This document shows positions 1 through 64,000 of a DNA stretch of 64,000 nucleotides, one piece after another. The notes beneath the pieces were generated by a model. The model was not told the DNA's origin. It searched no databases and saw nothing but the letters and a program-made list of their open reading frames with translations. The position numbers and the translations under genes are program-made. Every line of letters starts with the position of its first letter. Within the stretch, counting starts at the first letter, position 1. The stretch is from Spirochaetia bacterium. Lineage in GTDB: Bacteria; Spirochaetota; Spirochaetia; SZUA-6; Bin103. The stretch is from assembly GCA_965208575.1 (NCBI GenBank), contig CBDBOV010000002.1, positions 640,001 to 704,000 of the forward strand, given 5' to 3'.

Positions 1-12
1 TGCCTACCGCGC

Positions 13-411
13 TCATTGCGGAACGGCGGCGCGGATGCGGTCCGCCTCGGCGGCGAGCGCGTCGTCACCCGGGAAAGGGGTGACGTTGGCGAAGTCCATG
101 TCGTGCATGCCGTCGATCGGGCTCACGTGGATGTGCACGTGCGGCACTTCCAGCCCGGCGATCAGCAGCCCCACCTTGGTCGGCCGGTACACCGCCTCCT
201 GCGCGCGGGCTACGATGCGCGCCACCCGCATCAGCGCCGCAACGGTGTCGTCGTCGAGGTCGATCCAGTGATCCACCTCGACCCGCGGCACCACCAGGGT
301 GTGCCCGGGACGCAGCGGTTCGCGCGCCATGAAGGCGACGCACGATTCGTCCTGCCATACGAAGTGGGCCGGCAGCTCGCCGGCGATGATACGGGTGAAC
401 ACGCTTGCCAT
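13..411 (-). CDS. HIT family nucleotide hydrolase
   Basis: MASVFTRIIAGELP N-terminus, GHTLVVP, and histidine triad HVHIH. Start refined to ATG 411 within ORF 13..621. Confidence 0.92.
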   Translation of the reverse strand: MASVFTRIIAGELPAHFVWQDESCVAFMAREPLRPGHTLVVPRVEVDHWIDLDDDTVAALMRVARIVARAQEAVYRPTKVGLLIAGLEVPHVHIHVSPIDGMHDMDFANVTPFPGDDALAAEADRIRAAVPQ

Positions 412-475
412 CGCCGGACAGTGTACATTGCCGGGCGCGGTAACCTGTATCGGTGGCGCGGGGAGGCCGAATGGG

Positions 476-1420
476 ATGATTGAACGACTCGAGGTGCGCA
501 AGATCTGGAACCGGGCCGCGTACAACTCCTTCACCGACCTCATTCGGTTCCGCCGGCGCTGGTTTTGCGCGTTCCGGGAGGGAACCGGGCATCTCTCGCT
601 TGACGGTGCGTTGCGAGTCATTTCGTCCGTGGACGGCGAGACCTGGAGCTCGGTTGCATCGATACCCTGTCCGGAGACGTTTCAGGATCTGCGCGATCCG
701 CAACTGTCGATCACCCCCGACAACCGGCTGATGCTGAACGCGGCGGCGTTCCAACCGGTGTGCCAGTCGATGATGTGGCTGTCGGATGATGGTTGCGACT
801 GGGGGACGCATCACCTGGTCGGCCCCCGTGGGAGCTGGCTGTGGCGCGCCGTCTGGCACCGCGGTGTCGCCTACAGCTTCGGGCGCCACGAACCCAAGGA
901 TCACCTGCTGCAGTTGTACCGCAGCACCGACGGTGTCGAGTACCGGGCGCACGGCGAGCCGCGGGTCGGCGCCTGCCCATGCAATGAGTCGGACGTTCTG
1001 TTCCTGGACGATGCGACGTGCGTGAGCCTGACCCGTTGTGACGGCGGCAACGCCGTGCTCGGGAAAGCCGCTCCGCCGTACGACACCTGGACGTGGACCG
1101 ACCTGGGGGTACGCATCGGCGGTCCCGCCTTGTTGCGCCTGCCGGATGGACGCACGATCGCCGCGGTACGCCTGTACGAGCCCCGGCAGCGAACCGCGCT
1201 GTGCCGGCTCGACATCGAGAGCGCCGCGCTGACGGAGTTCCTGACGCTGCCCTCCGGCGGTGACACCAGCTATGCCGGCATGGTGTGGCACGACGGCCTG
1301 CTGTGGCTGAGCTACTACTCTTCCGACGACTACCTGGCCAGCATGAAGGGCGCAATCCGGGACCACCTCAAGACCAGCGTGTACCTGGCCAAGGTCCAAC
1401 TCCAGCCGCCGGCAGAGTAG
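476..1420 (+). CDS. sialidase-like / BNR Asp-box beta-propeller protein
   Basis: NSFTDLIRF-like start and Asp-box motifs SVDGETW, SDDGCDW, STDGVEY; GGDTSYAG near the C-terminus. No signal peptide. Confidence 0.7.
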   Translation: MIERLEVRKIWNRAAYNSFTDLIRFRRRWFCAFREGTGHLSLDGALRVISSVDGETWSSVASIPCPETFQDLRDPQLSITPDNRLMLNAAAFQPVCQSMMWLSDDGCDWGTHHLVGPRGSWLWRAVWHRGVAYSFGRHEPKDHLLQLYRSTDGVEYRAHGEPRVGACPCNESDVLFLDDATCVSLTRCDGGNAVLGKAAPPYDTWTWTDLGVRIGGPALLRLPDGRTIAAVRLYEPRQRTALCRLDIESAALTEFLTLPSGGDTSYAGMVWHDGLLWLSYYSSDDYLASMKGAIRDHLKTSVYLAKVQLQPPAE

Positions 1421-1581
1421 GCCGGTGGGCCGGGGTCGGCGACCGCAGGGCGGCCGGTGCGGGGCGCTCTCGCCGATCGTACGACGGCGAGCCGGCAGGT
1501 CGGGCACGACCGGGCCGTCCGACTGCACCAGCGCCGCGCGAGGCGCCGAGCCGCGCCGGGGCTGCCGCCGGTGGCCATGGA

Positions 1582-2061
1582 TCATTCGGCCAGCTTCGAT
1601 CCCTCCACCAGGCGGACACCCGCACCCGGCACCGCGCGGTCGCACGCGGGGCAGAAGTAGCCCACCCGGATCGGCGTTCCGCAGGCCTCGTGCACCAGCG
1701 CTCCGCGGTCGGACAGGTGCTTGCGGCCCCACACCGCGAGCGCGCCCGCCACCACGCCCAGCTCGTGCCCGCGCCGGGTCAGGGTGTACTCGGCGCGCGG
1801 CGGGTGCCGGCTGTAGAAGCGGCGCTCCACGATGCCGTGCCGTTCCAGCCGCTTGAGCCGGTGCGAGAGGATGTTGGGGGCGATTCCGGACACGCGCCGG
1901 CGCAACTCGGCGAAGCGCAGGAAGCCGCGCAGCAGCTCCAGCAGGATCAGCACCGTCCAGCGGTCGCCGACGATCTCCAGCGCCCGCGCCACGGGAGCGA
2001 GACGCCGGTCGCCGGTGGTTTCGACCCCCTCGACCTCTGCGGCTGCCGCGTGAGTTGACAT
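1582..2061 (-). CDS. HxlR-family winged-helix transcriptional regulator
   Basis: ALEIVGDRWTVLIL, LSHRLKRL, EYTLT motifs, plus a C-terminal HxxCG...CPAC extension. Confidence 0.9.
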   Translation of the reverse strand: MSTHAAAAEVEGVETTGDRRLAPVARALEIVGDRWTVLILLELLRGFLRFAELRRRVSGIAPNILSHRLKRLERHGIVERRFYSRHPPRAEYTLTRRGHELGVVAGALAVWGRKHLSDRGALVHEACGTPIRVGYFCPACDRAVPGAGVRLVEGSKLAE

Positions 2062-2084
2062 TCGCTACTTGGTTGCATTCTAAT
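2055..2084 (+). promoter_or_regulatory. putative sigma70 promoter of the ABC transporter operon
   Basis: TTGACA (2055-2060), 18-nt spacer, TCTAAT (2079-2084) in an AT-rich patch overlapping the divergent hxlR start. Confidence 0.5.
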
Positions 2085-2121
2085 ATCGACAGGCAGTTCC
2101 GTCCAGTGGCGGCGCCTCCGG

Positions 2122-2897
<776 letters not shown>

Positions 2898-2898
<1 letters not shown>

Positions 2899-3686
2899 TG
2901 CCGGCGGCCTGGCCACGCCCGCCGGCGCCGCCGGCGGCGGCGCTGCTGCCCACCGTAATCAGCCTGCTGCTGGTGGGCGTGGTGTGGGAAGCGTGGATCG
3001 CGCTGGCCGGAACCCCGGTCTACCTGGTGCCCGCCCCGTCGGCGGTGGCGGCGCGCATGGGCGTACAGCCCGGTTACTTCCTCGGGCAGGGTGCGATCAC
3101 CCTGGCGGAGGCGCTCGGCGGCTTCCTGCTCGGCACCGGCGTGGCGCTTGCCGCCGCCACGGCGATGGCCCACTCGCTGGCCCTGGAGCGCGCCCTGCTG
3201 CCGCTGGCGGTGCTGGTCAAGGTGACGCCGATCGTGGCGGTGGCGCCGCTGTTCGTGATCTGGTTCGGGTTCGGGGTGCTGCCCAAGGTGCTGATCGCGG
3301 CGCTGATCACCTTCTTTCCCGCGCTGGTGAACGGGGTCACCGGCCTGCGCGCGGTCAACCCGGGGGCGCTCGACTTCCTGCGCTCGGTGGCGGCGTCGCG
3401 GCGCGAGGTGTTCTTTACCCTGCGCGTGCCGAGCGCCCTGCCCTACCTGTTCGCGGCGTTTCGGGTGTCGATCCCGTTGTCGGTGATCGGCGCCGTGGTA
3501 GGGGAGTGGTTCAGCGCCGACCGCGGCCTGGGGGCGGTGATCATCGTCGCCCATGCGAATCTCGACACCCCGACCCTGTTCGGGGCGATCTTTACCCTGG
3601 CGGGGATGGGCATCGGCCTGAGCCTGGCCGTCTCCGCACTGGAACGGAGGATACTGTTTTGGCACGAATCGACTCTCATCGTGTGA
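2898..3686 (+). CDS. ABC transporter permease (NitT/TauT/ThiX-like)
   Basis: Hydrophobic helices, TPIVAVAPL and VVGEW motifs; TGATG overlap with the upstream ATPase gene. Confidence 0.9.
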
Positions 3687-4849
3687 CGCCCGGCCTGTCG
3701 GCCGGCCCGATCGTCGGCGCCGTCCGGCGAACTCCACGCATCGGTGGGCCCGGCGGTGGTCCGCGCGGGGCGACCAGGCGTGCCGGTTCGCGGAGCGGCC
3801 TGGTGAGCCGGGGACCAGCGGCGCGGCGGCGGCAAGCCGGGCGGCGGTGGGTGGCCCTGCTGCTGCTGGCGGCGCCCCTGCCCGCCGCTTACGCGGGCGG
3901 CGAAGTGGAGATAACGCCGCTGCCGCGGCCGGTGACCTTCATGGCGGGCTTCAAGCCGCAGGCCAACCTGCCGTTCGTGGCCGCCTACGTGGCGCAGGAG
4001 CAAGGCTATTTCGCCGAACAGGGGCTGGACGTGACCATCCACCACTCCACCGGCCAGCACCTGCAACTCCTGCTGTCCGGCGACGTCGACATCACCACCG
4101 CCGCGGCCGGATCGGTGCTGAAGCGGCGCGCCGATCCGGGCGTCCCGATCCGGGCGATCGCGCTGTTCGGGCAGCGCGGACAGCAGACCTTCATTGCCCT
4201 CTCCGACTCCGGCATCGACAGTCCGCGCGACTGGGAGGGCAGGACGGTCGGCTACCGCATCAGCCTGCCGCCCGAGTACCTGGCGATCGTGGATGCGGCC
4301 GGCGTCGACCGCGAGCAGGTGCAGGAGGTGCGGGTCGGCTTCGACCCCCGCATCCTGGTGCAGGGCAAGGTGGACGTGCTGGCGGTGTTCAAGTCGAACG
4401 AGCCCGACACCATTCGGGGGCTCGGCTTCGACGTGGTGCAGTTCGATCCGTCCGCGTTCGGCGTGCCGGCGCTCGGCCTGACCTACATCACGCGCGAGGA
4501 GCTGATCGCCGAGGAGCCCGAGTTGATCGGCCGCTTCCTGAAGGCCGCGCTGAAGGGGCTGGAGTTCTCCTTCTCCCACCCCAAGGAGACCCTGGACATC
4601 GTGCTGCGCTACGCCGACAAGGAAGACCGCGACCACATGCGCTTCATGCTCGAGGCGGAGCAGGCGGACGCGGTGTCGCCGGTGACCGACGAACACGGGT
4701 TGGGTTGGATGACGCTGCAGCAGTGGCGGGAGTTCCACGACCTGCTGGCCCACTACCAGGCGCTGGCGCGCGAGGTGGACGTGGCGCAGGCGTTCACCAC
4801 CCAGTTCCTGGAGGAAGCGTACGAAAACGGGCACCTGGTGTGGCCGTGA
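3683..4849 (+). CDS. ABC substrate-binding protein, NMT1/THI5-like
   Basis: QEQGYFAEQGLDVTI and SGIDSPRDWEGRTVG motifs. Start uncertain (GTG 3683 coupled to the permease stop, or GTG 3851). Confidence 0.85.
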   Translation: MTPGLSAGPIVGAVRRTPRIGGPGGGPRGATRRAGSRSGLVSRGPAARRRQAGRRWVALLLLAAPLPAAYAGGEVEITPLPRPVTFMAGFKPQANLPFVAAYVAQEQGYFAEQGLDVTIHHSTGQHLQLLLSGDVDITTAAAGSVLKRRADPGVPIRAIALFGQRGQQTFIALSDSGIDSPRDWEGRTVGYRISLPPEYLAIVDAAGVDREQVQEVRVGFDPRILVQGKVDVLAVFKSNEPDTIRGLGFDVVQFDPSAFGVPALGLTYITREELIAEEPELIGRFLKAALKGLEFSFSHPKETLDIVLRYADKEDRDHMRFMLEAEQADAVSPVTDEHGLGWMTLQQWREFHDLLAHYQALAREVDVAQAFTTQFLEEAYENGHLVWP

Positions 4850-4899
4850 CGCGGGCGGCGCGCCTGACGTAAGCTTGGCCGCCGCAGGGAGATGAGCCG

Positions 4900-5787
4900 A
4901 TGAAACTGGGAGTCGTGTTTCCGCAGATCGAGATGGGCGCCGACCCGGGCGCGGTGCGCGCCTACGGGCAGGCGGTGGAGCAGATCGGCTACCACCACAT
5001 CCTGGCCTACGAGCACGTGGTGGGCGCCAACACCGCCAGCCGGCCGAACTGGCGCGGGCCGTACGACATCGACTCGGTGTTCCACGAACCGTTCGTGCTG
5101 TTCGGGTTCCTGGCCGGCCTCACCGAGCGCATAGAGTTCGCCACCGGCATCGTGATCCTGCCGCAGCGCCAGACGGTGCTGGTGGCCAAGCAGGCGGCGG
5201 CGCTCGACGTGCTGTGCGGCGGGCGGCTGCGGCTCGGCATCGGTATCGGCTGGAACGCCGTCGAGTACGAGGCGCTCGGCACCGACTTTCACAACCGCGG
5301 GCGCCGCTGCGAGGAGCAGGTGGCGCTGCTGCGCGCGCTGTGGACCGAGCGCGCGGTGACCTTCGACGGCGCCTGGCACCGGGTCACCGACGCCGGCATC
5401 GAGCCGTTGCCGGTGCAGCGACCCATTCCGCTCTGGTTCGGCGGCGGCGAGGAGCGCGTGCTGCGCCGCATCGCCCGCCTGGCGGACGGCTGGATGCCGC
5501 AGTTCGAGCCGGACGCCGACGGCCGCGCACTGCTGGCGCGCATGCAGGGCTACGCACGCGAGCATGGCCGCGACCCGGCGGAAATCGGGCTCAATGGGCG
5601 CATGCCCGCCGACCCCGGTTCGGAGAGCGGCTGGGTCGACCGCGTGCGGGCGTGGCGGGAGATCGGCGGCACCCACCTGAGCATCGACACGATGCGCCTC
5701 GGCCTGCCGGACGTGGAGTCCCACGTCCGCCTGCTGGAGCGTTTCCACGCCGCCGCGGCTGAAGCGGCCGAGAGCGGCTCGGCCTGA
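4900..5787 (+). CDS. LLM-class (luciferase-like) probably F420-dependent oxidoreductase
   Basis: MKLGVVFPQ, EHVVG, HEPFVL, ILPQRQTVLVAKQAA, GIGIGWNAVEYEALG, ADGW motifs; RBS GGGAG upstream. Confidence 0.88.
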   Translation: MKLGVVFPQIEMGADPGAVRAYGQAVEQIGYHHILAYEHVVGANTASRPNWRGPYDIDSVFHEPFVLFGFLAGLTERIEFATGIVILPQRQTVLVAKQAAALDVLCGGRLRLGIGIGWNAVEYEALGTDFHNRGRRCEEQVALLRALWTERAVTFDGAWHRVTDAGIEPLPVQRPIPLWFGGGEERVLRRIARLADGWMPQFEPDADGRALLARMQGYAREHGRDPAEIGLNGRMPADPGSESGWVDRVRAWREIGGTHLSIDTMRLGLPDVESHVRLLERFHAAAAEAAESGSA

Positions 5788-5960
5788 GCCCGCCAGGAGC
5801 CGGTCGGACAGCGCGGTACGCGCATGGCGGCGGACCGGCGGCGGGATCCTGGCAGAGGTACGGGCTTGCTGGTCAGTACGGCGAGAGGTGCGAGGCGGCG
5901 ACCGGAAGGCGAATCGGCGACGGCGGGCGCGATGCGGCGTGAACCGCCGCGCGGTGGGGA

Positions 5961-6044
5961 TGCCCGGAAGAGGACTCGAACCTCCACAGCCGTACGGCCA
6001 CTAGACCCTGAACCTAGCGTGTCTACCAATTTCACCATCCGGGC
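5961..6044 (-). tRNA. tRNA-Leu(CAG)
   Basis: Reverse complement folds with acceptor GCCCGGA/TCCGGGC, D loop with TGGTA, anticodon loop TT-CAG-GG, long variable arm and GGTTCGAGTCC. CCA not encoded. Confidence 0.95.
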
Positions 6045-6194
6045 AGGATGAGCCTCGACAAGGTACGGACGCGCCGCGATCCTGTCAATATCCCGACCCG
6101 CCTTGCGACCGCCTTGCGCCGCAAGTGTCGCCGGTGTTTCGGATGACCGGTTCGGCGGCGTCGTCGTTCGCTGATGTGCGTGCTCGGCTGGTGT

Positions 6195-6599
6195 CTATTG
6201 CCGGGGGCTGGCGGCGCCGGAGGCCGGCACGGGCTCCTGGCGCGTTTCACGCGCCGGCGGCGGCTCGGTGGGCGGCTCCGGGCGCCATGGCCCCAACACC
6301 GCCCCTTCGATGCGCGACAGGCGGCGGTCGATATCCGTCACGTCCCGCCTGAGGACGTCCAAGGTCGCCTCCACGCGGTCGAATCGCTGTTCAAATCGTT
6401 GTTCCATGCGGTCCATGCGCTGTTCCATGCGATCCATGCGCTGTTCCATCCGGTCCATGCGCTGATCCATCCGGTCCATGCGGGCATTCAGGGTAGCCAG
6501 TGTGGCGCGGTGCGCGCCCAGCAACGCGAATCCGAACGTCAGAACCGCGGCCAACAGCGTCACCCCGGCGCCCAGCACCGCGATGGTATCGCCGCTCAT
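6195..6599 (-). CDS. membrane-anchored heptad-repeat coiled-coil protein
   Basis: N-terminal hydrophobic helix followed by (MDRM[D/E]QR)x4 and a Pro-rich tail. Confidence 0.75.
   Translation of the reverse strand: MSGDTIAVLGAGVTLLAAVLTFGFALLGAHRATLATLNARMDRMDQRMDRMEQRMDRMEQRMDRMEQRFEQRFDRVEATLDVLRRDVTDIDRRLSRIEGAVLGPWRPEPPTEPPPARETRQEPVPASGAASPRQ
6396..6479 (-). repeat. coding tandem repeat, 4 x 21 bp
   Basis: Near-identical 21-bp units encoding MDRMEQR. Confidence 0.85.
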
Positions 6600-6742
6600 G
6601 CCGTCATCACCTTGTCACCGGATGATCCCAGCATTCACCGGTTGAGAGGGTGGCGCCACCCACGCAGCCGCGTGTCCTCGCGTGTCCGCACGTCCCTGTC
6701 GCTTCCTCCATGCCGCTCGGTGCTATTATCTTGCGCACTACC

Positions 6743-8398
6743 ATGCGTCGAATACTCGTTACCAGCGCGTTGCCGTATGCCAACGGCGCCATCCATCTCG
6801 GCCACCTGTTCGAGCACATCCAGACCGACATCTGGGTGCGCTACCAGCGCATGGCCGGCAACGAGTGCATCTACGTGTGCGCCGACGACGCCCATGGCAC
6901 CGCCACCATGCTGCTCGCCGAGCAGACCGGCACCACCTCGGAGGAGTTGATCGAGCCGCTGCGCGCCGCCCACGCCGACGATTTCCGGCGCTTCCACATC
7001 AGCCACGACAACTACTACAGCACTCACTCGCCCGAGAACGAGCACTACGCGACCCTGATCTACCGCCGCCTGGCGGAGAAGGGATTGATCTTCACCGGCG
7101 AGGTGGAGCAGCTCTACGACCCGGAGCGCGGCCTGTTCCTGGCCGACCGGCACGTGCGCGGCACCTGCCCGCGCTGCGGCGCCGCCGAGCAGCCCGGAGA
7201 CAACTGCGACACCTGCGGCGCCACCTACGATGCCACCGAGCTCGGCGAGCCGCGCTCGCTGCTGTCCGACGCCGCCCCGGTGCGCAAGGCGTCGCTGCAC
7301 TACTTCTTCGACCTGCCGCGGTTCACCGGCTATCTGAAGGAGTGGACCGCCACCGACGCCGTGCAGCCGGAGGTGACCAACAAGCTCGCCGAGTGGCTCG
7401 GCGACGGCCTCAAGCCGTGGGACATCAGCCGCGACGCCCCCTACTTCGGCTTCCGCATCCCGGACACCGAGGACAAGTACTTCTACGTCTGGATGGACGC
7501 ACCGATCGGCTACATCGCCAGCTTCCGCAACTACTGCGATCGCACCGAGGGGCTCTCCTTCGACGACTTCTGGAGCCCCGGCAGCAGCGCCGAGGTGCAC
7601 CACTTCATCGGCAAGGACATCATCAACTTCCACGCCCTGTTCTGGCCGTCGGTGCTGTCCGGCGCAGACTTCCGCACCCCGACCAGGGTGCGCACGCACG
7701 GCTTCATTACCGTCGGCGGCACCCGCATGTCCAAGTCGCGCGGCACCTTCATCAACGCTTCCACCTATCTCGATCACCTCGACCCCGAGTACCTGCGCTA
7801 CTACTTCGCCACCAAGCTGGCGCCCAACACCGACGACGTCGACGTGAACCTGGACGACTTCGTGCAGCGGGTGAACTCCGACCTGGTGGGCAAGGTGGTC
7901 AACATCGCCTCCCGCTGCGCCGGCTTCATTGCAAAGCAGTTCGACGGCAGGCTCGCGGGGGCGATCCACGACCGGGAATTGTGGGGCGAGGTCTCCGGCG
8001 CCGGCGAGCGCATCGGCGAGTTGTACGAGAGCGGCGACGTGAGCCGGGCGGTGCGCGAGATCACCGCGCTCGCCGACCGCACCAACGCCTACATCGCCGA
8101 CCGCGAGCCGTGGAAGCACGCCAGGGATCCGGAGCGCCGCGAAGAGGTGCACGGCGTCTGCTCGCTCGGCATCAACGCCTTCCGCGCGCTCATGGGCTAC
8201 CTGAAGCCGATCCTGCCGGCCATGGCCGCCCGCGCGGAGGCGTTCCTGAACAGCGGCGAGCTGACCTGGGCCGACGCCGCCGAGCCGCTGCTCGACCACC
8301 CGATCGCCAGGTTCAAGCCGCTGATCACCCGCATGGACCGCAAGGAGATCGACAAGGTAGTCGAAGCCACCAAGGCCGAGCCCGACGTCCACCACTAG
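6743..8398 (+). CDS. metG: methionine--tRNA ligase (short form, no C-terminal tRNA-binding domain)
   Basis: TSALPYANG, HLGH, CADDAHGT, CxxC knuckle, WDISRDAPYFG, FYVW, HFIGKDI, RMSKS. Confidence 0.97.
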   Translation: MRRILVTSALPYANGAIHLGHLFEHIQTDIWVRYQRMAGNECIYVCADDAHGTATMLLAEQTGTTSEELIEPLRAAHADDFRRFHISHDNYYSTHSPENEHYATLIYRRLAEKGLIFTGEVEQLYDPERGLFLADRHVRGTCPRCGAAEQPGDNCDTCGATYDATELGEPRSLLSDAAPVRKASLHYFFDLPRFTGYLKEWTATDAVQPEVTNKLAEWLGDGLKPWDISRDAPYFGFRIPDTEDKYFYVWMDAPIGYIASFRNYCDRTEGLSFDDFWSPGSSAEVHHFIGKDIINFHALFWPSVLSGADFRTPTRVRTHGFITVGGTRMSKSRGTFINASTYLDHLDPEYLRYYFATKLAPNTDDVDVNLDDFVQRVNSDLVGKVVNIASRCAGFIAKQFDGRLAGAIHDRELWGEVSGAGERIGELYESGDVSRAVREITALADRTNAYIADREPWKHARDPERREEVHGVCSLGINAFRALMGYLKPILPAMAARAEAFLNSGELTWADAAEPLLDHPIARFKPLITRMDRKEIDKVVEATKAEPDVHH

Positions 8399-8448
8399 CG
8401 CCCCGAGATCGCCGCCCGCGGCGGCGCTGCCGGCGCAACCAGCCTGCC

Positions 8449-8997
8449 TCAGGTCTCTTCGAGCAGGGCGGCGAGCCGGCGGACGGTGTTGTGGTTGCGG
8501 ATGGTGACCTGCTGGTAGATGGGGTGCGCCGGCAGCTTGACGAAGGCGGAGCGGGTGACACGCGTCTTCTCCGCTGACCAGAAGACTGCCCCGGGACCGG
8601 CTGCAACCGTTTCCAGCTCCTCCTTGATGGGTGGGATGCTTGCCAGCACTTGCGCCGGCGTCGTTCCGGCGAGGGTGAACAGGGCGTTGTGACGCCAGGC
8701 GGGATCCTTGCCCCAGGTGACCGGCGCGGCATTGAGGAGGGCGCGGTAGTCGGCGTATGACAGCACGACGGCGCGCGCCGCGTAGGCGAAGCGCTCGGAC
8801 AGGCCCGCTTCGACACGCGCGGTCAGTTGCTGCTTCTCCCCCGAGCGCGCCCGGAACACGATGTTCCCGCTTTGGATGTAGGTACGCACGTTGCTGAAGC
8901 CCAGGTCCTCGAAGCAGCGGCGCAGGTCGTCCTTGGCGATGATGTTGTTGCCGCCGACGTTGATGCCGCGCAGCAACGCGAGGTAGCGCTCGGCCAT
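8449..8997 (-). CDS. DUF1697 domain protein
   Basis: YLALLRGINVGG, VRTYIQSGNIVF, TIRN motifs. Confidence 0.9.
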   Translation of the reverse strand: MAERYLALLRGINVGGNNIIAKDDLRRCFEDLGFSNVRTYIQSGNIVFRARSGEKQQLTARVEAGLSERFAYAARAVVLSYADYRALLNAAPVTWGKDPAWRHNALFTLAGTTPAQVLASIPPIKEELETVAAGPGAVFWSAEKTRVTRSAFVKLPAHPIYQQVTIRNHNTVRRLAALLEET

Positions 8998-9094
8998 TGC
9001 TACCCGACCCGGGCCACACCGGCGACGCTCGGTCCGCCAGTAGCCACGCAGCCGCAGCCGGCGCCGGGGCAGTTCGGGACGATGACGCTGCTTC

Positions 9095-9466
9095 TCACCG
9101 CGTCTCCTGTTCCCTGGCCTTGGCCGCCGCCCAGATCCGCTTCGCGTCCTCCGTGGTCACCTCGGTGCCGTCGAACACGAACGGCTTGCGGCGCCGCATC
9201 TTGGCCACCACGCCGTCGAACACCTCGTGCGCTGCAAAGTGCCCGCTGCGTTCCGCCAGCAGCGCGCACATCACCACGTCCCACAGCAGGTCGCCCAACT
9301 CCTCCTTGAGGTTGTCGCGGTCCCCGTTGGCAATCGCGAGCAGCACCTCGTCCGCCTCCGAACGCAGTTCGCGAGCGTAGCGTTCCGCGGTCTGCGCCGT
9401 GGTCCACGGGCATCGTGCCAGCACCTTGCGCGCGGCGTCGGCAAGGCCGGCGAAGCTCTCCGTCAT
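9095..9466 (-). CDS. MazG nucleotide pyrophosphohydrolase domain protein
   Basis: CPWTTAQT, EADEV, EELGDLLW, KMRRRKPFVF. Alternative start at 9505. Confidence 0.88.
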   Translation of the reverse strand: MTESFAGLADAARKVLARCPWTTAQTAERYARELRSEADEVLLAIANGDRDNLKEELGDLLWDVVMCALLAERSGHFAAHEVFDGVVAKMRRRKPFVFDGTEVTTEDAKRIWAAAKAREQETR

Positions 9467-9633
9467 CGCCGAGCAACCGGCGGTCCGAGGTGGTTCCATC
9501 ATCATGTGCCGAGCATCATAGCGGGCTTGCGGAAATCACTCACGGGTGTGCCCGCCAAGAGTCATCTGCCGGCGCGGGCTCGTTCGGTGGCTAGCGGCGT
9601 CCATCGCCTGCGGCGACAGAAGGGGCCGGTATC

Positions 9634-10431
9634 TCACCAGTCATCCTTGCGCGCGCGCGCCTCGTACAACAGGATCGCCGCCGCTGCCGCCACGTTCAGG
9701 GAGTCGGCGGCGCCGAGCATCGGAATCGCGACACGGCGAAAGCCCTGCTCCGTCCACGCCGGGGACAGGCCGAACCGCTCGCTGCCGAAGACCAACGCGG
9801 TGCGCCCTCGGACATCGAGCTGCCGGTAGTGCCCGCCGCCGCCGGGAGCAACGAGGTGGACAGCGCAGCCGTGCTCCCGGAGCCACGCAATCGCATCCTC
9901 CGCGCGGGTGAATTCGACCTGCGGTACCTTCAGGCTCATGCCGTGGCTGGCGCGGAACACCTGCGGGTGGCTCACACGTGCGCGCCCAGTCGTGATCATC
10001 ACCAGATCGACACCAGCGCCGTCCGCGGTGCGCAGCAGGGTGCCGAGATTGCCCGGGTTCTCCAGGCCGTCGGCAACCGCGATCAGCGCCCGTTCGCCGA
10101 CGCGCACCTCATCAAGCGACCATCGCGGCACGCGCACCACGGCAAGGAGCCCCTCGGGAGCGTCCCGCTCAGTGACGCGGTGCATACTCCTGGCCGATAG
10201 CTGATACGCGGACGCGGCGCGTTCGGCGGCCGCTGCCGCGCACGACCGCGCGCTGTCCGAGTGGATCAGTTCAGGACAGCAGAAGAACCGGTCGATCGGG
10301 GTCCCGAGTCGCAGCACCAGTTGCACGGCCCACAGCCCCTCGGCCGCCACCCGGCTGTCTACCGACGCCACGCTGCCGCGCCGGATGCGCAGCAGCTCCC
10401 TGAACGCCGGATGCCCTGCTCCGATCGCCAT
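9634..10431 (-). CDS. TrmH/SpoU family RNA methyltransferase
   Basis: ENPGNLGTLLRTADGAG, VFGSERFGL, IPMLGAADSLNVA. Confidence 0.92.
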   Translation of the reverse strand: MAIGAGHPAFRELLRIRRGSVASVDSRVAAEGLWAVQLVLRLGTPIDRFFCCPELIHSDSARSCAAAAAERAASAYQLSARSMHRVTERDAPEGLLAVVRVPRWSLDEVRVGERALIAVADGLENPGNLGTLLRTADGAGVDLVMITTGRARVSHPQVFRASHGMSLKVPQVEFTRAEDAIAWLREHGCAVHLVAPGGGGHYRQLDVRGRTALVFGSERFGLSPAWTEQGFRRVAIPMLGAADSLNVAAAAAILLYEARARKDDW

Positions 10432-10652
10432 GCCGAGCGGCCGGCCGTCACCACCGCTTGCGCGTGCCTCACCGCTCGGCGGCCACTCTCTCAGGGCCAC
10501 CGATCGCCACCCGCGATGGCACGACCGACCCCGGGTCGGCTCCCCAGGGGCGTCTCGGAAGCCGCTCGCTTCATCGTTCCGGTGTCACGGAGACCGGGCC
10601 GTGCGTGCCGCTTGGACGCCGCGCCGCCGGCGGCGGAAGGGATCGAAGGTAC

Positions 10653-11537
10653 CTACCGGCCACTACGGGCGCATACCTCGGTGAGCGCGGCGACGGTGGT
10701 TTCCAGGGTGCGCGAGCGGTCCACCGCCTCCTCCGGCTCGTCGGCGAACGGGGTGGCGGACAGCAGTTCGTACAGGGCGGCGGCGCCGCGGTGGAAGTCG
10801 CCCGGTACGCCGACAGATTCGAAGGTGGCGGCGATCTGGCGCATCTCCTCGATCCAGCGCGGCGCCTTGGCGGGCAGGCCGGGCAGGGAGCGCCGCATTG
10901 ATGCGTAGGTGGCGGCCTGGCTCTCGGCCAGCTCGGCGGCGAGCGCTTCGTCGACGCCGAGCCGGCTGGCGGCGGCGAGCTGGGCGAACTGCAGCGCCGA
11001 GGTGCCCTTGGTGACCGCGGCGTAGCACATCTTGAGGGCGGACGCACGCCCGATCGCGCCGCCGATGTCGCGCACCACGAGGCCGCCGCCCTCCAGCGGA
11101 GCAAGCAGGCGGGCGTCCGGGCCGCAGGCGTAGAAACGCGGACCGCGACCGTTGGCCGGCGGCCCGCCGATGATGCCGGCGTCGATGTACGGGGCGCGGG
11201 CGGCTCCGATCAGCTCCGCGATGCGTTCCGTGGTCGCGGGGGCGATCGCGTTGCAGTCGGCGTAGGGCGGGGTGGCGCCGGCCGCGGTCATCGCGGCCGC
11301 CACCTCCCGAGCGGCCGCCACGGCGGCGGCCGGCGGCATGATCGACAGCACCAGGTCGGCCTGCGCCACCAGCGCGGCGATGCTGCCGGTGTCGCGGATG
11401 CCGGCCCGTGCGGCCAGGCCGCGGGTGCGGGCCGACCGCCCGGCGAGCGAGGTAACCACGTCGAACCCGCGGCTGCCGAGCAGCCGCCCGACGGCGTGCC
11501 CCATGTTGCCGGGACTGACGATCGCTATGGTCTTCAA
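10653..11537 (-). CDS. NAD(P)-dependent oxidoreductase (beta-hydroxyacid dehydrogenase-like, DUF1932)
   Basis: SPGNMG, DAGIIGGPP, ASALKMCYA, RWIEEM motifs; TTG start with AGGAGG RBS. Confidence 0.85.
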   Translation of the reverse strand: MKTIAIVSPGNMGHAVGRLLGSRGFDVVTSLAGRSARTRGLAARAGIRDTGSIAALVAQADLVLSIMPPAAAVAAAREVAAAMTAAGATPPYADCNAIAPATTERIAELIGAARAPYIDAGIIGGPPANGRGPRFYACGPDARLLAPLEGGGLVVRDIGGAIGRASALKMCYAAVTKGTSALQFAQLAAASRLGVDEALAAELAESQAATYASMRRSLPGLPAKAPRWIEEMRQIAATFESVGVPGDFHRGAAALYELLSATPFADEPEEAVDRSRTLETTVAALTEVCARSGR

Positions 11538-11673
11538 GACGAGCCTCCTGGTAGCAGAACAAATGCGTTTCAACCGCCACCGCGCCGCCGGCACCGCGCC
11601 TACGGCGCCTGCGCTTCGGATCGTACGCGGCGCCGGCGGTTGCGTCACGCGCCGCGCTGCGGGCCGGGCGGCG

Positions 11674-12105
11674 TCAATCTTCGTCACCCGGTTGGCCGCG
11701 CCGGCGCTTTACGGCGGCGCGGCGCGCCTTGTCCTGCAGGCGCCGCTCGCGGGCGGCGCGGGTGGGGCGGGTCGCCTGCCGGGGCCTCGGTTCGGCGAGC
11801 GCCTGCCCGACGAGGGCCGCCAGCCGCTCGCGCGCATCGCGGCGGTTCGCCTCCTGGGTGCGAAACCGGCGCGCCGTGATCACCAGGATGCCGTCGGCGG
11901 TCACGCGCCTGCCCGCGATGCGCAGCAGGCGCGTGCGCACCTCCGGCGGCAGCGATGGCGAACCGGTCGCGTCGAAGCGGAGCTGCACCGTGGTGGCCAC
12001 CTTGTTCACGTTCTGGCCGCCCGGACCGCCGCTCTGGATGAACCGCTCCTCGAGTTCCTCCTCCGGGATGGCAACGCCCGGCGCAACCTGCACCATGGCT
12101 GTCAT
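11674..12105 (-). CDS. arfB: alternative ribosome rescue peptidyl-tRNA hydrolase ArfB
   Basis: SGGPGGQNVNKV (GGQ) and basic C-terminal tail. Confidence 0.95.
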   Translation of the reverse strand: MTAMVQVAPGVAIPEEELEERFIQSGGPGGQNVNKVATTVQLRFDATGSPSLPPEVRTRLLRIAGRRVTADGILVITARRFRTQEANRRDARERLAALVGQALAEPRPRQATRPTRAARERRLQDKARRAAVKRRRGQPGDED

Positions 12106-12155
12106 TGATTACCATCGGGCGCCCGCGCAGCAAGGGCGCGCAGTATATTCCCGCC

Positions 12156-13118
12156 ATGCCGAATCTGGTCGAAGCGAGCGGCCTGGTGAAGCGGTACCGG
12201 GAGGTCACCGCGCTGGACCGATTGGACCTGGCGGTGGCCGAGGGCTCGGTGCTGGGCCTGCTCGGTCCCAACGGGGCGGGCAAGACCACCGCGGTGTCGA
12301 TCCTGGCGACCCTGCTGGAGCCGGATGCCGGCAACGCGCACGTGGCGGGCGTGGACGTGGTGGCCAACCCGCGCGAGGTACGCCGGCGCATCGGGCTGTC
12401 CGGCCAGTTCGCGGCCGTGGATGAGCACCTCACCGGGTTCGAGAACCTGGTCATGGTCGGCCGGCTCTATCACCTGGGCCGGGGGCGCGCCCGCGACCGT
12501 GCAGCGGAGCTGCTGGAGCTGTTCGACCTGGCCGATGCCGGCGGGCGTCCGGTCAAGACCTGGTCCGGCGGCATGCGGCGCCGCCTCGACCTGGCCGGCG
12601 CCCTGGTGGCCGCGCCGCCGGTCCTGTTCCTGGACGAGCCCACCACCGGCCTCGATCCGTACGGCCGCCGCCAACTCTGGGAAGTGATCCGCGCCATGGT
12701 GGGCGGCGGCACCACGGTGCTGCTCACCACCCAGTACCTGGAGGAGGCGGACCAGCTCGCCGACCGCATCCTGGTGATCGACCACGGGAAGGCGATCGCC
12801 GAGGGCACCGCGGACGAGCTGAAGAGCCGGGTCGGCGCGGAACGGATCGAGGTCACCGTGTCGGACGCCGCGGTCCTGGAGCAGGCGCGGCGGGTGCTGG
12901 CCCGCTTCGCGGTGGGTGAGCAACGGGCCGACACCCGTTCGCGCTCGCTGATCACGCCGATCGCCGGCGGTGCGCCGGTGCTCACTGCGGCGTTGCACGA
13001 ACTGCAGCGGGCCCGGATAGCGGTGCGCGACGTCGGCCTGCGCCGGCCGACGCTCGACGACGTGTTCCTGACCCTGACCGGCCACGTGTCGGCCCCGGAG
13101 GAGGAGAGCGCCGAATGA
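12156..13118 (+). CDS. ABC-2 exporter ATP-binding protein (DrrA-like)
   Basis: GPNGAGKTT, WSGGMRRRLDLA, FLDEPTTGLD, TTQYLEEAD, PTLDDVFL. Confidence 0.92.
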   Translation: MPNLVEASGLVKRYREVTALDRLDLAVAEGSVLGLLGPNGAGKTTAVSILATLLEPDAGNAHVAGVDVVANPREVRRRIGLSGQFAAVDEHLTGFENLVMVGRLYHLGRGRARDRAAELLELFDLADAGGRPVKTWSGGMRRRLDLAGALVAAPPVLFLDEPTTGLDPYGRRQLWEVIRAMVGGGTTVLLTTQYLEEADQLADRILVIDHGKAIAEGTADELKSRVGAERIEVTVSDAAVLEQARRVLARFAVGEQRADTRSRSLITPIAGGAPVLTAALHELQRARIAVRDVGLRRPTLDDVFLTLTGHVSAPEEESAE

Positions 13119-14002
13119 GTCAGCACGGTCACTCCGTGACGCGGAAGAGGACGAACACCGACGCGCAGGCATCGTCAGCCGGCCGGCTCGTTCGGATCAG
13201 GGGCCTGGTGTACGCGGTCAACGATGCCGCGGTAATCGCCTGGCGCAACGTGATAAAGATCAAGCGGGTTCCCGACATGCTGGTGTACGTGGTGCTGTCG
13301 CCGATCATGTTCGTGCTGCTGTTCGCTTACGTGTTCGGTGGTTCCATCGCCATCCCCGGCGGCTCCTACCGCGAATTTCTGATCGCCGGGATCTTCGTGC
13401 AGACCGTCGTGTTCGGGGCGAGCCTCACCGGCGCCGGCCTGGCCGAGGACATTCAGAAGGGCATCATCAACCGCTTCCGGGCGCTGCCGATGTCGCGCGG
13501 TGCACTGCTGGTGGGGCGCACGGTGAGCGACGTGGTGTACAACGCGCTGTCGCTCTTGATCATGGCGCTGACCGGGCTGGTGGTCGGCTGGGGGATCAGC
13601 TCATCGGTGCTGGACGCCGCGGCAGGATTCGGGTTGCTGCTGCTGTTCGCGTACGCGTTCTCGTGGGTAATGGCCTATATCGGACTGCTGGTGCCGAGCG
13701 TCGAGGTGATCAGCAACGCCTCGTTCATGGTGATCATGCCGTTTACCTTCGTTGCCAACACGTTCGTGCCGGCCGAGAACCTGCCGCCGGTGCTGCGCAC
13801 CTTCGCACTGTGGAACCCGGTGTCCGCGGTCACCCAGGCCTCCCGCGAGTTGTTCGGCAACATCCCGCCCGGTAGCGCGCCGCCGGAGGCGTGGCCGCTG
13901 CAGCACCCGGTGCTCTACACGCTGCTGTGGACTGTGCTCCTGATCGTGGTGTTCGCCCCGCTGGCCGTGCACCGCTACCGCACCAGCGGCCGCCGCTCCT
14001 GA
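13115..14002 (+). CDS. ABC-2 exporter permease (DrrB-like)
   Basis: Six hydrophobic segments, GIINRFRALP, WNPVS; ATGA overlap with the ATPase gene. Confidence 0.9.
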   Translation: MSQHGHSVTRKRTNTDAQASSAGRLVRIRGLVYAVNDAAVIAWRNVIKIKRVPDMLVYVVLSPIMFVLLFAYVFGGSIAIPGGSYREFLIAGIFVQTVVFGASLTGAGLAEDIQKGIINRFRALPMSRGALLVGRTVSDVVYNALSLLIMALTGLVVGWGISSSVLDAAAGFGLLLLFAYAFSWVMAYIGLLVPSVEVISNASFMVIMPFTFVANTFVPAENLPPVLRTFALWNPVSAVTQASRELFGNIPPGSAPPEAWPLQHPVLYTLLWTVLLIVVFAPLAVHRYRTSGRRS

Positions 14003-14027
14003 GCCCTCGCGCCTGCGGCCGCTCGCC

Positions 14028-14435
14028 TCAGCGGCGCCGGCGCAGAAATTTCAGGGCTGACCAGTCGCGATCCACCGCGCACACCTTGACGTCGACGAAT
14101 TCGGTGCGCAGCCCGATCGCGCGCACGCCGTCCGCGGTCAGGTCGCCGGCCAGCGGCGAGCTCTTCTTCGGCCACGAGATCCACAGCATGCCGCCGTCGG
14201 CCACGTGGCCGGCAAGGGTGTCGAACCTCGCCGCCAATTCCGCCCGCGAGTCGGTGAAGAGGTGAAGGTAGTCGAACGTGCCGCGCAGGTCGGCGGTGAT
14301 GTCGAACCGCTCAACGCCGTCGAGCAGCGCGCGGAACCCGTCCGGCTCGTGCAGAAGGCAGACGCGCAGGCCCGGGCGCAGCCCGAGCTTGCGCACGAGC
14401 GGGGTGCCGGAGTATCCCGCCGAGCCCTTCGCCAT
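14028..14435 (-). CDS. DUF3052-like protein
   Basis: GYSGTPLVRKLG, WISWPKK, VDVKVCAVD...WSALKF. Confidence 0.8.
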   Translation of the reverse strand: MAKGSAGYSGTPLVRKLGLRPGLRVCLLHEPDGFRALLDGVERFDITADLRGTFDYLHLFTDSRAELAARFDTLAGHVADGGMLWISWPKKSSPLAGDLTADGVRAIGLRTEFVDVKVCAVDRDWSALKFLRRRR

Positions 14436-14447
14436 GCCGCGCACCCT

Positions 14448-15114
14448 TCAGTTGTCGCTGCGGATCTCGGCCTGCAGGTGGTCGACCGATCCGACGCTGG
14501 CGAACTCCGTGTAGCGGGGAGCGCCCCCCGTCATGCGCCCGCGCGGCCAGTGGATCAGCTCGCTGATGCTGGCGTTGGCGATCGGGAAATCGTGCAGCAC
14601 CGGGGTGCCGGGCGTGATGCCGATCGCCCACCGCATCGTGACGTCGATGGTGCCGGCATGGGAGACGATGGCCACCTGCTCACCGACATGACGGGCGACA
14701 ATCTCGTCGGTCACCGCCATCACCCGCTCGGCGAACTCCCGTATCGTCTCACCGTCGGAGGCCAGTTTGCGGTCCGGGTGCCACGCCAGCAGGTCGTCGC
14801 GCCGCTCGCGCAGTTGATCCATGGTGAGGTGAGGATCGGTAACGCTGCCGAAGCGGTACTCTATGAGGCGTGCGTCGATCGTCACCGGCAGTCCGGTGGC
14901 GGCGCCGACCTGGTTTGCGGTCTCGCGCGCCCGAGTCGCAGGGCTGGCGTAGATGGCGGCCGTTGCACGCGCGTGCGGCGCACGCGCGTGCAACGGCCGC
15001 GGCCTGCGCCTTGCCGGGCGCCGACAGCGGCGCGTCGTCGTAGCTGGTGCCCCGGGCATTGCGCGCCTGCGCGTGGCGCACCAGGAACAGCCGGATGCTG
15101 GGAAACTGGTTCAC
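14448..15114 (-). pseudogene. histidine phosphatase (phosphoglycerate mutase-like) gene, frameshifted
   Basis: N-terminal LFLVRHAQ...PLSAPGKAQA lies in one frame (ORF 14749..15336); IYASPATRARETA...VSHAGTI lies in another (ORF 14448..15059). Total length is 667 bp = 3n+1. Confidence 0.8.
14956..15000. repeat. perfect inverted repeat, 22 bp arms with 1-nt centre
   Basis: GCGGCCGTTGCACGCGCGTGCG-G-CGCACGCGCGTGCAACGGCCGC. Confidence 0.95.
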
Positions 15115-15194
15115 GGCGCCGCGGATGATAGCAGGTGAACGCACCGCCGTGCACACCGTGGGCCGACCCGATGACTGTCGACCGCGACGACGGC

Positions 15195-16385
15195 CTACGA
15201 GAGCGAGGTGAGGGCGGCGCCGGCGGCGGCGCCGATCAGCACCACCAGCCACGGCGGCACCTTCCACCAGGCCAGCATCGCGAACGCGGCCAGAGCGAGC
15301 GCAAGGTCGGCGGGACGGACGATGGCGGATACCCATACCGGGTCATAGAGCGCCGCCAGCAGCAGGCCGACCACCGCGGCGTTGATGCCGGCCAGGGCGG
15401 CGCGGAACCGGTGGTCGGCGCGCAGCCGTTGCCACAGCGGAAGCACGCCGACCAGCAGCAGGAACGAGGGCAGAAAGATCGCCGCCAGCGCGTACACGCC
15501 GCCGGTCCAGCCGCTCGGCGGTCCGGCCATCACGGTGCCCAGGTAGGCGGAGAAGGTGAACAGCGGCCCCGGCACCGCCTGCGCCATGCCGTAGCCGGCG
15601 ATGAACTGGTCCCGCGTGACCCAGCCCGGCGGAACCACCTCCGCCTCCAGCAACGGCAGCACCACGTGCCCGCCGCCGAACACCAGCGCACCGGCGCGGT
15701 AGAAGCCGTCGAACACGCGCAGCCACTCGCTGTCGACCACCTGCCGGGCTACCGGCAGCCCGGCCAGCAGCAGGAAGAACCCGGCGAGCCCCACGACGGT
15801 GCCCAGCGCGCCGCCGCCGGCGGTGGTGCGCGGCGCCGCCGCGGCGGGCGTGCCCTCCGACAGCAGCAGCACGCCGGCCCCGCCGGCCGCGGCGATCACC
15901 AGCACCTGCGTCAGCGGGGTGCGCCAGAACAGCATGGCGCCGGCCGTGACGATGGCCAGCGACGCGCGCGTACGGTCGGGCGTCAGGTTGCGCGCCATGC
16001 CGTACACGGCGAACGCGACCACCGCCACGGCAACCGCCTTCAGCCCGCGCAGCCAGCCTCCGTCCGCCAGTCCGTCGAAGGCGGCCACGCCGTACCCGAA
16101 CGCGATCAGCAGCACGGCCGACGGCAGGGTGAAGCCGAGCCACGCCGCGACCCCGCCGGCGAAGCCGGCGCGGGTCATCCCCACCGCCATGCCGACCTGG
16201 CTGCTGGCCGGACCCGGCAGGAACTGGCACAGCGCGACCAGGTCCGCGTAGGCGCCGTCGGTCAGCCACTTGCGCCTGGCGACGTACTCGTCGCGGAAAT
16301 ACCCCAGGTGAGCCACCGGCCCGCCAAACGAGGTCAGTCCGAGCTTCAGGGCCACGAGCAGAACTTCCAACAAGCGTGCGATCAT
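15195..16385 (-). CDS. chrA: chromate efflux transporter (CHR family)
   Basis: GLTSFGGPVAH, CQFLPGPASSQ, FGGGHVVLPLL, AQAVPGP. Confidence 0.93.
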   Translation of the reverse strand: MIARLLEVLLVALKLGLTSFGGPVAHLGYFRDEYVARRKWLTDGAYADLVALCQFLPGPASSQVGMAVGMTRAGFAGGVAAWLGFTLPSAVLLIAFGYGVAAFDGLADGGWLRGLKAVAVAVVAFAVYGMARNLTPDRTRASLAIVTAGAMLFWRTPLTQVLVIAAAGGAGVLLLSEGTPAAAAPRTTAGGGALGTVVGLAGFFLLLAGLPVARQVVDSEWLRVFDGFYRAGALVFGGGHVVLPLLEAEVVPPGWVTRDQFIAGYGMAQAVPGPLFTFSAYLGTVMAGPPSGWTGGVYALAAIFLPSFLLLVGVLPLWQRLRADHRFRAALAGINAAVVGLLLAALYDPVWVSAIVRPADLALALAAFAMLAWWKVPPWLVVLIGAAAGAALTSLS

Positions 16386-16481
16386 GTGCGGCTGCCGGTT
16401 GCGCCCGACGGTAGCCGCCGCGGCGCACTCGGTCCAGCGGTCGCCTTCGATGAACGGCCTCTGTTATGGTAGGCGGGTACG

Positions 16482-17570
16482 ATGCGTATTCTGTTCATCG
16501 GCGAAATTGTGGGCAGCGCCGGAATCTACTGCGTAAAGGCACTGCTCCCGGAGCTCAAGCGCGAGCTGGGCATCGACCTCACCATTGCCGCCGCCGAGGG
16601 CGCCACCGGCGGATTCGGCATCGGCAAGGGCCATGCCGTATACCTGCACAAGCTCGGCGTGGATGTTATCACCGCCGGCGACTTCGCCTATTTCAAGCGC
16701 GACGCGGTAAGCTACTTCGGGCAGTCGCGTTATCTCTTGCGCCCGGCGAACTACCCGTACGGCAATCCCGGGCGCGGCTGGCTGGTGGCGCGCCCGAGGC
16801 CGGGCCATCCGCGCTCCGGGAAGGCGGCTCATCGCGCGGGAAAGCGCACCCCCGCCGCGGCCGCCGAGCAGCCTGCGACGGCCGCCCGCGAACCCGCAAC
16901 CGCCAATCCGGTCCCCGCAACCGCCACCGAAGAAGCCGTCTCCCGCGCGCCGCAACCTGCTGCATCCGCGGCATCCGCGGCGCCGAACGGCGGCACTACG
17001 CCCGCCGCCGCGGACAAGCAGTCCTCTCCGGGGGTCGGGATCATATCCCTGCTCGGCCAGGCGGGGTTCAGCCGCGTCCATCTGCGCAACCCGTTCGAGA
17101 TGGCAGGCGGACTGATCGAACGGGTCAAGCAGCAGACGCCGGTCGTGCTGGTCGACTTTCACGCCACCACCACCTCCGAGAAGGTGGCGATGAGCCTGTT
17201 TCTCGACGGCAAGGTCACGGCGCTGATCGGCACCCACGTGCGTACCCTGTCCGCCGACGCGCGCCTGCTGCCCGGCGGTACGGCGGCCATCACCCACAGC
17301 GGCCGCACCGGCAGCCTGAACTCGGTGGGCGGCCTCGATCCCGAGGTCGAGACGCGCAAGTTTCTTACCCAGGTCCACGAGCAGTCGCGCGACGCCTGGG
17401 GGCTGCTGGAGCTGCAGGCAGTGGTGCTGGACGTGGGGGCGGATGGCGCGGCGCGGAGCATCAGCACGCTGCGCCGCCAGACCACGGCTCCGGAAGCGGC
17501 CCGCAAGGCGGCGGAAGCGGCGCGCAACCGTGGCCCGGGGCGCACCCGGCGCGCTGGCGGGCGCCGCTGA
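16482..17570 (+). CDS. YmdB/TIGR00282 family metallophosphoesterase-like protein with internal low-complexity insertion
   Basis: MRILFIGEIVG, LRPANYP...PGRG, VDFHA..TSEK, IGTH motifs. Confidence 0.85.
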   Translation: MRILFIGEIVGSAGIYCVKALLPELKRELGIDLTIAAAEGATGGFGIGKGHAVYLHKLGVDVITAGDFAYFKRDAVSYFGQSRYLLRPANYPYGNPGRGWLVARPRPGHPRSGKAAHRAGKRTPAAAAEQPATAAREPATANPVPATATEEAVSRAPQPAASAASAAPNGGTTPAAADKQSSPGVGIISLLGQAGFSRVHLRNPFEMAGGLIERVKQQTPVVLVDFHATTTSEKVAMSLFLDGKVTALIGTHVRTLSADARLLPGGTAAITHSGRTGSLNSVGGLDPEVETRKFLTQVHEQSRDAWGLLELQAVVLDVGADGAARSISTLRRQTTAPEAARKAAEAARNRGPGRTRRAGGRR

Positions 17571-17724
17571 GTACCGTCGGCGCGGCACCGGGGCGATGGC
17601 AGCGGAACCGATTTCGATGTTTCGCCACGGGCTGCCGGCGCGCCGGCGCATCGCACGCCGGGCGCCGCGGCGCGCGCGAGCCGTGCGCCCGGACGGTGCG
17701 GCGCAGACCGTTCCGGCGGGCGCC

Positions 17725-18339
17725 GTGAGCCGTACCGCCCCGGACGCCGGCCGCGCGGTCCGCCAGCGGCGGCGCGGCGGCGGCACCCCGGCGCTGCTGG
17801 CCGCGGCGCTCGCCGCGCTGCTCGGCGCGTGTACCTTCGACTACGGCGGCGACCCCGGCCCCGAGCAGCTCGCCGACGAAGTTCCGGAAACGGTGCTGAC
17901 CGGGGCCACCCACACGGTGGTGCGCAACGGCCGCGTGGTGGCCGAGATCCGGGCGCGCCGGATCGAGAACTTCCCCGGCGCCGGCCGCGCGGTGCTGAGT
18001 GACGTGCGCTACGTCGAATACGACGGCGGCGGCAGCGTGGCGGCCACCGGGCGCGCCGACCGCGCGGTATACTACCCCGAGAGCGAGGACGCCGAGGTGG
18101 CCGGTGCCGTCCAGTTGCGGTCGGTCTCGCAGCAGGCGTCACTGACCGCCGAGGAGTTGCACTGGGATCATGCCGGACGCCTGCTCAGTACGGGTCCCGA
18201 GCAGGTCGTGGCCGTTATCCGCGACGATGGGTCTCGCGTCCAGGGTGCCGGGTTCGAGGCGGAGTTGCGTGCCAAGACCATCCACTTCTCCGGGCCGGTG
18301 AGCGGGCGGCTGGTGGCCGAGACAGCCGCCGATGAGTGA
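17725..18339 (+). CDS. lptC: LPS export periplasmic protein LptC-like lipoprotein
   Basis: Lipobox LLGAC, beta-jellyroll-like LTAEELHWD...VQGAGF, position before lptA-lptB. Start uncertain. Confidence 0.7.
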   Translation: MSRTAPDAGRAVRQRRRGGGTPALLAAALAALLGACTFDYGGDPGPEQLADEVPETVLTGATHTVVRNGRVVAEIRARRIENFPGAGRAVLSDVRYVEYDGGGSVAATGRADRAVYYPESEDAEVAGAVQLRSVSQQASLTAEELHWDHAGRLLSTGPEQVVAVIRDDGSRVQGAGFEAELRAKTIHFSGPVSGRLVAETAADE

Positions 18340-19228
18340 CCGGACTCCGGTCCTGGCGCGCGTCTCCCGCGCGTCCCTGCGATCCGGCTGCGCGCTCGCG
18401 GGCGCGGTGGCGGCCGCGCTGATCGCGGCTGCCCCGCCGGCGGCCGCGCAAACGGATCAGTTTTCCTTCACCGCCGACCAGATGGAAACGGTGCTCGCCG
18501 AGGGCCGCGAGCGGACCGTGTTGAGCGGCACCGCGGCGCTTGCTTCGGACGACACCGAGATATTCGCCGACAGCATCGAGCTGTTCGGCGACGACCTTGC
18601 CTTCGCCCTGGCGCGCGGCGGCGTGCGCGTGGTGCAGGTCGGCGACGGGATCGAGCTCACCAGCGAGACGGTGTTCTACAACCGCCGCGACGGCATCGTG
18701 CGCGTGGAGGGAGATGCGCTGCTCATCGACCACGACAACGAGATGGTGATCAGGGGGGGCTTCCTGGAGCACTGGGAGGAGCGCAACGAAACCTCGATTC
18801 AGATTGGCGTGCAGATCCTGAGCGACGACCTGGTGGCCCGCGCCCAGCTCGTGCACTACGACCGCGGCGCGCAGACGCTGACGCTCAGCGGTCTGCCGGT
18901 GGTCACCTGGAAGGGCGACGAGTATCACGCATCGCGTATCTTCATCGACCTCGACCAGGAACGCATCGTGCTTTCCGGCGCCGTCAGCGGGCAGATAACC
19001 TCGTCGCCGGAGGATGGCGAAGGCGGCGGCGACGCTTCCGAAACCGAGTCGGACGCCACCGGCGGCGCCGCACCGGAGGCCGGCGGGCAGGACGGCGCGT
19101 CCGGCGCACCCCCCGGCACGGCGACGCGAGGCGCGCCGCAAGAAGCCGACGCCGCCGGTGCCGCCGGTGCCGCCGCTCCGGACGCCGCGGCAGACGGTCA
19201 GACGCGGGATGCGGAGGCAGGCCGGTGA
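18332..19228 (+). CDS. lptA: LptA/OstA family protein
   Basis: Signal peptide, FTADQM, IFADSIELFG, LTLSGLPVV; acidic Ala-rich tail; synteny with lptC and lptB. Confidence 0.72.
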   Translation: MSDRTPVLARVSRASLRSGCALAGAVAAALIAAAPPAAAQTDQFSFTADQMETVLAEGRERTVLSGTAALASDDTEIFADSIELFGDDLAFALARGGVRVVQVGDGIELTSETVFYNRRDGIVRVEGDALLIDHDNEMVIRGGFLEHWEERNETSIQIGVQILSDDLVARAQLVHYDRGAQTLTLSGLPVVTWKGDEYHASRIFIDLDQERIVLSGAVSGQITSSPEDGEGGGDASETESDATGGAAPEAGGQDGASGAPPGTATRGAPQEADAAGAAGAAAPDAAADGQTRDAEAGR

Positions 19229-19989
19229 CCCCTGCCCGCGGGCCGTCCGCCATCGCCGCCGCCGGCGCCACCCTCGCGGTCGAGGGGCTTACCAAGCGCT
19301 ACGCGCGCAAGTACGCCGCCCGCGACGTGACCTTCTCCATGGGGAGCGGCGAGGTGGTCGGCCTGCTTGGGCCCAACGGCGCCGGCAAGACGACGGTGTT
19401 CTACCTGATCGTGGGTTTCATACGGCCGACCGCGGGGCGCATCTTCCTCACCGGCGAAGAGATCACCCGCCTGCCGATGTTTCGCCGTGCGCGCGCCGGC
19501 ATCTCCTACCTGCCACAGGAGGCGTCGGTGTTCCGCAAGCTCACGGTGGAGCAGAACCTGCTGGCCGTGCTGGAGACCCGGCGCGGGCTGACGCGCAGCG
19601 CCCGGCGGCAGCGCTGCGACGAGATTCTGGATCAACTGGGGCTGGAGGACCTGCGCCGGCAGCGCGCATATTCGCTCTCCGGCGGCGAGCGGCGCCGCAC
19701 CGAGATCGGTCGCGCGCTCGCGATGCGGCCGAGCTTCCTGCTGCTCGACGAGCCGTTTGCCGGCATCGACCCGATCGCCGTCCAGGACATCAAGGGCATC
19801 GTCGCCCGCCTTGCGGAAACCGGCATCGGGGTGCTGATCACCGACCACAACGTTCGCGATACGCTTGAGATAACGCACCGCAGCTACATTCTCCGCGCCG
19901 GTGAGATCATGGTCAGCGGCACGCGCGGCGAACTGCTCGACAATCAGCTCGCGCGGCAGCTCTACCTGGGGCGCGACTTCCGCATGTAG
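19225..19989 (+). CDS. lptB: LPS export ABC transporter ATP-binding protein
   Basis: GPNGAGKTT, YLPQEASVFRKL, LSGGERRRTEI, DEPFAGIDP, ITDHNVRDTL, YLG. Confidence 0.96.
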   Translation: MTPARGPSAIAAAGATLAVEGLTKRYARKYAARDVTFSMGSGEVVGLLGPNGAGKTTVFYLIVGFIRPTAGRIFLTGEEITRLPMFRRARAGISYLPQEASVFRKLTVEQNLLAVLETRRGLTRSARRQRCDEILDQLGLEDLRRQRAYSLSGGERRRTEIGRALAMRPSFLLLDEPFAGIDPIAVQDIKGIVARLAETGIGVLITDHNVRDTLEITHRSYILRAGEIMVSGTRGELLDNQLARQLYLGRDFRM

Positions 19990-20079
19990 CGGGCGCACCG
20001 CCGCGCCGGGCCCGGCCAGGCTCGGCCTCTGCTCTCGTTGACAGAGGGGTGGACCGTCACCCACCATGAGAGGAGAGCC

Positions 20080-21495
20080 ATGCTGTCGCAGCAGCCCGTC
20101 CTCCGCCAGGAACAGCGCCTCAAGATGACGCCCCAGCTCTACCAGGCAATCCGCATCATGGCGATGCCGGTGCAGGAGCTGCAGGCTACCATCCAGCAGG
20201 AACTGGAGCGCAATCCGGCGCTGGAGGTGATGGAAGACAACTCTACCGCGTCGCTGGAAACCGAGCCGGCGGCCGGCGCCGAGGAGAGCGTATTCGCCGA
20301 GTCCTCCGATCCGGGGTACCTGAACGGCAGCCACGGCGCCGAGGCGGACGCCAAGCGCCAGTTCATCGAGGGTGCCCTCACGCGACCGGAGACGCTGCAG
20401 GAGCATCTGCTGTGGCAACTCCGCCTGCAGCCGCTCGCCGGGCCGGAGTTCGAGCTCGGCGAGATGCTGATCCGCAATCTGGACGACAATGGCTTCACGC
20501 TCGAGGAGCCCGATACCCTCGCCGAGGACGTGCCGCCGGAGCGCCTCGCCAAGGTTACCGCGATGATCCAGGCGTTCGATCCGCCCGGTTGCTGCACGCG
20601 TGACTACACCGACTCGCTGCTGGCGCAGATTCGCGTGCATCCGCGGGCACTGCCGGGCAGCGCCGAGCTGGTGCGCAGCCACCTGGAGCTGGCCGAACGC
20701 GGCAAGACGGCGGACATCGCGCGGGCCATGGCGATCCCGGAGCAGGAGGTACATGACCTCCTGGCATTCGTGCGCGAGCTCGATCCGATCCCGGGCCGCA
20801 ATTTCAGCGCCGAACAGGTGCGCTACGTGAGCCCCGATGTGATCGTGAAACAGATCGACGGCGAACTCGCGCTCGCGCTCAACGATCAGCAGATGCCGGT
20901 GCTCGGCGTGAGTCCGTTTTTCGAACAACTGAGCCGCGACAGCCGTGACCGCCGCGACCGCCGTGACAGCCGCGACAGGGAGCTGAAGAAGTTCGTCAAC
21001 CACAATCTGCAGGACGCGCGCTGGTTCATGCGCAGTATCGACGAACGCAACCGCTCGCTGCTGAAAGTCACCCGGGCGGTGGTCGACGCCCAGCGCGAAT
21101 TCTTCCGGCGCGGCGCCAAGTACCTGGTGCCGCTGACGCTGAAGGACGTGGCTGCCGACGTCGGCGTGCATGAAGCGACCGTGTCGCGGTTGGCCAACGG
21201 CAAGCACGTCCAGACCGAGTTCGGTATTTTTGAACTGCGCTACTTTTTTACCAATTCGATTTCCGGCGCGGGATCGAAGGGGTCGCGCTTCTCCAAGACC
21301 GCGGTCAAGGAGATGCTGCGCGAAATCATCGAGAATGCCGCCGTGGCCGGCCGCCATGATGGCGCGGCCGCGAAACCGCCGTCGGACAGCCGGCTCGCCG
21401 AGATCCTGGCGGAGAAGGGAGTGCGCATTGCACGGCGCACGGTGGCAAAGTATCGCAAGGAGCTGAATATCGACAGCTCGTATCGCCGCGCCTGA
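20080..21495 (+). CDS. rpoN: RNA polymerase sigma-54 factor
   Basis: MTPQLYQAI, NPALE, HEATVSR, RpoN box ARRTVAKYR. Confidence 0.97.
   Translation: MLSQQPVLRQEQRLKMTPQLYQAIRIMAMPVQELQATIQQELERNPALEVMEDNSTASLETEPAAGAEESVFAESSDPGYLNGSHGAEADAKRQFIEGALTRPETLQEHLLWQLRLQPLAGPEFELGEMLIRNLDDNGFTLEEPDTLAEDVPPERLAKVTAMIQAFDPPGCCTRDYTDSLLAQIRVHPRALPGSAELVRSHLELAERGKTADIARAMAIPEQEVHDLLAFVRELDPIPGRNFSAEQVRYVSPDVIVKQIDGELALALNDQQMPVLGVSPFFEQLSRDSRDRRDRRDSRDRELKKFVNHNLQDARWFMRSIDERNRSLLKVTRAVVDAQREFFRRGAKYLVPLTLKDVAADVGVHEATVSRLANGKHVQTEFGIFELRYFFTNSISGAGSKGSRFSKTAVKEMLREIIENAAVAGRHDGAAAKPPSDSRLAEILAEKGVRIARRTVAKYRKELNIDSSYRRA
20932..20976 (+). repeat. coding microsatellite, 5 x 9 bp (SRD/RRD) inside rpoN
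   Basis: AGCCGCGAC AGCCGTGAC CGCCGCGAC CGCCGTGAC AGCCGCGAC. Confidence 0.8.
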
Positions 21496-21520
21496 CCACA
21501 ACAACGAGGAGTATCTGCAC

Positions 21521-21847
21521 ATGCAACTGGACATCAAGGCGATTCATTTCTCGCTCAACGAAGTGCAGCGGGAGCACATCGACCGCCGCATCGAGCGATT
21601 CTCGTACGCGCGCGAATACCTGGTCGACCTGGGACTGACGCTGACCCGCGAGGGCAGCCAGTATCACGTCGACGCATCGCTTCACTTTCGCTGGGGTGCG
21701 ACCAACCACCTCAAGGTGAGCGGCTACGACCTGCTGGAGGCGTTCGACCGGCTGATGGACAAGATTCAGCACAAGGTCAGCAAGGAGAAGGAAAAGGTTA
21801 CGCGCGGTTCGCACGGCGCCCCGCACCGCGCCGCGTCGCGCGGCTGA
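21521..21847 (+). CDS. hpf: ribosome hibernation promoting factor (HPF/RaiA)
   Basis: MQLDIKAIHFSL...DLLEAFDRLMDKI; follows rpoN; RBS GAGGAG. Confidence 0.85.
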   Translation: MQLDIKAIHFSLNEVQREHIDRRIERFSYAREYLVDLGLTLTREGSQYHVDASLHFRWGATNHLKVSGYDLLEAFDRLMDKIQHKVSKEKEKVTRGSHGAPHRAASRG

Positions 21848-21870
21848 AGCCTTACCCGACCGTACCGGGC

Positions 21871-22842
21871 ATGCCTGGCAAGGTGACCGTTCTCAACCTG
21901 CTGCAGCTCGAATTGAAGGAGCACGAAGCGCTGCAGTTGACCTGCGCCGCCGCGCGCCGCGGCCTCGCCGCGGAGTTGCACGTTCCCGAGTTGAACCGGC
22001 CCGGCCTGGCGCTCGGCGGGTTCTTCGACAGCTTCGCCTTTCAGCGCGTCCAGGTGTTCGGACGGGGAGAGAGCGCCTACCTGCGCAAGCTCGCCGAGGA
22101 ACGTGCCACCGAGTCGCTCGAACGGATGGTTGCCTATGACATCCCGTGCAGCGTGTTCACCCACGGCATCGAGCCGACCGAGGACTTTCTGCGCCTGTCG
22201 GAGGCGGCCGGGCGCGCCGTGCTGCGCACGCCGTTGACCACCGCGGAATTCACCGCCCGCGTGGAACGTATCCTGGCCCTGATGTTCGCCCCCTCCGAGC
22301 GCGTGCACGGGGTCATGCTCGAGGTGTTCGGCATGGGCGTGCTGATTCAGGGCCCGAGCGGCGTCGGCAAGAGCGAGGCCGCCCTGGCCCTGGTCGAGCG
22401 CGGCCACCGGCTGGTGGCGGACGACGTGGTGGAGGTACGCCTGGTGGACAACGTGCTGCACGGCAGCGGCATCCGCGAGGCCAGCCATCACATGGAAATC
22501 CGCGGCCTCGGCATCATCAATATCTCCTACCTGTTCGGTGTCGGGGCGATTCTCGACTCCAAGAACATCCAGTTGGTGGTGCGCCTTGAAGATTGGGACA
22601 ATTCCGCCGATTATGATCGAGTAGGGCTGGACGAGCGAACGGTGGACTTTCTCGGTGTCGGGGTCCGCGAGGTGCTGATCCCGGTGCGTCCGGGGCGGCC
22701 GATCTGGATCCTCATCGAGACCGCGGCCATGAACGAAAGGCTCAAGCACATGGGGTACTATTCGGCGGCGGAGTTCAGTCGAAACGTCACCCGGTGGCTC
22801 GACAGCCGAAGGCCGCGGGAAGTCACCGTAGAGGAGTGGTAA
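21871..22842 (+). CDS. hprK: HPr kinase/phosphorylase
   Basis: NRPGLALGG, VHGV, GPSGVGKSE, GHRLVADD, HMEIRGLGII. Confidence 0.96.
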   Translation: MPGKVTVLNLLQLELKEHEALQLTCAAARRGLAAELHVPELNRPGLALGGFFDSFAFQRVQVFGRGESAYLRKLAEERATESLERMVAYDIPCSVFTHGIEPTEDFLRLSEAAGRAVLRTPLTTAEFTARVERILALMFAPSERVHGVMLEVFGMGVLIQGPSGVGKSEAALALVERGHRLVADDVVEVRLVDNVLHGSGIREASHHMEIRGLGIINISYLFGVGAILDSKNIQLVVRLEDWDNSADYDRVGLDERTVDFLGVGVREVLIPVRPGRPIWILIETAAMNERLKHMGYYSAAEFSRNVTRWLDSRRPREVTVEEW

Positions 22843-23117
22843 CGCTGATCGTACGGGAAGTTCTCATCATCAACCGCGCTGGAATCCACGCCCGGCCCGC
22901 CGCCAAGCTGGTTCGAACCGCCGGTGCGTTCTCCTCCGACATCTTCCTGGAGAGCGGCGGAGAACGGGTCAACGGGAAGTCGATCATGGGCATCATCACG
23001 CTCGGCGCAACCTACAGGACCACGGTCAAGATCATCGCCGACGGCGCCGACGAAGAAGCTGCCGTGGAAGCGCTTGAGGACCTGTTTGCGCGCCGCTTCG
23101 AGGACGTCCAGATCTGA
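22836..23117 (+). CDS. ptsH: phosphocarrier protein HPr
   Basis: GIHARPA (His15 site) and GKSIM (Ser46 site). Confidence 0.93.
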   Translation: MVTLIVREVLIINRAGIHARPAAKLVRTAGAFSSDIFLESGGERVNGKSIMGIITLGATYRTTVKIIADGADEEAAVEALEDLFARRFEDVQI

Positions 23118-23241
23118 CCGGGCGGCGCGGCGGCGGTAGGCGTCGGTGGCGGCGGTAGGCGGCGGTTGTCGCGGCTGCGCCAGATCGGGATAATTGCACC
23201 CGGGGGCCGATGACGGACGCGATGGTACGGAGCGGGGTTGC

Positions 23242-23847
23242 GTGCGCGGGTTGACGGTGCGCCAGCGCGAGGTGCTGGATTTCATCAACGGCTACATTGA
23301 GCATCACCGTTACCCGCCCGCGATTCGTGAGCTTGCCGAGCACTTCTCCATTTCCATTCGAGGCGCATACGATCATCTGAAGGCGCTCCGGAAGAAAGGC
23401 TACGTGCGTTCGGCCGAAGGACGGCCGCGCTCGCTGGAGGTGCTCGACGACGGCTCGGACGAGCGCCGGCGCCGCCTGGTGCGCATCCCGCTGCTTGGAC
23501 CAGTCGCCGCCGGCGCGCCGGTGTTTGCCGAGGACAACGTCGTTGGCACCATCGCCGTATCGGACGAACTGCTGGGGTCCGGTACCTGCTTTGCCCTGCG
23601 CGTGCGCGGCGACAGCATGTGCGACGCCGGCATTCTCGACGGCGACGTCGCCATCGTTCGGCGCCAGGAGCACGCCGACAACGGCGACATCGTGGTGGCG
23701 ATGATCGAGGAGGAGGCGACCCTCAAGCGTTTCTTTCGCGAAAGCAACCGCATTCGGCTGCAGGCGGAGAACGCCGCCTATCCACCGATCTTTACCCGGG
23801 ATCTGCGCATTCTCGGCAAGCTGCGCGCCGTGCAGCGCACCTACTAG
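23242..23847 (+). CDS. lexA: SOS repressor LexA
   Basis: LTVRQREVLDFI, YPPAIRE, cleavage site VAAG, GDSM (Ser), TLKR (Lys). Confidence 0.96.
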   Translation: MRGLTVRQREVLDFINGYIEHHRYPPAIRELAEHFSISIRGAYDHLKALRKKGYVRSAEGRPRSLEVLDDGSDERRRRLVRIPLLGPVAAGAPVFAEDNVVGTIAVSDELLGSGTCFALRVRGDSMCDAGILDGDVAIVRRQEHADNGDIVVAMIEEEATLKRFFRESNRIRLQAENAAYPPIFTRDLRILGKLRAVQRTY

Positions 23848-23864
23848 CGCGGGTCGGAACGCCA

Positions 23865-24950
23865 GTGGCCGCCACCGCCCGCCGGCGCTCCACCGGCGGC
23901 CGCCGCTCGGCAAACACGCAGCGGTCGACACCACCGCCGCCGCCGCGCGGTCTGGCGGGGGGCGTTCACCTGCTGCTCGGCCCGGAGCTCGGCCAGAAGA
24001 GCGATTTCGTGGCGCAGATCGTCGCCGCGGCGGAAGCCGCGCACGGCGACACCGAGGTGCAGCGCACCTTTCCGTACGACACCGACCTGATCGACCTGGT
24101 GGCGGCGCTGCGCACACCGGGGTTGTTCACCAGCCATCGCGTGGTCGTGCTGCAGGAGGTGCAGGATCTGCGCGCCGGCAACCAGTTGGACGCTCTGTTG
24201 GGATACGGCGCGGAGCCGTCGGCGGCCAGCACCCTGGTGCTGACCAGCGCCGGGATGGCGCGCGACCTGCCGGCCGCGCTGCCGCGCATGGTGCCGCGGG
24301 CGCGCACGCGGATTTTCTGGGAGATGTTCGAGAACCGGCGCGAGGGCGCGGTGCAGCGCGCCTTTCGCGCCCGCGGCGTCCGCATCGACGCGGAGGCGTG
24401 TGCGCTGATCCTGGAGCTGGCCCCCACCGACAGCGCCGCCCTGGAGGCGCTGTGCGGCAGCCTGGCCGGCTTCTTTGCGTCGGGCGCCTTCGTGGCGGTC
24501 GAGGACATCGAGCCGTACCTCTACCACGGCCGCGAGGAGACGGTGTTCTCGCTGTTCGATCGGGTGGTGGCGCGCGACCTGCAGGGTTGCCTGGAGACGC
24601 TGACCACCCTGCTGCTGGCGCGGCGCGGCGATGCGATACAGATCGTGGCGATGCTGCACAGCCAGTTTCAGCGCCTGCTCCGGTTCAAGGAGCTGCTGGC
24701 GGCGCGCACGGCGCCGGCGCAGGCGCTGGCGGAGTTGCGCATCACCGGCAAGCGCATGCAGCGCACCTTCCAGGAGGCGCACCGCCGCTACGCCGATGCC
24801 GAAATGGAGCCGATTCAGCGGTTGCTGGTGGAGTTCGACACGCGTGCGCGGCTGTTCAGTCAGGAGTTGACGGAACCGCTGCTGCAGCTTCTTCTGTACC
24901 ATATTGTTGCCCGAGGTGGGCAAGGAGCGTGGCGGCCGTTTCGCGTGTGA
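23865..24950 (+). CDS. holA: DNA polymerase III subunit delta
   Basis: HLLLGPELGQK, GLF..HRVVV, FWEMFE, HGREETVFSLFD. Start approximate. Confidence 0.8.
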   Translation: MAATARRRSTGGRRSANTQRSTPPPPPRGLAGGVHLLLGPELGQKSDFVAQIVAAAEAAHGDTEVQRTFPYDTDLIDLVAALRTPGLFTSHRVVVLQEVQDLRAGNQLDALLGYGAEPSAASTLVLTSAGMARDLPAALPRMVPRARTRIFWEMFENRREGAVQRAFRARGVRIDAEACALILELAPTDSAALEALCGSLAGFFASGAFVAVEDIEPYLYHGREETVFSLFDRVVARDLQGCLETLTTLLLARRGDAIQIVAMLHSQFQRLLRFKELLAARTAPAQALAELRITGKRMQRTFQEAHRRYADAEMEPIQRLLVEFDTRARLFSQELTEPLLQLLLYHIVARGGQGAWRPFRV

Positions 24951-26967
24951 CGCCGGCACGGGCGGCGATCGTCTCCGGCGACGCGGCGAGCATCGCGGGC
25001 ACCGAGTCGAACGCCTCCAGCAGGCGGCGGCTGCGCACCCGTCCGATGCCGTGCACCGCCTCCAGCATCGACGTCGACACGCGCTTGCCGCGCAGCCGCC
25101 GGTTGAACGAGTTGGCGAACCGGTGCGACTCGTCGCGGGCGGCCTGCAGCAGGCGCAGCGCCGCCGAGCCCTCGGGCAGCGCAACCGGCGACGACCGGCC
25201 CGGCACGAACACCTCTTCGTTGCGCTTGGCCAGGCCGGCCACCGGCACGCTGTCCAGCTCCAGGGCGCGCAGGATCCTGGTGGCGGCGCTGACCTGTCCC
25301 TTGCCGCCGTCCACCAGCACCAGGTCGGGCAGCGCGCGGTTGTCGTTGACGGCGCGGGTGTAGCGCCGGGCCACCACCTCCCGCATCGCCGCATAGTCGT
25401 CCACCTTGCCGTCCAGGCTGCGCAGCCGGAAGTGGCGGTAGGACTGCTTCTCCGGGCGCCCGTCGGCGAACACTACCAGCGAGGCAACCGCGTCGCTGCC
25501 CTCCAGGTGGGAAATGTCGAATGCCTCGATACGGCGCGGCACGGCATCGAGGTGCAGCGCCGTGCGCAACTCCTCGAGCACCCGGAACTGGGCGTCGCGC
25601 CCGGCGCGCTTCTGCTCGCTGCTCTCCCACTCCACCTGCGCGTTGTGCTCCGCCATGCGCAGGAAGCGCACGTGCTTGCCGCGCTGCGGCACCCGCACCT
25701 CCAGCCGCGCCGGCCGCCGCCCGCGCGGCGCCGCCGGAGCCATGCCGTCTGCCGAGGCGGCCGCCGTAGCGCCAACCGCCGGCCCGCCGGCCGGGGCCGC
25801 GCCGGCTCCCGGTTCCGACCCCGCCCCGTGGGCCGCGGGAGCCCCGGCCACCGAGGCCGCCGCCGCGTCCCCAACCGCGGCGGCCGCACCCGCGTGAGGT
25901 TCCGCCGGCGCTGTGCCGGCGGCCGGTTCGGCATTCGCCGGATCCGCGCCGAGCGCGCGGTCGAGGGCATTCTGCAGTACCTCGGCCGCCGCCGGCGGCA
26001 GGCGCAGGAACACGGTGCGCGGGCGGGTCTGCACGCCGGCGTAGAACTGCAGCAGGAAGCTCGGCAGCACCTCTTCCGGCGGCGCCTCGTCGACCAGCCG
26101 AAAGCGCTCCTTGCCGACCAGTTGTCCGTGCCGGAACTGAAGGAGGGTGACCGTGTAATGGGAGCCGTCGCGATGGCAGCCCACGTAGTCGCGCGCCTCG
26201 CGCGAGAAGTCGACCACGTTCTGGTCGCTGTCGGACACCTCGCTGATGGCGCGCACCTGGTCGCGGAACAGCGCCGCCTTCTCGAAGCGCAACGCCTTCG
26301 CCTCCGCCTGCATGCGCGCGCGCAGCTCGCGCACCAGGTCGGCGCTCTTGCCGGTCAGCAGCTTGCGCACCGCCGCCACGCGCTCCTGGTACTCCGCGGC
26401 GCCGATGTTGCCCACGCACGGCGCCGCGCAGCGCCCGATGTGAAAGTTCAGGCACGGCTGGTCGCGTTCCTTGAACACCGCACCGCGCTTGCGCAGCGGG
26501 AACAGCTTGTCGATCAGCGTCAGGTAGATGTCGATCTGGTTCACCTTCGGGAACGGCCCGAAGTACTCGGATCCGTCCAGAACGATGGTGCGGGTGCGAA
26601 ACGCCTTCGGGAACCGCTCGTTGGTGAGGCGGATCACCGGGTACGACTTGCCGTCCTTGAGGTTGATGTTGTAGCGCGGCTTGCGGTCCTTGATGATCGT
26701 GTTCTCCAGCAGCAGCGCCTCGAACTCGCTGCGCGTCACGATCACCTCGAAGTCGGCCACCTTGCTCGCCAGCACTTCCGTCTTGATGTCGCGGTTCCAG
26801 CCCCTGCCGTCCTGAAAGTAGGTCGCCACCCGGGCGCGCAGGTTCTTGGACTTGCCCACGTACAGCACGGCGCCGCGGCGGTCCTTGAGCAGGTACACGC
26901 CGGGCGAGCGCGGCAACTCGCGCGCCAGGCGCGGCAGGTCGGCGGGCAACGGATCGGAAGCAGCCAT
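24856..26967 (-). CDS. uvrC: excinuclease ABC subunit C, with internal low-complexity insertion
   Basis: GIY-YIG PGVY...YVGKSKNL, RIEAFDISH, DGGKGQ, RDESHRFA, C-terminal HhH. Confidence 0.96.
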   Translation of the reverse strand: MAASDPLPADLPRLARELPRSPGVYLLKDRRGAVLYVGKSKNLRARVATYFQDGRGWNRDIKTEVLASKVADFEVIVTRSEFEALLLENTIIKDRKPRYNINLKDGKSYPVIRLTNERFPKAFRTRTIVLDGSEYFGPFPKVNQIDIYLTLIDKLFPLRKRGAVFKERDQPCLNFHIGRCAAPCVGNIGAAEYQERVAAVRKLLTGKSADLVRELRARMQAEAKALRFEKAALFRDQVRAISEVSDSDQNVVDFSREARDYVGCHRDGSHYTVTLLQFRHGQLVGKERFRLVDEAPPEEVLPSFLLQFYAGVQTRPRTVFLRLPPAAAEVLQNALDRALGADPANAEPAAGTAPAEPHAGAAAAVGDAAAASVAGAPAAHGAGSEPGAGAAPAGGPAVGATAAASADGMAPAAPRGRRPARLEVRVPQRGKHVRFLRMAEHNAQVEWESSEQKRAGRDAQFRVLEELRTALHLDAVPRRIEAFDISHLEGSDAVASLVVFADGRPEKQSYRHFRLRSLDGKVDDYAAMREVVARRYTRAVNDNRALPDLVLVDGGKGQVSAATRILRALELDSVPVAGLAKRNEEVFVPGRSSPVALPEGSAALRLLQAARDESHRFANSFNRRLRGKRVSTSMLEAVHGIGRVRSRRLLEAFDSVPAMLAASPETIAARAGVTRETAATLLAHLGQQYGTEEAAAAVPSTPD

Positions 26968-27019
26968 CGGCACCTGCGAACATAGTAGTACGACCCGCCC
27001 CGCCGGCAAACAGCCGCCC

Positions 27020-27046
27020 GCGGTGGGAGCGGTGGGAGCGGTGGGA
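27020..27046 (+). repeat. short tandem repeat 3 x GCGGTGGGA
   Basis: Direct reading of the intergenic region between the divergent uvrC and tRNA-Ala genes. Confidence 0.8.
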
Positions 27047-27117
27047 GTAGGCGCGGCCCGCGATTAGTGGCATATTGAGCCGGCCCGCGCCTGCCCGCAG
27101 GAGCGCGGCCCGCGACC

Positions 27118-27190
27118 GGGGGATTAGCTCAGGTGGTAGAGCGATTGGTTCGCAATCAATAGGTCAGGGGTTCGAGTCCCCTATCCTCCA
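27118..27190 (+). tRNA. tRNA-Ala(CGC)
   Basis: GGGGGAT/ATCCTCC acceptor with G3:U70, AGCTCAG-TGGTAGAGC D arm, loop TT-CGC-AA, GGTTCGAGTCC. CCA not encoded. Confidence 0.95.
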
Positions 27191-27325
27191 TCGATTTCCC
27201 ATGACATCCATTTGCGCGCGACCGTCCGCCGCGGCTGGCGCGCCGCGTACCGATGCAACCGCGGCGTCCATTGGTCGCGGCGGAAGTGGACCGACACAAG
27301 TATTCGCGGTAGCCTGTTCGTCAGG

Positions 27326-28102
27326 ATGGCTGCCGCACCGAAGATCGACTCCCTGCAGGATCTGATCCGCGCGCTCGACGAGCACCCGGAGTGGGTGGAT
27401 GAGTTGCGGGCCCGGCTGCTGCCGCGAGAATTGCTGGAGCTGCCGCAGATACTCGCCGACTTCATCGCCGCGACGGACAAGCGCTTCGAGGCTATCGAAA
27501 CACGGCTCGACCGCCTGGAGGACGGGCAAGCCCGGATCCGGGAAGACATGGCGCTGCTGCAGGACGGGCAAGCCCGGCTACGGGATGACGTGGCGCTGCT
27601 GCAGGACGGGCAAGCCCGGCTACAGGATGACGTGACGCTGCTGAAGGACGGGCAAGCCCGAATACGGGATGACATGGCGCTGCTGAAGGGCGGGCACGCG
27701 AGAACCGTGGCCGAACGTCAGGCCGTCCTCATCGTCGAGGACTTGGGTCTGGAGTACGTGCGCACGCTGAACTTCGAAGACATCACGAACATGGTGCGCA
27801 CTCACGACACGAGCGGCCTCGGGGCGAACGACCTGCGCAGCTTCCGACTGGCGGACCTGATCCTGGAAGCGAAGGAACAGCCGGGTGCAACCTGTTACGT
27901 GGCGGTAGAGATCTCCTTCACGGTCAACGGCAGGGACACGAGGCGCGTGCTACGCAACGCGGAGTATCTGCGCAGGTTCACTGGCCAGCCAGCACATGCC
28001 GTGGTCGCCGGCGTGCACGTCGACGAGCGCATCCGCGAACCCATCGCCGCCAGCGAGGTATCCTGGTATCGGCTGGACCGCAACTCACTGGAAGTCGCCT
28101 AG
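27326..28102 (+). CDS. coiled-coil repeat protein with C-terminal PD-(D/E)XK-like domain
   Basis: HPEWVDELR N-terminus, 14-aa repeats, ADLIL...VAVEISFTV...D..R. Fold assignment is inference. Confidence 0.7.
   Translation: MAAAPKIDSLQDLIRALDEHPEWVDELRARLLPRELLELPQILADFIAATDKRFEAIETRLDRLEDGQARIREDMALLQDGQARLRDDVALLQDGQARLQDDVTLLKDGQARIRDDMALLKGGHARTVAERQAVLIVEDLGLEYVRTLNFEDITNMVRTHDTSGLGANDLRSFRLADLILEAKEQPGATCYVAVEISFTVNGRDTRRVLRNAEYLRRFTGQPAHAVVAGVHVDERIREPIAASEVSWYRLDRNSLEVA
27515..27682 (+). repeat. coding tandem repeat, 4 x 42 bp plus partial fifth copy
   Basis: Units begin CTG(C/G/A)AGGACGGGCAAGCCCG and encode L(E/Q/K)DGQAR(I/L)xxDxxL. Confidence 0.9.
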
Positions 28103-28171
28103 CTGCCTACCCCGGCGGAACCGAGGATTTTTGCGAATCTTGACCAGGCATCGCTACCGCGGCCGCAGGGG

Positions 28172-28927
28172 TCAGAACCGGTAGCGTATGCCTAGCTCGA
28201 TGTGGTGGCCGAGCGCGAGGGCGACCTTGTTGTCGTTTTCGAAGGTGGCCTCGGTGGTGCCCGTCAGGCGGTAGCCGATACTGGTCGTCAGTCCGTCGAA
28301 GACGTAAAAGCCGACGCCGGCGGCCCCCTGGAAGGCCAGCGCCCACACCGAACCGGATAGGTCGTACGGGTCTATCCTGGGGTCTTCGATCACTGTGACG
28401 GAGATCTGCGACGCGCCGACGCCGGCGCCGATGTACGGGGTGACCAGCGTGCCGGTGTCGATGTCGTAGTAGACGGAGGCAACTACGTCCAGAAAGCTGA
28501 TGGAACTGTCGTCCCAGTCGACCTTCTCCAGTGCGTCATTGGCGGGCTTGAGGACGGCTTCTTCCGTAACGTCGAGGTATTTCGTGAGTGTGACGGAGGT
28601 GACCGGTGCTGTGCGGTAGCCGAACGACAACTCGGGGCGGAATCCCGAAATCGAGTACCCGGCTGCGAGCCGGCCCCCCAGGAGTCCCCAGTCGGTGCCG
28701 GCGTCGGCGTCGGTCTGGGTGTCGCCCGCCGCAGGAGCGTGGAAGGTTGTGGTGCCCGGCACCGCCAGCCCGTAGGTGGCGGCGACGTACATTCCGTCGG
28801 CGGTTGCCATCAAATCGTAGTAGTCCGATTGTCCTTCCGCGAACGCGGCGAGCGGTGCCAGCAGGAGCACAGCGCCGCAAAGAAGTCCCAAGCGTTTGAT
28901 CGTCCGTGTGATTGTCGTGATTGTCAT
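28172..28927 (-). CDS. outer-membrane beta-barrel protein (OmpA-TM/opacity-like)
   Basis: Signal peptide ending AFA, YYDIDTGTLVTPYIGAGVG, AFQGAAGVG, terminal GIRYRF BAM motif. Confidence 0.85.
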   Translation of the reverse strand: MTITTITRTIKRLGLLCGAVLLLAPLAAFAEGQSDYYDLMATADGMYVAATYGLAVPGTTTFHAPAAGDTQTDADAGTDWGLLGGRLAAGYSISGFRPELSFGYRTAPVTSVTLTKYLDVTEEAVLKPANDALEKVDWDDSSISFLDVVASVYYDIDTGTLVTPYIGAGVGASQISVTVIEDPRIDPYDLSGSVWALAFQGAAGVGFYVFDGLTTSIGYRLTGTTEATFENDNKVALALGHHIELGIRYRF

Positions 28928-29018
28928 TGCGCCATCACCGTGCAACCTCTGCGCACCGGTGTCAAGGAGCTGCGCCGTATGGCGGGGGTCGCGGGTTTGC
29001 GGCTATCCTCCGCCTACC

Positions 29019-29576
29019 GTGATCGTATCGCGAGAGACCCTGCTGGAACTCATGGCGGCCGGCGAGGTGGTGGTGGAGCCGCTCCATCAGGAACACATGC
29101 AGCCCGCATCGATCGACCTGACCCTCGGCAGCCACTTCCTGAAGGTGGATGAAAACGCCATCGACCGGATTACGCTGGATTCGGAGTTGCGCTACCTCGA
29201 CCTGCACGCCGACAGCGAGACGGAGGAGATCGTGATCCCGCCGCTGTCGTTCCTGCTCGCCGTGACCCGCGAGCGCATCCGGCTGCCGGCCAACATGACC
29301 GCGTTCGTGGAGGGGCGCAGCTCGATCGGGCGCATCGGCCTGTTCATCCAGAACGCCGGCTGGGTCGACCCCGGCTTCGACGGCACCATCACCCTGGAGC
29401 TGTTCAACGCCAACCGCCTGCCGATCCGCCTGCGCGCCGGCCGCCGGATCTGCCAGATCGTGTTCGCACAACTCGACCGCAGCACCAGCCGCCCCTACCA
29501 GGGCAAGTACCAGCACCAGTCAGCCGCCGTCGGCAGCCTCATCCACCTCGACACGACCACGGGCCGGGAAGAGTGA
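29019..29576 (+). CDS. dcd: dCTP deaminase
   Basis: QPASIDLTLG, EGRSSIGRIGL, AGWVDPGFDGTITLEL, YQGKYQ. Confidence 0.95.
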   Translation: MIVSRETLLELMAAGEVVVEPLHQEHMQPASIDLTLGSHFLKVDENAIDRITLDSELRYLDLHADSETEEIVIPPLSFLLAVTRERIRLPANMTAFVEGRSSIGRIGLFIQNAGWVDPGFDGTITLELFNANRLPIRLRAGRRICQIVFAQLDRSTSRPYQGKYQHQSAAVGSLIHLDTTTGREE

Positions 29577-29836
29577 CATAGAAGTAGGTGGCGTACTTGC
29601 CACCACGCGCGCAACGGTGAGCAGTCCGGGCACCGCTAAATGCGATTCCTCAACTCTGAACTCTGGGTGTCGCTCGACAACGCGAACACGGTGCACCGTG
29701 CCGGTGGCGTCCTCTTGTTCCGCCTCCTTCGACCGCCTACGTGCCGGCTCCCCGCGACCCGCCCCCGGCGCGCTTTCCAACCATTGGGTGAGAAGGGCAG
29801 GAACGGCGCAAAGAATTGTGCGGGGGTGTATTTCGC

Positions 29837-30313
29837 TCACTGCTCCGCTTCCGCCTTCGTTGCAGCGTCCAGGGCGCGCATATACCGACCGCACCCGTTC
29901 CCCTCACTGGTGACTCGTCGCATCTTGTCGGTTTCGCCGTCCACCTCGGCGACGAGCCGGCAACGGTAGTTGTAAGTCGTTGTTCTGGTACCGTGCGTAG
30001 TTGATTGCCCCGTGTAGGTGTAGCTGTTGAACGTCTGCTGGTCGTACACCGTGCCCGTGTGGTATGTGGTGTTGGTGGAGGGAAGCGTTAAGTTGAAGTT
30101 GCCGGAGCGCTCCCATACGTACAGGGTCACGCCGTCCAAGTAGGCGATCGTCGCGGTCGGGTAGCCGATCGCGACGACCAGCGCAGTAACGCTACGCCCG
30201 TGGTAAGGGGCCAGCACCTCGGTGGCGGGGAGGGTGACGCACGCACCTAGCACACTAGCAGCCGCGAGTGTGACGAGCAGGCGGGAGGCCAAGCGGCGGT
30301 CATTCATGGTCAT
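29837..30313 (-). CDS. hypothetical lipoprotein
   Basis: Lipobox VLGAC; Thr-rich middle; G-x-P...YVW pattern; two C-terminal Cys. Confidence 0.65.
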   Translation of the reverse strand: MTMNDRRLASRLLVTLAAASVLGACVTLPATEVLAPYHGRSVTALVVAIGYPTATIAYLDGVTLYVWERSGNFNLTLPSTNTTYHTGTVYDQQTFNSYTYTGQSTTHGTRTTTYNYRCRLVAEVDGETDKMRRVTSEGNGCGRYMRALDAATKAEAEQ

Positions 30314-30568
30314 GTGCTCTATCCGGCCTTGCGCTCCGGTTCGGCCGCTCGTTCCGCAAGCTGGTATTGCTGCGCACGATCTCCAGGCAGCATAGCGCGA
30401 ATCGCGTTCAACTCGCCGCGCAACGTCAGCCTGTCCGTCAGTTCCGGCCACAGCGCGCATAGCGCGCCCCGTTCCTCGCCCGTCGCGCCCCTGTATAGCC
30501 TCGCATCGTTCATTTGCCGCCTCTCGATTTCCAGCGCCTGGCGGGGGGAACCCCGACGGGGTCGCTTA

Positions 30569-31378
30569 CTACAGGGCACTACACCGACGCACGTACTCGG
30601 TCCAAGCGGCACCGTCGTTGGGCTCTACGTCTACCACCCCGGTGCTGCCGTCAATGCTGAAGTGTAGATCCTCGTGGTGGCGGTGCAGCGTGGCGAAGCC
30701 ATTGGTCGCAACGTCCCGCATGTCCACCTTGCCAGTCATTCTGTTCACGTCGTGGAACAGTAAGGCCCAGTTCACCAGCACTGGTTCGGCATCATCATAC
30801 TCCCAGTGCTTGATCCACTTGAAGCGATCCGCGAGTCCGGCGACTTGGGCATCCACGCCAAACCCATACTCATCACCGGGATGATTGGCGAATCGTTCCT
30901 CAATGTAGGTGGTGGGATTGAAGTCGCCGGCGCGCAGGAGGTGGATGGTGATGCGCGTCGGTTCGTCGCACATGTGGGCCGCGTGGAACAAGCCCTCAAC
31001 CGTATTCCCGACGCCAGGCCCCCCTACGCAGTCGACAATGTGCCCCGTACCGTAGTCCCAATCAACGGCGAAGACGACGCACGCCCCGTACTCGCGCGCA
31101 TCGCGGAAACGGAAGTGCGTCAAATCGCTGAACCCTTCGGTGGCGCCGGCGCGCCGGCGCCCGCTGGCGTTGGCGAGCGGCTCGGCGACGGCGCCGTTCG
31201 GCAGGACCGACCACCGCTCCAGAAGCTCGGCCGCGCCGATCTCCCGGAATAACCGCTCCGGCTGGTTCGCCTCGGGCTGCTTCGGCGGCGGTTTGGTGGT
31301 GTCCACTACCTCATCGCAGCCGGCCAAAGCGACTATGGCGACCGTGGCCGCAACCAATGAGATGATCCTCGCCGTCAT
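30569..31378 (-). CDS. hypothetical lipoprotein
   Basis: Lipobox LAGC, GGAG RBS upstream, lower GC than the flanks. Confidence 0.7.
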   Translation of the reverse strand: MTARIISLVAATVAIVALAGCDEVVDTTKPPPKQPEANQPERLFREIGAAELLERWSVLPNGAVAEPLANASGRRRAGATEGFSDLTHFRFRDAREYGACVVFAVDWDYGTGHIVDCVGGPGVGNTVEGLFHAAHMCDEPTRITIHLLRAGDFNPTTYIEERFANHPGDEYGFGVDAQVAGLADRFKWIKHWEYDDAEPVLVNWALLFHDVNRMTGKVDMRDVATNGFATLHRHHEDLHFSIDGSTGVVDVEPNDGAAWTEYVRRCSAL

Positions 31379-31987
31379 TCATTCTCCCCGTGTGGCGCAG
31401 TTCTCGCGCCAGTGTGGTGCCGCAAACGTGCTCCGAAGTGCGCATCCTCGTCAGATACCCCTCGCACTGCGGCCAGAGATCCCCCACCTCCTTGGCAGGG
31501 TACTCTCCTGTGCCATCCTCTCAGTTCGCGAATACGAATATATCAGCTAGGATGGGGACAGATCGTGTAATTATAGTGTCACACTGTGGTTTTCCCGTGC
31601 ACCTTTTGTGAATAGCCAGTGCCGTGTGACAACTCCCAGCAGTGGCGAGCTACTCAAGGGTTCTGAGCGTCCGGCCAGCCGGGGGCAGGCTGTGAGGGAA
31701 GTGGCGAACAGCGGTTAAGTGCAACGGCGGTTACCGCGGTTACCGTGTCATATTCGAGGGACTGTTTCGTGGTTCCAGCTCAGAATGCAGGGGCTGGAGA
31801 ACACCGAGATCGCTCGGCTGACCAAGTGCGACCGCGCGCCCAACGTCCTGCGAGGGCTTCGTTCGCCTCCACCCCAGCCTACAATTCCTGCACTTGCCCG
31901 TCGGACAGTTCTGGATTCTGTCGCCCGTTACGGGTTCGCAACTTCCGGCCCGTCGTCGGTGTGGTCAACTACTTATGATACAGGGCG

Positions 31988-33280
31988 CTACCGCTGCTCC
32001 ATCGGCACGTAGGGGCGCTCGCGTTCGCCGGTGTAGATCTGCCGCGGGCGGGCGATGCGGTTCTGCGGGTCGTGGATCATCTCGGTCCAGTGCGCGATCC
32101 ACCCCGGCAGGCGGCCGATGGTGAACAGGGTGGTGAACATGTTTACCGGCACGCCGAGCGCCTGCAGGATGATGCCGGAGTAGAAGTCCACGTTGGGGTA
32201 CAGCTTGCGGGCGATGAAGTAGTCGTCGCGGAGGGCGATTTCCTCGAGCTGGACCGCGATGTCGAGCAGCGGGGTGGACACGCCGATCCGCTCCAGCACC
32301 TCGAAGCAGGCGCGCTTGAGGATGGTGGCGCGCGGATCGAAGTTCTTGTACACGCGGTGGCCGAAACCCATCAGGCGCATGCCGGCGCGCCTGTTCTTGA
32401 CCTTGTCCAGGAACTGCTGGCCGTCGTCCCCGGAAGCGTGAATCTGCTCCAGCATCTCCACCACCGCCTGGTTGGCGCCGCCGTGCAGCGGCCCCCACAG
32501 CGCGTGCACGCCGGCGGAAATGGCGGAGAACAGGTTGGCCTGCGAGCTGCCCACCATGCGCACCGTGCTCGCCGAGCAGTTCTGCTCGTGGTCGGCGTGC
32601 AGCAGGAAGATCAGGTCCATGGTGCGCGCCACCACCGGGTCCACCTCGTACTCCTCCGCCGGCGTCGCGAACATCATGTGCAGAAAGTTGGCGGCGTAGC
32701 CGAGCCGGTTCAGCGGCGACATGAGGGGCTGGCCCATGGTGTGCTTGTAGGAGTAGGCGACGATGGTCGGCACCTTGGCGATGAGCCGGTGGATGGCGAT
32801 CTCCATCTCCCGGTCGTTGGTGACCTGCATCGAGTCGGGATAGAAGGTGGACAGCGCGCCCACCACTGCCCCGGTCACCGCCATCGGGTGCGCATCGTGG
32901 GGAAACCCGGTATAGAACCGCTTCACGTACTCGTGAATCATGGTGTGGTTGGTGATGTGGCCGATGAAGGTGTCGAGCTCTTCCCGAGTCGGCAGTTCGC
33001 CCTCCATCAACAGCCACGCCGCCTCCAGGAAGGTGCTGTGCTCGGCCAGGTCCTCGATCGGGACGCCGCGGTAGCGCAGGATGCCGCGTTCACCGTCGAT
33101 GAAGGTGATGGCGCTGCTGCAGGAGCCGGTGTTGCCGTAGCCGGGATCCATGGTGATGACCCCCGCCGCGTTGCGCAGCCGGCTGATGTCCACCGCCACC
33201 TCGTTCTCGGTGCCGCGGATTATCGGCAGTTCGTAGCTGGATCCGTCTATCGTGAGTTGTGCCGTTCGTGTATCACCCAT
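31988..33280 (-). CDS. gltA: citrate synthase
   Basis: LHADHEQNCS, GPLHGGAN, GFGHRVYK, YPNVDFYSG. Confidence 0.97.
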   Translation of the reverse strand: MGDTRTAQLTIDGSSYELPIIRGTENEVAVDISRLRNAAGVITMDPGYGNTGSCSSAITFIDGERGILRYRGVPIEDLAEHSTFLEAAWLLMEGELPTREELDTFIGHITNHTMIHEYVKRFYTGFPHDAHPMAVTGAVVGALSTFYPDSMQVTNDREMEIAIHRLIAKVPTIVAYSYKHTMGQPLMSPLNRLGYAANFLHMMFATPAEEYEVDPVVARTMDLIFLLHADHEQNCSASTVRMVGSSQANLFSAISAGVHALWGPLHGGANQAVVEMLEQIHASGDDGQQFLDKVKNRRAGMRLMGFGHRVYKNFDPRATILKRACFEVLERIGVSTPLLDIAVQLEEIALRDDYFIARKLYPNVDFYSGIILQALGVPVNMFTTLFTIGRLPGWIAHWTEMIHDPQNRIARPRQIYTGERERPYVPMEQR

Positions 33281-33347
33281 CGCCAACACTCTGTAATATA
33301 CGCCCTCCCCAACGGCCGGTCAGCACCGCTGTTCAGCAAGCAGCGGG

Positions 33348-34739
33348 TCACCCTCCAGCGGGCAGGCGCACGGTGAACGTGCTGCCGCGGCCCGGCGTGC
33401 TGCGTACCGTTACCTCGCCGGCGTGCGCCTGGGCTATGTGCTTGACGATCGCCAATCCGAGGCCGGTGCCGCCGGAGTCGCGGCTGCGTGCGGCATCGAC
33501 GCGGTAGAAGCGTTCGAAGATGCGTTGCTGGTGCTCCGGCGCGATGCCGATGCCGGTGTCGATCACCTCGATCAGCACGGCGCCGTCGCGGCGCAGGCCG
33601 CGCACCGAGACGCGGGTGTCGCGGCTGCTGTACCGGATCGCATTGTCGACCAGGTTGGTGACCGCCTGCTCGACCAGCAGGGCGTTCATGCGCACGGTCA
33701 GCCCGGCATCGCACGCCTCGTGCAGCGCCACGCCGCGTGCCTCGGCGGTGCGCCGGCACGACAGCACCGCCGCCGACATCACCGGGGCCAGGAGCGCATC
33801 CTCGAACCTGATGCCGGAGCGGTCCTCGGCACGTTCGATGTCCGCCAGCAGCAGCAGGTCGTCGATGATCGCGCTCACCCGCGCCGAGTGCTTGTGAATG
33901 ATCTCCAGGAAGTGGCGCGCTTCCGGTTCGGGGCACAGGTCGCCGTCGAGCAGGGTCTCGGCAAAGCCGCTGACCAGCGTGAACGGCGTGCGCAACTCGT
34001 GAGACACGTTGTCCACGAAGTCGCGCCGCACCTGTTCCAGGTGGCGCAGGCGGGTGACGTCGTGCAGCACCACCAGGGCGCCGCGCTCGCCGCCGGCGGC
34101 GTTGGCACGCCGGCCGTGTGCCTGCAGCCAGCGTGTTTCGGTACCGTGAATCGGGATGTCCACGTCGGCGTCCTCGCCGCGCAGCGCCTGTTGCGCCACC
34201 GCTGCCAGTCCGTACCGGTCGACTACCTGCGCCGCCCCGGCCGCCTCCCGGCCGGCGCCGGTGCGGGCGTTCCCGTCCGCTTCGCGCGCGCTTCCATGCC
34301 GTGCCTCCGCGGCCACACCGAGCATCGTCATTCCCGCGCGGTTGATGTCCAGCAAAGCTCCGTCGCCGTCGAACACCAACACCCCGTGCGGCAGGTCGCC
34401 GATTACCGCCCGCAGGCGCTGATGGGAACGTTCGAGACGCGCCATGCGCTCGCGGACCTGCGCGGCCAGTACGTCCAGCGGAGGCTCGCCAGGCGGTTCC
34501 GTCCGGGCGGCGTCGGTCAGCAGACGGGCGCCGCGCGCCGCCGGGCCGGCGTACCGGCGCCACAGCAGGCGCGCCGCAACGGCGGCCGAGCCGGCCACGA
34601 CCAGCACCCCCGCCACGGTCGCCGCGGCATGCTGCAGGGCGTGTACGGCGGCCCCCGCCGCCGCCGCCACGACCGCCAGCGCGACCGCGATGACCGCGGC
34701 TCCGGCGGGTCGAGCGGGGCTGAGAAGTGCGCGCGGCAC
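33348..34739 (-). CDS. PhoR-like sensor histidine kinase
   Basis: Two N-terminal TM segments, PAS region, H-box NVSHELRTP, NLVDNAIRY, FERFYRVD, GTGLGLAIVKH. Confidence 0.88.
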   Translation of the reverse strand: MPRALLSPARPAGAAVIAVALAVVAAAAGAAVHALQHAAATVAGVLVVAGSAAVAARLLWRRYAGPAARGARLLTDAARTEPPGEPPLDVLAAQVRERMARLERSHQRLRAVIGDLPHGVLVFDGDGALLDINRAGMTMLGVAAEARHGSAREADGNARTGAGREAAGAAQVVDRYGLAAVAQQALRGEDADVDIPIHGTETRWLQAHGRRANAAGGERGALVVLHDVTRLRHLEQVRRDFVDNVSHELRTPFTLVSGFAETLLDGDLCPEPEARHFLEIIHKHSARVSAIIDDLLLLADIERAEDRSGIRFEDALLAPVMSAAVLSCRRTAEARGVALHEACDAGLTVRMNALLVEQAVTNLVDNAIRYSSRDTRVSVRGLRRDGAVLIEVIDTGIGIAPEHQQRIFERFYRVDAARSRDSGGTGLGLAIVKHIAQAHAGEVTVRSTPGRGSTFTVRLPAGG

Positions 34740-34820
34740 GCCGGTTAGCTGATTGCAGCCGGTGGCGGCCGGCGGGACCGATCGCCGCTCGAGCGCAGTC
34801 GGTGTTTCGCCACTGGCCTG

Positions 34821-35519
34821 CTAGACGGTGGCGTCCTGGAAGCGGTAGCCGACGCCGCGCACGGTCTCGATGAGCTGGCTGCCGGCGCCCAGCTTCTTGC
34901 GCACCCCGGCGATCAGCACGTCGATGGAGCGGTCGGTCACCGGGTAGTCGGGTCCATGCACCGCGGCGACGAGCTGGTTGCGCGTAAACACCCAGCCGGC
35001 GTGGCTGGCCAGGAACTGCAGCACCGAGAACTCGGTGGCGGTCAGGCGCACCGCCCGTCCGCTGACCTTGACCTCGCGCCGGCCCGGATGGATGGTCAGC
35101 GCGCCCACGGTCAGCGGCGCCTGCCGGTCGTGCACCTCCGTGCCGTGCCGGCGCAGTACCGCCTTGATGCGCGCTATGAGCACGCGCGGGCTGAACGGCT
35201 TGGTGACGTAGTCCTCGGCGCCCTGTTCCAGGCCGGCGATGATGTCGGCCTCCTCACCCTTGGCGGTGACCATCACGATCGGCACGCCGCGGGTCAGCAC
35301 GTTGGATTTCAGGATCTGGCACAGCGCCAGCCCGTCCATGCCCGGCAGCATGAGATCGACCAGGATCAGCAGCGGCGTGCGGTCCGCCACCAGCCGCAGC
35401 GCCTCCTCCGCGGAGCGGGCGGCGGCGGTCACGAATCCCTCCCGCCCGCAGTTGAAGCGGATCAGCTCCATGATGTCGGCGTCATCCTCGACGACCAGGA
35501 TGTGATCGGGCTTGGGCAT
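34821..35519 (-). CDS. OmpR/PhoB family response regulator
   Basis: VVEDD, DLMLPGMDG, KPFSPR, IETVRGVGY. Confidence 0.92.
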   Translation of the reverse strand: MPKPDHILVVEDDADIMELIRFNCGREGFVTAAARSAEEALRLVADRTPLLILVDLMLPGMDGLALCQILKSNVLTRGVPIVMVTAKGEEADIIAGLEQGAEDYVTKPFSPRVLIARIKAVLRRHGTEVHDRQAPLTVGALTIHPGRREVKVSGRAVRLTATEFSVLQFLASHAGWVFTRNQLVAAVHGPDYPVTDRSIDVLIAGVRKKLGAGSQLIETVRGVGYRFQDATV

Positions 35520-35558
35520 GTCTGCCGAGATCAATCCATCCGGGCGCCGGGTCCGCCG

Positions 35559-36764
35559 TCAGGGCGCATGTGTCGCCGGCAGCCGGGATCCCTTCCATTC
35601 GGCGCGCACGCCGGCTATGGCGAGTGCCGTGATGTACGCGTAGAACCCCATGAAGAACAGGGTATACGGTACCACCCGGGCCAGGGCGCGGCGCCGGCGC
35701 GGGTGGTACAGCGCCGCGGCCAGGGCAGCCAGCGTGCCGATGCTCACCAGCGAGGTAAGCGGCCACACCGCCAGCCACGGCACCAGCAGCGCGAACGGAG
35801 CGGCCGCCACGCTGAGGATCAGGAACAGGGTGACGTAGCGGTAGCCCCAGGCCGCGGCAGGGTCGTTGCTGTAAAAGGCGCCGCCGTTCCAGCGCACGTG
35901 CTGATTGATGAACGCGCGCCAGTCGGGCTGCGGCTCGGTGGTGACCATCGTCTCGGCAAGCGTGGAGGCGCGCACCTTCCAGCCGGCGCGGCTGGCGGCG
36001 CCGATCAGCGCGGCATCTTCGGTAATGGTGTAACCGAGCGAGCGGAATCCGCCGATCCCGGCCAGCACGGGCGCGCGCAGCGCCAGGTTGTTGCCGAAGC
36101 AGCCGGTCGGCTGGCCCAGCCCGGCGGTGCCGGTCGAGTACTGGTGCACCAGCGGCTGGTCGAACGCCTGGTAGCGGTCGGTAAAGCGGTTCCCGCCGCT
36201 GCCGCTGTCGTCGGGAGGCTGCACTGCCAGTTGGCCGAACACCACGCCGGTCCGGCCGCCGGCGTCGGCGGTGAAATAGGCGGTGAGCCGTTCCACCCAG
36301 GTCGCCGGCACCGTGCAGTCGGCATCGGTGAACAGCAGCAGTTCACCGGCTGCCGCGGCCACGCCGAGGTCCAGCGCCTGCTGCTTGCCGGTGCAGCCCT
36401 CCGGCGGCCGCCGGTTGCGCACCACCCGTACCGGGTAGGGTGCCGCGGCGCGGTGGCGTTCCATGATGGCGGCGGTGGCGTCGGTCGACCGGTCGTCGAC
36501 CAGGACCAGCTCGAAGGCGCTGGTGGTCTGCGCCGCCAGCGAGCCGAGCAGCCGCGGCAATGCCTGTTCCTCGTTCATGGCGGCCACCACCACCGATACC
36601 GGCGGAGCAGTCCGCCTTCCGATGGGGCGCCGCCGCCGCCGTGCTTCGTCGCGGCGGTCGCGCAGGCGCGCCGCCAGCACGCCGGCGGCCAGGGTGCCGT
36701 GGGTAAGCAGCATGGAGGCGCACAGCGCGAGCACGGCCCACTGCAGCGCGCCGGCCACGGTCAT
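35559..36764 (-). CDS. family 2 glycosyltransferase, membrane-bound
   Basis: VDDRSTD, FTDADC, TED and QHVRW motifs; terminal TM helices. Confidence 0.9.
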   Translation of the reverse strand: MTVAGALQWAVLALCASMLLTHGTLAAGVLAARLRDRRDEARRRRRPIGRRTAPPVSVVVAAMNEEQALPRLLGSLAAQTTSAFELVLVDDRSTDATAAIMERHRAAAPYPVRVVRNRRPPEGCTGKQQALDLGVAAAAGELLLFTDADCTVPATWVERLTAYFTADAGGRTGVVFGQLAVQPPDDSGSGGNRFTDRYQAFDQPLVHQYSTGTAGLGQPTGCFGNNLALRAPVLAGIGGFRSLGYTITEDAALIGAASRAGWKVRASTLAETMVTTEPQPDWRAFINQHVRWNGGAFYSNDPAAAWGYRYVTLFLILSVAAAPFALLVPWLAVWPLTSLVSIGTLAALAAALYHPRRRRALARVVPYTLFFMGFYAYITALAIAGVRAEWKGSRLPATHAP

Positions 36765-38641
36765 GGCAGGGCGCGCTCCAGCGACCGGTTCAGGCGCGAT
36801 GCAAACGCCACCGGATCGGCGAGTTGTGCGCCTTCGATCAGCAGCGCCTGTTCCAGCAGCAGGTGGCTGGTATCCGCCACCACCTCGTCCTCGCCCCGCT
36901 TCAGCAGCGCATCGAGCTTGGCCACGATCGGGTGGGTCGGGTTGACCTCCAGGACCGGCTGAAACTTCTCCGCCTCCTGCCCGAGTGCGCGCAGCACCCC
37001 CTGCATCGACACCGTCGGGTCGTTGGCATCCGCCACGATGCAGCTCGGCGAGTCGGTCAGCCGGGCGCTCGCCTTCACTTCTTTCACGGCGTCGCCGAGC
37101 ACCTCGGCAATCCGCTTCAGGAGCGGGTCCAGCTCCTTCTCCTGCTGCTCGCTGTCGGCGGTCTTCAGGTCGTCGGCCGTGTCGCTGCGGTTCACGGACT
37201 TCAACTCATGATCCTCGAACGTGCCGATGGTCGGGATCACGAACCCGTCGATCTCGTCATCCATCAGCAGCACTTCGATCTGCTGCGCGCGGTACACCTC
37301 CAGCAGCGGCGAGTGGCGCAGGTTGGCGCCGCGCTCCCCGGTGATGAAGTAGATCGCCTTCTGATCCTCGCCCATCCGCTCCACGTACTCCTTCAGGCTG
37401 GTCAGGCCGTCGTGGGCGGTGGTGCGAAATCGCACCAGCTCCAGCAGCGCGTCGCGGTTGGCGAAGTCCTGGTACAGGCCCTCCTTGAGCGGGCGCCCGA
37501 ACTCCGTGATGAAGGTGTCGTAGAGTTCGGGGTTGTTGGTCAGGTCGCGGAACTCGGACAGCAGTTTCTTGACCGATGCGTGGCGGATGCTGGTCAGGAG
37601 GCGGTTCTGCTGCAGAATCTCGCGGCTCACGTTGAGCGGCAGGTCCTCGGAGTCGATTACGCCGCGTACGAAGCGCAGGTAGGCAGGCAGCAACTCCTTG
37701 TTGTCGTCGGTGATGAACACCCGCTTCACGTACAGCTTCACGCCGGGCTGGTAGTCGGCGTAGTACAGGTCGGGCGGCGCCTTCCTGGGGATGAAGAACA
37801 GGGTGGTGTACTCCTGGGTGCCCTCGGCGCGGGTGTGCACGTAGTGCAGCGGGTCTTCCTGGTCGTAGCTCAGGCCGCGGTAGAACTCGAAGTAGTCCTC
37901 GTCGGCCAGCTCCGACTTGGGGCGCTGCCAGAGCGCGCTGGCGGCGTTGATCTGCTCGCTATGCTGTTCTTCCTTCTTGTCGCGCGTCTCGGTGTAGTGC
38001 AGGTGGATCGGGTAGGGGATGTGGTTGGAGTACTTCTTGATCACCTCTTCGATCTGCCAGCGCGCGGCGAACTCGGCGCCTTCCTCGTTCAGGTGCAGGG
38101 TCACGGTGGTGCCGGCGCCGGTGCGCTCCGCCGGGGAGATTTCGAACGAGCCGCGCCCGTTGCTCACCCAGCGCTGCGCCTGCTCCTCGCCGGCGCTCAG
38201 GCTGAGCACCTCGACGCGGTCGGCCACCATGAAGCTGGAGTAGAAGCCGACGCCGAACTGGCCGATCAGGTTGGCGTCGCCGGGGTGGCCCTCCTTGGCA
38301 TCCTTGGCCTTCGCCTGCATGGCGTCCAGGAACCGCCTGGTGCCGGAGCGGGCGATGGTGCCCAGGTTGTCGCGCAGTTCGTCGGCGTTCATGCCGATGC
38401 CGCTGTCCGCCACCGTCAGCGTCTTCGGTTTGCTCTCGGAATCGAACGAGATGTCGACCCGCGGCGTAAACGGCACCCCCTTGAAGTCCTCGTCGGTCAG
38501 GGTCAGGTAACGCAGCTTGTCCAGCGCGTCCGAGGCGTTGGACACCAGTTCGCGCAGGAAGATCTCCTTGTGCGAGTACAGCGAGTGGATGATGAGGTCG
38601 AGCAGTTGGCTGACCTCGGTCTTGAATCGGTGCTTGGCCAT
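36761..38641 (-). CDS. htpG: chaperone HtpG (Hsp90)
   Basis: [36 protein letters not shown]. Confidence 0.97.
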
Positions 38642-38708
38642 TCGTTCCGTCTCGTCCTTAGTTCATGGATTCAGTGGGTCGTGCCGCCGGCTCGGCGCGG
38701 CGCCGCGG

Positions 38709-39771
<1,063 letters not shown>

Positions 39772-39773
<2 letters not shown>

Positions 39774-39859
39774 GAGGCTGTACGGTCACTCCGTGACATA
39801 GAAGACGATGAATACCGATGCCGAAGCATCGGCCGCCGGCCGGCTTTTTCGGACCAGGC
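39772..39859 (+). repeat. dispersed 88-bp intergenic element, copy A
   Basis: Ungapped match, about 71/88 identical by eye, to the reverse complement of 48656-48743. Confidence 0.85.
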
Positions 39860-39923
39860 GCACCCTGAAAGTACGAAGCCACCCTCCCCCCGGTCAAACC
39901 GGCGTACCGGTACTTGAGCGCTT

Positions 39924-39958
39924 GTAACCCGTTACGTGACATGTTACGCTACGTTACG
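39924..39958. promoter_or_regulatory. putative HigA operator region
   Basis: GTAAC-CC-GTTAC inverted repeat plus further GTTACG copies at 39943 and 39953, directly before higB. Confidence 0.55.
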
Positions 39959-39960
39959 AG

Positions 39961-40239
39961 GTGATCAAGGGCTTCAAGCACAAGGGGCTGCAACGGTTCT
40001 TCGAGACTGGGAGCAAGCGGGGCATCCAGCCCAAGCATGCAAACCAACTCAGGGACATTCTGGCATCTCTGGATTCCGCCAAGTCTCCGCGAGACATGGG
40101 GGCTCCCAGCTTTCGTTTGCATCTATTGGAACCTCGCGACGCGTCCATCTGGTCGGTGTATGTTGCCAAGAATTGGAGTGTTGACTTCCGCTTCGTTGGC
40201 GAACATGTCGAATCAGTCGACTACGTTGATCACCATTAG
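39961..40239 (+). CDS. higB: HigB-family (RelE/ParE superfamily) toxin
   Basis: MIKGFKHKGL..FF..G, RLH.L, WSV.V..NW, VDYVDHH. Confidence 0.88.
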   Translation: MIKGFKHKGLQRFFETGSKRGIQPKHANQLRDILASLDSAKSPRDMGAPSFRLHLLEPRDASIWSVYVAKNWSVDFRFVGEHVESVDYVDHH

Positions 40240-40248
40240 GGGGTAGTG

Positions 40249-40539
40249 ATGAGAATGCATGATCCTCCCCATCCGGGCGGCGTCTTGCGAAGACAGTGGA
40301 TCGAGCCATTGGGTGTTTCCATTACCCAGGCAGCCAAGCGTCTCGGTGTATCCCGCAAGGCGCTCTCCGAACTTGTCAACGAACATACCGGGATCAGTCC
40401 CGAGATGGCGGTGAGGCTCTCCATTGCCTTGGATACCAGTTCCGAGCTGTGGATGAACATGCAGGCCAGCTATGACTTGTGGCATGCCGAGCAGCGTCGG
40501 GACGATCTCACCGTTGCATCTCTGGTTGCGGCGCAGTGA
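40249..40539 (+). CDS. higA: HigA antitoxin (HTH)
   Basis: [28 protein letters not shown]. Confidence 0.93.
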
Positions 40540-40941
40540 GCGTCTGACAGTGCCGCCGGTGGCTGCCGGTCTTGCGGGCGGTGCTGCTGCAGAATCCCGG
40601 TGCGCCTGCTCCACGCTTGGGAGGGACGGGGAGGGGCGGAGAAGGACTGTCGTGGGTAGCTGCCGGCCTATATACTTCGCGCTGTGTCCGGGTCCGTGTC
40701 GGTCCAATCGCTCGTACCCCAGTCGCTGCGCGATCTGACTGATCCATCACGCGATCTTCCGCGGTTGGCAAGTTGACGCTGCGCGGCCTGCGGAACGTCC
40801 TGGTCAAGGTCGATTTCGGCTTGGGCCCTGCAATCCAGGCACGCTCGCAACCGTTCGAGGCGTTCTTCGACACTTTGATCGAGCAGGTCTCGGTCAGAAA
40901 CCCCAACGCGGTCAGGACTGACTGATCGCCGTGGTCTGCGT

Positions 40942-41469
40942 CTATGCCTTCTCGGCATGGTGGCGGAGGGAGGGGAGGAGGGCTTGCAGGTAGCGGGCGA
41001 CGTCCCGGTGTTCGGCGAGCAGGCGGGCGACGGCGGCGTCGATGGCGGTGCGCAGGGACGGCGGCGTGGCGGCGGGGATTTCGTGGCGGTCGAGGATGCG
41101 GGGGGCGGCGTGGGGGGCGAACAGGATGTCCACCCACAGGTCGCGCCAGTCGAAACGGTGCGCGGCCAGCGATACCTGGTCGCAGATGTTGAAGTAGAGG
41201 GCGCGCGGCGCGGACAGGTCGGGCGCCATCCAGGCGTACAGGTTGTACGGGCGGTGCTCCCAGAACAGGCCGAAGGTCACGGTGCCGCGCGGCAGGTAGA
41301 TGCCGTCGACGGCGTAGGCGCGGTCGCTGACGAAGTGCAGCACGCCGTGGCCGGGGCGCAGCAGCAGCACGCGGGAGCGGAACCGGTTGCGTCGCCCGTC
41401 GGGATAGCGCTTCTCTTCGTGGCACCAGCGCGGGTAGCGGCGGACGTTGCGATCGGCGTGACGGTTCAT
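40942..41469 (-). CDS. DUF402 domain protein
   Basis: FWEHRPYN, LYFNI, WRDLWVDI motifs. Confidence 0.7.
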   Translation of the reverse strand: MNRHADRNVRRYPRWCHEEKRYPDGRRNRFRSRVLLLRPGHGVLHFVSDRAYAVDGIYLPRGTVTFGLFWEHRPYNLYAWMAPDLSAPRALYFNICDQVSLAAHRFDWRDLWVDILFAPHAAPRILDRHEIPAATPPSLRTAIDAAVARLLAEHRDVARYLQALLPSLRHHAEKA

Positions 41470-41602
41470 GCGGCCTCCTTCTGCGCGGCGCCGCCGCGCG
41501 CACCGCGGCGGGCTGCGGCGCTGCCGGATGCGCCGGCGCTCGGTACCGGCACGGCTGGAACGCGGCTCACGGCCAGCCCTGCACCTCGCATGCCGCGGCC
41601 GG

Positions 41603-41953
41603 TCATGGGCGCCATTGGTAGGCGGCGATGTCGAGGCGCCCGTCGGGGTCGACGACCACCCCTTCGGCGAGCAGCAGGGAGCGCTGCCGCTCCAGCCCGC
41701 CGCCCTCCGGCAGACGGATCGCGCCGCCGGCCCCGATCACGCGGTGCCAGGGCAGTCCGCTGTCGGCGTAGGCACGCAGCGCCCAGGCCACCTGCCGCGC
41801 CGCGCGCCGGTTGCCCGCCTGCGCCGCCACCTGGCCGTAGGTCGCCACTCGCCCCGGCGGGATCGCCGCCACCACCGCCGCGATGCGCCGCAGCAGGCCG
41901 GCGGAGTCAGGAGTGCTCGTCGTCGGGGCGTCCGACCGCGGAGGCTCGGCCAC
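41603..41953 (-). CDS. alkyltransferase-like (ATL/YbaZ) MGMT family protein
   Basis: IPPGRVATYGQVA, ARQV, PWHRV (Trp in place of the catalytic Cys). Start approximate. Confidence 0.88.
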   Translation of the reverse strand: MAEPPRSDAPTTSTPDSAGLLRRIAAVVAAIPPGRVATYGQVAAQAGNRRAARQVAWALRAYADSGLPWHRVIGAGGAIRLPEGGGLERQRSLLLAEGVVVDPDGRLDIAAYQWRP

Positions 41954-42418
41954 TCCGGGAGGTGGTTCGTCAAGCTCCCGCGGCGCCGCCAACGGGGAGG
42001 ACCTTCTCCCGATCGCGTCCGCGTCGTCCAGATCGTGGCGCGGCTTCGTGGCATGGCCAGTCCACGGTGTAGCATGTTCCTGACCGACGCCCGCAGACGG
42101 GCCGCCGGTCTCCAACAGACGTGTCATGGGGAGCGCTCCCGGGCACGGCACAGGCGAGAGGTCCCGGTGCGGGTACCGCCACGGTCGCGGCTCGGTTCGG
42201 CGGCAGGGCCGGTGAGCGACGCCAGACGCCGACCACTGCTACCCGAGCGGAGGTCGCCGGGCTCCCGGAGCGGCGTCACTGCCGGCTCTCCCAGGCACGG
42301 AGCCCGGCTCGCCCGCGGCGAAACACCGGCCTTCGAGGAGCGCTCTCGGTGCGAAGCCTGTATTCGCGACGGACCGGCCGTGCGCCGGAGGGGGCGCCGC
42401 CGCACGGTGGCAGCGCGG

Positions 42419-43465
42419 TCATCGGAAGGCCGGCCAGCGCAGGGCGCCGCGAAAGGCGACGCGTTCGCCCGGCGCGTCGGCGGCCACGATCCGGCCCACC
42501 GGGTAGCAGGCCACGCCGGCGGCGCCCGCTGCCGAGCGCACCTCGCCCTCGCTGCCGGCGGCGGCCACGGCAAGCATGCCGGCGCCGCAGTTGAACACGC
42601 GCAGCATCTCGGTGTCGGGCAACGACCCGGCGGCGCGCAGCGCGGCGAAGATCTCCGGCACCACGAGGCGCGACAGGTCGATCTCCGCGGCGGTGCCGGG
42701 CGGCAGCACGCGGCTGAGGTTCGCGGCGATGCCGCCGCCGGTAATGTGCGCGAGGCCGTGCAGGTTGTCGCCGGCCAGGCAGGGGCGCAGCGCCGGCAGG
42801 TAGCAGCGGTGCGGGACCAGCAGCGCGTCGAGCACGGAACTCCTGCCCAGCGTCCGCCCGGCAAGGGACGGGTCCGCGTCCAGCAGCCGGCGTATCAGCG
42901 AGTAGCCGTTGGTGTGCACGCCGCTCGAGGCCAGCGCCAGCACCGTGTCGCCGGCACCGATCCGGCTGCCGTCGATCACCTTCGCGTACTCCACCACGCC
43001 CAGCACGCTCGCGGCCAGCACGTAGGTGCCCGCCTCCAGCACGCCCGGCTGCTCGGAGGTCTCGCCGCCGGTCAGGCTGCACTCCTGCGCCCGGCACGCC
43101 TCGGCCAGCCCGGCCACCAGCGCGGCGACCGCCTCGGGCTGCAGCGAACCGCAGATGATCGCGTCCTGCACCGCGACCGGCGCCGCGCCCATCACCACGA
43201 TGTCGTTGACCAGGTGGTTGACGAGGTCGAAGCACAGCGACCGGTAGGCTCCGTGCGCCACGGCCAGCTTCTGCTTGGTGCCCGGTTCCTCGGTCTTGAA
43301 CACGATCACCGGGTGCCGGTACTCGGGAAACGTCGCATCGATCAGGGTGGCGAACGGACCGACCCCGTTCAGGATGCGCGGATCGCGCGGCTCCAGCAGC
43401 CGCGCCATGTTGCGCTTGGCGGCGTCCGCGGCGGCAATGTCCACCCCCGCCGCGGCGTAGCTCAT
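42419..43465 (-). CDS. purM: phosphoribosylformylglycinamidine cyclo-ligase (AIR synthetase), divergent
   Basis: YAAAGVDI, VNDI, GGET, SSGVHTNGYSL, AHITGGG, FNCGAGM. Confidence 0.88.
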   Translation of the reverse strand: MSYAAAGVDIAAADAAKRNMARLLEPRDPRILNGVGPFATLIDATFPEYRHPVIVFKTEEPGTKQKLAVAHGAYRSLCFDLVNHLVNDIVVMGAAPVAVQDAIICGSLQPEAVAALVAGLAEACRAQECSLTGGETSEQPGVLEAGTYVLAASVLGVVEYAKVIDGSRIGAGDTVLALASSGVHTNGYSLIRRLLDADPSLAGRTLGRSSVLDALLVPHRCYLPALRPCLAGDNLHGLAHITGGGIAANLSRVLPPGTAAEIDLSRLVVPEIFAALRAAGSLPDTEMLRVFNCGAGMLAVAAAGSEGEVRSAAGAAGVACYPVGRIVAADAPGERVAFRGALRWPAFR

Positions 43466-43522
43466 GCCTGCGCTGGCGCTTCCGGCGGTTCCGGCGAACC
43501 CGGCGGACGATTCGCTCAGCGC

Positions 43523-44359
43523 TCAGTCCTTGATGCGGACCATGATGCGGTGGCGGATCCGGTCGCGCTTCACCTCGAAGGCGTCCTGCCGCGAAGCGAT
43601 CACCTTGACCAGCTTGGAGGAGCCGTAGGTGCGCGGGTCGAACGCCGGATCGAGCTTCTTGAGGTTATTCGCGATCTTGCGCAGGTCCACCCACGCCGAC
43701 TCCTGGTCCACCATCTCGTGCGCCTCGGTCACGATGGAGACCAGGTCGGCGTCCTCGAACCCGTTGCTGTCGCTCGCTGCCGCCGTTTCGGCGCTGCCTG
43801 CCCCGTTGCCGGAACCGTCGGCGCTGCCCGCCCCGGCGGCGGACCCGGCGCCATCGCCGCTGCGGACGTCCCGGCGCCGGGAACGCCGCCGCCGGCCGTC
43901 GCTCTCGTAGCTCTTCATGATGTTCTCGACGTAGCGGAACTCGTTGCAGGCGTTCACGAACGGCTTCGGCGTGTGGTGCTTGCCGATCCCGATCACCTCC
44001 ATCCCGGCCTCGCGCAACCGGATCGCCAGTTTCGTGTAGTCGCTGTCGCTCGACACGATGATGAATCCGCCGACGTGGTTGCTGTACAGGATGTCCATCG
44101 CGTCGATGATCATCGCCGAGTCGGTAGCGTTCTTGCCCACCGTGTTGCTGAACTGCTGCACCGGCTGGATGGCGTGCACCGGCAGTTTCTTCTTCCAGGA
44201 CTCGAGCTGCGTGGTGGTCCAGTCGCCGTAGATGCGGCGGATGGTCACCACGCCGAATTTCACGACTTCCTTCATGACGTGTTCGATTTGCGATGCCTGC
44301 GCGTTGTCGCCGTCGATCAGGACGGCCAGACGCCGTTCGGCGGTTGTGCTGGTACTCAT
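43523..44359 (-). CDS. NYN domain protein with C-terminal OST-HTH/LOTUS domain
   Basis: LAVLIDGDN, RRIYGDW, KNATDSAMIIDAMD, SSDSDY; FDPRTYGSSKL. Confidence 0.9.
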   Translation of the reverse strand: MSTSTTAERRLAVLIDGDNAQASQIEHVMKEVVKFGVVTIRRIYGDWTTTQLESWKKKLPVHAIQPVQQFSNTVGKNATDSAMIIDAMDILYSNHVGGFIIVSSDSDYTKLAIRLREAGMEVIGIGKHHTPKPFVNACNEFRYVENIMKSYESDGRRRRSRRRDVRSGDGAGSAAGAGSADGSGNGAGSAETAAASDSNGFEDADLVSIVTEAHEMVDQESAWVDLRKIANNLKKLDPAFDPRTYGSSKLVKVIASRQDAFEVKRDRIRHRIMVRIKD

Positions 44360-45066
44360 GTGTTCCTCTTGTTGGTTGAGATTCGCGCCCTCTCGTGGGG
44401 CGCGGCGTTGCGCCGGTCCGCATCGGAGCGGGCGGTTGATGGGGAGGGCCCGGCCGGCGCGCCGGGGTGCGATGCCGGGCGGTTCCCGGCTGCTGCGGCA
44501 AGTTCGACGAAGCGGAAGCAATCGCGCAAGTGGTCGTTCACCAGACCCACCGCTTGCAGGTGCGAATATACGATCGTCGGGCCGACGAAACGAAATCCGC
44601 GCGCCTTGAGGTCGCGGCTCACGCGTTGCGACAACCCGGTCTGCGCGGGAACTTCGTCCTCGCCGCGCCAGCCGCCCACCACCGGCGCCCCGTCGACGAA
44701 GCGCCACAGATAGGCGCTGAAGCTGCCGAACTGTTCCTGGACGGCCAGAAAGGCGCGCGCATTGGCGATCGACGCGTCGATCTTGAGCCGGTTGCGCACG
44801 ATTTCCCGGTTCTGGAGCAGGGCGGCCCGTTCGGCGGCCCCGAAGCGGGCCACGCGAGTAACCGCGAAGTCGTGGTAGGCGCGGCGGTAGCCGGCGCGCT
44901 TGTGCAGAATGGTACGCCAGCTCAGGCCCGCCTGCGCCCCTTCCAGGGTCAGGAACTCGAACTGGAGGCGGTCGTCGTCCCACACCGGCGTGCCCCACTC
45001 GTCGTCATGATACGCCTGCATCAGTGCGTCGCCCGCGCACCACGGACAGCGGCTCGGCTCACCCAT
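44356..45066 (-). CDS. tag: DNA-3-methyladenine glycosylase I
   Basis: RCPW, YHDDEWG, LEGAQAGLSW, IVRNRLKI, NDHLRDCF. Confidence 0.95.
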   Translation of the reverse strand: MGEPSRCPWCAGDALMQAYHDDEWGTPVWDDDRLQFEFLTLEGAQAGLSWRTILHKRAGYRRAYHDFAVTRVARFGAAERAALLQNREIVRNRLKIDASIANARAFLAVQEQFGSFSAYLWRFVDGAPVVGGWRGEDEVPAQTGLSQRVSRDLKARGFRFVGPTIVYSHLQAVGLVNDHLRDCFRFVELAAAAGNRPASHPGAPAGPSPSTARSDADRRNAAPHERARISTNKRNT

Positions 45067-45145
45067 CAGGCGCCTCCGCGGCCGCCGCGGTCGCGGCCGA
45101 CCGGCGCATGCGGCGGGCGCCGGGGACAGCGGCTCGGCGCGCCGG

Positions 45146-45919
45146 TCACGATCCGGTCTCCCGGCCGCCGCGGTTGCGGTTGATCACCTCGATGCGCACC
45201 GCGCCACCGGCGCGGTCGATGAACTTCGCCGCCGCGGCCACCCGGTTGTCGCGGTCGAGCAGGTCCCACAGCTCCGCCACCGCCCGGCGCGGGTCCGCGG
45301 CTATCGGCAGCGGGAACGGCTCGCCTGCGAACGGCGGCAGCGGTGCGCCGTCCCCCTCGTAGGTGGTGATGCAGTAGCCCCAGCCGGGGCGCATGCCGCG
45401 GTAGCTGAAGTGCTGGTGGCTGGTGCGCGGCGGCGCGCCGCCGGCCGTCTTCACGATCGCCAGCTCGCAGCACCGCACGCCGCCCGAGCCGCCCACGGTC
45501 AGCGCGCCGGCGATGCGCGCCGTGTAGTGGGGGGCGTCCGGTTCCACGTCGCGGCGCGCGAACGCGGCGCTGAACGACTCGCCGCCGGCCAGGCCGGCGG
45601 CGATCGTGTCGGTCTGGTCGCCGTTGCCCACCACGTGCGTGACGCGCCCGTCGCCGTGCCGCACGGCGCACAGCGCACGGTACAGGAGCAGGTTCGGGTC
45701 GCCGCGCTGCACGCCCGCCGCGGCGTCGGCAACCACCACCCGCACGCTGCCGTCCGGCTCGCGCACCAGGCGCCGGTTGCGGCTGCCCGCGCTGCGCCCC
45801 ATGGTCCAGAAGAGTTGCACGCCGGCCGCGCCGTCGGCCGTGCAGCCGACCACCAGCCCGCGTCCGGGATAGCTGGTGCGCCGCAGCCAGGCGCGGTCCT
45901 TGGATACCGGCCCTAGCAT
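45146..45919 (-). CDS. IMP cyclohydrolase-like protein (PurO-like Ntn fold)
   Basis: YPGRGLVVG, MGRS..SRNR, VGNGDQTD, EPDAPHYTARI, ITTYEGDG. Confidence 0.8.
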   Translation of the reverse strand: MLGPVSKDRAWLRRTSYPGRGLVVGCTADGAAGVQLFWTMGRSAGSRNRRLVREPDGSVRVVVADAAAGVQRGDPNLLLYRALCAVRHGDGRVTHVVGNGDQTDTIAAGLAGGESFSAAFARRDVEPDAPHYTARIAGALTVGGSGGVRCCELAIVKTAGGAPPRTSHQHFSYRGMRPGWGYCITTYEGDGAPLPPFAGEPFPLPIAADPRRAVAELWDLLDRDNRVAAAAKFIDRAGGAVRIEVINRNRGGRETGS

Positions 45920-45981
45920 GGCTCGCCACCCGGCGCGGAACCGTCTTTACAGCCGATTCGGCGCGCGTCTACGATCCTTCC

Positions 45982-47439
45982 GTGGCGCGCGGCGGGACCT
46001 TCGAGGCGGCGGTTGAACGACTGATGGGGCTGACCGATCTGCGCCGGACCGCGCCGCCGGGCGAGCGCAACCGCTACCGCGCGCAGCGCATGCGCGCCCT
46101 GCTGCGCCAACTGCACGACCCTCACCTGGCGGTGCCCACGATCCACGTCGCCGGCACCAACGGCAAGGGCTCCACCGCTGCCATGCTCGCCGCCATGCTG
46201 CACGGCGCCGGACTGCGCGTCGGTCTGTTCACTTCTCCCCACCTGCACTCGGTGGTCGAGCGCATCCGCATCGGGCCGGATCCGGTCTCCCGCGAGCAGT
46301 TCGCCGGCCTGTTCGCGCGCGTCTGGCCGGCGGCGCAGGCGGTCGCGCGCGACCCCGCGTTGCCCGGCGAGCGCGGCGCCGTGACCACGCTGGAGGTGCT
46401 GACGGCCATGGCGTTCCACTTGTTCCGCGAAACGGGAGTGGCATACCAGGTGGTGGAGGCGTTCGTCGGCGGACGCCATGATATCACCAATATCGTGCAA
46501 CCCGTGCTGTCGGTCATTACCAATATCAGCCGCGATCACGTGCCCGCCCTCGGTACCACCCTGCGCGAGATCGCGCACGCCAAGGCTGGCATCATCAAGC
46601 CGGGGGTCCCGGTCGTCGTCGCCCCGCAGCGCCCTGCCGTGCAGGCCGTGCTCGCGCGCGAGGCAACCACCCTCGGGTCACCGCTGACGGCGGTTGCACG
46701 CCCCGCGCAGCCAACGCAAGCCCCCGCCCTGGAGAACTCCCATCAGGACCTGTGCTGGCGCGGCCGCCACGGCGAGTACCGGGTCGCGCTGCCATTGCGC
46801 GGCATCGCGCAGCGCGAGAACGCTGCCGTCGCCATCACGGCGGCGGAGCGGCTCATTGACCTGGGCGCTCCACTCTCCACCGACGCGATGTGCCGCGGTC
46901 TGGGCGGCGTCACCTGGCCGGGCCGGCTCGAGCTGGTATGCCGCGGCCCGCTCCCGGTGCTGGTCGACGGCGCCCATTGCGCTCGCGCGATGGATTGCCT
47001 GGTCGCCGAACTGCGCCGGCTGTGGACCGGTACGGGCGAACGCTCCGCAACGACGGCGGCCCTGGAAGCGAGTGCACGGGAGTCGTCTGCCGGGAGCGGC
47101 ACTCGGACCGGCAGGTCGGTGACGGCGCTGGTAGGCGCCCAGCGCGGACACCAGGCCGTCGCCACGCTCCGCCGCCTGCACCCACTTGCAGATTCCGTCG
47201 TGGCCGTGCAGACGCGCCACCCGCGCTCGCTGCCCGCCGAGGAGTTGGCGGCAACCCTGCGCGCCGCCGGAATTCCGGCCCGTGCCGGAGCCCATTCGGT
47301 GGGCGCCACGGTGCGCCGGCTCATGGCCACCGCCCGCGCGCACACCCTCCTGCTCGCAACCGGCTCGTTGTCGGTTGCGGCCGAGGTTCGCCAGGAACTG
47401 CTAACCGGGATACGGGCGGACCACTACCCGGGAACGTGA
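45982..47439 (+). CDS. folC: folylpolyglutamate synthase / dihydrofolate synthase
   Basis: IHVAGTNGKGST, FTSPHL, DH...LG, KAGIIK, WPGRLE, VDGAH, TGSL. Confidence 0.92.
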   Translation: MARGGTFEAAVERLMGLTDLRRTAPPGERNRYRAQRMRALLRQLHDPHLAVPTIHVAGTNGKGSTAAMLAAMLHGAGLRVGLFTSPHLHSVVERIRIGPDPVSREQFAGLFARVWPAAQAVARDPALPGERGAVTTLEVLTAMAFHLFRETGVAYQVVEAFVGGRHDITNIVQPVLSVITNISRDHVPALGTTLREIAHAKAGIIKPGVPVVVAPQRPAVQAVLAREATTLGSPLTAVARPAQPTQAPALENSHQDLCWRGRHGEYRVALPLRGIAQRENAAVAITAAERLIDLGAPLSTDAMCRGLGGVTWPGRLELVCRGPLPVLVDGAHCARAMDCLVAELRRLWTGTGERSATTAALEASARESSAGSGTRTGRSVTALVGAQRGHQAVATLRRLHPLADSVVAVQTRHPRSLPAEELAATLRAAGIPARAGAHSVGATVRRLMATARAHTLLLATGSLSVAAEVRQELLTGIRADHYPGT

Positions 47440-47475
47440 AGGAAGCGTACGTCGTGTGGGCGGATCAAGTCGCGG

Positions 47476-47658
47476 TCAGGTGACGTCGGTGCCGCGGACG
47501 GTCTTGCGCTTGGCAGCGCGCGCGCTCTCCATCGCTTCGTCGCATACCGCGCGCACCTTGTCCGACAGCGCTTCGGCGACCGACGCGGCTGTGTTCATAC
47601 CGCCCTTGTCCTTGATGTAGTTCTTGACCTTGGAAGTAACGATCAGAATGTCAGCCAT
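47476..47658 (-). CDS. bacterial histone-fold protein (Bd0055/HLp-like, short alpha3)
   Basis: 60 aa MADILIVTSKVKNYIKDKGGMNT...RKTVRGTD with the histone L2 RxTxxxxD motif; AGGAGG RBS at 47668-47673. Confidence 0.88.
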   Translation of the reverse strand: MADILIVTSKVKNYIKDKGGMNTAASVAEALSDKVRAVCDEAMESARAAKRKTVRGTDVT

Positions 47659-47788
47659 TGAACCAGGCCTCCTGTGTCAAGTGTGGCGTCCGTCACCCGC
47701 AACGGCGGGCGCGGCCGCCGGCGGCACTATACAGGATAGCTCGGCCCGCGTCAGCAGGCGGCCGGATATTGGGGACATCGGCGGGGGT

Positions 47789-48610
47789 TTACCTCTCTTG
47801 CAGTGGGTGCCCGCAGTGCCGGCAGTACCCGGCGTCGGGTTGATGACCCGATCGTCCGCACGCCTGGCAGTGGCGCCGGTCGCGTACGCGAAACGTCTGC
47901 GACACTACCTCCGCGGTGACCAGGCCGGTCGGGACCGCGATGATCCCATAGCCCATCACCATGATGATCGCGGCCAGGACTTGCCCGAGCCCGGTACGGG
48001 GCGTCAAATCGCCATACCCGACCGTGGTGAGGGTCACGATGGTCCAGTACATGCTGCGCGGGATGCTGGTAAAGCCGTGCTCTTCCCCCTCGATGACGTA
48101 GATCAGCGAGCCGAGAATCACCGCCACGATAAGCACCGCGAACAGGAACACGGTGATCTTGCGGCGGCTGGCGCGCAGCGCGGCCAGGATCACCACGGCT
48201 TCCTTCATGTAGGGCACCAGCTTCAGGACGCGGAACACGCGCAGGACGCGCAGCAGGCGCAGGACCGCCAGGTAGTGCGTGCCCGGCAGCAGCAGGGCGA
48301 CGAACGCCGGCAGCACCGCCAGCAGGTCGATGATTCCGAAGAAGCTGCGCGCATAGTGCAGCGGGCGGCGAACGGTCACCAGCCGCAGGAAGTACTCGAC
48401 CATGAACAGCACGGTAAAGCACCACTCGGCCACGCGCAGCCCGGGGCCGAGCAGCGAATTCACCGGGCGTGAACTCTCCAGCATCACCACCGCGACGCTG
48501 GCGATGATGGTGGCGATGATCGCGATGTCGAAGCCCTTGCCGGCGCGCGAGTCGGAAAGAAAGATGACGCTGCGCAGTTGCACGCGCCAGCGAGCGGTCG
48601 GGCGTCTCAC
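47789..48610 (-). CDS. voltage-gated potassium channel (ion transporter)
   Basis: S4 RLLRVLRVFRVLK, filter TTVGYGD, C-terminal CxxC...CxxC ribbon. Confidence 0.93.
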   Translation of the reverse strand: MRRPTARWRVQLRSVIFLSDSRAGKGFDIAIIATIIASVAVVMLESSRPVNSLLGPGLRVAEWCFTVLFMVEYFLRLVTVRRPLHYARSFFGIIDLLAVLPAFVALLLPGTHYLAVLRLLRVLRVFRVLKLVPYMKEAVVILAALRASRRKITVFLFAVLIVAVILGSLIYVIEGEEHGFTSIPRSMYWTIVTLTTVGYGDLTPRTGLGQVLAAIIMVMGYGIIAVPTGLVTAEVVSQTFRVRDRRHCQACGRSGHQPDAGYCRHCGHPLQER

Positions 48611-48655
48611 GTCCAGCGCGGCCTCCGCCCGACCGGTGCCGCGGCCATCCGGGAT

Positions 48656-48743
48656 GCCTGTTCCGAAGGAGCCTGCTGGCGGGCGATGCTTGGGAATCCG
48701 TGTTCGTCGCCTGCCATGTCACGCAGTGACCGGACAGACTCAT
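48656..48743 (-). repeat. dispersed 88-bp intergenic element, copy B
   Basis: Reverse complement aligns without gaps to 39772-39859. Confidence 0.85.
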
Positions 48744-48777
48744 CGCTCGAGTGCAGCCGGTGCGCCGCCACGGGGTG

Positions 48778-50241
48778 CTACGCGGTGGCCGGCTGCGCGG
48801 TTGCCGGTTCCAGCAGCCGTTCCTCGATCTGCCCGCCGAGCACGCGGATCTTGGCGAGCACGGACTGGTAGCCGCGCTCAATGTTGCCGACCTGGGTGAG
48901 CGTGCTCTCCCCGTCCGCCACCAGGGCGGCCAGCAGGTAGGCGAACCCGGCGCGCAGATCGGGCACCTCGAGCTCAGCCGCAACCAGCGGGGTGGGACCG
49001 GAAATCACCGCGCTGTGGTAGCAGCCGCGCCCGCGGAACCGGCACGCGGCGCTGCCCAGACACGCGGTGCTCAGGTCCACCGCGGCGCCCATCTCGCCGA
49101 GCGCGTCGGCATACCCGAGCCGCCGCTCGTAGACGGTCTCGTGGACGATCGACACGCCGTCCGCCTGGGTGAGCAGCACCACCAGGGGCGGCTGCCAGTC
49201 GGTCATGAATCCGGGGTGCGGCGCCGTTTCCACCGTTACCGGGCGGAGGCGGCGCGGGCCGCGGAACCGGATGCCGGCGGCGTCCGCGTCGCAGGTTCCG
49301 CCCACGCTGCGCAGCACGGCCAGGAATGAGCGCAGGTGGGCGGGTTCTGCACCGCGTACGAACAGGTCACCGCGGGTCGCGACCGCTGCCGCCGCGTAGG
49401 AGGCCGCCTCCAGGCGATCGCCGATGATCCGGTGCCGGGCCCCGTGCAGGGACGCCACGCCGTCGATTACCCAGGTGCGCCGGCCCGCGTGCTCGATGCG
49501 CGCCCCCATGGCACGCAGCAGGCCGACCAGATTGCCGATCTCCGGCTCGATGGCGGCGTTGCGCAGCATCGTCCGCCCCATCGCCCCGGCGGCCGCGACC
49601 AGGACCTGCTCGGTGGCGCCGACACTCGGGTAGGCGAGCCGTATGTCGGCACCACGCAACACGTCTCCGCGAAACCGGGTAATGACCCCGTCGCGCTCGA
49701 TGTCGACGCCCAGGAGGCGCAACGCGTGCAGGTGAAAGTCGATGGGGCGGGCCCCGATGGCGTCGCCCCCGATGGCGGCGATCTGCGCGCGACCGGTGCG
49801 ATGCAGCAGCGCCGCGATGAACAGCATGCAGGAGCGGTGTTCGGGGCTCACGTCGGCCGGTATGCGCCAGCCGTTGACGGTGGAGGGGTCGACTTCCAGC
49901 GTGGACTCGTCGAGCCACCGCCAGCGCACCCCGAGAGCGGCGCAGATGCGCAGGGTCAGTTGCACCTCGCCGATGCGCGGCACGTTCTCCAGCACACTCG
50001 GCTCCGGCGCCAGCAGCGCGGCGATAATCATCTTCGGCGCCGCGTTCTTGGCTCCGGCGACCGCCAGTTCGCCGTGCAGCGGCTTGCCCCCGCTGACCCG
50101 GTAGGCGCGTTCGGCGCCGGCGGTCAGCGGATCGGGCGCCGGGACGATGGCGTCCTGCACGGTGCGGCGGATGCCGGCGCCCGATTCGGTATCGGACGAG
50201 TCAGTGGAATCGGTGTCAGTATGCACGAGGCCCCCAGCCAC
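48778..50241 (-). CDS. murA: UDP-N-acetylglucosamine 1-carboxyvinyltransferase (Asp-type active site)
   Basis: GAKNA, GGDAIGARPIDFH, SVGATE, NAAIEPEI, PGFMTDWQ, DLRAG, IERGY. True start may be up to about 130 bp downstream. Confidence 0.93.
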   Translation of the reverse strand: MAGGLVHTDTDSTDSSDTESGAGIRRTVQDAIVPAPDPLTAGAERAYRVSGGKPLHGELAVAGAKNAAPKMIIAALLAPEPSVLENVPRIGEVQLTLRICAALGVRWRWLDESTLEVDPSTVNGWRIPADVSPEHRSCMLFIAALLHRTGRAQIAAIGGDAIGARPIDFHLHALRLLGVDIERDGVITRFRGDVLRGADIRLAYPSVGATEQVLVAAAGAMGRTMLRNAAIEPEIGNLVGLLRAMGARIEHAGRRTWVIDGVASLHGARHRIIGDRLEAASYAAAAVATRGDLFVRGAEPAHLRSFLAVLRSVGGTCDADAAGIRFRGPRRLRPVTVETAPHPGFMTDWQPPLVVLLTQADGVSIVHETVYERRLGYADALGEMGAAVDLSTACLGSAACRFRGRGCYHSAVISGPTPLVAAELEVPDLRAGFAYLLAALVADGESTLTQVGNIERGYQSVLAKIRVLGGQIEERLLEPATAQPATA

Positions 50242-50330
50242 AGAGAGTTATTCTCAATGTTCGGCTGCGATGGCGCCGCAGCCAAGCTGCGATGACGCCG
50301 CGGGCCCACCTGGCGGACGTGGCGGGAACG

Positions 50331-50582
50331 TCAGGAACCGCGCAGACCGTAGCGGCGGCGAAATTTCTCGATGCGGCCCGCGCTGTCGACCAGCGTCTGC
50401 TTGCCGGTATAGAACGGGTGCGAGGCGCTGGAAATCTCGATGTTGATCAGCGGGTACTCCTTGCCGTCCTGCCAGGTAATGGTTTCCTTGGACGACTGGG
50501 TGGAACGGCTCAGGAACTCGAAGTCGGAAGAGGTGTCCTTGAACACCACGAAGTTGTACTTGGGATGAATCTCTTGCTGCAT
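50331..50582 (-). CDS. rpmE2: 50S ribosomal protein L31 type B
   Basis: MQQEIHPKY...[14 protein letters not shown]...GRIEKF; no Cys (Zn-independent form). Confidence 0.93.
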
Positions 50583-50644
50583 GCGTGCTGCCTCTTGTGG
50601 CCTGGTGCCCGCCGGAGCGTCCCACCGATCGGGCCGGAAGCTCG

Positions 50645-51160
50645 TTATTCGTTCTCCGGTAGACGCGTAGTATACCAAACGCCGCGCCCGAGCGACAATT
50701 TCTTGACGTTGGAAATCTCCGGGGTGCTGCCCTTCCGGTAGCCCCAGAAGCGCTCGATCACCTCTTCGGCAAACTCGATCTGGGTGATCTGCTGCAGGTT
50801 CTCGATCTGTTCCCACGACGCCTTCTTCTGTCTGACCTGCGCCGGCGTCATCTCCCGGATTTCCTCTTCGTACTGCTCGATGAGCGAGTCGATCATCTCG
50901 ACCAGCTCCTCCTTGTTCACGCTCGGCTCTTCGGGGACCACGTCGGCGGTCACGAACGGCGTCACGCCGGATTCGGGATCGGCGCCGGCGGATTCAGCGC
51001 CAGGTGCCTGCTCGCCCGCGGCGTCGGCGGCGGAATCCGCGGCGGGAGAGTCCGCCTCGGCAGCGGCGGGGGGAGCGGGAGGCGGCTCCGGCTTCTTCCG
51101 AAAGGTTCGGTACAGAACGTAGATGGCAATGACGAGGCCGCCCAGGAGTGCAAAGGTCAT
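50645..51160 (-). CDS. hypothetical single-pass membrane protein
   Basis: N-terminal TM, Pro/Ala linker, acidic helical C-terminal domain; gene-like amino-acid composition. Confidence 0.7.
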
Positions 51161-51437
51161 GACGTGGGGATTCCTGCATCGAAGGTACCACCGCGCGCGG
51201 GTGATCGCATACTGACGGTCAGCATATCATGCCCGGCGGGTTACGCCACGGCGTCCGGATCGATACCAATCGATGCTCACGCCCAGTCCGGGGGCGGCGG
51301 GCACCGCCATGCAGCCGTCGGCTTCGACCTCGGGCGGGTCGCAGTCGCTCGCTCATCGCAGCCATTGTACCGGCGGCGCGCTAAGCGGGGTAGCCGCCGT
51401 CGACGTCGGCGGGCGAATGGCGTAGGGTGGCGTTCCA

Positions 51438-52874
51438 ATGGCTGCGTCGCCCCCGCTGGCCGGTATCACCGTGATCGACCTGACCCGCGTTCTGGCCGGG
51501 CCCTACTGCACCATGGTGCTGCGCGATCTCGGCGCCGAGGTGATCAAGGTGGAACCTCCGCAGGGCGACGAAGCGCGCGGGTTCGGTCCGTTTCTGCCGG
51601 CCGCAGGTGGCGGCGGGCGCGGCGAGTCGGCCTACTTCACCAGCCTGAACTGCGGCAAGCGGTCGGTGGTGCTCGACCTCAAGACGGAGCCGGGCAGCAG
51701 CGCGCTGGCCGCGCTGATCCGCCGCGCCGACGTCCTGGTCGAGAACTTCCGTCCCGGCACGCTGGCGAAGCTGGGGTTCCCGCCGGATCGCCTGCTGGCG
51801 CTCAACCCGCGCCTGGTGTACGCCGCCATCAGCGGCTTCGGCGCCACCGGCCCGGCCGCGCAGCGGCCCGCCTACGACATGATCATCCAGGCGCTGTCCG
51901 GCCTGATGTCGATCACCGGCACCGAGCCGCCGGCGGCGGCGCCACCGGCGAGCGCGGCGCAGGCCGACGGCGCGCGGGGCGCCGCGCCGGACCCGGCCGG
52001 TGGCGCGGAGACGTCGACCGCGGCGCGCTCGGTCTCGGCGCCGGGGGCGGGCTCGCGACGGCCGCCCCCGGCGCCGGCGCCGCCGGGCGTGCGGCAGGGC
52101 GCGGCGCCGATGTCGCGAGAAGAGCCGGTGACCGCGGCGGCCTCCGCACTGCCGCACTCCGGATCGGCTGCGCACGGGCAGCGGGTGCGGGTCGGCACGT
52201 CGATCGCGGACATCGTCAGCGGGCTGTATGCCGCGGTTGGCATTGTGGCGGCGCTGGCGCAGCGCGCGCACTCGGGTCGCGGCGCGGTGCTCGACCTGGG
52301 CATGCTCGACGCCACCGTCTCGGTGCTGGAGAACGCGGTGGCGCGTTACCAGGTCACCGGCGCGGTGCCGGCCCCCCTCGGCACCCGCCACCCCTCGATC
52401 ACCCCGTTCGAAGCCTACGCCACGGCGGACCAGGAGATCGTGATCGCGGCCGGCAACGACCGCCTGTTCGCGAGCCTGTGCGCGGTGGTCGGGCGCGGCG
52501 ATCTGCCTGCCGACCGTCGTTTCGCCGGCAACGCGGCGCGCAACGAGCACGTGGCGGCGCTGAAGGATGAGCTGGAGTCGGCCCTGCGCCGCCATCGCGG
52601 TGGGTACTGGCTGGAGCGGCTGGCCGCCGCCGGCGTGCCGGCCGCGCCGGTGAACACCATCGCCGACCTGTTCGACGACCCGCAGATCGCCGCCCGCGGC
52701 ATGCTGGTGCCGGTAGCCGGGCTGGACCGCTTCCTGGTACCCGGCTCGCCGCTCAAGTTCGCTGGCGTGGCGGCGGAAGGCCGGCGTCCGCCGGCGCCGC
52801 GGCTCGGCGAACACACCGCGCAGGTGCTGGCGGAACTCGCGTCAGAGCCCGCCGCCGCCGCTCCCGAAGGCTGA
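51438..52874 (+). CDS. CaiB/BaiF family CoA transferase with internal low-complexity insertion
   Basis: PLAGITVIDLTRVLAGP, EVIKVEPP, ENFRPG, YDMIIQA.SG, SIADIVSG, APRLGEHT. Confidence 0.92.
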   Translation: MAASPPLAGITVIDLTRVLAGPYCTMVLRDLGAEVIKVEPPQGDEARGFGPFLPAAGGGGRGESAYFTSLNCGKRSVVLDLKTEPGSSALAALIRRADVLVENFRPGTLAKLGFPPDRLLALNPRLVYAAISGFGATGPAAQRPAYDMIIQALSGLMSITGTEPPAAAPPASAAQADGARGAAPDPAGGAETSTAARSVSAPGAGSRRPPPAPAPPGVRQGAAPMSREEPVTAAASALPHSGSAAHGQRVRVGTSIADIVSGLYAAVGIVAALAQRAHSGRGAVLDLGMLDATVSVLENAVARYQVTGAVPAPLGTRHPSITPFEAYATADQEIVIAAGNDRLFASLCAVVGRGDLPADRRFAGNAARNEHVAALKDELESALRRHRGGYWLERLAAAGVPAAPVNTIADLFDDPQIAARGMLVPVAGLDRFLVPGSPLKFAGVAAEGRRPPAPRLGEHTAQVLAELASEPAAAAPEG

Positions 52875-53110
52875 CGCTCGGCCCCACGGCCGCCGGTGAC
52901 GGCTTGGCGACCGTCACGCGGGGATGCCACGGGGGCGGTGAGAGATGCGGGCGTGGCGGGGTGGCAACGGCGCCTGCCGGCGGGCGAGCGCGTGGGCGGC
53001 GGTAGCGGGCGGCTGTCGATGCGGCGAGAGCAAGGGCGGCGGCCCCGGCGCGCCGGGCACGACAGCGGCACGGCGCGGCGGGCGCCGGAGGGTTCGGGGG
53101 TGCGGGTCCG

Positions 53111-54901
53111 CTACCGCGAGGCGGGGTGGATGGCCGCGATCAGCGTCCCGGCGGCCGGATCGGGGATGTGCGAACGGGTGCCGTCCGGCCAGCGGATCTC
53201 CAGGCGGGTGAGGGTGGCGCCGCGCGGAACGCCGAAGTGCAGGCGGCTGGGGTCGCCGGAGAAGTAGCCGCTCTGCGACCGCACCTCGCGGGTCAGCTGC
53301 AGCGGCGCTCCGCCCAGCTCGCCGACCAGCCGCACCTGGGCGCCGATGGCGTGCGTGTTGCCGGTGCCGGGCTGGCGCAGGTCGACCAGCAGGTTGGCGC
53401 CGCCGCACACCCGGTTCTCGAACACCTGCGACGGTTCGCGCATGTTGCTCACCACCACGTCCAGGTCGCCGTCGCCGTCCAGGTCGGCCATGCTCATGCC
53501 GCGCCCGCTGCGCTCGCTGCCCAGTCCCCACTCCGGCGCCGGCACGAAGCTGCCGTCGCCCAGGTTGCGCAGCGCCTGGTTCCGCTCCACCAACTCGTCA
53601 TCGGGCAGGTGGCCGAACACCAGCGCGTCGATCATGCCGTTCACCGCGTACAGGTCCAGGAAGCCGTCGCTGTCCAGGTCGCCGAACTTGGCGGACCAGG
53701 TCCAGCCGGTGGCGTCCACGCCGCGCTCCGGGGCCGCGTTGTCGAATGCAGCCTCCCCGTCCGCGCCGGTGCCGGGTGCGGGCAGAAGCAGCACGTTCTC
53801 GTTGGCCTGCACGTCGTCGGGCGGCGGCAGGATGGTGATCCGCTCCCACGCGTAGCTCACCGCCTCATCGCGCCGGTAGGGCTTCATGTCGGCCACGAAC
53901 AACTCGTCGCGGCCGTCGTTGTCGATGTCGCCGGCGTCGTAGCTCATGGTGTTGGTGGCGGTGGCGCGGAACGGCGCCGCTTCCAGCCATCCGGTGTCGG
54001 TGTGCGGAGCGCGCAGGAACACCTGGTCCGGGTGGTCGTAGTCGTTGCCGACGATGATGTCGGGGAGCCGGTCGCCATTCAGGTCGGTAAGCAGCACCGC
54101 CAGCGCCTCCGCCGTCTTGCCGAGCAGGGTAAGGTGCAGGCTGCCGTCGCGGTTCTCGTAGTAGGCCGCCCCGCCGCCGAGGGCGAATCCGTCGCCCAGG
54201 TCGGGCAGCTCGCTGTTGTAGCTGCCGGTCACCAGGTCCAGGTCGCCGTCGCCGTCCAGGTCGGCCCAGCCCATGGCGTTGGCGATGTAGCCGGCGCCGA
54301 GGCGGGCCACGCGCTGGAAGCGGTCGTAGGCGGCGGCGTCGGGGCCGTCCGCCCCCAGGCTCAGCCACAGCGACGGCGGCGCGGCCGGGTGGGTAAAGGC
54401 CAGGTCCAGCCAGCCGTCACCGTCGAAGTCGATGGCGTTGACCGCGCGCGCGGCGCCGGTGGCCAGCGGCTCGGCGCGGAATTGCATGCCGCCCTCGTTC
54501 CAGTACACCGTGCTCGGGCGCGCCAGGTTGGCCAGCACCAGGTCCTGGTCGCCATCGTTGTCCAGGTCGCCCACGGCAAGGCCGGAGCCGATGGTGTCGA
54601 AGTTGGTGATGCGCCCGCCGAGCCACTCGATGCGGTGCTCCAGGTCGATGGCCGCAAAGCCGCCGTCGCACGCCGCCGGCGCGGCCAGCGGTGTCGCGGT
54701 ATATGGCGGCGGCGCGGCCGGCGGTAACGCCGAAACCGCGAGCGCCGGCGGACCGGACGCACACGCCGCCAACACCGTCAGCGCCGCGAGCAACAGCGAT
54801 GCCAGGCCGGCGGCCCGACAACGCCGCCTCGGGGCGCACGTGGCTGTTGCCCCTCGCCGCGGCGGAGCGGTTGCGCGTGCGCCGCGCCCCGGACGCGGCA
54901 C
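53111..54901 (-). CDS. CRTAC1-family FG-GAP repeat / ASPIC-UnbV lipoprotein, copy 1
   Basis: Lipobox LAAC, many D(L/F)DxDGxxDL motifs, SQSGYFSG...LHFG...IRWPDG. This is the C-terminal part of ORF 53111..59353; start approximate. Confidence 0.85.
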   Translation of the reverse strand: MPRPGRGARATAPPRRGATATCAPRRRCRAAGLASLLLAALTVLAACASGPPALAVSALPPAAPPPYTATPLAAPAACDGGFAAIDLEHRIEWLGGRITNFDTIGSGLAVGDLDNDGDQDLVLANLARPSTVYWNEGGMQFRAEPLATGAARAVNAIDFDGDGWLDLAFTHPAAPPSLWLSLGADGPDAAAYDRFQRVARLGAGYIANAMGWADLDGDGDLDLVTGSYNSELPDLGDGFALGGGAAYYENRDGSLHLTLLGKTAEALAVLLTDLNGDRLPDIIVGNDYDHPDQVFLRAPHTDTGWLEAAPFRATATNTMSYDAGDIDNDGRDELFVADMKPYRRDEAVSYAWERITILPPPDDVQANENVLLLPAPGTGADGEAAFDNAAPERGVDATGWTWSAKFGDLDSDGFLDLYAVNGMIDALVFGHLPDDELVERNQALRNLGDGSFVPAPEWGLGSERSGRGMSMADLDGDGDLDVVVSNMREPSQVFENRVCGGANLLVDLRQPGTGNTHAIGAQVRLVGELGGAPLQLTREVRSQSGYFSGDPSRLHFGVPRGATLTRLEIRWPDGTRSHIPDPAAGTLIAAIHPASR

Positions 54902-55455
54902 AACGCCGTCCTGGCGGAGCCGCCCCCGGCACCACTGCGGCAGGACCGAGACGCACGCGCGCGGCGCCGGCGCGGCGCGCCCGGTGGTGAGACCGGGCTG
55001 CGCCCGGACCCGAAGCGCGTTGGTGCCGCGCCGAAGCGGAACGGCAGCACCGCGGCCGGCGCCCGCGCCCGCGCCGCCAAGTGGCGTGGTGATGCACCGG
55101 CCGTCACGGACCGGAGTGGGGCGCCGGGCCGCAGCGGCGGGCGAGCGTGGCGGCACACCTCCGCAACCGGCGCCGCGCGGCGTGCCGGAAGCGGTCCGGG
55201 TGTGCACCGTGGTCAGCTTCGCTGGCCGTCGCGCCCCGGCAACGCGGACTCCTCGCCCGCACCCGGTATTCGCGGCGCTACGGGCACGCCGCGGTGCCGA
55301 GCCGCGGTGCCGCGCGGCCGTTCGCTCGTGCAACGTGGGCGGAGCGGCCGGCGCCCGCGCCGGCGCACCGAACGGGCCGCACGCAGCGTCTCGTTCGGGC
55401 GCAACGGGGTCGCTCACCGGGGCTGCCGGCGCGCCGGTCAGGCGTGAGGCGGCGG

Positions 55456-57177
55456 TCACCGGCGGGTCACGGTCACGCGGGTTGCGGCGGCCAGGTCGCG
55501 CACCACCGAGCGTTCGCCGTCGGGCCAGGTGATTGTCAGCGCCGCGGGCGCGTCGCCGGCGGGTATGCCGAAGTGCAGGCGGCTGGTGTCGCCCGACAGG
55601 TAGCCGCTCTGCGCGCGCACCTCGCGCCGTATCTCCACCCCCGCCGCGGTGGTCAGCACCGCCCCGGCGCCGAGGGCGTGGGTGTTGGCGGTGCCGGGCC
55701 GGCGCAGGTCGACCAGCAGGTGGCCGCCGCCCTCGCACAGGCGGTTCTCGAACACCTGCGACGGGGCGCGCAGGTTGCTCACCACGATGTCCAGATCGCC
55801 GTCGCCGTCCAGGTCCGCCATGCTCATGCCGCGCCCGCTGCGCGTGCTGCCCAGGCCCCACTCCGGAACGGTCGCGAAGCTGCCGTCGCCGGCGCCGCGC
55901 AGCGCCTGGTTCTCCTCCACCAGCTCGTCGCCCGGCAGGTGGCCGAACACCTCCACGGTAATCACGCCGTTGACCACGTACAGGTCCAGGAAGCCGTCGC
56001 CGTCCAGGTCGCCGAACTTGGCCGACCAGCTCCAGCCGGTGGCATCTACCCCCGCCGCTGCCGCCCGGTCCCGGTAGCCGCCCTCGGCGCCGGTCGCCAG
56101 CAGCACGTTGGCGTTCACCTGCACCTCGTCCGGCGGACTGGCGGTGCCCAGGTCGCCCCATGCGTCGCGCGTCTCGGCGTCGTCGCGGTACGGCTTCATG
56201 TCGGCGGCGAACAGCTCGAAGCGGCCGTCGTTGTCGACGTCGCCGGCGTCGTAGCTCATCGTGTTGGTGGGCGTGGCGGCGAACGGCTCCACCTGCGCCC
56301 AGCCCATCGGCGCCTCGGGGTCGCGGGTGAACACGTAGTCGGGGCGGGCGTAGTCGTTGCCGATCACGATCTCGCGCGCGCCGTCGCCGTCCAGGTCGGT
56401 CACCAGCACCGCCAGCGCGTCGGCGCCCGAGACCAGCAGCGCCGGCAGCAGGCCGGGGTTGCGGTTCTCGTAGTAGGCCACGCCGCCGCCGGGGATGAAG
56501 CCGTCGAACTCCTTGGCCAGCAGGTAGTCGTAGGTGGCGGTGACGATGTCCAGGTCGCCGTCGCCGTCCAGGTCGCTCCAGTCCATCACGTGCGCGAAGT
56601 AGCCGGCGCCGAAGTCGGGGTCGCGCACGAAGCGGCGCCCGCTCCCGGCGGCACCCCCGGAGCCCTCCTCCGCCGGCGTGTTGCGCCACAGGGCGGGCGG
56701 GCGGTTGGTGTGGGTCACGGCCAGGTCGAGCCAGCCGTCGCCGTCGCTGTCCACCGCCACGATGGCGCTGGTGGGCTTGCTGTCCTCGGCGCTGGTCAGG
56801 TCCGTACGCCGGAACCGCGGTGCGCCGCCGGGCGCGGTTTCGTTCCACAGCAGGGCGGTCGGGCCGTCCAGGTTGGCCAGCACCAGGTCGACGTCGCCGT
56901 CGTTGTCCAGGTCGCCGGCGGCCAGGCCGGCGCCGAGCGAGTCGTAGTTGAACACCCGTGGCGAGTCCACCTCTATTTCGTGCGCCAGGTCGGCGGCGAC
57001 GAACGTGCCGCTGCACTGTCCGGCGGCGAGCGGGACCGTCTCCACGCTCACCGGGGCGTGGCCCGCCAGCACGTCCGTCAGGGAAGCGCACCCGCTGAGG
57101 CACAGTACCGCGGCGAGCGCCAGCAATGCAGGCCGGGCGGTTGCAGCATGGGAACGCCAGGTTGACCGAATATCCAA
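55456..57177 (-). CDS. CRTAC1-family FG-GAP repeat / ASPIC-UnbV lipoprotein, copy 2
   Basis: Lipobox LSGC, DLDxDGDxD repeats, AQSGYLSG...LHFG...ITWPDG. Start approximate (TTG 57177 or 57126). Confidence 0.87.
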   Translation of the reverse strand: MDIRSTWRSHAATARPALLALAAVLCLSGCASLTDVLAGHAPVSVETVPLAAGQCSGTFVAADLAHEIEVDSPRVFNYDSLGAGLAAGDLDNDGDVDLVLANLDGPTALLWNETAPGGAPRFRRTDLTSAEDSKPTSAIVAVDSDGDGWLDLAVTHTNRPPALWRNTPAEEGSGGAAGSGRRFVRDPDFGAGYFAHVMDWSDLDGDGDLDIVTATYDYLLAKEFDGFIPGGGVAYYENRNPGLLPALLVSGADALAVLVTDLDGDGAREIVIGNDYARPDYVFTRDPEAPMGWAQVEPFAATPTNTMSYDAGDVDNDGRFELFAADMKPYRDDAETRDAWGDLGTASPPDEVQVNANVLLATGAEGGYRDRAAAAGVDATGWSWSAKFGDLDGDGFLDLYVVNGVITVEVFGHLPGDELVEENQALRGAGDGSFATVPEWGLGSTRSGRGMSMADLDGDGDLDIVVSNLRAPSQVFENRLCEGGGHLLVDLRRPGTANTHALGAGAVLTTAAGVEIRREVRAQSGYLSGDTSRLHFGIPAGDAPAALTITWPDGERSVVRDLAAATRVTVTRR

Positions 57178-57241
57178 AGCGTCGGTATGGTAGCCTGTCA
57201 CGCAATTCCAATAAACCGAGGTTTGGAAGGAGGAAGATGAA

Positions 57242-59281
57242 GTGACCAATTTCATGAATCGAATACTCATGAATCGATTGCTGGCGCTCGGCCTGGTAAT
57301 GGCGGCGCCGGCGATGCTGATGGCCGGCGGCGAGTCCGACAGCGGGACCGCCAGTGCCGGCGCCGTCGCGATGGCGGCACCCGGCCAGTTCAGCGAGGCG
57401 CCGATGCTGGCGGCCATGGTGGCGGCCGGCGAGTTGCCGCCGCTGGAGGAGCGCATCGCCGCCGATCCGGTGGTGCAGGAAATGCTCGCCGACGGCGTCG
57501 GCAAGTATGGCGGCACGCTGCGGGTGTCGGACGCCACCGGTGCGATGAACCGGCGCGGACACGAGATGACCAACCAGGAGGTGGACATCTACCTGCTCAA
57601 GATGCACCAGGAGACGCGCGAGATCCTGCCCAACATCGCCAAGGGCTACGACGTGTCGGCCGACGGCCTCACGGTGACCCTGGAGCTGCGCGCCGGTACC
57701 AAGTGGTCCAACGGCGACCCGTTCATCGTCGACGACATCATGTTCGTGATGGAGGACCTGCGGTGGGATGACCGGGTCGATCCCGGCTGGCGCCCCAACG
57801 AGACGCCGCCCACCGCGACCAGCCTCACCAAGATCGACGACTACACGCTGCAGTTCAACCTGTCGGCCAAAGACCACGTGATCATCCCCGGCTGGACCAC
57901 CTGGAAGGGCGGCAACTACGTGCAGTACGCGCCGAGCACGTTCCTGAAGCAGTGGCACATCCGCTACAACGCGGACGCCCAGAAGCTGGCCGAGGAAGAG
58001 GGCTTCGAAACCTGGGCCGAGGCGGTGGTCGCGCACTGGGACATCGTGGTCGGCGTCGGCCTGTTGGAGACGCCCACCATGTTCCCGTGGGTGCCCAAGG
58101 AGATCGGCGCGCAGGCGGAGATCTGGGAGCGCAACGCCTACTTCTGGAAGGTCGACCCGGCCGGCCAGCAGCTCCCCTACATCGACCGCGTGCTGTCCAC
58201 GCCCAACGCCGACGTGGAGGTGTTCAACCTCAAGGCGATCGCCGGCGAGGTGGACTGGGCGATCGCGCAGACCAACTTCGCGTCGCTGCCCGACTACAAG
58301 GAGAACGAGGATCGCGGCAACTACAAGATCACGCTCGTTCCCGGTGTCGACGTGGGCCGCGCATTCGGCTTCAACCCCACCTACAAGGATGAGAAGTACC
58401 GTGCCCTGTTCCACGACGTGCGTTTCCGGCGCGCCATGTCGGTGGCGCTCGACCGCGACGAACTGAACGAGGTGTACTTCCTCGGTCTCGGCCGCCCGAC
58501 CGCGGCCACCATCCACTCCGACGCCCGCTTCTACCGACCCGAGTGGCAGACCCTGTGGGCCACCTACGATCCCGATCTGGCCAACCAGCTGCTCGACGAG
58601 GTCGGCCTCGACGGGCGCGACCGCGACGGCTTCCGGACCTTCCCGGACGGCTCCAACCTGACCATCCAGGTCGCCGCCCGCACCGGCGGTTCGGTCGACA
58701 TCAGCAAGCTGTTTGAGATCGAGATCGCGCAGTGGGGGGACGTCGGACTGCGCGTGGTGCCGCGCCTGGTGGACAACGCCGCCTGGGGCGAGAACCGCGA
58801 ACAGGACGAGTTCATGCTGCAGCCGGGCGTCATCGACGCCATCACCGAGTTCTGGAACTGGATCAATGACGGTGCCGGCTCCGGCGGCGTCGGCCTGCAC
58901 GGCGACTTCAACATGGCCGGCAGCTACGACATCTGGGAGACCGCGCGCGTGGCGATCGAACGCGGCGAGCGCAAGCTGGAGGACTTCGGCGGCGAGTTGC
59001 CCGGCACCGAGCCGCCCGAGGAGTGGAAGCGCTACTTCCAGTGGCAGCGCGATTTCGGGGCATCCGAATTCGGCACCCCCGAATGGGTCGAGATCGCGCA
59101 GAAGATGTACGACTGGACCGGCGACAACGTGTTCGTCATCGGCACCGTCGGCGAGGCGCCCGCGGTCCTGCTCACCAGCCAGGACCTGCGCAACGTCCCG
59201 ACCGAGTTCCCGGTCTCCAACACCGACTGGAAGGGCAACCTGATGTACTGGGCCGACCAGCTCTGGTTCGACCGCGAGTAG
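57242..59281 (+). CDS. family 5 extracellular solute-binding protein
   Basis: Signal peptide ending AGGE, SEAPML..MV.AGELPPLEER, GKYGGTLR, KWSNGDPF, QLPYIDR, FRRAMSVALDR; RBS AGGAGG. Confidence 0.92.
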   Translation: MTNFMNRILMNRLLALGLVMAAPAMLMAGGESDSGTASAGAVAMAAPGQFSEAPMLAAMVAAGELPPLEERIAADPVVQEMLADGVGKYGGTLRVSDATGAMNRRGHEMTNQEVDIYLLKMHQETREILPNIAKGYDVSADGLTVTLELRAGTKWSNGDPFIVDDIMFVMEDLRWDDRVDPGWRPNETPPTATSLTKIDDYTLQFNLSAKDHVIIPGWTTWKGGNYVQYAPSTFLKQWHIRYNADAQKLAEEEGFETWAEAVVAHWDIVVGVGLLETPTMFPWVPKEIGAQAEIWERNAYFWKVDPAGQQLPYIDRVLSTPNADVEVFNLKAIAGEVDWAIAQTNFASLPDYKENEDRGNYKITLVPGVDVGRAFGFNPTYKDEKYRALFHDVRFRRAMSVALDRDELNEVYFLGLGRPTAATIHSDARFYRPEWQTLWATYDPDLANQLLDEVGLDGRDRDGFRTFPDGSNLTIQVAARTGGSVDISKLFEIEIAQWGDVGLRVVPRLVDNAAWGENREQDEFMLQPGVIDAITEFWNWINDGAGSGGVGLHGDFNMAGSYDIWETARVAIERGERKLEDFGGELPGTEPPEEWKRYFQWQRDFGASEFGTPEWVEIAQKMYDWTGDNVFVIGTVGEAPAVLLTSQDLRNVPTEFPVSNTDWKGNLMYWADQLWFDRE

Positions 59282-59307
59282 CCTCTCTACTCGCAACCTG
59301 ATCATGA

Positions 59308-59332
59308 GGGCCGGCCGCCAAGTGGCCGGCCC
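59308..59332 (+). terminator. GC-rich hairpin after the SBP gene (possible terminator or mRNA stabiliser)
   Basis: GGGCCGGCC-N7-GGCCGGCCC; no U tract follows. Confidence 0.4.
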
Positions 59333-59358
59333 AACGCCGCCCTGTCGAAGCAAGGTCC

Positions 59359-59565
59359 GTGAGCCGTTGCAGCTTTACGACTACAACTCGTCTCGACCTG
59401 CAACAGATTCACGACTATATCGCCGTAGATAATCCTGCGGCGGCCCTTCGGTTTGTCGATCGACTTCAGGCGCAGTGCGCCACGCTCGCCGACCATCCTT
59501 CACGTCCGCCAGGGGAGCCAGCACTTGGCACGGCTGTTCAGCGCGGGACAGTGACACCCGCGTGA
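59359..59565 (+). pseudogene. truncated ParE/RelE-family toxin
   Basis: DLQQIHDYIAVDNPAAALRFVDRL...LADHP matches the ParE N-terminal half; similarity is lost after HP and no antitoxin lies upstream. Confidence 0.72.
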
Positions 59566-59571
59566 GACACC

Positions 59572-61434
59572 GTGAGTCCTGAACGCCATCGACGCGTGGG
59601 GAATGCAAGTCGCGAGCGCTTCTCCGGCCGCCGCTACAACGTGCTGCGTGGCCTCTGGATCGCGTTTGAGGACGCCCCGGGCGCGGCCGTCGTGCGGGGG
59701 CTGGCGGCCCTGGCGGCCGGCGCCGCCACCGGCCCGCTGCTGGTGCTGGCCACCGAACGCTTCATCGCCACCGCCCTGGAAGTGGCGGCAGGCGGACTGC
59801 CGTTCGCGGCTGTCGCCGCGCCGGTACTTGTCCTGCTCACCCTGTTCGCCGTGCAGATCCTGGAGACCGTGGTGCGCAGCTTGGCCGATGCCCGTATCGA
59901 GATGGGCCTGCGCCGCGGCTTCCGCGCCGACTTGACCGAGAAGCGGGCGCGCCTGGAATACCAGTACATCGAAAGCCCCGATACGGCCGACCTGCTGCGC
60001 CGCGTCGTCTCTGGACCGCAAATGGAGTCGCAGCCGGCGCCTGAGCGAGGGCCTGCGAAGCAGGCCTTCGACGATAGCATCGCACTGGGGGCCATCGCCG
60101 TGCGGGTAATTGGAATCGCCGTCGTCCTCGCCCGACTCGAGTGGTGGATCGTGCCGGTGGTGATGGCGGTAATGGTTCCGTTCGTGCTCCTTGGGGTGCG
60201 CAGCGGGCGCCGGCTGTACGAGTTCGAGCGCCGCGTTGCCCATCACCGCCGCCGCGCCGAGTATCTGTCCGAGGAAGTGCTGCAGGGGCGCGATGCGGCC
60301 GCCGAGCGAAACTTGTTCGGCTACACGAGCTACGTGAATGCCCGCTGGCGGACCTTCTTCGACCCGGTGATCCGATTGCAGGCGCTGTGGAACTTGCGGA
60401 GCTGGCTGCAAACGAAGTCGGCGGCGCTGCTGATCATCGTAGCCATCATCATCGCCATGTTGGCGTTTCTCCAACCACTGCAGGCCGGCGTGATCGACGT
60501 GGCCTTCTACGTCGCCGCGGTTACGGCTCTGTTGCAGGCACAGCGCACGATCAGTCAGCAGTTGGTCGATGTCACGTCTCGTCTCGCTCAACATCGGGAG
60601 TACTTCTTCGATCTGCAACAGTTCGCGGCCCTGAATGAGACACGCCGGTCGCTCACGCGACGTGCACCGGAACACGCGTTCGAGTCAATCGCGTTCGAGG
60701 ACGTCCGCTTTCGGTATCCCGGGACCGATGTGCCGGTCTTGGATGGGATCGGCTTTCGGATCGAAGCCGGGCAACACTACGCGCTGGTCGGCGCTAACGG
60801 GTCCGGCAAGTCGACAATCACCAAGCTCATGCTGGGACTGTATTCGCCAACCGGTGGCAGGATCGTGGTCAACGACATACCAAGCGAGGAGTGGTCACAG
60901 GATGCCCTGAATGGCCTCTTTGGGGTCGTGTTCCAGGACTTTGCCTGCTACTCGCTTACGGTTCGTGACAACATTGCGCTTGGCAGTCTCTCCTCCGAGG
61001 ACGATTCCTCGGTTGCGGCAAGCTTGGAGCTCGCCGGCCTCAACGGGTTCGTCAAGCACTTGCCGCGCGGCTACGAGACGCCGCTTGGCAAAGTGCTGGC
61101 CGGCGGCGTCGATCTATCGGGCGGGCAGTGGCAGCGACTTGCCGTGGCCCGTTCGCTGGCCAGTGCGGCGCCCGTACGCATCCTCGACGAGCCAACTGCA
61201 GCGCTGGATCCGCTGGCGGAGAACGAGGTGTACAAGTCCTACTCCCGCGTGTCGGCGGGACTGACGACTCTGTTCATCAGTCACCGGCTGGGGTCGACCA
61301 AGATCGCGGACCGGATTCTCGTACTCCACGACGGGGTGATCAAGGAGTCGGGCACACACGACCACCTTATGCAACAGGGCGGCGTGTATGCGCAGATGTT
61401 CAAGGCACAGGAAAGCTGGTATGCAGCGGGATAG
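59572..61434 (+). CDS. ABC transporter, fused TMD-NBD (exporter fold), subunit 1
   Basis: TM domain, GANGSGKST, LSGGQWQR, LDEPTAALD, SHRL. Confidence 0.92.
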   Translation: MSPERHRRVGNASRERFSGRRYNVLRGLWIAFEDAPGAAVVRGLAALAAGAATGPLLVLATERFIATALEVAAGGLPFAAVAAPVLVLLTLFAVQILETVVRSLADARIEMGLRRGFRADLTEKRARLEYQYIESPDTADLLRRVVSGPQMESQPAPERGPAKQAFDDSIALGAIAVRVIGIAVVLARLEWWIVPVVMAVMVPFVLLGVRSGRRLYEFERRVAHHRRRAEYLSEEVLQGRDAAAERNLFGYTSYVNARWRTFFDPVIRLQALWNLRSWLQTKSAALLIIVAIIIAMLAFLQPLQAGVIDVAFYVAAVTALLQAQRTISQQLVDVTSRLAQHREYFFDLQQFAALNETRRSLTRRAPEHAFESIAFEDVRFRYPGTDVPVLDGIGFRIEAGQHYALVGANGSGKSTITKLMLGLYSPTGGRIVVNDIPSEEWSQDALNGLFGVVFQDFACYSLTVRDNIALGSLSSEDDSSVAASLELAGLNGFVKHLPRGYETPLGKVLAGGVDLSGGQWQRLAVARSLASAAPVRILDEPTAALDPLAENEVYKSYSRVSAGLTTLFISHRLGSTKIADRILVLHDGVIKESGTHDHLMQQGGVYAQMFKAQESWYAAG

Positions 61435-63196
61435 CCGGCCCTCCTATGTGCGCATCCTGGCCAGGGTTATCGCCATCGTGGGGCGTCGTGCCCCAGTCAC
61501 GTTTGGGGTACTCGTGGCAGTCGACCTCGTTCTCATGGGTGCGAACGTGCTTGGATTCTACCTCTTGGAGGGGGTCATCTCGCGACTGGGTAACACCCAG
61601 CATCTGGACGAGATCGTTGCAGCTATCGTCGTCGTCGGCATCGTGCTGGTGATTCCGGAATTGCTGGAAATGGCCGCCGATCCCATTGCCACGCTCTTTT
61701 GGGGCAGGAGCATCGGGGCACTTACCGAGATGATGAATGACAAGGTGAAGCGGTTGGAGGTGATCGACTTCGAGACCCTCGATGCCAACGAACGCCTGCA
61801 GTTGGCTGCTTCCGGAAAGTACGGCGCCGTTTCAATGCTGCTGTCGTTCCTGTTCCCGATGTTTCAACTGGTTTTCTTCGCCCTTGCGGGTATTTATCTC
61901 TACACGCTTTCGCCGCTTCTGACCCTGGTGATTCCGTTCATCTTCGCTCCCCGTATTGCGATCCACCTGGTGCGCGGCAGCCGCTACTACCGGCTCGAAC
62001 GCAAGACGGTACCGACACTGCGGGAATATCAGTACCTGGAGCAGTGCGTAGTCGATCGCGAGTACTTCAAGGAAACCAGGGTCCTTGGCGCGGGTGCGCA
62101 TTTCCTGCAGCGGTATCGAGACACGATTCGCCGATTCAACACGCAACGATGGCACGAAGATCGTCGTATCGCAAGGATCGAACTGGGGCTGAACGTCCTC
62201 GTCGCACTCGGTTACGGCGGCGCGTTTGTGCTGGCGGCGCTTCTGTTGGCCTCGGGCAGCATCGGCGTCGGCGGGTTCGCGGTGGTGATCTACGCGGTGA
62301 GCAAGTTCATGCTGATGACCGAGGCCGTAACGGAGATGTTCGGTGAGTCGTATCGCGCCAGTGCGACCGCGGCGCATTTCATCGAGTTTCTCGAGCGCGA
62401 CGAGGGCAGACCGATGATGAATGGTGAGTGCAGCGAACCGGCGGCCGGCGTAGCGGCGCGTGCGGTTGCCTTCACCTACCCGGGAACCGAGCGCGCGGCG
62501 GTAAGTGAGATCAACCTGGAGGTCACGCCCGGCACAACGCTCGCGCTGGTGGGAGCCAACGGCGCCGGCAAGACCACGCTCGCCAAGCTGCTGCTCGGGC
62601 TGTACGTGCCGAGCGCCGGGCGGGTAGTCCGGCGGGGCGTCGACACCCGGGAGGCGGCCAGGAGCAACATTCGGGCCGGTACCTCGGCGGTGTTCCAGAA
62701 CTACCAGCGCTACCAGATGAGCCTGCGCGATAACGTGGTCCTGGCCGATACCGCGGCAGGGTCTGACGAGGAGCGGGTACTGCGGGCGCTGCGCGACGGC
62801 GGCGTGCCCGACGAGCTTTGGCAGGGTCCGGACGGGCTCGACGTGATGCTGTCGCGGGAGTTCGGCACTCGCGACCTGTCGCTCGGGCAGTGGCAGCGCC
62901 TGGCGATCGCGCGCGGGTTGTTCCGGGAGCATGACACGATCCTGCTGGACGAACCGACCGCGTCGATCGACCCGCTGGAGGAGCAGGCGGTGTACCAGCG
63001 GTTCATGAAGATCGCGGCCGGACGCACCGCCATCATCGTCACCCACCGGCTCGCGTCGGCACGCCTCGCCGACCGCATCCTGGTGCTGGATGGCGGGCGG
63101 ATCGTCGAAGACGGCACCCACGAGGAGCTGCTCGCCCGCCGCGGCCTGTACCATCGCATGTTCACCGCCCAGGCGGCCTGGTACCGGAGGAACTGA
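61421..63196 (+). CDS. ABC transporter, fused TMD-NBD (exporter fold), subunit 2
   Basis: TM domain, GANGAGKTT, LSLGQWQR, LDEPTASID, THRL; overlaps subunit 1. Confidence 0.92.
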   Translation: MQRDSRPSYVRILARVIAIVGRRAPVTFGVLVAVDLVLMGANVLGFYLLEGVISRLGNTQHLDEIVAAIVVVGIVLVIPELLEMAADPIATLFWGRSIGALTEMMNDKVKRLEVIDFETLDANERLQLAASGKYGAVSMLLSFLFPMFQLVFFALAGIYLYTLSPLLTLVIPFIFAPRIAIHLVRGSRYYRLERKTVPTLREYQYLEQCVVDREYFKETRVLGAGAHFLQRYRDTIRRFNTQRWHEDRRIARIELGLNVLVALGYGGAFVLAALLLASGSIGVGGFAVVIYAVSKFMLMTEAVTEMFGESYRASATAAHFIEFLERDEGRPMMNGECSEPAAGVAARAVAFTYPGTERAAVSEINLEVTPGTTLALVGANGAGKTTLAKLLLGLYVPSAGRVVRRGVDTREAARSNIRAGTSAVFQNYQRYQMSLRDNVVLADTAAGSDEERVLRALRDGGVPDELWQGPDGLDVMLSREFGTRDLSLGQWQRLAIARGLFREHDTILLDEPTASIDPLEEQAVYQRFMKIAAGRTAIIVTHRLASARLADRILVLDGGRIVEDGTHEELLARRGLYHRMFTAQAAWYRRN

Positions 63197-63255
63197 CGCG
63201 CGCGGGTGGGTGCAATTGCTTGCGAGCGCCGGGTACTGCTGCTACCCTTGATCGC

Positions 63256-63612
63256 GTGGCATCTCCCCGCTTCTCCACCGATGTTCTGGACCGGGCGATC
63301 GAACGGCGCCGCCGCGCCGCTGAGCAACTCAGGACGGCGACGAGAGCGCGCCTGGCGCACGCGCTGGAGGCCGCGCCGGTGCCGGTCGAACGCGCGATCA
63401 TCTTCGGTTCCATAGATCGTCCCGGCCACTTCGACGCCAACTCCGACGTCGACGTCGCCGTCGGCGAGCTTCGGGCGCGCGACTACTTCACGCTCAAGAG
63501 CTACCTGGAACACGCCCTGTGCCGGGAGGTAGACCTGGTAGAGTTCGACCGCTGCCACTTCGCGGCCAGCATCCGGCGCACCGGTACGAAATGGACGAGG
63601 CACGCTACGTAG
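63256..63612 (+). CDS. minimal nucleotidyltransferase (MNT antitoxin)
   Basis: IFGS...SDVDVAV...VDLV motif. Confidence 0.88.
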   Translation: MASPRFSTDVLDRAIERRRRAAEQLRTATRARLAHALEAAPVPVERAIIFGSIDRPGHFDANSDVDVAVGELRARDYFTLKSYLEHALCREVDLVEFDRCHFAASIRRTGTKWTRHAT

Positions 63613-64000
63613 TCTTCGCCGCCGAAGCGCGTGCTCAACTGCGGCAGGTCGCTCTCATCCACGAGCGCATCGACCACCGCGAGCGGGAGAGCGGCGTGGC
63701 CGGACTGGAGAGTCTCGCCTACCAGCTTCACAACCTGTACGGCGCGATCGAGGAGTTGTTCGAGCTGGTGGCGGCGGCGTTCGAGAATCAGCTTCAGGGT
63801 GGAGGCGGGTACCACATCGAGTTGCTCAGACGCATGACGATAGCCGTCGACGGCGTCCGTCCGCGGGTAATTTCTGATCACACCCTGGCGGCGCTCAACT
63901 CATTGCGCGGCTTTCGCCACGTGTTTCGTCATGCCTACGGCGGCGGACTGGATCGGCGCAGGATCGCCCTGCTCGTCGAAGACGCGCGCGCGGTGCGCGA
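63591..64000 (+). CDS. HEPN-domain (HepT-like) ribonuclease toxin, partial at window end
   Basis: Hand translation MDEARYVVF...LHNLYGAIEELF...YHIELL...LRGFRHVFRHAY gives an RxxxxH motif. Not in the ORF track because no stop occurs within the window. Confidence 0.87.
   Translation, partial: MDEARYVVFAAEARAQLRQVALIHERIDHRERESGVAGLESLAYQLHNLYGAIEELFELVAAAFENQLQGGGGYHIELLRRMTIAVDGVRPRVISDHTLAALNSLRGFRHVFRHAYGGGLDRRRIALLVEDARAVR

Follow-up and report, generated by a model that had tools for sequence, protein, structure and literature searches.

Is a 60-codon open reading frame in GC-rich, spirochaete-like DNA a gene at all, is its product a histone as the original prediction had it, and, if so, which of the bacterial histone designs does it follow? 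The frame occupies 47476..47658 on the minus strand of the window (the whole stretch of 64,000 nucleotides that was analysed), with a TGA stop after its 60 codons, and the protein that it specifies, MADILIVTSKVKNYIKDKGGMNTAASVAEALSDKVRAVCDEAMESARAAKRKTVRGTDVT, is identical letter for letter to the 60-aa translation on which that prediction was built. With 11 lysines and arginines against 8 aspartates and glutamates, a pI of 9.3 and a mass of 6.4 kDa, the product is mildly basic. Its annotation as a histone gene draws on the ORF listing and the sequence, on a match to Pfam family PF00808, on a match to the Bdellovibrio histone HBb (Bd0055), on an AlphaFold2 (AF2) model and on dN/dS. Since the open frame around it extends to just 66 codons, the ATG at 47658 is the sole sensible start. 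Nine nt 5′ of that ATG the sequence reads AGGAGG (47668..47673, minus strand), a Shine-Dalgarno sequence, and both it and the TATAGT hexamer further upstream are present where they had been reported.

A frame as short as this, in a window whose 70% GC gives rise to many overlapping spurious ORFs, could be thought a product of chance and no gene. That it is so strains belief, and several features refute it. The ORF is conserved in all 23 of the sampled genomes of the family, the window's own genome left out. For comparisons of dN/dS and of upstream motifs, 11 loci of the genus were used, the window's own included; dN/dS is about 0.1 among them (median 0.095, maximum 0.222; NG86, 55 pairs), and AGGAG(G) stands 10–15 nt 5′ of the start in 11 out of 11. 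The matches to Pfam and to chains of solved structures in the PDB, and the confidently predicted fold, point the same way, with the PDB match, the family-wide conservation and the dN/dS ratio being what disposes of the chance reading. In one of the loci (L012) the histone is 73% identical, where the neighboring Mur-ligase-family (‘FolC’) gene reaches 42% and the neighboring channel gene 61%: the histone gene is better conserved than its neighbors. The ORF is a genuine gene under strong purifying selection, and it is a single-copy gene, being the sole histone-fold match found in a genome-wide search.

Is the product a histone? PF00808 (CBFD_NFYB_HMF) is matched at 24.5 bits, above its gathering score of 21.4, the match covering residues 26–59 alone, while the 22.6 bits given by the NCBIfam model ‘archaea_histone’ fall under its cut-off of 50. 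The most informative relatives are those with solved structures. A phmmer search of PDB chains has as its best match 8fvx/8cmp (Bd0055/HBb) with an E-value of 1.3e-12 and 50.3 bits, gapless over residues 1–59, followed by 9qt0 (HLp of Leptospira perolatii) at 3.6e-9 and 39.6 bits; weaker matches are those to the archaeal face-to-face (FtF) histone HTkC (9f2c, 0.0034), to HMfB (0.11) and to NF-YB chains (0.13–0.16). The resemblance to Bd0055 and to the Leptospira histones that the original prediction had pointed out was thus correct, as the two are the closest solved relatives, and its reading of a histone fold is borne out by the Pfam score above cut-off together with a short alpha2 and an alpha3 of one turn. 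Two other kinds of histone-fold protein were considered and set aside. One is the pseudodimeric DUF1931 histone; the protein has a single fold of 60 aa without a match to PF09123, a family that has no match anywhere in the genome at E ≤ 1. The other is a subunit of the NF-YB/HAP3 type, rejected on the single histone-fold gene in the genome, the weakness of the NF-YB matches and the truncation of alpha3.

For structure prediction a diverse alignment (A2) of 52 singlet relatives, 45–88% identical, served as the input. The AF2 model has a mean pLDDT of 89.2 and comprises helices at 8–19 and 25–48 (24 residues) and one turn at 56–58; as modeled, the fold is an alpha3-truncated histone fold. When the model was compared with the PDB by Foldseek, HBb came first, with TMq 0.90–0.94 and an rmsd of 0.7–1.4 Å (9ezz_B 0.94 and 1.4 Å; 8fvx 0.92), ahead of HTkC (0.85), HLp (0.83) and HMfB (0.76), and the top matches are all alpha3-truncated histones. 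Prediction with two copies of the chain gave an ipSAE of 0.90 in each of three runs, where the highest-scoring of 3 controls gave 0.00; among calibration structures, 20 of 30 solved homodimers attained the mark, as did 1 of 23 single chains. From run to run at least 98% of the contacts coincide, the partner pLDDT is 94, and the predicted contacts are those of L1 (21–24) with L2 (53–56) and of residue 35 with its counterpart 35 at the crossing of the alpha2 helices. An antiparallel handshake homodimer is what is predicted. As HBb dimers have already been solved, the dimer score may be model memory, so that it displays likeness and is no proof of binding.

The residues allow the comparison to be made finer. 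An RKTxxxD motif is present as R51-K52-T53-V54...D58, with the R51-D58 clamp, and R51, T53 and D58 are invariant in A2. K10 and K12 are at least 90% conserved both in A1, an alignment of 55 close relatives, and in A2, and K16 is so in A1; with an offset of one, which is our own reading, these are lysines 11, 13 and 17 of the logo published by Schwab et al. 2024. The DNA contacts described for HBb are T8, S9, K10, K12, T23, S24, A25, K52, T53 and R57 (Hu 2024, NAR). Eight of the ten are identical here (T8, S9, K10, K12, T23, A25, K52 and T53), and the two positions that differ are S24, which is alanine, and R57, which is threonine.

HBb itself (8FVX, 8CMP, 9EZZ, 9F0E), from Bdellovibrio bacteriovorus, the type member of the ‘bacterial dimer’ category of alpha3-truncated histones, is of the same length class and 46–48% identical by Foldseek, meaning that just about half of the residues are alike. 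Shared with it are the S9-K10 motif, the alpha1 lysines, the RKT loop and the RD clamp, as is the lack of FtF or nucleosomal tetramer residues. In addition to the two changed DNA contacts, S24 and R57, the differences include D49 to A, and L2 is more basic (AKRKTVR) than in HBb. With A49 in place of D49 and T57 in place of R57, the contacts to DNA may not be the same in every detail. The host differs too, for the window comes from a 6.5 Mb uncultured genome of ~70% GC labeled Spirochaetia, and not from a predator. How HBb itself binds is disputed, the proposals being an end-on sheath on straight DNA (Hocher 2023) versus bending (Hu 2024).

HLp, a bacterial FtF histone (Leptospira perolatii; 9QT0-2), raises the alternative that the window's protein forms a stable tetramer wrapping about 60 bp of DNA. 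Leptospira is of the same phylum and HLp is the second-best solved relative by sequence (E 3.6e-9), with an alpha3-truncated fold at a TMq of 0.83; the two have in common the RD clamp, an SK motif where alpha1 begins, and a TVRxTD segment from L2 to alpha3 (here TVRGTD, nearer to the TVRPTD of HLp than to HBb). The HLp tetramer sets R49, S52 and N53 against R55, T61 and F63 (Hu 2025, Nat Commun), and on the partner side R55 and T61 have identical equivalents in R51 and T57. Of the first three residues, however, none is kept, their equivalents being S45, A48 and A49. HLp also has an N-terminal tail, which the window's protein lacks. When Bd0055 was mutated to make it tetramerise the changes were S45F, A48H and I61L (Hocher 2023); S45 and A48 of the window's protein correspond to the wild-type state of Bd0055. 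According to Schwab 2024 bacterial dimers are distinguished by the loss of the residues of the FtF dimer-dimer interface (R48 and N52 of the FtF logo), by RKTxxxD and by the alpha1 lysines, and a loss of exactly this kind is what is seen here.

How general is the loss among relatives? Taking as the FtF signature an R and an N placed six and two residues ahead of the clamp arginine, R(−6)/N(−2), it is absent from the window's protein, from all 55 rows of A1 and from all 52 of A2. Of 20 parsed histones of the phylum, 5 carry it, namely three HLp-like sequences of family f27 and those of the loci L033 and L034; inspection by eye showed it also in L022, a further f27 sequence outside the parsed 20. 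A tree was made from 34 rows and 64 columns, a motif filter having dropped L027, L033, L034, L041 and L017–L020. In it the HLp-like clade is set off, apart from the window's genus, by a long branch of 1.47 with support of 99/100, a Bd0055-like clade (support 98/94) is likewise separate and does not include the window's genus, and the clade of that genus (support 100/98) falls among non-FtF singlets whose branching order is poorly supported, 13 of the 31 forks being open. An FtF histone like HLp is accordingly judged the less probable of the two designs by a wide margin of plausibility, and decidedly unlikely. The HLp tetramer-forming residues being missing, the protein is placed with the ‘bacterial dimer’ alpha3-truncated histones: by its residues it is classed as a non-FtF, dimer-type alpha3 histone, though not as a close orthologue of Bd0055. 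In the poorly resolved tree the histones of three loci of the sister genus g2 (L035–L037) lie apart from those of the window's genus, and some of the histone open frames in g2 reach far upstream, up to 240 codons.

HMfB and NF-YB are more distant. Common to them and to the window's protein are the histone fold, the RKT loop, the RD clamp and PF00808, but here alpha2 is shorter, alpha3 is a single turn and there is no interface for a four-helix-bundle tetramer, and the matches are weak (E 0.11–0.16, TMq 0.76 or less).

Turning to expression, the TATAGT hexamer at 47726..47731 (minus strand) was scored by a promoter scan as a −10-like box with a −35-like CTGACG at 47749..47754 (minus strand), the spacer being 17 nt. 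The scan gave this one site (CTGACG-17-TATAGT), where 50 shuffles averaged 0.0. In 10 of the genus's 11 loci the orthologue is preceded by NTGACG and, after 15–20 nt, TAYRRW, while the flanking sequence diverges; the one locus without the NTGACG motif, L012, has TATAAT instead. The promoter-like motif upstream of the histone exceeds chance. With transcription predicted to begin near 47719, a putative leader of roughly 60 nt would result, and since there is no Rfam match at E ≤ 1 in 47380–47800, it contains no known leader RNA. Within the presumed leader, downstream of the predicted −10 box and ahead of the Shine-Dalgarno sequence, there is a perfect TTGACA (47675–47680, minus strand) which relatives keep in part (TTGGCA, TTGGAA, CTGACA); no fitting −10 box follows it. 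At the other end of the gene, the stop codon is 36 nt from that of the convergent Mur-ligase-family (‘folC’) gene, and a terminator scan found no intrinsic terminator-like site in 47200–48000.

Contigs from RNA libraries (X17–X20) were aligned to 45000–50500 at a likeness of at least 88%. Among those over the histone gene are X18 record 12 (47217–47683), X19 record 19 (47173–47683) and X20 record 25 (47503–47703), and they come from relatives, with 6–30 differing letters per record. The contigs of X17–X19 span neighboring genes too; such contigs cannot rank genes, and carried-over DNA is possible. The X18 and X19 contigs, which are from one study, both end at 47683, 25 nt 5′ of the ATG, and beyond that point the loose end of X18 has, after 8 bases, adapter-like letters. 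Seen in contigs of a single study, the shared end may mark a transcript 5′ end in a relative and counts as a hint at most. The high expression named in the original prediction is not supported by these contigs; it is what the strong Shine-Dalgarno sequence, the conserved promoter-like motif and the behavior of HBb and the Leptospira histones would lead one to expect.

The genome with the histone, in 6 contigs, is 95% complete. Its nearest named records are three metagenome-assembled genomes (MAGs) labeled ‘Spirochaetia bacterium’, at 97%, 92% and 87% identity, and after them MAGs of Myxococcota and Brocadiaceae. The host foreseen in the original prediction, spirochaete-like and of high GC, is in keeping with these neighbors and with the composition. 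It has one HU gene (PF00216, 90.9 bits), and in this coexistence of histone and HU it is like Bdellovibrio and unlike Leptospira, which is without HU (Hu 2025). Words from 47300–48000 were found in sequencing runs from 9 studies, with a share of 0.80 in one run labeled sponge metagenome and smaller shares in runs labeled marine or sponge metagenome; no habitat is claimed from this.

How widely is the gene distributed? With the histone protein as the query, 29 of 41 genomes were matched, the window's own included. Leaving that genome out, the gene is in 10/10 genomes of the genus (75–98% identity) and in 13/13 of the sister genus (49–56% identity), as well as in 5 of 17 from the seven other families of the order. 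A scan of the phylum with A2 as the query had matches in 95 of 401 genomes, representing 20 of 153 genera; 72 of 75 genomes in the HLp-like family f27 were matched, whereas several well-sampled families had no match, as with the 50 genomes of f9, the 38 of f32 and the 17 of f26. The distribution across the phylum is patchy, as published. One 102-bit match from the scan (G159:C5:42228-42407) has an in-frame TAA, which may point to a defective copy or to faulty assembly. In bacteria at large histone-fold proteins are rare, Hocher 2023 giving 1.86% of 18,343 genomes.

The order of genes is kept, with ‘murA’ and a K+ channel gene preceding the histone and the convergent ‘folC’ following it (‘murA’ and ‘folC’ being our labels for matches to the EPSP-synthase and Mur-ligase families), and at every locus of the genus but L007 (10 of 11) the channel gene adjoins the histone. 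The HLp locus has a neighborhood of SMC and MAP genes, which is lacking here. The channel (47789–48610, minus strand), directly upstream of the histone, is of the voltage-gated type (PF00520 and PF07885) with a TVGYGD filter, and its protein ends in a CxxC...CxxC tail resembling a zinc ribbon. At 43523–44359 (minus strand) there is a protein combining an NYN ribonuclease (PF01936, 124.9 bits) with an OST-HTH/LOTUS domain (PF12872, 40 bits), and its gene adjoins one for a DNA-3-methyladenine glycosylase (PF03352, 44356–45066). Next is an IMP cyclohydrolase-like gene (45146–45919, minus strand; PF07826, 104 bits) that is syntenic in three Spirochaetia MAGs and belongs to a family best known from archaea (PurO).

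What was known of this protein beforehand? The exact sequence is already in the NCBI and ENA collections. One member of its 90% cluster goes at NCBI by the name ‘NFYB/HAP3 family transcription factor subunit [Spirochaetaceae bacterium]’, which is misleading, while JGI calls relatives ‘histone H3/H4’. The expectation that pipelines would miss the gene or leave it hypothetical was thus not borne out, as NCBI and JGI both call and name close relatives. Among 1.84 billion cluster representatives scanned, 522 match at E ≤ 1e-3, of which 50 reach E ≤ 1e-10. The best-scoring representatives (P0056–P0066) are doublets of 126–149 aa with two dimer-type histone folds in tandem, and in P0059 and P0060 the doublet is preceded by a cysteine/histidine-rich N-terminal domain, ZZ-like in appearance; neither of the two proteins has a match in Pfam. 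Bacterial dimer histones are listed by Schwab et al. 2024 in Spirochaetota, class Spirochaetia, and the window's histone is an added member of that already catalogued dimer-type alpha3-truncated class. When the original prediction supposed that histone chromatin had probably not been studied in this lineage, it was right with respect to experiments but not with respect to cataloguing, given the Schwab 2024 list. A full-text literature search for histones in sponge-symbiont Spirochaetia found nothing related, and the characterised bacterial histones, as given by Hu 2025, are just HBb and HLp.

How might the protein work? DNA binding, bending versus coating, oligomeric state, abundance and role in the cell are here argued by analogy from relatives that are about 50% identical. 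The own, conserved promoter would provide for transcription and the strong ribosome-binding site for translation. Two chains would then form the antiparallel handshake dimer in which alpha2 crosses alpha2 and the L1 of each chain pairs with the L2 of its partner, and the dimer would bind the DNA backbone without sequence specificity. Contact would be made by the L1–L2 ‘beta-bridge’ (T23, A25, K52, T53) and by the start of alpha1 (T8-S9-K10, K12), with the R51-D58 clamp holding the RKT loop in place. With the residues that join HLp dimers missing, the protein most likely acts as a dimer, bending or coating DNA in the manner of HBb and not wrapping ~60 bp as a tetramer. It would do so as a nucleoid-associated protein alongside the product of the one HU gene, and with HU there too, the leading part in the nucleoid may not fall to the histone. 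We hold with good confidence that this is a real single-copy gene for a ‘bacterial dimer’ alpha3-truncated histone that probably acts as a DNA-binding dimer beside HU.

Could it instead be a specialised histone-fold protein with no global role in the nucleoid, a regulator of particular genes or a subunit of some other complex? We consider this improbable, while giving it its due: the NFYB/HAP3 name is borne by a cluster member, HU could do the general packaging, the histone may not be strongly expressed, and Schwab 2024 cautions that prokaryotic histone-fold proteins need not all organise genomes. Yet NF-YB chains score E 0.13–0.16 versus 1e-12 for HBb, and NF-YB works as a heterodimer where the genome here has one histone-fold gene and a predicted homodimer. 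The eight of ten HBb positions kept are contacts to the backbone and non-specific, and the strong Shine-Dalgarno sequence and conserved promoter-like motif fit an abundant protein. There is also a bolder conjecture in the opposite direction, to which we give a similarly small chance, that the histone and not HU is dominant in the chromatin of the family. Its surface is something of a chimera, having an HBb-like alpha2 end without tetramer residues, the HLp-like TVRxTD and the extra-basic AKRKTVR loop, and this could give a mode of DNA binding or assembly unlike that of either HBb (bending or an end-on sheath) or HLp (wrapping by a tetramer), for instance a DNA-dependent oligomer suited to GC-rich DNA.

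The picture drawn by Schwab 2024 is unchanged by the window's histone. Its kind is catalogued in the lineage, and with the host uncultured the direct experimental value lies mainly in the recombinant protein. What the locus illustrates is a dimer-type histone that has become fixed across a family of large, ~70% GC Spirochaetia genomes and coexists there with HU. As this is the same phylum as that of the tetrameric Leptospira histone, it offers a natural comparison of two bacterial histone designs.
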